DNA from: Chiloscyllium plagiosum
Lineage: Eukaryota
Length of the DNA: 31,791 nt
Direction of reading: 5' to 3'
Assembly (NCBI RefSeq): GCF_004010195.1
Contig: NC_057718.1
Coordinates: forward strand, 74,560,330 to 74,592,120
Part shown: positions 1-31,791 of the stretch, piece after piece
Position numbering within the stretch: the stretch's first letter is position 1
Layout: every line of letters starts with the position of its first letter
Translations under genes and position numbers: made by a program
Notes under the pieces: generated by a model
Told to the model about the DNA's origin: nothing
Databases searched by the model: none
Seen by the model: the letters and a program-made list of their open reading frames with translations, nothing else

Positions 1-218
1 TTTCACCATCCAACATTCGATTGAAAAATGGGACTTTTTTGCTATCAACATCAAGAAGTTCCTCACTGGACATTTCACTCAATTTTCCTAACTTTCTTAC
101 CACGGCCCACATCACTTAGGGGCTGGGAATATTTTTGCCTGTAGCAATCGGCAGAAGGATTAGGGGAGTTGAATTTTATTTTACACAGCGCATAGTGAGG
201 AGCCAGAATTTATTGCTT

Positions 219-522
219 GGGGTGGCATGGTGGCCCAGTGGTTAGCACTGCCACCTCACAGCACCAGGGTCCCAGATTTGATTCCAGCCTCCGGCGACTG
301 TCTGTGTGGAGTTTGCACATTCTCCCCGTGTCTGCGTGGGTTTCCTCTGGGTGCTCCGATTTCCTCCCACAGTCCAAAGATGTGTAGATCAGGTGAATTG
401 CCCATAGTGTTAGGTGCATTAGTCAGAGGGAAATAGGTCTGGATGGGTTGCTCTTCGGAGGGTCGGTGTGGACTGTTTGGGCTGAAGGGCCTGTTTCCAC
501 ACTGTAGGTAATCTAATCTAAA
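219..522 (+). mobile_element. tRNA-derived V-SINE (HE1-like)
   Basis: A-box TGGCCCAGTGG, B-box-like GATTTGATTCC, V-domain TGTGGAGTTTGCACATTCTCCCCGTGTCTGCGTGGGTTTCC, CR1-derived tail GAAGGGCCTGTTTCCACACTGTAGG-(TAATC)n. Confidence 0.93.
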
Positions 523-659
523 ATATAGATGAGGTAGACATTAAAGGGCATCTAAATATGAAAAGCTGTAACCTAAAAAGTTATAGACCTATTAGTGGAA
601 AATTAGATTAAGATGGGCTCTTTTTTTGGGATGGACATAGTTGGCCAAATGCCCTTTTT

Positions 660-969
660 TTAGATTAGATTACTTACAGTGTGGAAACAGGCCCTTCAGC
701 CCAAAATGCCCACCCCGACCCTCTGAAGAGCAACCCACCCAGACCCATTCCCCTATACTTTTACCCCTTCACCTAACACTACGGGCAATTTAGCATGGCC
801 AATTCACCTAACCTGCACATTTTTAGACCGTGGGAGGAAACCAGAGCACCCGGAGGAAACGGGGGAGAATGTGCAAACTCCACACAGTCAGTTGCCTGAG
901 GGGGGAATTGAACCCGAGTCCCTGACGCTGTGAGGTAGCAGTGCTAACCACTGTGCCACCGTGCCACCC
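660..969 (-). mobile_element. tRNA-derived V-SINE (HE1-like)
   Basis: Reverse complement of the same head, V-domain and tail; TAGATTAGATT tail at 661. Confidence 0.93.
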
Positions 970-2097
970 ATGTTGTAAATTTCTATGATTCTACAAATGA
1001 GGTATGTAACTGTATTATAATATTGGAGCAGATTGGTTGCTTCCCCAGACTCCACCTTCATTGGAACAGGAATCTAATTTTTCATCTGACTGAAATCCAA
1101 CACACACTTGCAAATTGTGTAAAGACTTCAGAATACTACTTATTTGAGAACTTAACAAGTCAAGACAATATTCCTGGACTCATCACAAAAGTTAAAGATT
1201 TTAAGAAGTAAACAAAATTCCATTATTTATCTGTCTTGCAGATGCAACTTGTAAAAAAATATTGACCACGCTTCGGTACTTGACTACTATTTATTGTAAG
1301 CAATTAGACAATTGCTGCATGGAAAACAGTTATGATCAATTGGCATATAATACTAAATTAAAACCAATCCCCTATAAAGTTCCTTGTATATATAAACACA
1401 CACAAACACAGAAAAATATACACAGATGTTACGGACTGAGTGAACATTGGCAAAACTATTCAGTGGTCATTATTCACAGCATCTATTGAGCTTATTCTTA
1501 ACATTCTTGTGTTGGTCAGAATACTGCTTCTCAGTCACTCTTCTCCGGATGTGTCCACTGATTTGCAAAGGGTGCAGGGGAGCTTGTTAAATTTACCAAA
1601 GATCCCTGACTTATTGCCTAAAAGTCACAGCTTATAACAATTGCTGAAAGAAAAACTGGCTTTGTTCATGATTAAAATGGTTTACTACAGAGAAAAGAGA
1701 GGTGCTATGCTGGTCATGATTTGAAAGTTTCCCTCTAACCTTTTAGTTGGTTCTCAGGTAGCTGAATAGTTTGAACCTATCAGGTAATTATTGGCAGGCA
1801 GAAGACCTTTGACATTGGTAACTGGTCACTAGACAACAACCAGTTCACTGTTGCCTCATTTATATACATTCATTTTAGCAACCACATGCTCTCCCCCCAC
1901 ACCCCTCCCCCCCCCCCGACTATCCCCTCCGCATCCCCATGCAGCATTACACAATCTTTGCATTTAGAACATAGAACAGTACAGGATGGAAATAGGCCCT
2001 GGCCCACCCTGTCTGTGCTGACTATCATGATATTCTAAATGAAACCCATCTGCCTGTACATGGTTCATATCACTCTTTTCTCTGCCTGTTCATTGTT

Positions 2098-2436
2098 CAT
2101 AGAAACCCTACAGTGTAGGTGCAGGCCATTCAACCCATCAAGTCCATACTAACCCTCTAGAGAGCATCCTACCTAGACCCACTCGGTGCCCTGTCCATGT
2201 AACCCTGCATTCCCCATGGCTAATCCAAGTAACGTACACATCCCTGAACACTTTGGGCAATTTAGCACTGCCAATTCACCTAACCTGCACATCTTTGGAT
2301 TATGGGAGGAAACCAGAAGAAACCCACGTAGACACAAGGACAATGTGCACACAGATAGTTGCCTGAGGCTAGAATTGAACCTGGGTCTCTGGCACTGTAA
2401 GGCAGCAGTGCTAACCATTGAGTCACCATGCCGCCC
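2098..2436 (-). mobile_element. V-SINE (HE1-like, longer-tail variant) nested in CR1
   Basis: Head ...GTGCTAACCATTGAGTCACCATGCCGCCC and V-domain present; CR1 is collinear on both sides. Confidence 0.88.
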
Positions 2437-3592
2437 TGATCCACCATGCCACCTCTCTCATGTTTCTGTCTAAATGCCTGTTAAACTTTGCTATTGTATT
2501 TGTTTCTACCATCTCCTCTAGCAATGTGTTCCAAGCACCTACACACTCTGCGTAAAAGACTTGCCTTGTACATCTTCTTTAAACTTTCCCCCTCTCACTT
2601 CTGAGTATTGACATATCCACCCTATCAATGCCTCTCATAATTTTATATTCTTCTATCAGGTCACTTCTCAGTCTCTAATGCTCTAGCAGAAGCAATCAAA
2701 GGTCATCCAACCTCTCTTTACGTCCAATATTTCAATCAGGCAACATTCTGGTGAACCTCTTCTGTACCCTCTCAAAGCTTCCACGTACTTCCTGCAGTGT
2801 GGTGACCAGGATTTGTACAAAACTCCAAATCTGGCCTGACCAAAGTCTCACACAGTTGCACCATGACTTGCCAACTTTTATACTCAATGCCTTGACTGAT
2901 GAAGGCAAGCTTGCTTAATGTCCTCTTTACCATCATATCCACTTATGTTGCCACTGTCAGGAGCAACGGGTTTGCTCTCTGACATCCCTCTCATTTTAAA
3001 TGCTCCTAAGAGTCCTGCCATTTACTGCACATTTTCCTCTTGCATTTGATCTCCCAAAATGCATCAGCTCACACTTATCCGGATGAAACTCCATCTGCCA
3101 TTTCTCTACTCAACTTTCCACCTGCTCTGTATGCTGCATCATCCTTTGATATCCTTCCTTATTATCTACAAGTTTATCCACCAACTTTAATGTTATCTGC
3201 AAATTACTAATCAAATCACCTACATTTTCATCTAAATTATTTGTTTCTATTACAAACAAAACATGCATCAGCACTGATCCTTCCACAATACCACTGCTTA
3301 TGGACCTCCAGTCAGACAAACACCCCTCCACAATTACCCTCTGTCTTCTATAACCAAGCCAATTTTGTATCTAACTTACCAACTCACTGTTAACCCCAAT
3401 TGACTTAATCTTCGGAACTAGCTTACTATGATAGACCTTGTTAAATGCTTTAGTAATGTCCATGTAGATAACATGCAGTGACCTACCCTTACCAATCATC
3501 TTTGTCACTTCCTTAAAGAACTCAGTCAAGACCTTCCCCACAGAAAGCAATGTTGACTATTCCTAATAAGTCCATTCTTCTATAAATGTAAG

Positions 3593-4190
3593 CACAAAAC
3601 AACATTGGTTATCCAAACATCAATTATCTGAATTTTGGATTATCCGAACAAGATCTCAACATACCTGTACATGCATTTCAAATGAAGTAGGAAAATTCTA
3701 TTCCTCACCCATTTAATGCATCATTTTGTAAATTTGCTAATTTGAGCGCAAAAAAATCTCTCTCTCTCATGTTCCCCCTGTATTTTGTGCCTCTCTCTCT
3801 CTCTCTCAGGGCTTGGCAGTCGCTGAGGAAGGAGGGACAACACTTAGTTAGTCTGGACGGTGGGATGACACTGAACAGAAAAATGCCAGCTGATGTCGAG
3901 GACCAGGATAAAACCCAGGAAAGTGTCAGCAAAACATTTCACAGACTTCAGTCAAACCTTAGCCAAAAAGTGATTTTATTTGTAAAATATCATGACCTTT
4001 TAAGCAATATCTAGTGTTTGTACATATTTTATCGATTGAATGAAATAAAATCTCTGTAAACATGCTTTTTTACATAATTATATTCAGTATGGCTTCCTTT
4101 GTTTACAATCTTATCAGTAATCTGAACAATCAGTTACCCGAACAAAATACTCCCCACCTGTCTCGTTTGGATAATCAAGGTTGTTCTGTA
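3593..4190. mobile_element. Tc1/mariner (Tigger/pogo-like) non-autonomous DNA transposon (MITE)
   Basis: Left end CACAAAACAACATTGGTTATCCAAAC vs reverse complement of right end TACAGAACAACCTTGATTATCCAAAC (22/26 match). Subterminal TTATCCGAAC-like repeats; inserted at an apparent TA in collinear CR1. Confidence 0.8.
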
Positions 4191-4970
4191 AACACTGTCT
4201 CTAATAATCTTCCCCAATAATTTCCCTACTACTGATGTAAGGCTCACTGGTCTATAATTTCACGGATTACTCCTGTTGCCTTTCTTGAACAAAGGAACAA
4301 CATTGGCTATTCTCCACTCTTCTGGCACCACACCTGGGGCTAAAGAGTACAGAGAGATCTCTATCAAGGCCTCAGCAATCTCCTGCCTTGTCGCCTTCAG
4401 TATCTATCAGGCCCTAGAGACTTATTTACCTTAATATTTTTCAAGACATCCAACACTCCTTCTTAATGTTGACATGCCTTAGTGTATCAACAAACCTCTC
4501 TTTAAACTTACCATCATCCATCTCTTTCTCCTTGGCGAATACTGACACAAAATACTCATTAAAAAGCTCACCCATTTCCTCTGGCTTCACACATAAATTG
4601 CCTCCTTTGTCCTTGAGTGGACCTGCCCTTTCCCTAGTTACCCTCATGCTCCTAATACATATACAAAATACCTTGAGATTCTTTTTCATCCTGCTTCATT
4701 TATACACAAGGGACTTGTTTCAGTTAATTTTCTGAAACCTCTCATGTGCCTCTTTTTCCATCTTAACTAAAGTTCTAACATTTCTCATTATCTAAGGTTC
4801 CCAAATCTTGCTGTTCTTATCCTTTATCCTTACAGGAACACACTTGTCCTGAATTCTGATCAACTGGCTTTTAAGACTCCCACAAGTCAAATGTGGATTT
4901 ATCTTCAAACAGCTGCCCTCAATCCAAGTTTTTTTCAGTTCCTGTTTAATAATGTTAGACCTTTTTAAAA

Positions 4971-5268
4971 TAGATTAGATTAAATTAGATTCCCTACAGT
5001 GCAGAAACAGGCCTTCGGTCTAACCAGTCCACACAGACCCTCCGAAGAGTAACCCACCCAGACCCATTCCCCTCTGACTAATGCACCTAACATTATGGGC
5101 AATTTAGCATGGCCAATTCACCTGGCCTGCACATTTTTGGACTGTGGGAGGAAACCGAAGCACCCAGAGGAAACCCACGCAGACACAGGGAGAATGTGCA
5201 AACCGAGGCTGGAATTGAACCTAGGTCCCTGGTGCTGTGAGGCAGCAGTGCTAACCACTGAGCCACCG
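4971..5268 (-). mobile_element. V-SINE (HE1-like) nested in CR1
   Basis: TAGATTAGATT tail, V-domain, tRNA head ...GTGCTAACCACTGAGCCACCG. Confidence 0.92.
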
Positions 5269-6194
5269 ACTTAATTGCTCTCACCCCTGAAACAGTTATC
5301 TTTTTCCATAGCTATCTTAAAACTTATGGAATTATGATCACTGTTCTGAAAATGCTGTACCATTGAAACTTTGATCACCTAGTCAGGCTCATTCCCCAGT
5401 ACAAAGTCTAATATGGCTCCTTCCCTAGTTAGACTATTTACAATGTTTCAGGAATCCCTTCAGGATGCATCTAACAAATTCTGTCCTATCTAAACCTCTG
5501 GCACCAGGTAGTATCTGTGAATATTGGGAAATTAAAATCATCCACGACCACAACACTGTTGCTTTTATATTTTTCCATGGTTACATTTATCTGTTCCTCT
5601 AATTCCTGCTGGCTATTGTGAGGCCCATAGTATAACCCTATAATAAAGTTGACACATTTTTTATTCCTCAGTTCTACTCATACTTCCTCATTGCCTCGAA
5701 GATCTCTCTCTTAGTACAACAATGACATTTTCCTTAATCAGTAATGCAACTTTCCCACCCTTTTAATATCCCTTTCTATCTTGCCTTAAACATCATTACC
5801 CTGGAACGCTGTGCTGTCAGTCCTCCCTTTCTCTCAAACAAGTTCCCGTAATGGCTACCACATCGTAGTCCCATGTATTAATCCAGGCTTTACGATTACC
5901 TAGCTTATCTGTTATATTCTTTTCATTAAAATAAATTCACTTCAGACTGCTAGTCCCATCATGTTCATTACCCTGGTCCCGCCTGTCCTTTCTACGAGAC
6001 TTAAATATTGAACTTATTCCAACATTTTATATGCGGGACAATGCATCAATAAGTACATTATCCTTTCCAGCAACGAGAATAATCTTTACAGGAAACAGTT
6101 GAAAAAGAATAGACTCCATTTGAACAGTTGCATATTCCAAGTTTTGAACTTTTCAATGAAGGCCAGTGAATTGTGATCAGTGAAAATTAGCACT

Positions 6195-6430
6195 TTTTAA
6201 AATTCACTTGAGGCGTGTGAGTGTCACTGACTGGCCAGCATTTATTGCCTGTCCCTAGTGGCACTTGAGAAGATAGAGGTGAGCTGTCTTCTTGAACTGC
6301 TGCAGTTATATACTGTAGGTAGACCCACAATGTTGTGAAGTAGGGAATTCCAAGATTTTGACCAAGCGACAAGAAAGAAAGGCAATATATTTCCAAGTCA
6401 GGATGATGAGGAACTTGGAAGGGAACTTGC
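6195..6430 (-). mobile_element. 3' end of an L2/CR1-group LINE (second family)
   Basis: GGCCAGCATTTATTGCC...CTTCTTGAACTGCTGCAG...TTCCAAGATTTTGACC, homologous to 21905-22160. Confidence 0.7.
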
Positions 6431-6750
6431 CCTTGTTACCATGCCAGACATAGAATTACAAACATTGAACAGCCAAAAACAATGCCCAAGTCTCTTTTCC
6501 AATAGATCTGATTTTGGTTTAGTTTCTCAGTGGAGTATTCTACTGACTCTGTTCCTGATTCATGATTCACTCTTCAGTCATCTCTAACTACTGCTTCCCT
6601 TTTCACAATACTTTACAAGCAATAGAAGATGGGCAACTTCCTTTTTACTGCTTCTGTTTCATCCTCCCGAGCATCTTGAGGAATAGGCAGGTGATTGATG
6701 TGAGATAATAGAACGGGTGCAAGCTGAATGGCCACTTTCTGCACTATAAA

Positions 6751-7777
6751 GCATAGATAAGGTGGATAGCCAACAAACTTTCCTCATGGTAGGGTAATCT
6801 AAAACTGGAGGACATGTAGCAGAGGGTTCTAGGGGTTCAGGTATATAATTCTTTGAAGTATAGAGAAGGTGGTTAAAAAGGCATTTAGTATACTTGCCTT
6901 CATTGCTCAGACCTTTGAATACAGGAGTTGGGAAGTCATGCTGAAGTTGTACAGGACATTGGTGATCCCTTTTCTGGAGTACTGTGTCCAATCCTGGTCA
7001 CCTGTTTATTGGAAGGATATTATTAAGCTGGAGAAAAGTCAGAAGAGGTTTACCAGAATGTTACTGGGTATGGGAGGTATCGGTTTTTAAGAAAGGCTAG
7101 ACAGGCTGGGACGTTTTTTACTGGAGTGTAGGAGGTTGAGACGTGACCTTACAGAAGTTTATAAAATCATAAGGGGTATAGATTGAGATAATAGTAGTTG
7201 TCTTTTCCTAGGATGGGGGATTTCAAGATTAGGAGGCACATTTTTAAGGTGAGAGGAAAGAGATTTAAAAAAGACATGAGGAGCAAATTTTTTACACAGA
7301 GGGTGGCTCCCATGTGGAGTGAACTTCCTGAGGAAGTGATGGATTTAGGCACAATTACAATGTTTAAAAGGCATTTGGATAAGTACATGAATAGGAAAGG
7401 TCTGGAGCAGGCAGGTGGAACTAGCTTAGTTTGGGATTATGTGCGACATGAACAGGTTGGACTGAAGGGTCTATTTCTGTGCTGTATTATTGTATGTTTA
7501 AGGTGAGCAAGGAGAGATACAAAGGGTCCAGAGGGGCAGTCTTTTCACATAGAGGGTGATGAGTGTCTGGAACGGGCTGCCAGAGGTAGTGGTGGAAGAG
7601 TTGACAATTTCATCATTTAAGAAACATTTAGTCAGATACATGGATGGGATAGGTATGGAGGGACACAGATCAAAAATAAGCATGTGGGACTAGATTAATT
7701 GTGAAAATTCCGTGGCATGGACAAGTTGGGATGAAGGGCCTGTTTCCAAACTATAGACCTCTATGACTCTGACTCTA
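6751..7777 (+). mobile_element. CR1 3' fragment (6751-6815 + 7497-7777) hosting another CR1
   Basis: AAAACTGGAGGACAT|...|TTTAAGGTGAG rejoin as the CR1 'TRGH.FKV' region; ends CTCTATGACTCTGACTCTA. Confidence 0.75.
6816..7496 (+). mobile_element. 5'-truncated CR1 LINE
   Basis: VKKAFSILAFIAQTFEYRSWEVMLKLYRTLV...LEYCVQSWSP; FFTQRVAPMWSELPEEV; 3' UTR. Confidence 0.9.
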
Positions 7778-8044
7778 AGACAGCATCTACCTCCCAACAA
7801 TAAAAATCAATTGCCTTTTTGAAAGGTCTGGAAAAGTCAGAGGCAGCCAACACTAGCTAATTCATTAAGATTGGCTTCAACATTTGAAAGACTGCTTGAC
7901 GTTCTGCTGACCATACCATTTTTGCTTATCATTAACAGATTTAATACAAGTACACTATTTTACTGAAATTACACACATACTCCCAGTAAAAGCCACATAT
8001 TCTTAAAACATCACGATTTCTCATGTAGTTTTAGGGCAGAAAAT

Positions 8045-8870
8045 TCTATTAGGGTCAGATAATTCCCTATTTATATTCAGAGATTCAGCTGATCTGCAGA
8101 CAATTTAAGACTGTCAAAAGATATATTCTGTAGTATCTTCGGCAAGTATCAACTGCAGAAAATGATCCAGGCTCCTGGTTAAGCTGTAGAGGCTGCACTC
8201 CCTACCAAAGGAGTTCAGATCCTTCATCTGCCCTTTCACTCATCTCCTCTAATTCACATCTTCGAATGCTATATTATATAAGTTAAGAGCTGGTAATAAC
8301 CAACTGATGATTGCCATGTTGTGGTACAAGTTGATTACTCTGATTTCTTACCAGGAGGTTTTCAAAAATATAGAGGATGCTCACAGGCTTACTTTGGTTC
8401 AAAATGTAGCATTGGATTGCTGCTGTGATCTTGAGTCACTAAAGTCAACCAGAGTTTGAAAAAAATGAGGCTTGGCCAATGGTGTTGAGGCAGCTCCAGA
8501 ATGCGATGGATTTCCATTTTACCTGACTCCCCATTTCGATGGAATTCAAATTGGCTCCAAGCTCTGAAACCTCCCTTAGGGAGCTACACTGCATAATTTG
8601 AGCCAGCTCAAGGAAATTCCTTCCATATTCTTCTGATTGGCGCAGAATGTTTCTAACGTAAGTCTGCTGCTGCACACCCATCAATTTCTTACCTTCATCT
8701 CCCAGTCAGGCACATCCTGGAGTTTCATTTTGCCATCCAGTGGTGCTGGAGGATCCTAATGGATGGCTTTCTTTGTGGATATTCTCCTTCTCACATTCGA
8801 GGACTCAGGTGAAGTGTTATGCACATAACAGTCCCATTCAACTTTAGGTTAAATAGGCCACAGATACAGG
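8045..8870 (+). mobile_element. Decayed Tx1 (L1-clade) LINE ORF2, from late RT to C-terminal region
   Basis: Manual translation across stops and frameshifts: LFIFRDSADLQTI*DCQKIYSVVSSASINCRK; INQLMIAMLWYKLITL; HWIAAVIL; LHNLSQLKEIPS; LLLHTHQFL. These resemble Tx1 ORF2 (by recall). Confidence 0.7.
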
Positions 8871-9129
8871 CCACACTTGTAATTTTTAGAACATAGAAAC
8901 TTACAGGGCAGTACAGGCCCTTCAGCCCTTGATGTTACGCCGACCTGTCATACTAATCTGAAGCCCATCTAACACACTATTTCATGTACATCCATATGAT
9001 TGTCCAATGACGACTTAAATGTACTTAAAAGTTGGCAAATCTACTACTGTTGCAGGCAAAGCATTCCATACCCTTACTACTCTCTGAGTAAAGAAACTAG
9101 TTCTGACATCTATCCTATATCTATCACCC

Positions 9130-9340
9130 AGAAGGAGAAAATGAGGACTGCAGATGCTGAAGATCAGAGCTGAAAATGTGTTGCTGGAAAAGCGCAGCAG
9201 GTCAGGCAGCATCCAAGGAACAGGAGAATCGACGTTTCGGGCATAAGCCTGAAGAAGGGCTTATGCCCGAAACGTCGATTCTCCTGTTCCTTGGATGCTG
9301 CCTGACCTGCTGCGCTTTTCCAGCAACACATTTTCAGCTC
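9130..9340. mobile_element. Palindromic Penelope-like pseudo-LTR insertion with 15-bp TSD
   Basis: CTATATCTATCACCC at 9115-9129 and 9340-9354. Perfect inverted arms 9166-9249 / 9258-9341, loop TGAAGAAG. Homologous to 25076-25163 and 25863-25957. Confidence 0.85.
9249..9276 (+). ncRNA. Minimal hammerhead ribozyme-like core (PLE type)
   Basis: CUGAAGA-A-GGGC(UUAU)GCCC-GAAA-CG-UC matches CUGANGA/stem II/GAAA/UH. The 5' strand of stem I is not evident in this copy. Confidence 0.6.
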
Positions 9341-9440
9341 TATATCTATCACCCCTCAATTTAAAGCTATGACCACTCGTGCTCGCCGTCACCATATTTG
9401 GAAAAAAGCTCTCCCTGTCCACTCTCTGGTTATCTTATAT

Positions 9441-9748
9441 TTAGATTAGATTCCCTACAGTGCAGAAACAGGCCCTTCGGCCCAACCAGTCCACACTGAC
9501 CCTCCGAAGAGTAACGCACCCAGACACATTTCCTTCTGACTAATGTACCTCACACTATGGGCAATTTAGCATGGATAATTCACCTGACTTGCACATCTTT
9601 GGACTGTAGGAGGAAACCGGAGCACTTGGAGGAAACCCACGCAGACACAGGGAGAATGTGCAAACATCACAGAGATGGTCGCCCAAGGCTAGAATCGAAC
9701 CTGGGACCGTAGTGCTGTGAGGCAGTAGTGCTAACCACTGAGCCACCA
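9441..9748 (-). mobile_element. V-SINE (HE1-like)
   Basis: TTAGATTAGATTCCCTACAG tail, V-domain, tRNA head. Confidence 0.92.
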
Positions 9749-9764
9749 AATGATCCTGCTGCCC

Positions 9765-9823
9765 CCAAATGATCCTTCGGTTCTGCATTGCTAGCCTGCT
9801 GACATTACCATTGCACCATTGCC
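9765..9823 (-). mobile_element. Fragment of a different tRNA-like SINE head
   Basis: Minus strand GGCAATGGTGCAATGGTAATGTCAGCAGGCTAGCAATGCAGA, with A-box-like TGGTGCAATGG. Confidence 0.45.
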
Positions 9824-9826
9824 TTC

Positions 9827-10046
9827 TGTATAATTCTGGTCTCTTTGCTATTAGAAGGATATTATGAAACATGAAAGGGATCAGTAAAGATTTACAAGGA
9901 TTTTGCCAGGATTTAGATTAGCTCCCCTACAGTTTCTGCACTGTAGGGAATCTAATCTAAATCCTGGCAAAATCCTTGTAAATCTTTACTGATCCCTTTC
10001 ATGTTTCATAATATCCTTCTAATAGCAAAGAGACTAGAATTACACA
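9827..10046. repeat. Long fold-back inverted repeat (107-bp arms, 6-nt loop)
   Basis: Arms 9827-9933 and 9940-10046, 4 mismatches by manual alignment, loop TTCTGC. Confidence 0.92.
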
Positions 10047-10690
10047 CAGTATTCCATAAGTGGCCCAACTAATGTACTCTACAGCCACAACCCCTTTACT
10101 CAGTGCACTGACCAATAAAAGCATGCATACCAAATGATGCTTTCCCTATCCTATCTACCTGCGACTCCACTTTCAAGGCACAATGAACCTGCACTCATAG
10201 GTCTCTTTGTTCAGCAATACTCCCTAGGACCTTACTATTAGCGTATAAGTCCTGCCCTGAATAGCCTTTCCAAAGGCTAACCTCACATTTATCTAAATAA
10301 AACTCCATCTACCACTCCTCAGATCGTTGGCTGCATTCTGAGGAAACCCTCTTCACTATCCTCTACATCTCCAATATTGGTGTGATCTGCAAACTTACTA
10401 ACTATACCTCCTATGTTCACATCCAAATCGTTTATATAAATGACAAAAAGCAGTGGACCCAGCACCAAGCCTTGTGGCACTCCACTGGTCACAGGCCTCC
10501 AGTCTTGTATCACTAAAGTCAGCCATAGTTTGAAAAAAATGAGGCTTGGCCAATGGTGTTGAGGCAGCTCAAGAATGCGATGAAAAGTGATCCTCCACCA
10601 CCCCTTCTGTCTTCTACCTTTGAGCCAGTTCTGTATCCAAATAGCTAGTTGTCTCTGTATTCCATGTGATCTAACTTTGCTAACCAGTCT
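9961..10690 (-). mobile_element. More decayed internal CR1 RT fragment
   Basis: DWRPVTSGVPQGLVLGPLLFVIYINDLDVNIGGIVSKFADHT; homologous to ~12812-13495. Confidence 0.88.
10503..10582 (+). repeat. 80-bp direct copy of 8429-8508 inserted in CR1
   Basis: 75/80 identity by manual alignment; interrupts CR1 CAGGCCTCCAGTCT|GAAAAG. Confidence 0.92.
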
Positions 10691-11494
10691 ATTAAGTACC
10701 TCTCAACCTTCTTCTCTCTAATGAAAACAGCCTCAAGCCCCTCAGCCTTTCCTTGTAAGACCTTCCCTCTATACCAGGCAACATCCTAGTAAATCTCCTC
10801 TGCACCCTTTCCAAAGCTTTCACATCCTTCTTATAATGTGGTGACCAGAACTGTACACAATACTCCAAGTGTGGCTGCACCAGAGCGTTGTACAGCTGCA
10901 GCATAACCTCATGGTTCCGGAACTCGATCCCTCTATTAATAAAAGCTAAAACACTGTATGCCTTCTGAATAACCCTGTCAACCTGGGTGGGAACTTTCAA
11001 GGATCTGTGTACATGGACACCGAGATCTCTCTGCTCATCTACACTACCAAGAATCTTACCATTAGCCCAGTACTTTGCATTCCATTTACTCCGACCAAAG
11101 TGAATCACCTCACACTTGTCCGCATTAAACTCCATTTGCCACCTCTCAGCCCAGCTCTGCAGCTTATCTATGTCTCTCTGTAACCTACAACATGCTTCGT
11201 CACTATCCACAAATCCATCGACCTTAGTGTCGTCTGCAAATTTTGCAGCTTAGAGGAGTCCATGGACCATGTATATATTACATCGTAATTTGTCATAGAC
11301 TCTATTTTGTTTCCTAAAGCAGATATGTCTGATTGCAGTTCAGACCCATGCTCCTGATTTTTGGCACTCAGCATGCAATATTGCAGACAGTTTAATGGAC
11401 CTCATCAGGCTTAGCCAAGGTTGACATGAACAGGTCCATGCAGAGGGCTGTTTGGCCTGACAGCCTGGTTCCAGAGGGTCAATCATTGCTTCTT

Positions 11495-12230
11495 AAAAAA
11501 TGATTGCCATTGTCTCTCCTCAGCCTAGATTACAAAGTTATTCTCAGAAAAATGTCTTCCCACCTTGTCACCACATGATACCATTTGATCCACCCCGACT
11601 AGTCCAATACATCCTGGGCCAAGCCATTTATAATAACATTCATCCATCTATCCCAGAGGAATGGTTCTCCATTGGCTGCAATCCTTTCCCTTGATCATGA
11701 GATGTTTGATAGTGTGGATCACAAATACTTATTTGGAACTCTGCGAATGTTTAGTTTCAAAATGCAGTTTGCTGCCTAAATCTACATCTGTACACTGCTG
11801 ATGTGTTGTGTGGTTACAAAACTTCAATTATGACATGTAGCTCCTATTCATGGACATATAAAATCTCAATTATGACATGCAGATCTGGTTTTCATAACTC
11901 TTTACAAGAGTGGTCTGTCTTATCTGGAACAGATCAAGATTTGGAATATGGTCACCTCAGAGCATGCTATTCAGGAATCCAATATGGTTTTGTTAGCCAG
12001 TAGAGGAAAGATGTTGGACTGCTGGTGTGACAAGGCTTGAGCACTTATATAGTGAGACAACTGAAACTTACAGTGGGTTTCCATGAGAACTGACACAGAT
12101 TTGGGTGAAACTTTACATTGGTCCTAATTCCTGACACCTCTCTTGAGGATTCAAAACTCCATATTTTGAGCCAGTTAGGAAATTATTCCCATTCCCAGAG
12201 CTTAATACAACTGTCAGTGAGCAATCAAAT
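11495..12230 (+). mobile_element. Second decayed Tx1 (L1-clade) ORF2 fragment
   Basis: KK*LPLSLLSLDYKVILRKMSSHL (RPISLL-DYKI motif); ILGQAIYNNIH; FDSVDHKYLFGTLRMFSF (KAFDRV motif); IKIWNMVTS. 12115-12195 is homologous to 8545-8628. Confidence 0.72.
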
Positions 12231-12560
12231 CACTCCAGAGAAGTGGCTGAAAATAGTAAATGTTAGATTGAAACTCCAACATTTAGAGTTATTTAATTTG
12301 AGAATATAACAAGGGATGGCCATCCTTCAAGTGTTGGGAAAATTGACAGCTGCACCTAACATTAATTGTTAGACGTAAATGCCTTTTTATCTACTTGTTG
12401 GATCCAAAGTAACTGGCAGAGCAACCTGTCACAGCCTTTCATGGGTTAATTTAGGGATGCACACTGGCAAAATACTGGGAGGCCTAGTTTGGGAAATGTG
12501 CCTGCAGTGGTAGCAAATGATCCTTAATTCATCTCTCAAAGTTGTTCGGTAGGACTTATA

Positions 12561-15250
12561 GCAGTCATTCCATTCACGCACCACCCTCTGCGTGAAAAAG
12601 TTGCTCCTTAGGTCCCTTTTATATCCTTCCCCTCTCACCCTAAACTTATGCCCTCTAGTTCTGGACTCCACCACCTCAGACCTTGTCTATTTATCGTATT
12701 TATACCCCTCATGATTTCATAAACCTCTATAAGGTCACTCCTCACCCTCCAACACTCCATGGAAAACAACCCCAGCCTATTCAGCCTCTCCCTATAGCTC
12801 AAACTCTCCAACCCTGGCAACATCCTTGTAAGTCTTTTCTGAACCCTTGTAAGTTTCACAACATCCTTCCAATAAGAAGGAGACCAGAATTGCACACAGC
12901 ATTCCAATAGTGGCCTAACCAATGTCCTGTATAGCCGCAACATTACCTCTCAACTCCTATACTCAATGTTCTGACCAATAAAGGAAAGCATTCCAAATGC
13001 CTTCTTCAGTATCCAATCTACCTGCGACTCTACTTTCAAGGAACTAAGAACCTACACTCCAAGGTCTCTTAGTTCAGCAACACTCTCCAGGACCTTACCA
13101 TTGAGTGTATAAGTCCTGCTCTGATTTGCTTTTTCAAAATGCAGTATCTCACATTTTTAAATTAAATTCCATCTGCCACTCCTCAGCCCATTGGCCCATC
13201 TGGTGAAGATTCTGTTGCACTCTGATGTAACATTCATCACTGTCCACTACACTTCCAATTTTGGTATCATCTGCAAACTTATTAACTATACCTCTTATGC
13301 TCACTTCCAAATCATTTATATAAATGATGAAAAGTTGTGGACCCAGCACCGATTCTGTGGCACACCACTGGTCACAGGCCTCCAATCTGAAAAGCAAACC
13401 TCCATCACCACCCTCTGTCTTTTACATTCGAGTCCGTTCTGTATCCAAATGGCTAGTTCTCCATGTATTCCATGAGATCTAACCTTGCTAACCAGCCTCC
13501 CATGAGGAACCTTGTCAAACACCTTACTGAAGTCCATTTAGATCACATCCACTGTTCTGCCCTCAATCCTCTTTGTTACTTTTTCAAAAAATTCAATCAA
13601 GTTCGTGAGACATGATTTCCCATGCACAAAGCCATGCTGACTATCCCCAATCAGTCCTTGCCTGTCCAAATAGTTGGATATCCTGTCCCTCAGGATTCCC
13701 TCGAATAATTGGCCCACCACTGATGTCAGGCTCACCGGTCTATAGTTCCCTGGCTTTTAATTACCACCTTTCTTAAACAGTAGCACCACGTTAGCTAACC
13801 TTCAGTCTCCTGGCACCTCACCTGCGACTATCGATGATACAAATATCTCAGCAAAGGGCCCAGCAATCACTTCCCTAGCTTTCCACAGAGTTCTGGGGTA
13901 TATCTGATCACGTCCTAGGGACTTATCAACTTTTATACATTTCAAGAGATCCAGCACCTCCTGCTCTGAACTATGAACATTTTTCAAGATGTCACCATCT
14001 ATTTTCCCCACATTCTATATCTTCCATGTTTAGTGTCTCCCACATCTCCTGTAACTCCACGTTGCTGATCTTTGAGGGGTCCTATTTTCTTCCTAGTTAC
14101 CCTTTTGTCCTTAACATATTTATAAAAACCCGTTGGGTTCTCCTTAGCCCGATTTGCCAAAGCTTTCTCATGTCTCCTTTTTGCCCTCCTAATTTCCCTC
14201 TTAAGTATATTCCTCCTGCCTTTATAATCTTCTTATAATCTCTCCTGTTTATACCTGACATATGCTTCCTTCTTTTTCTTAACAAAACCTCAATTTCTTT
14301 TGTCATCCAGCATTCCCTACACTTACCAGCCTTTCCTTTCGCCCTAACAGGAATATACTGTCTATGGACTCTCGTTATCTCAATTTAGAAGACTTCCCAT
14401 TTTCCAGCCGTCCCTTTATCTGCCTCCAATCAGTTTTTGAAAGTTCTTGCCTAATACTGTCAAAATTAGCCTTCCTCCAATTTAGAACTTCAACTTTTAG
14501 ATCCGGTCTATAATTTTCCATCATTATTTTAAAACAAATAGAATTATGAGTGCTGGCCCAAAAACGCTCCCCCACTGACACCTCAGTAACCTGCACTGCC
14601 TTATTTTCCAAGAGTAGGCAAGTTTTACACCTTCTGTAGTAGGTACATCCACATACTGAATCAGAAAATTGTCTTGTACGCACTTAAGAAATTCCTCTCC
14701 ATCTGAACCTTTAACACTATGGCAGTCCCAGTCTTTGTTTGGAAAGTTAAAATCCCCGACCATAACCACCCTGTTATTCTTACAGATAACTGAAAGTTCC
14801 TTACAAATTTGCTTCTCAATTTCCCACTGACTGTGAGGGGGGTCTATAATATAATTCCAATAAGGTGATCATCCCTTTCTTATTTCTCAGTTCCATCCGA
14901 ATAACCTTCTTCGATGTAACCCAGGAATATCCTCCCTAAGTATATGATTAATGCTATCCCATATCAAAAATGCCACTCCTCCTCCTCTCTTGCCCCCCTT
15001 TCTATCCTTCCTATAGCATTCCTGGAACATTAAGCTACCAGTTCTGTCCATGCCTGAGCCACGTTTCTGTAATTGCTATGATATCCCAGTCCCATGTTCC
15101 TAACCATGCCCTGAGTCCATCTGCCTTCCCTGTTAGGTCTCTTGCATTGAAGTAAATGCAGTTTAATTCATCAGTCCTACCTTGTTCTCTGCTTTGTTCC
15201 TGCCTGCTCTGACTGTTTGACTCATTCCCTTTCCCAACTGTACCAGTCTC
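12561..15250 (-). mobile_element. Near-full-length decayed CR1 ORF2 (APE endonuclease + RT), 3' tail missing
   Basis: CIYFNARDLTGKADGLRAWLGTWDWDIIAITETWL; VGDFNFP; QHGFVHGKSCLTNLIEFF; DFSKVFDKVPH; KFADDTK; FFTQRVVREWN. Confidence 0.95.
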
Positions 15251-15299
15251 CTGATGTGATTCTACAACTGGACAACACTTGAAAAACAATCCCCATTGT

Positions 15300-15705
15300 G
15301 TGAATACCTACACTAACAGTGACTTCAAGATTATTAATTAGGTTTACTATGTGGCTCACTTGTGCATGCTAGAAGCAATATATTTTCATAGCAGAGTCAT
15401 ATGCTTTGCAAACAGAAAGATCATGCCCAGGCATTTTCTCTCTTCAACCAAACAAAAGCTTGGGGGTCAACCATCCCTTTGTGTAGTCCCCATATCAATG
15501 TCTTAATCAATAAGAATTAATTTGCCTAGTTTGAATTTAAACAAAAGTTAGGTAGTTAACTATTTTCTGGGGCATTTTCCACAGAGATACTTCTAACTAT
15601 CAGAGTTCAGTTGCCAACAACAACTTTTCATGTTGTGGAAATTGCTATTCCCTTTGCAATTTTGTATTCTTATGATTATGTGCTGGTGAGTGCAAGACAA
15701 ATCAC
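15300..15705 (+). mobile_element. Decayed 3' end of a Penelope-like element (GIY-YIG C-terminus + terminal repeat), second family
   Basis: DFKIIN*VYYVAHLCMLEAIYF then, after a frameshift, LCKQK (like the L..LEA.YI...P.L..Q terminus). Degenerate hammerhead-like CTGGTGAGTGCAAGACAAA at 15683-15701. Confidence 0.6.
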
Positions 15706-15889
15706 AATTCTCAAGATCATTATTTATTTACCTTGGTCATTACTGGCAGTTGCTTCTGTGCTTCATACTTTGAGCATCAGAAAATAAGGCAAAGGCTTTT
15801 AATATTCTCAAGATTTTTAGTAATATTAATTGAAAAAAATTGACAACATTAATGAGCTAGTAACTAAATAAATGTTATTAAAACATTAC

Positions 15890-16128
15890 CAAAGGAGGAA
15901 AAGGAACGGTGCTGAGAGTTTCTTTACACTCCAATAGGCGTTAGGGTTGGAAATTCCTTACCAAAAACAGTGATAGAAACAAAATCCATAATAAGTTTGA
16001 GGAATGAGAATATCTGAGGAAGAAAACATTTAGAAAGCAGGGAATATGGTTAAATGTATTGTATTTTTACTAGGCAGGCTAAATTTCAAGAAGCACAATG
16101 ACCTCCTTCTGTATTACAAACTTCTAGG
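15890..16128 (+). mobile_element. Ancient CR1-like 3' remnant
   Basis: TTTCTTTACAC...GGAAATTCCTTACC...ATGACCTCCTTCTGTATTACAAACTTCTA resembles CR1 3' ends. Confidence 0.45.
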
Positions 16129-17063
16129 CTGTAGTTTTGATCTTGGGTTTTTCTATGAAACTGATGCATTCACTTGTTACACATCCTTCATGACTTTTGA
16201 AAATTGAGGGGATGTACAACAGCAAATAATCCAATATCACTTGATTTATACCATCTTTAAATGTCAAAATTGCCTCATATAACTCTGTTACCCCATAGTG
16301 AGATTATGATTGTAACACTTTAAGACATCACACCATAATTGGACCCAGGTGGATCTGTTCCACCTGTTCTGTGCTTCAGAATTTATAAAACAAAATATGT
16401 TTCCTATTTAACTCCTTCAAAAAAAAACATGGTGAAGAATAAAATGATCTACTTTATTAGCTTTATCTGTTTACTCAACCCAGCAGTGTGTTTTTGTTTG
16501 TTCCGTTTGTATTTGGGTTCTCGGAAAGATGTTCCCATGGGAGGAAGGTCTGTCTCATTAACTGAGGAGCTGTGAATTCACACGATGTTGCCATTGAAGC
16601 ATCCCCATTTGACCTATTGGTGCAGGCAGGTTAATTAATGAAACTGCTAAAAATGGTTAGACATGAGCAGTCCTTGAGGAACTCATGCAACAATGTTTAA
16701 AGGTTGAAATGACTCATCTGCATAAAACACAACTACATCCCTTGATTCCAATCTGCAGGAAGTCATCTCCTGATTGTCATTAGCCGAAATTTTACAAGAT
16801 CCATCATGATGCCATTCTCAATTAAATACTATCCTGATGTCAATCCTTTCATCTCTCTTCACCTTTGGAATTATTTTTTTTAATCCATGTTTAGGTCAAG
16901 GTTATAATGACATCTCAATCAAGTGATCCTAGAGAACCCCAAACAAAGAAATGGGAAGCAGGCGATTACAAATGCTACTTGATAGCACTATCTTTGACTT
17001 TCCAATCTACTGATTTAGCATAGTCAAATAGGGCATTAATTAGATAGACTGAATTTGTCCTAC

Positions 17064-19670
17064 TTGATTTGATTTGATCTGATTTGTTGTAGTCTTGTAA
17101 TTAAGTATGGTGAAACACATTGTTTGTGAGCCGCACAGGCACATCATAGTTAGCAAGGACATACAGATCATTGGGTGCTTAGACACAGTGAGGCATACAG
17201 GTTACAATGCACAGGAGATGCATGAAGCAAGATCAAAAGAAGCATTATTTAAAATTAGAGAGACATTCAAGCTGCTCTTGAACCTGTTGGTGTGTGTGTG
17301 TTCAGGCTTCTGTATCTTTTGCCTGATGGAAGATGTTATAGGAGTGCATTATTAGGCTGGAGGAGTCTTTGATGATGTTGACAGCCTTTCCACGGCAGCA
17401 AGAAGTGTAAATGGAGTCCCTGGATGGAAGGTTGGCTTCCATGATGACCTGGGCTGGGTACACAACTTCTGTAGCTTCTTATGGTCCTGGGCAGAGCAGT
17501 TACCATACTAGGTAACTGTGCATTATGCACCGGGATGGTATGCTTTTTATGGTGCACCTGTAAATGTTGGTGAGGATCCTTATGGAAATGCCAAATTTCC
17601 TAAGCTGCCTGAAGAAGAAGAGACATTGTTATGCTTTCTTGCCCGTCACATCTATGTGGAAAGTCCAGTACAGGTTGTAGGTTATCGCCACTCCTACGAG
17701 TATAATGCTCTTAACCTCCGCTCCTTTGCTGTAGATGGAGGTGTGTTCTCTCCGTTCTTTCTGAAGTCAATGATCAGTTCTTTTGTTTTGTCAACATTGA
17801 GAGGGAGGTTGTTACAACTGCACCATGACACATTGCCCTCTAACTCCTTTCTGTATTCTGATACATCATTCTTAGATAACTGTCCTATTAGAGTGGTGTC
17901 ATCAGCAAAAGGGTAGATCGTGTTCATTCAGAATTTGGGTGCACAGGGAGTACAGTAAGGAGCTGAGGGCTCCAGTGGGTTATTGTGGAGGATGTGCAGT
18001 TGTCTGTCTTCATTCATTGAGGTCTGTGGGTCAGGAAGCTGAGGAATTCAATTGCAGAGGGTGGAGCCGAGACCTAGGTCTCAGAGTTTTGAGATCTGTC
18101 TGGAGGGGATTAGAGTGTTGAAGGTGGAGCTGTAGTCGATGAATAGGACTCTGATGTCGATGTCCTTGTTGTCCAGATGTTCTAGGGATGACTGCAGGGC
18201 TAGGTAAATTTTGTCAATTATGGACATGTTATGTTAGTAGGCAAATTGCAGGGGATCAAAGAAGGCTGGGAGGCTTGAGTTGAGTTGGGCCATAATCAGC
18301 TTCTCAAAGCACTTCATCACTATGGAGGTCAGAGCCATTTGGAGGTAGTCATTGAGGCATGTTGCATGTGTCTTCTTTGGTATTGGGATGATGGTGGTCT
18401 TCTTGAAGCAAGTAGGGATGTTGGCTTGTAGGACGGAGACTTGAAGATGTCAGTGAATATCTCCACCAGCTGGTCTACACATGATCTAAGTGCAGAGCTG
18501 GGAAATCCATCCCGGTCCATAGCTTTCCTTGGGTTGACTCTCAGGAAGATTGATCTGACATCTGCAGGGATGGCAGCGGGAACAGGTGTGTCTGAGAATG
18601 TTGGGGCAGATGACACTGCTCCGCTGGCTTTCACTTAAACCGAGCATAGAAAGCACTGCGTGCATCAGAGAGGCATGTGCTTTTGTCCGTCGTCTTGCTC
18701 TGCTTCATTTTGTATCCTGTTATGTTGTTTAGGCTGTACTGAGGAAGCTAAAATACCACAGAGGGGTCAGTTCCATGCCTTACTTCTCTTTGAGGACACA
18801 TTGTGGTTAAACATTCCACTACCAAAGGACTTACTGCAGTGTCAACTGAAAGCCTGTACTCTTACAATACAGACAGAACATCTCAGTGTGTGTGTGTGTG
18901 TGGTGGAGGGGGGTGGGGGGCTGACTGTATCTCAGAAATGGAGCCTAATGGAGCCTCACATGTGGATTCCCCTGTAGCCTCTGAAAGAAGTATTTGCGCT
19001 TCCCAGACAAGACTGATTGCCTTGGCCACAACCCTGTTAAACTGCCTCCTACTCCCATTATTTTACTTCCCCTCCATATTAGCATAGGTGCGTGAATTCC
19101 CCATTGAGAACAGACAAAACGCTTCTGTTTTAATCTCTTCCCATCAACACATGATCATGAAGGATATATTCACAAGTTATCACAGGACATCGACATTCAT
19201 TGGGTTTTGTAAATTCATAATTACCTATCTTAAATTATGTAATGACAATCGACCATGATAAACCTTTTATTTAATCCCTATAAAAATATTGTCTTTGTGT
19301 GTAGGGCAGAGATTCGTGGAGAAGTGTCATCACAAGTTGACACACGGCTACTTTGGGGACATTTTGAATATCTCACCGGCTGTCTAACAATGAAGTATCT
19401 ACCATTGTACAGAAACATGTCGTCCGGATACATCAGCAGTACCACAGGCAGCAGATGTCTATATGGTTGGTCTGAGCCTCTAACTTGATTCAGTGATGCT
19501 TCTTAGCATCTCTGATGGCTTTGCAAAGGTCATATCTGGATTTTCTGCATAGGTCTGGGTTGTACGAATTGAATGCTGCATGCCAGATTTACTGGTTCAT
19601 CCAAGGTTTCCAGTTCGGGAACACCCTGATTAACTTCTTTGGCATGCAGTCCTCCATGCATTTGCTCATG
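17064..19670 (-). mobile_element. Rex1/Babar-clade LINE (17064-18734 + ~19445-19670)
   Basis: FADDTTLIGQLSKNDVSEYRKELEGNVSWCSCNNLPLNVDKTKELIIDFRK; LRVNPRKAMDRDG...LRSCVDQL; RVFPNWKPWMNQ; (GATTT)n tail at 17064-17085. Confidence 0.88.
18735..19444 (+). mobile_element. Probable solo LTR inserted in the Rex element
   Basis: 710-bp insert in collinear Rex ORF. Begins TGTACTG, ends CAGTACCA; TATAAAAA at 19279; AATGAA (degenerate polyA signal?) at ~19389. TSD ambiguous. Confidence 0.55.
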
Positions 19671-19671
19671 A

Positions 19672-20215
19672 GTCAAGGATGACTCAGTTGGTAACACTCA
19701 TATTTCAGAGTCAGAAGATTGCATATTCAGGACCCATATGAACATAAAATTCAAAGACAGACATTCCATTTCTATACTGAGGGAATACTTCATCATCAGA
19801 GGTGATAAATAATAAATCACAGCTCAAACTGACGTCTCAAGTGGGCACAAAAGATCCCATGTCACCGTTTTGAAGAAGAGCAGGAGAGATACCATATATA
19901 AAAGAAAAACATTACAGATGCTGGAAATATGAAACAGACTCTGTAGGTCTGGTAGCATCTCTGGATGAGGAAACAGAATTAATGTTTCAGCTCTGTGACT
20001 TTCATCCTCATAGTTGTTTTCAGTTTCCTGAACAATACTTATTCCTCAATCCACATCACAAACATTGATTATGTAGTCATTAAAAAATGTGTTGTTATGG
20101 GACTTGCTGTTGCAAATGCTAAGTTTCCTACAGGACAACAGTTTTTAAAAAAATACTTTATTGGCTGTAAGGCACTTATGGACATCCCGTGGTTGTTAAA
20201 GCTGCTAAAAAGGCC
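19672..20215 (+). mobile_element. Deu-domain SINE (SacSINE1/AmnSINE-like)
   Basis: tRNA-like head TGACTCAGTTGGTAACACTC; AAAAGATCCCATGTCACCGTTTTGAAGAAGAGCAGG Deu core; L2-like tail TACTTTATTGGCTGTAAGGCAC. Confidence 0.75.
19900..20006 (-). mobile_element. Old PLE pseudo-LTR fragment inside the Deu-SINE
   Basis: CAGATGCTGGAAAT...AGGTCTGGTAGCATC resembles 9150-9212. The minus strand starts GATGAAAGTCACAGAGCTGAAACATT. Confidence 0.55.
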
Positions 20216-20684
20216 AGTTTTTCAATGTTTCATGGGCAGAATATATTGCAACAGTTTCCATGTTGACTGGTGGATGCCAGTGTCATAGCTGTACTGGAAT
20301 AACTTTGCTGAAAGTGCAGCCAATTCTGAAGTGCTACAGTGAGGATACTTTTGGAGTTCATAGATTTTGTTGTATCAAAGTTGCTCAGATATTTCTTAAT
20401 AACACATAGAGTATATTGAATTGGCTGATGACATTAACCTGTGTTTCAGTAAAAGGATGAAATGGGTCATCATTTGGCATTTGTTGGCTGACGCTGGTTG
20501 CAAACAATACAGCCTTGCGTTTTGCACCTGTGTTGGGTTATGCCATGATTGAAGATGTGGATATTCATTGAGCTTCCTTCTCACATTAGTTGCTAATTGC
20601 TCATCAATGAGCAAAAATCAGCAAAGCTATTGGTGATGGTATTACTTTTCTCTGTTCAGAACATGTTGCATCCGCTGTTCACCA

Positions 20685-21752
20685 AAACAAAATGCATTTT
20701 CAGAATGCTGTGACATCTCAAGTACTCTATAATTAATGAAACATAGTTAATTGCACTCACTGTTGGAGTGTAGGAAGCACAGCACCCAATTTACACACAG
20801 CAATCTTATATAATCAATCGTGATGAACGACAGTACCCTGGAAAGCAGCAAGGATCATAGCAATCTTGGTGTGCATGCATATCAGTCTCTTAAGTTTTCA
20901 GAACAGGTGCACAAAGTGGTTAAGAAGGCAAATAGAATACTTGCCTTTATTAGCCAAGGCACAGAATTTAAGAGTAGGGAGATTATAATGAAAGTGTAGA
21001 CCATTACATGAGTGTTGTGTGCAGTTCTGGGATCCAAATTAAAGGAGGGACGTGATTACAGTGGAGAGGGTGCAGAGGAAATTTGCCAGGATGCTGTCCA
21101 GGCTGAAAAGTTTCAGTTATGAATAAAAATTGGACAGACTGGGGTTGTTTTCCTTTCAGCAGAGGAGTTAGAGAGTGGAAATGATTGAGATTCATAAAAT
21201 TGCAAGGAGCATGGATAGGGTGAACAGGATTAAACTTTTTTTCTTGATGGAGGGATCTGTGATATGTGACATAGATTTAAGGTAAGGGACAGAAGATTCA
21301 CAGGAGATGTAAGGAAAAATGTCTTCACCCAGAGGATGGTTAGTACAGGCTAAACCTTCATGACATTTAAGAAGTATTTAAATGTGCACTTGCGAAACCA
21401 AGTCATACAAAGCTATGGGACAATGCTGGGAAACAGGATTCGAATAGGTAGGTGTTTGTTTTGCTGATAATGATAGTTCACAGATTATGGAGTAAATATT
21501 AATGAGGACACTGGGCATAACTCTCCTGCTTTTCCCCAAAAATAAAATTTAGAGGCATTTTTATATCCACCTGAAACAACACCTAAGTTTAAGTTCTCAT
21601 CCAAAAGACAGCACTTTGATGGTGCAACATTCCCTCAGTACTGCACTGCAATGTCAACATCATTTTTCTGTGTCCATTTCCTGGAGTGGGACTTGAACTT
21701 ACAAATTTTTGATTCAGTGGCAACGATTGCTATTAACTAAGTTATCGCTGAC
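20685..21752 (-). mobile_element. Deu-domain SINE split by a CR1
   Basis: CATCCAAAAGACAGCAC...CCCTCAGTACTGCACTG, B-box-like GGGACTTGAAC, AACTCTCCTGCT; tail portion at 20685-20834. Confidence 0.75.
20835..21462 (+). mobile_element. 5'-truncated CR1
   Basis: GTGGTTAAGAAGGCAAATAGAATACTTGCCTTTATTAG...TGTGTGCAGTTCTGG...TTCACCCAGAGG, CR1 C-terminal motifs. Confidence 0.85.
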
Positions 21753-21904
21753 AGTAGGTTTGAATGTAGTCATATGTTGCAGCTTCACCAGGGTGCTGCC
21801 TCTTTTCATTTATATCTGGTCCTGCTCTTGCCTACCACTTCTACATTCCTTATTTAACCAGTGTTGGTGCATTGTTTGACAGTAATGATAGAGCAAGGAT
21901 GACA

Positions 21905-22475
21905 TTTAAAAAAAAAATAATTTAATGGATGTAAATTTCACTGCTCGGGCCAGTGTGTATTGCCCATTCCTAGTTACTCTTGAGAAGGCGGTAGTGAGTT
22001 CACTTCTTGAACTGCTGCAGTCCATTTGGTGTAGGATCCCCCTATAGTGCATTTAGAGAGAGAGTTCCAAGATTTTGACCCAGCAAAACTGAATGAACAG
22101 CGATTGAATTCCAAGTAACATAATGACTTGCTTGGAGGGAATCTTGCAGGTGGTAGTGTTCCCATGTATTTATTGTGCTTAGCCTTCTAGAAGGCAGTGA
22201 TCATGAGTTCGGGAGTTGTTGTCTAAGGTGCTATCTAAGGAGACTTGGTGAATTTCTGCAATACTTCCTGTATATAGTACATGTTACTGCTGCTGTCTAT
22301 CAGTGGTGGAGAGAGTGAATGTTTGAGCATGTGCAGCCAATCAAGGGGACTGCTTTATCTGGATAGTGCAGGTTTCCGGGATGTTTTTGGAGTTGCACTT
22401 GTCCAGGTAAGTCGCGAATATTTTGTCATACTCCTGACTTGTGCTGTGTAGATTGTGGACAGGCTTTGGGAGTCC
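21905..22475 (-). mobile_element. 3' portion of L2/CR1-group LINE
   Basis: SFSFAGSKSWNSL C-terminal motif; homologous to 6195-6430. Confidence 0.75.
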
Positions 22476-22477
22476 TA

Positions 22478-22690
22478 GAGATCTATAGTATAGATAACTG
22501 CATTTTGGCCCATTGAGTCTGTGCCAGTCACAATCACATAAAAAATATAATCCCATTTTCCAGCACTTGGCCCATAGCCTTGCATACTCTACCATTGCAA
22601 GAATATATCTAAATAATTCTTTAAATGCTATGATGGTTTCTGCCTCTCCCACCCTTATAGGCAGTGAGTTCCAGACTCCAATCACCCTGG
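22478..22690 (-). mobile_element. CR1 3' fragment
   Basis: RVIGVWNSLPIRVGEAETIIAFK plus 3' UTR. Confidence 0.8.
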
Positions 22691-22724
22691 TGGTGGTTGA
22701 CAGTGCAGGAGTGGGAATCCTGCT

Positions 22725-23325
22725 CTTGTTTGTTACCGAAATGCAATACCTCGCATTTATCCAAATTAAATTCCATCTACCATTCCTCAGCCCATTCACC
22801 CAATTGATCAATATCTCTTTGTAATCTTGGATAACCTTCTTCACTGTCCACTATAGGATCAATTTTGGTCTTATCTGCAAAGTTACTAATGGTGCCTCCT
22901 ATATTCTCATCCAAATCATTTATATAAATGCTAAATAACAGAGGACTCAGCACCAATTAATGCGGAACACTGCTGGTCACAGGCCTCCAGTCCAAAAAAC
23001 AACTCTCCACCACCACTCTCTGTCTCCTACTGTAAAGCCAATTTTGTATCCAATTGGCAAATTTACCCTGAATCCTATTTGATCTAACTTTACAAATTAT
23101 TCTACCATGCAGAACCTTATCAAAGGCTTTACTAAAGTCCAAATAAACAACACTAACGTTCTGCCCTCATCAATATTTTTGATTACATCCTCAAAAAGTT
23201 TGTCATAAATGATTTCCCTCACACAAAACCATGCTGACTATCCCTAATCACTCTTTGCCTCTCCAAATGCATGTAAATCCTATCTTTCAGAATCATCTCC
23301 AATAACATACCCACCACCGATATGT
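22725..23325 (-). mobile_element. Internal CR1 RT fragment
   Basis: MDFSKAFDKVLHGR...DWRPVTSSVP; RDSQHGFV. Confidence 0.88.
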
Positions 23326-23389
23326 CGAGGCTGCGACAACCGCCACATTCTGTATCGTTTGCGAGTTTGCAACTTTCATGTAATCCATG

Positions 23390-24525
23390 TGCTTGTAAAC
23401 TGTGATATCTAATAGTTTTCCCAATACCATGTTTCCTAGTGATTTTGATTGTTTTAAGTTTCTCTGTCCCTTTTACCACATTTTCTGTGTCTTCTACAGT
23501 GAGGAATGATGCAAAATTCTTGTTCATGGTTTTGCCATTTTCTTGTTTCCCATCATTAATTTTTCATTCTCCCCATCTAAGGGACAAACAAACCATCACT
23601 TTAGTTATTCCTCTTTCTTTTTAAATACTTGCAGAAATTCTTACTTTGTTATGTTTCTAACTAGCTTTCTCTCATACTTTAATTTCAATTTTTTTTGGTA
23701 ATTACTAATTTCTAAAATCTGCTCAAGCTTCAGTCTGACCATTAATCTTCACAGTACTGTCTTTTTTTTAATCAATTTGATGCTTTCTTTAATTCCTTAA
23801 GATAGCCACAGACTTTGTGTAATATTCTTGTATACCATCGAGAAGAAAAACATGAATATCTTAGCTAAGTTATTAAATAAGTCTACCACTATTTCTCTAA
23901 TGCACTACATTTTATTCTATTTTCCCAATTCAAGATAGCCAATGCTGAAATCATAACCTTATAATTACATTTATTTTGGTTTATAAACATTTGTCCCATC
24001 CTCAATCTACATAAGAATGTAGTTATGATTATTGATATTCCTTTCCTATATATTTATGAATTAATCCTGTCTTATTGCACATTACCAGGTATAAAATAGC
24101 CTGTTTTCTGGCAATTGAATGTACTGCTCTAAAAAACTGTCCCTGCACCACGATACTATCACTAAATTGTCCATCCACTTTGCAGCCCCTGCTTTTGTAT
24201 TTACCAGTTACAAGAATCTTGAATCTATTGAACATTTGCAAAGACTGAAACTTTTTCATTTGTATATTCTTGATCCCCATACCTGCCTCACTTATAGATG
24301 CACACTCCAGTCACTGACCTGGATAAAATCGTTAGCTTGAGGGGTGTGCCAGACTTCTGGAACAAAGCGTAACATTACTCCTTGATGAATCACCTCAGTG
24401 TCTGAAGCCCGGCCTCCAGCTCATTAACTCTGAGCCAGTGCTCCTCAAACCAAAACACTTACTTCAGGCATGGCCAATGTGGATCACACCACCTTACATC
24501 AGTCCCATGTACTATAGGCATACTA
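23390..24525 (-). mobile_element. Old CR1 remnants (ORF2 linker/endonuclease, then ORF1 N-terminus)
   Basis: NKNFASFLTVEDT; QAILYLVMCNKTGLI; 24280-24525 resembles the CR1 ORF1 Cys/coiled-coil region. Confidence 0.55.
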
Positions 24526-25075
24526 AATTATCTACCCTTCCATTATTATTACATTTTAATTTATTTATTAACTATTTTCTTAATTAAATTTTAGTTAATA
24601 CCTCCAGTCTGGCTTGTGTTCATCTTCCGAATGTTAATATTCCACTTAAATTGACATTCCCGAGTTTAGATATGAAAGATAACCAAAAACGCTCATAAGT
24701 CCATAATTTACCTTTTTGCCTGTTATTTCAATTTTCTTTTGAATGAACCCACAGATCCATACCCTAGCTTTTCATACTCTCTAGACTACCCACTGGGATG
24801 CAACTTGTCTACCCAACGCTGAAAATAAAGGTAGAAGAAGGAACCTTTTCTTGTCTCTGCACCAAATTCCCATGAGAATTCCAGATGCAATTACCTTTCC
24901 ACGCATCCTCTTAACCTCGGCATCAGATTTTCAAGCTTGTCTGGCCTATTTATCCAGGCCTCAAGACTAGTGGTTCAGTAACATAAACACAGCACTAAGG
25001 TGCCCTGAGAGTGAGGGCTGGTTTATCATTAGAAATGACAGCCTGACATCATAGCCAATTATATTATATAGTAGT

Positions 25076-25163
25076 GAAGAAGGGCTCATGCCCAAAACGT
25101 CAATTCTCCTGCTCCTTGGATGCTGCCTGACCTGCTGCTCTTTTTCAGCAACACATTTTCAGC
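25076..25163 (+). mobile_element. 88-bp PLE pseudo-LTR mini-insertion with 14-bp TSD
   Basis: TATTATATAGTAGT at 25062-25075 and 25164-25177; insert homologous to 9251-9339. Confidence 0.88.
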
Positions 25164-25194
25164 TATTATATAGTAGTACCTATTATATGCATAG

Positions 25195-26150
25195 AAAGAG
25201 GGAAGGGGCAGAATTCTGGGAATTTGGAAGACTAATAAGTAGGGCTCCTAAAATAGTAATCTCTGGATTGCTCCAATGTCACCTACTAATGAGTATAAGA
25301 AATGGAGGATAAAACTGATGAATGTGTGAAGATATGTTTCAGAAGGGAAGGCATTAGAGTCCTTGGGCACTGGGACCAGTTCTGGCAGAGGTGGAATGTA
25401 AAGAGATCGGATATGTTGCACTTCAAAAGAGCTGGGATCAAGGTGTGAGGTGGATTGTTCCTGCTGTTTGGAGGATTTAAACTAACTTGGCAAGAAGATA
25501 GAAATCACTACGTATTGTTAGAAACTTCACAAACAGTCCAGGAAGATAGATAGCCTGAGAAAAGGAAATAGTAAATTATTAATGACAATAAAATTAAGGG
25601 GAAGCCCCATAAGATCCACACCAACTTTACAGTTAATTTATGTTATTGCATGAAGTGAAGTAGGTAAGGGCGGTGAGTGGAAACCTGGCTCAGAAAAGGG
25701 ATTAGAATTGTGTAATAATTATAGCTGGGGTACAAAGTGTTCAGGAAAAGATGGAGAAGGAAAGGAAGGAAGTATGAAAAATATTCAAATAGTAGAGAGA
25801 ATGGATATCCTGGACAGTTCAAGGGTAGAATTTGGTTAGAGTTAAGATACAGAGGTAAAAGGTTCCTGATGAAGGGCTTTTGCCCGAAATGCGATTTTTC
25901 TGCTCCTTGGATGCTGCCTGACCTGCTGTGTTTTTTCAGCACCACTCTAATTCAGACTTAAGATACAGAGGACCAAATTTGCAATGAGGTTATGGCCAGG
26001 TAATTATTCTGTCTTATCAGGAATAATAATAGTGAAAAGGACAGAAAGGGTGGAGAGTTGTTGGAGAGTGTTCAGGAATTATTTCTGTATTACTTTATTT
26101 CCGACTGAATAAGGAATGAAGTACTGTGAAATCTAGTCAGGGAGAAAGAA
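25195..26150 (+). mobile_element. Old CR1 ORF1 (SGNH esterase-like) and endonuclease remnants
   Basis: SRAPKIVISGLL; REGIRVLGHWDQFWQRWNVKRSDMLHF (DGLHL-like); downstream ETWL. Confidence 0.65.
25856..25957 (+). mobile_element. 102-bp PLE pseudo-LTR mini-insertion with 14-bp TSD
   Basis: TTAAGATACAGAGG at 25842-25855 and 25958-25971; CTGATGAAGGGCTTTTGCCCGAAA at 25866. Confidence 0.88.
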
Positions 26151-26171
26151 GGAGAAATGCATCAAGTGTCA

Positions 26172-26647
26172 GGAAAGATTTACAAGGATGTTGCCAGGGT
26201 TGGAGGATTTGAGCTATAGGGAGAGGTGGAATAGGCCGGGGCTGTTTTCCCTGGAGCATCGGAGGGGTGGGGTGACCTTATAGAGGTTTATAAAATCATG
26301 AGGGGCATGGATAGGAAAAATAGACAAAGTCCTTTCCCTGGGGTGGGGGAGTTCAGAATGAGACGGCATAGATTTAGGGTGAGAGGAGAATGATATAAAA
26401 GAGACATAAGGAGTAACGTTTCCACGCAGAGGGTGGTATGGAATGTATGGTGTATGTGTATGCCAGAGGAAGTGGTGGAGGATAGTACAACTGCAACATT
26501 TAAAAGGCATCTGGATGGGTATATGAATAGGAAGGGTTTGGAGGGATATGGGCCCGGTGCTGGCAGGTGGGACTAGAGTGGGTTGGGATATCTGGTCAGA
26601 GGGTCCAAAGGGTCTGTTTCCATGCTGTACATCTCTATGACTCTATA
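26172..26647 (+). mobile_element. 5'-truncated CR1 (HER1-like) 3' end
   Basis: AAAGATTTACAAGGATGTTGCCAGGG...CATGCTGTACATCTCTATGACTCTA. Confidence 0.92.
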
Positions 26648-26969
26648 AGTAAGATTTACATTACCTATGGTAAAGAGAAATGAGCAATCTAAAGCAAAAA
26701 TACATAATTGGGTGAGGGCTATTGTCAGTATGATATAGATCTGTCCCAAGTAAATTGGAATTAGGAATTAGCAAGCCAAACAGTTTCAAGAAGAAAGGTA
26801 GGATAATCAAAGCCAGAACTTATTGGATGAAAGCAGAGATAGAGGGTTGAATTTTCAGGAACCACAAAAAGACCAATAGAAGTGAGAAGTCCCTTAAAAC
26901 AAAAGCCTGTGGCTGACAGCAGGTCAGTTATAAGGCGATGATCTCAGTGCAGACAATAAACAAAAAGTC

Positions 26970-27312
26970 TTGAGGGGCACAGATAAGGTGAACAGCAAAG
27001 GTCTTTTCCCTACTGTGGGTGAGTTCAAAACTAGGGAGTATTTTTTAAAGTGAGAGGAAAAAGATTTAAAAGGGACGAGAGAGACAACGTTTTCACAAAA
27101 GATGTGGTTTATGAATGAACTGCCAAACAAAGTGGTAGGTACTGGTACAGTTACAACATTTATAAGATATTTTGGTAGGTACATGAATAGGAAAGGTTTA
27201 GAGGGGTATGGATCAAACACAGGCAAGTGGGACTGGTTTAGTTTGGGAAATTGGATTGGCATGGACGAGTTTGACCAAAGGGTGTGTATCCATGCTATAT
27301 CACTCTATGATA
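26970..27312 (+). mobile_element. CR1 3' fragment
   Basis: NELPNKVVGTGTVTTFIRYFGRYMNRKGLEGYG plus tail CACTCTATGA. Confidence 0.85.
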
Positions 27313-28571
27313 GTGCGGGGAATGGCGGGACTGGAATTATACTTTCTTCCATCAAGGTTAATTAAATCTGTTAAAAGCTCAATAAGAGTTGTTAAGGGTT
27401 GACCTTTAACTTTTTAAACAGGTTACTCAGATTTGAGACTGACTAGTTGAACACAGATGGGCAGAGTGGGAATCACAACTACCTGTGGTATCATTAGAGG
27501 GACACTGCACAGTGGGAGGGAGAGTGAACATTCATTACTCAGAATGAGGCTGGCCCCTGGCATCATGGCAATGAAAAAGCAGGAGCAAGACTTTCATGGA
27601 CAATGAGGTGACTAGCTGGAAGGCTCCAGCTGACGACAATGGAGATGTGACTTTCAGGTTCTGTTTCCAATGGTTTTGAGAGGCAAACTCTCTGCAGGTC
27701 GGGTAGAACTCTGGCATCAGGACAGTATGAAGGACAACAGAAGGCAAGGAAGCAATGGGGCACAAATCTTCATGTAGGATCCACTGTCATACACATAACT
27801 GTTCTGAAATGATTGAGTATATGCAGTTGCCATCAAAGTAACTCTGGCCTTGAATATATTTGCTTCTGTGTGTTTCCAATATAACTCTTGACATGAGCTG
27901 CAGCTCCCACCCCTGCACCTCACTGGTCACTGATACAATGTTTGTTAGGGCTGTACGGCAAATTCATTTAATAACAGTTGTGGTGTAGATTGTGGATTTA
28001 CAGATATAATTTTTAAGCTTATTTGGTGTGAGTTTGGCTCTGGTTTTTGAGTTAGTAACCATTGGGTTTATTTGTGAGTCTGAAGTTAATAGTTAACTTT
28101 TAAGTATTTATGTAACGATAGATAGTAACTTCATCCAAAAACAGATTTTGATGCTTGGCTGTAGAACGAATGAGAAACTAAACACAAATAAGTCTGATAG
28201 CATTGTAGAGAGAGAGAGTTGTATCGTTTTCAAGTATCTGCAGTACTTTGCTTTTAAAGTAAATGGATTAGTACACTAATGGATCTTTGTTTATCTTAAA
28301 TTATTTGTGATTCAGCATGGTTAACAATGAGGCCTCAGAGGTTTATTAGAGCTCTGAGGTTGTCATCTGGGTTAAAACAGCCTCAGCCATCTCGTGGAAA
28401 GCACAGCCATGCAGGAATATGGTCAATGTTCTTCTCTGCTATGCATGGACAAATGCCACCATCTTCTATCTGATACCTTACACTCACTTACTCTTTTCTA
28501 CTGTGCACTGCTCACCAAGACTTGTGCACTATTGGCTGCATCATCTTCCACTCATGCTGTTACTCATCCCA

Positions 28572-28635
28572 TCGGTGTGGACTTCTTGGACTGAAGGGCC
28601 TGCTTCCACACTGTAAGTAATCTAATCTAATCTAA
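28572..28635 (+). mobile_element. Isolated HE1/CR1 3' tail
   Basis: TCGGTGTGGAC...GAAGGGCCTGCTTCCACACTGTAAG(TAATC)3, matching 463-522. Confidence 0.85.
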
Positions 28636-29557
28636 ATCCAGACAGCATTAACTCTGCATGCCCTCTGCACTGTCCAATCACTTGTTCAAGACACCTCACC
28701 TCTATACTGTACCAAAAATAATCTGCCTCTCTGTCATTCCAGAAGGAAAACTGTTCCTAATCTGGAAGCAGTCAAGACAGATAATGTGCTCATTCAGCTC
28801 CTTCCCATTATGAGGACAAGATTCGAACTCTGATCATTCCAGGTAGGCCCTGGAATGGCACTGAACACTGCCCTTGTCTTCCTGTGCCAGGATCCTTGAG
28901 TGAAGGCTGTTCTTTTTGATTTTATTGAGGTCTACTGACAAGTGAGACAAGCATTCTAGCTTTCCATCTGTGCAATAATATGAGGCTGATATCTCTGGTT
29001 AAGGAGGAGAAGTTCAAAAGGTAAGGCAATGCAGAGCAGGGATGCTGTGAGCATCCAGGTAAGCTCAGAGTGAGGCCTATGACAGCAATTAAAAAGCCTG
29101 GGGATGTAGCCTGCTCTAGTCCATGAACTGCATGTGTATCCCTGAGCACAAAGTCTCCTCACTTTTGCATTATAATGATACCACCCACTGCAACCCATGA
29201 TGCAACACTAAAGTGTAGATGTATCCTATACTTGGTTTGGAGATGTGCTGGAACAAATGGTGAGTCAAGTCCACCAGAGACTTTATTCTGGTTTCTTTGT
29301 TGAGTTGTCTGGTTGTCCACCTTACTGGGAAGGTGTTGAATAAATATTAATGACGTAAATAGAGTCATTAACAAAGTGATTAAATCCAAATGACTGGCAT
29401 CTCGCCACTGCTTAGTGAGAATCTTGCCTTGCCATTTATGAAAGGCACAAAAAATCGAGCAAGATTGATGTCGACATGATCCTCTTTGGATTTCTAGTCC
29501 CATTTTGCCACATATCTTGTTATAGCCCATGTTGCTCAGACCCCGATAAGATTCTGT

Positions 29558-29817
29558 CTATAGATGCTTGCAGCATAGAAAGAGGCCATTTGGTCCATCG
29601 TGCCTGCACTAGTCAACAAAGATCTGACTGCATTAAACCCATTTTCCAGCTCTTGGCACATAGCCCTGCAGACTAACTCAACCACTTTTTCAGGCGGTGA
29701 TTTTCAGACTCCTACCACACCAAAACAAATTTTCCTCAACTCTCCTCTTAGCCTTCTTCCTCTTGCCTTAAATCTATGTTGCTTGGTTATTGAACCCTAT
29801 CCATCCTATCCATGCCT
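29558..29817 (-). mobile_element. CR1 3' fragment
   Basis: GGCCATTTGGTCCATCG...CCCATTTTCCAGC...TTCAGACTCC...CCTTAAATCTATG; similar to 22478-22690. Confidence 0.75.
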
Positions 29818-29990
29818 GGGGTTGATTAGTACATTTGGCTAGATGACTGACGTGCAATCTAGAATAATATCAATACCATGGGTTCAATCAACATGCCAGT
29901 AAGGTTACTAGGGAGTAATCTCCTTTACAACTACTCCCCTTGACTTATATGACCCTCAGGTTAAACCACTAACAGTCATGTCTCTCAGTG
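29818..29990 (+). mobile_element. Old tRNA-derived SINE (third family)
   Basis: B-box-like GGGTTCAATC at ~29880, then TGACCCTCAGGTTAAACCAC, which I recall as an elasmobranch SINE motif. Confidence 0.5.
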
Positions 29991-30009
29991 ATGATTCAAA
30001 ACTTCTCAC

Positions 30010-30385
30010 GATGGCTCCCGGCCTGCTGCAGTGACCTCTTGTAGCGGCCTCCTGGCCTGGTGCAGTGGCCTCCCAATGTGGAGTGGTGATCTTCCAGCCT
30101 AGTGCAGCGGCCTCCCAAAGTGGCGTGGCAGCCTCTTGACTTGGTGCAGCTGCGTCACAAAGTGGCGTGGTGACTGCCCGGTGATCCTGCAGTGATCTCC
30201 CAGAGTGGCATGTCAACCTCTGACGTGGCGCAGCGGCCTCCTGGCGTAGTGTAGTGACCTTTTGACCTGGCGGAGTGGTCTTTTGACATGGCGACCTCTA
30301 GGCCTGGCACAGCTGCTTCATGGTATGGCAATGATGACCTCCTCCTGTAGGGACCTCCTGACATGGCATGGCAATACCCTGGTCT
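30010..30385. repeat. Degenerate GC-rich 21-bp minisatellite with a 42-bp dimer pattern
   Basis: Units GTAGCGGCCTCCTGGCCTGGT / GCAGTGGCCTCCCAATGTGGA / GTGGTGATCTTCCAGCCTAGT / GCAGCGGCCTCCCAAAGTGGC / GTGGCAGCCTCTTGACTTGGT. Confidence 0.85.
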
Positions 30386-30394
30386 GACGCAGCA

Positions 30395-31468
30395 CGTTCT
30401 CTTCCCTTCCTGAACATCTCTGTTGCTATTTCTGGGGCTAGACTGGCCACTAATATGCACTATAAACCCACCGGACTACCCATCTGGACTACACATCGTC
30501 GCAGCCTGCTTCCTGTAAAGACTCTATTTCATTCTCCCAGTTCCTCCGTCTCCGTCACGTATGTTCGGATAAGGCCTACTTCAACAAGGGAAAGTTCAAA
30601 ATAGAACAAAGAACAAAAAGCACAGAAACAGGTACTTCGGCCCTCTAAGCTTGCGCCAACACATTTTGCCCTTCCATATTAAAACTGTCTTCATATACAG
30701 GATCCTTATCCCTCTATCCCCTTCCTATTCATTTATTCGTTCAGGTGCTCTTAAATACTGCAATTGTGATGTCCACCTTCTTCTTCAACTGAGGATTTCC
30801 CAGCACCATTGTTGACAGGGCCTTTAACCAGGTCTGACCCATCTCCCGCAGTTCCACACTCACCCTCTCTTCACTCCTGCAACAGTGATGGGGTTCCCCT
30901 TGTCCTTATCTACAATCCCATCAGCATCCACATCTAGAAGATCATCAATCACCATTTCCGCCACCTCCAGTGAGATGCCACGACCAGACACATATTCCCC
31001 TTCCCTCCCTTATCTATCTTCCGCAAGGACGGTTCCCTCTGGGACACCTTGGTCCATTCTTCCTTCACTCCCAATGTCCCCCCACAGCGCTTTCCTTTTC
31101 AACTACTTAAGGTATAACTCCTGCCCATTTACCTCATCCCACCCGAGTATCCAAGGCCCGAAACATATCTTCCAGGTGAAGCAGCAGTTCATACAATTTG
31201 ATCTACTGCATTCGCTGCTCAAAGTGTGGTCTCCTCTACATTATGAAAATGAAGCGTAGATTGGGTGATTGCTTTGCAGGACCTCTAGGTTTTGCCCACA
31301 AAAAAGACCCTGAACTTCCAGTTGCCTGCTACTTTTAAAACACCACCCTGTTCCCTGGCCAACATTCCTGTCTCAGGCTTGTATTGTTCCAGTGAAGCTC
31401 AGCGCAAGCTGGAAGAACACTACCTCATTTTCCGTTTGAGGAACCTTCAGCCCTCTGGACTCAATATC
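30395..31468 (+). mobile_element. Decayed Penelope-like element (RT thumb + GIY-YIG endonuclease)
   Basis: SLPFLNISVAISGARLATNMHYKPT; SCKDSISFSQFLRLR; NLIYCIRCSKCGLLYI; RKLEEHYLIFRLRNLQPSGLNI. Confidence 0.9.
30600..30768 (-). mobile_element. Short CR1 3' fragment nested in the PLE
   Basis: ATAGAACAAAGAACAA tail; ATCCCTCTATCCCCTTCCTATTCAT; the PLE is collinear across it. Confidence 0.8.
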
Positions 31469-31791
31469 AATGCAGCCCTCCACTCCCTCCGTTGCAACCC
31501 CAACCTCACTATCAAACCTGCAGACAAGGGAGGCGCGGTAGTAGTTTGGCGCACCGACCTTTACACCGCTGAGGCTAAACGCCAGCTCACGGACACCTCC
31601 TCTTACTGCCCACTTGACCATGACCCCACCTCCCACCACCAAACCATCATCTCCCAGACCATCCATAACCTCATTACCTCAGGGGATCTCCCATCCACCG
31701 CCTCCAACCTCATTGTCCCACAACCCCGCACCGCCCGTTTCTACCTCCTGCCCAAAATCCACAAACCTGACTGCCCCGGCCGACCCATTGT
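31469..31791 (+). CDS. Partial, intact-frame Penelope-like reverse transcriptase (N-terminal RT), running off the window
   Basis: NAALHSLRCNPNLTIKPADKGGAVVVW...ARFYLLPKIHKPDCPGRPI with no stops; DKG and LPKIHK-RPI are PLE RT motifs. Confidence 0.88.

Follow-up and report, generated by a model that had tools for sequence, protein, structure and literature searches.

The window, a stretch of 31,791 nucleotides of Chiloscyllium plagiosum DNA, contains three short insertions, each with its own exact flanking direct repeat (15, 14, and 14 bp, respectively), as the earlier note had described. The three inserts and their duplications were confirmed as real. In a chance control, only two of 3,000 random window intervals had 14-bp flanking repeats, both of which were the real duplications, and all remaining intervals had flanking repeats of 11 bp or less. 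A blastn search within the window found the shared unit of about 90 nt at the three insert sites alone. Copy 2 showed 93% identity with copy 1 across 90 nt. Because copy 3 is more diverged (84 to 87% identity in an alignment of about 80 nt) and has a separate 3' end, the inserts, most likely stubs of the terminal repeat (pLTR) of Penelope-like elements (PLEs), probably represent two subfamilies. The inserts are 88 to 210 bp long and dispersed. The features are as follows.

9115..9129, no strand: left target-site duplication of insert 1, 15 bp
9130..9165, minus strand: tail of about 36 nt, on the antisense arm alone; the same sequence occurs in reads as loose ends behind the unit
9166..9249, minus strand: probable antisense pLTR arm, 5'-truncated within hammerhead stem II (84 nt, 100% match to the sense arm)
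9248..9339, plus strand: probable sense pLTR stub without a tail (alignment of units)
9249..9276, plus strand: intact putative minimal hammerhead core with CUGANGA, 4-bp stem II, and GAAAC-GUC (motif reading)
9340..9354, no strand: right target-site duplication of insert 1, 15 bp
25062..25075, no strand: left target-site duplication of insert 2, 14 bp
25076..25163, plus strand: insert 2, probable solo pLTR stub of the insert-1 subfamily, without a tail (alignment and reads)
25164..25177, no strand: right target-site duplication of insert 2, 14 bp
25842..25855, no strand: left target-site duplication of insert 3, 14 bp
25856..25957, plus strand: insert 3, probable solo pLTR stub of the second subfamily (alignment and reads)
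25958..25971, no strand: right target-site duplication of insert 3, 14 bp
30365..31468, plus strand: older, decayed, interrupted PLE ORF remnant, from the RT thumb to the endonuclease end (protein comparison); given as context
31469..31791, plus strand: younger 5'-truncated PLE ORF piece, 90% identical to P0003, leaving the window (protein comparison)

Structure of the three inserts

Insert 1 (9130 to 9339) is a 210-bp head-to-head pair, the arms of which are perfect over 84 bp (9166 to 9249 and 9258 to 9341; 84 nt, 100%) and are joined via a 2-nt overlap (9248 to 9249). It has two 3' ends, one arm being tailed by about 36 nt and the other tail-less. The common end point previously assigned to all units was thus not found, as the antisense arm extends by the length of this tail. 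In the core of insert 1, the cut of which is predicted after position 9276, the other arm stands in place of the native 5' strand of stem I. Judged by its sequence, insert 1 is the published head-to-head PLE form. The pairing of a tailed and a tail-less arm was seen in five of the five head-to-head inserts where the family reference permitted the call (insert 1 and loci L006, L010, L016, and L021). In addition, RNA reads past the 3' end of copy 2 mostly ran into the tail sequence (agreement of 0.8 over 30 letters, 331 reads).

Inserts 2 and 3 are solo copies, and their cores were confirmed to be damaged. Insert 2 has lost C3, starts 1 to 2 nt inside the core (U4/G5), and carries A instead of G12 at position 25094, where most reads have G. 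Insert 3 starts with seven filler bases from outside the family (25856 to 25862); its unit runs from 25863, 3 nt before C3, and its stem III and cut site are decayed. Sense units had been proposed to start at or just before CUGANGA, and the clustering held up, with the qualification given by these two starts. The damaged letters of both copies are intact in most reads, and the three window copies are likely dead. Both inserts are common to organism B, insert 2 at the same location and insert 3 with the same 5' junction, and no empty site was seen for either. The GGGC/GCCC stem with the loops TTAT, TCAT, and TTTT was found as described before. However, the loop differences among the three copies are not evidence of covariation, as most reads have T at position 25087 (468 of 671 reads). 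The invariance of this stem in the metagenome-scan loci was not counted because the search pattern required it.

The hammerhead motif and its probable link to PLEs

The presence of a minimal type I hammerhead in the unit is supported by its motifs. The core (CUGANGA, GAAA, and NUH) and stem II are intact in copy 1 and decayed in copies 2 and 3. Three of the four stem I pairs form in the shark read consensus, and the native 5' strand of this stem is partly or wholly missing in the window copies. Across 35 outside families stem I covaries, its first pair being formed in 33 of 35 families compared with 8 to 19 when slid (16 UA, 7 AU, 7 CG, 2 GC, and 1 UG). The Rfam hammerhead search suggested in the earlier note gave no hammerhead in the whole window at E ≤ 1, nor, at E ≤ 5, in five outside loci linked to ORFs or families, where in both cases just hairpin miRNA models below their own thresholds appeared; minimal hammerheads are outside the scope of the Rfam models searched. 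The metazoan pLTR minimal type I hammerheads are described as mostly single dispersed motifs and attributed to truncated PLEs in the available part of a survey (Cervera and De la Pena 2014, PMC4209133), which contains neither 5' end mapping nor sharks. The window core shares with them CUGANGA, one extra base, a stem II opened by G-C, the palindromic GAAAC-GUC without helix III, and the dispersed single copies, whereas its stem II has 4 bp and its stem I is weak in the read consensus.

The PLE origin claimed for the unit was supported by the inverted 5'-truncated pLTR arm, the one-sided tail, and the target-site duplications (TSDs), which match published PLE inserts. EN+ PLE insertions are described with inverted 5'-truncated pLTRs, one-sided tails of 30 to 40 bp, solo pLTRs, and TSDs in the available parts of two reports (Arkhipova et al. 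2013, PMC3846280; Craig et al. 2021, PMC8557442). The window inserts resemble these in their head-to-head arms, one-sided tail of about 36 nt, TSDs, 5' truncation, and short inversion overlap. They differ in that no ORF lies between the arms, the TSDs are 14 to 15 bp versus 8 to 10 bp in A. vaga PLE insertions, and the 5' ends cluster at the hammerhead edge. In four outside loci, the TSDs were 11 to 15 bp. Calling the inserts a little-described system was an overstatement, as the solo pLTR, inverted arm, tail, and TSD structure has been published; they are ordinary PLE remnants of a kind already described.

In other animals, 17 of 35 families have a core of the same type at a distance of 18 to 941 nt downstream from PLE ORF matches, and cores with the same stem II lay downstream of PLE ORFs at L001, L018, and L022. 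The PLE at 31469, previously taken as full length, begins at residue 190 of the 654 residues of P0003 and runs off the window; it is a candidate for the parent family of the stubs. Shark contigs that join the unit to a PLE ORF were not encountered, which counts against the proposed origin. Among the long relatives of this ORF, 19 of 23 carry a CX2-5CxxC linker before the GIY-YIG domain, which may point to Neptune/Nematis, not Poseidon, for the relatives of the window ORF. The unit translations showed no match with 120 PLE proteins, and no upstream pLTR piece was found elsewhere in the window. The metagenome scan gave no shark copies, its 27 loci being families of other animals, and there were no matches in viral contigs (DNA pattern and protein scans) or genome contigs (DNA pattern scans).

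5' ends, upstream signals, and RNA

The clustering of 5' ends was also supported by the core counts in outside animals and by the collapse of the shark upstream consensus. Among 52 hammerhead cores in PLEs of other animals, all from samples selected by the exact core, 12 end within 12 nt upstream and 1 at 13 to 44 nt, while 37 extend further and 2 are at contig edges. By a hand estimate, a constant truncation rate would place about 20 cores, versus the 1 observed, in the class of 13 to 44 nt. The pattern is not universal, with stubs accounting for 4 of the 35 cores in G001 to G005. For organisms A and B (500 and 534 DNA contigs), the consensus was readable for about 9 letters upstream of the unit and then became AT-rich noise with an agreement of 0.38. 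A 13-sequence tree of one outside family showed stubs interleaved with long copies, with weak branch support.

Next to the 5' ends, promoter-like signals were found. TATAWAW with at most one mismatch occurred at -39 to -33 in 7 of 17 ORF-linked families versus 1.2 expected (P = 6e-5), at positions picked after the first 27 loci had been inspected. In the 14 families fetched after these positions were fixed, 5 showed the match versus 1.3 expected (P = 0.006). A TATA-like match was absent in 10 of the 17 families, and several matches are AT runs such as TTTAAAA. The Inr pattern YYANWYY, one of three patterns tried, was found with its A at -12 to -3 in 7 of 17 families versus 2.5 expected (P = 0.004). 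The shark upstream consensus, readable to about -8, extends beyond the Inr A at -4 and contains the Inr match TCATTCC; the shark TATA position is just past the 30 visible upstream letters. Splice acceptors as the source of the 5' ends were set aside, as YAG is absent within 15 nt upstream in the shark consensus; YAG occurred within this distance in 5 of 17 families, a count without a control.

The family is very abundant, with 58,302 contigs of run X1 matching the two units, and no reads of run X22 matched. Units also matched 2,345 of 12.96 million records of poly(A) RNA. No pile-up of RNA molecule ends was seen in this run, a single-cell library that shows such ends poorly. By a crude reading, about 30% of the RNA reads across the 5' edge enter one longer upstream sequence.

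Origin of the stubs

The best explanation, which we hold with modest confidence, is that the stubs were written by the PLE RT/GIY-YIG enzyme and start at the hammerhead edge as the element RNA is predicted to begin a few bases upstream. PLE transcription would start about 4 to 10 nt upstream of CUGANGA in the upstream pLTR. The enzyme would then nick both strands of AT-rich DNA and, with uncleaved RNA as template, initiate cDNA synthesis at two neighboring internal sites that are separated by the length of one tail. This behavior was demonstrated in vitro for another PLE, the Anolis Poseidon element PAc, in which two internal RT start sites are spaced by one tail length, both strands are cut and extended at AT-rich targets, and insertion needs no ribozyme cleavage (Frangieh et al. 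2024, PMC11167929). The window inserts may be likened to PAc in the two RT starts one tail apart, the both-strand extension, and the AT-rich targets. In contrast, the PAc ORF starts in stem II, and the reading frame opened by the loop ATG in the window reaches its stop after 29 codons.

A start at the pLTR copy near the RNA 5' end would run off after 90 to 130 nt and the cDNA would integrate as a stub, while a start at the downstream pLTR copy would yield long 5'-truncated elements. If both nicks primed, tailed and tail-less cDNAs could meet by microhomology to form a head-to-head insert, and a nick stagger of 14 to 15 nt would give the duplication. Within the stubs, the ribozyme would ride along as a passenger, neither cutting nor blocking the copying. 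In retroviruses, minus-strand strong-stop DNA is a short tRNA-primed cDNA that begins at an internal site and reaches the RNA 5' end. The proposed stub cDNA would share this course, as an analogy and not as membership, but would be primed by a DNA nick and integrated directly. The Penelope element of D. virilis counts against the proposed start by its different layout: as described in the available parts of the reports, it has a TATA-less internal promoter and a start 46 bp before a 75-bp intron (PMC2377424), the end of which maps to helix I (PMC4209133).

Neither of the two mechanisms proposed earlier, a mini-retroelement or an RT stop, fits well, and a separate non-autonomous SINE-like family remains as a rival, although a doubtful one. 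Its stubs would have an internal promoter, be self-transcribed from the same start, and be copied in trans by the PLE enzyme. Such a family predicts identical 5' ends and agrees with the abundance of the units and their presence in poly(A) RNA; an internal promoter of Penelope (PMC2377424) and non-autonomous PLEs (PMC8557442) are on record in the parts of those reports available. However, the stubs are without the upstream TATA-like element, and RNA reads over copy 2 were found in both orientations (about 1.9:1), as read-through predicts. The mixing with long copies in the one outside family tested argues weakly against it, and the arms of insert 1 differ at both ends, as if built at insertion.

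An RT stall or template switch at the hammerhead fold, or at a bound protein, on a long RNA would also produce stereotyped truncation, but we consider it improbable. Some ends and inversion junctions do lie at or within the motif (the antisense arm of insert 1 in stem II and copy 2 at U4/G5), and PLE protein aids hammerhead folding in vitro (PMC11167929). A stop is expected at or 3' of the helices, whereas most ends are upstream of the whole motif, with the helices already copied. The unit folds no better than its shuffles (z of -0.09, -0.54, and -0.19), and a stall leaves the TATA-like box at the expected distance unexplained. The strong stop at the ribozyme fold suggested before is weakened by this ordinary folding.

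Ordinary random 5' truncation, with the clustering as an artefact of noticing copies that still hold the core, is very improbable. The window has three inserts and no more, the outside samples all required the exact core, and PLEs are described as heavily 5'-truncated (PMC8557442, available part), but the nearly empty class between 13 and 44 nt and the collapse of the shark loose-end consensus at about 9 nt upstream are contrary to it. Least probable of all is a non-LTR retrozyme, a tandem array of 150- to 300-bp units that is hammerhead-cut at the cut site, circularized, and re-integrated (PMC7761336; bioRxiv 10.64898/2026.07.22.740005): the inserts are likewise non-coding, PLE-related, and equipped with a putative type I hammerhead, retrozymes have been proposed to derive from pLTRs (bioRxiv 10.64898/2026.07.22.740005), and about 53 X1 contigs among the rows listed join the unit 3' end to the unit start, but such head-to-tail joints make up <1% of the 7,373 partly aligned contigs among the rows listed, no stable self-paired fold was found, the inserts are dispersed and 88 to 210 bp long, and the membership raised earlier fails because the window has no tandem array of the unit and the 5' ends in window copies and reads precede the GUC cut site by about 28 nt, upstream of the core and unpermuted around the cut.

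Extended to animals in general, the run-off reading becomes more tentative, at somewhat below even chances. The PLE transcript would start at the 5' strand of stem I, with a TATA about 35 nt and an Inr a few bases upstream, and dispersed solo minimal hammerheads would be directly integrated strong-stop cDNAs from the cap-nearest pLTR copy. If so, genome sequence alone would suffice to locate, through the stub ends, the transcription start and both sites of RT initiation in every PLE family. If the run-off of cDNA at the RNA 5' end is true, one rule would account for thousands of lone minimal hammerheads scattered in animal genomes, and the pairing of tailed and tail-less arms in head-to-head inserts would be explained. 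The need of PLEs for partial tandems to remain active would be explained as well, as stubs would be without the upstream part of the promoter. The run-off reading also offers a testable account of one step in the PLE cycle.

Three short inserts in the window

The claim of the earlier note that three insertions in the window carry 14- to 15-bp direct repeats proved real. The inserts share a unit of approximately 90 nt and are most likely stubs of the terminal repeat (pLTR) of a Penelope-like element (PLE); each was flanked by its own exact target-site duplication (TSD).

Exact flanking repeats of the three inserts
9115-9129/9340-9354: 15-bp TSD of insert 1 (9130-9339)
25062-25075/25164-25177: 14-bp TSD of insert 2 (25076-25163)
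25842-25855/25958-25971: 14-bp TSD of insert 3 (25856-25957)

As a chance control, flanking repeats of at least 14 bp were found in 2 of 3000 random intervals of the window, and both were these very duplications. Copies 1 and 2 were 93% alike over 90 nt, and copy 3 was 84-87% alike to the others over about 80 nt. Insert 1 consists of two arms in head-to-head orientation that match perfectly over 84 bp and overlap by 2 nt at the join, and its antisense arm carries about 36 extra bases (the tail). The hammerhead core is intact in copy 1, but stem I there no longer has its original 5' strand; copy 2 lacks C3, the first base of the core CUGANGA, and carries G12>A, and the cut site of copy 3 has decayed. 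Inverted pLTRs, tails, solo pLTRs, and TSDs of 8 to 10 bp have already been described (PMC3846280, PMC8557442; reviewed in PMC6765202), and dispersed single minimal hammerheads have been ascribed to truncated PLEs (PMC4209133).

The PLE piece at 31469 showed 92% identity to a Chiloscyllium punctatum protein, marking the host as shark-like. It had been proposed as a full-length element; because it begins at residue 190 of the 654-residue PLE protein P0003, it is 5'-truncated. It directly follows an older decayed PLE (about 30365-31470) and starts exactly at the endonuclease end of that element (window 30365-31791). The older PLE is itself interrupted near 30600-30780, where other repeat DNA takes up about 200 bp, and a decayed 42-bp tandem repeat (30021-30371) lies immediately upstream of it. 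A second fold-back at 9827-10046, with 107-nt arms that are 96% complementary and 6 nt apart, consists of LINE/SINE-like sequence and lacks the hammerhead unit.

Hammerhead cores and stub ends in other animals

A core pattern search of metagenome contigs yielded 27 loci, all from other animals, and a PLE protein alignment search yielded 13 loci in prokaryote genome records. The genomes behind 5 of these 13 loci contained 103 relaxed-core matches, 71 of them in G001, and 60 further regions were retrieved. From 112 distinct cores, 32 without a 3-bp stem II were dropped, and 80 cores in 35 families were kept. The animal-like DNA in the prokaryote records G001 (e.g., L028-L033, L039, and L040) and G002-G005 looks like host contamination. 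G001 held 155 PLE protein matches and 71 hammerhead-core matches, and G002 held 16 and 21, respectively; on G002:C203 (173-26316), eight near-identical RT-like matches at about 3.7-kb spacing form a long tandem array.

In 17 of the 35 families, a PLE ORF match ends 18-941 nt upstream of the core. The first stem I pair was formed in 33 of the 35 families, with five pair types, compared with 8-19 when the partner was slid, and this covariation indicates that the fold is real for this hammerhead class.

Among 52 cores in families with a long reference (left out were single-member families and six cores from three families that lacked such a reference), 5' ends lay up to 12 nt upstream of C3 in 12, at 13-44 nt in one, further upstream in 37, and at the contig edge in two. 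This clustering, like the inserts, tails, and TSDs, was observed directly. The ends near C3 were uneven between sets (8/17 metagenome cores, 4/35 from G001-G005), and 4 of the 12 sit in diverged subfamilies, where the ends may partly reflect divergence. A tailed arm was paired with a tail-less arm in all five head-to-head inserts with a usable reference; the arms of L005 did not permit a call, and at L015 only an inverted tail piece was present. TSD candidates of 11-15 bp were found at L010, L012, L015, and L021, and among the remaining 23 metagenome loci, 21 had repeats of at most 9 bp, L027 duplicates L021, and L001 showed an 11-bp low-complexity match.

The tail-less 3' end lay 89-101 nt from C3 across three unrelated families (window insert 1; L026, L010, L018, and L016), and tail length varied from about 36 nt in the window insert to 55-60 nt in two outside families. 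At L014 (core at 4001, minus strand) and L117 (core at 701), the core is immediately preceded by a stack of short fragments of the hammerhead stem II region, arranged head-to-tail, as if RT had restarted several times.

The stub family in sequencing reads

Four runs were aligned to window positions 25000-26050, covering inserts 2 and 3 only. In X1, a DNA run of organism A, 58,302 contigs aligned, nearly all on the units of the two inserts; the stub family is clearly very large, the summed X1 depth being no copy number. Upstream of the unit, the loose-end consensus of the DNA contigs gave about nine readable letters and then AT-rich noise, with an agreement of 0.38 (500 contigs of X1 and 534 of X13, from organism B). 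Because contigs over-count unique junctions, this collapse marks junction clustering and not the share of short copies. Upstream agreement was 0.53 in the reads of a poly(A) single-cell RNA library (311 reads), which, in a crude mixture reading, suggests that about 30% of them extend into one longer upstream sequence; downstream, RNA reads run on into the tail (agreement, 0.8; 331 reads). The 2,345 RNA reads on 25000-26050 occurred in both orientations, and no pile-up of read ends was seen among them. Every one was only partly aligned, and thus none demonstrates transcription of the insert 2 or insert 3 loci.

The read majority was G at 25094 (588/841) and T at 25087 (468/671). Contigs of organism B link unique flanking sequence with insert 2 and with the start of insert 3, indicating that both insertions are older than that split. 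Head-to-tail unit joints occurred in about 53 contigs among the X1 matches listed (134 further joint matches lie beyond that list), versus 7,373 partly aligned contigs.

Origin of the 5' ends

When assayed in vitro, the PLE enzyme of Anolis cut both DNA strands and extended each of them. Reverse transcription began internally, at two sites separated by one tail length, and ribozyme cleavage was not required for insertion (PMC11167929). The RT start region would be present twice in a PLE transcript, close to the 5' end and at the 3' end. Reverse transcription from the first copy would give a run-off cDNA of 90-130 nt, spanning the stretch between the RT start and the transcription start, and priming at both nicks would produce a head-to-head insert with one tailed and one tail-less arm. 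We infer these run-off steps from the stubs, which resemble the predicted cDNA, and the transcription start is itself a prediction.

The idea that the copied RNA begins at the stub 5' ends was checked using the consensus promoter motifs TATAWAW and Inr-type YYANWYY, with negative positions counted upstream of C3. TATAWAW with at most one mismatch occurred at -39..-33 in 7 of the 17 ORF-linked families versus 1.2 expected (P 6e-5), and without mismatch in 1/17, in an interval fixed only after the first loci had been viewed; the same test in later-fetched families gave 5/14 versus 1.3 expected (P 0.006). YYANWYY with its A at -12..-3 was found in 7/17 versus 2.5 expected (P 0.004), and each of two other patterns was found in 5/17 (P 0.02 and P 0.003). 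The TATA box of the L002 family starts 31 nt upstream of an A at -7, and the stubs of this family end at -2..-8. The shark read consensus contains an Inr match, and the TATA position lies beyond its visible stretch. This putative promoter signal is moderate, and most families lack it. Counting against the run-off model, the promoter of Drosophila virilis Penelope is internal and lacks a TATA box, and that element is arranged differently (PMC2377424); in addition, no shark unit was seen joined to a PLE ORF.

Identical 5' ends would also be given by a self-transcribed SINE-like family, which we consider an unlikely source. The strong RT stop at the ribozyme fold proposed in the earlier note is quite improbable: such a stop should leave ends at the helices or 3' of them, and in folding stability the unit does not exceed shuffled sequences. 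Ribozyme cleavage, the route of retrozymes (tandem circle-forming units proposed as pLTR derivatives; PMC7761336, bioRxiv 10.64898/2026.07.22.740005), is very improbable because it predicts ends at the GUC cut site, about 28 nt downstream of the actual ends.

In the main texts of mostly open-access literature (without Arkhipova 2006), we found no description of PLE 5' ends as clustered at the edge of the hammerhead or as strong-stop products; end positions or shark families may already be documented in the supplements of PMC4209133, PMC11167929, and bioRxiv 10.64898/2026.07.22.740005. The three inserts are real, ordinary examples of an already described kind. To these, the present analysis adds the same 5'-end clustering in other animals and, second, a modest candidate promoter signal at the right distance.
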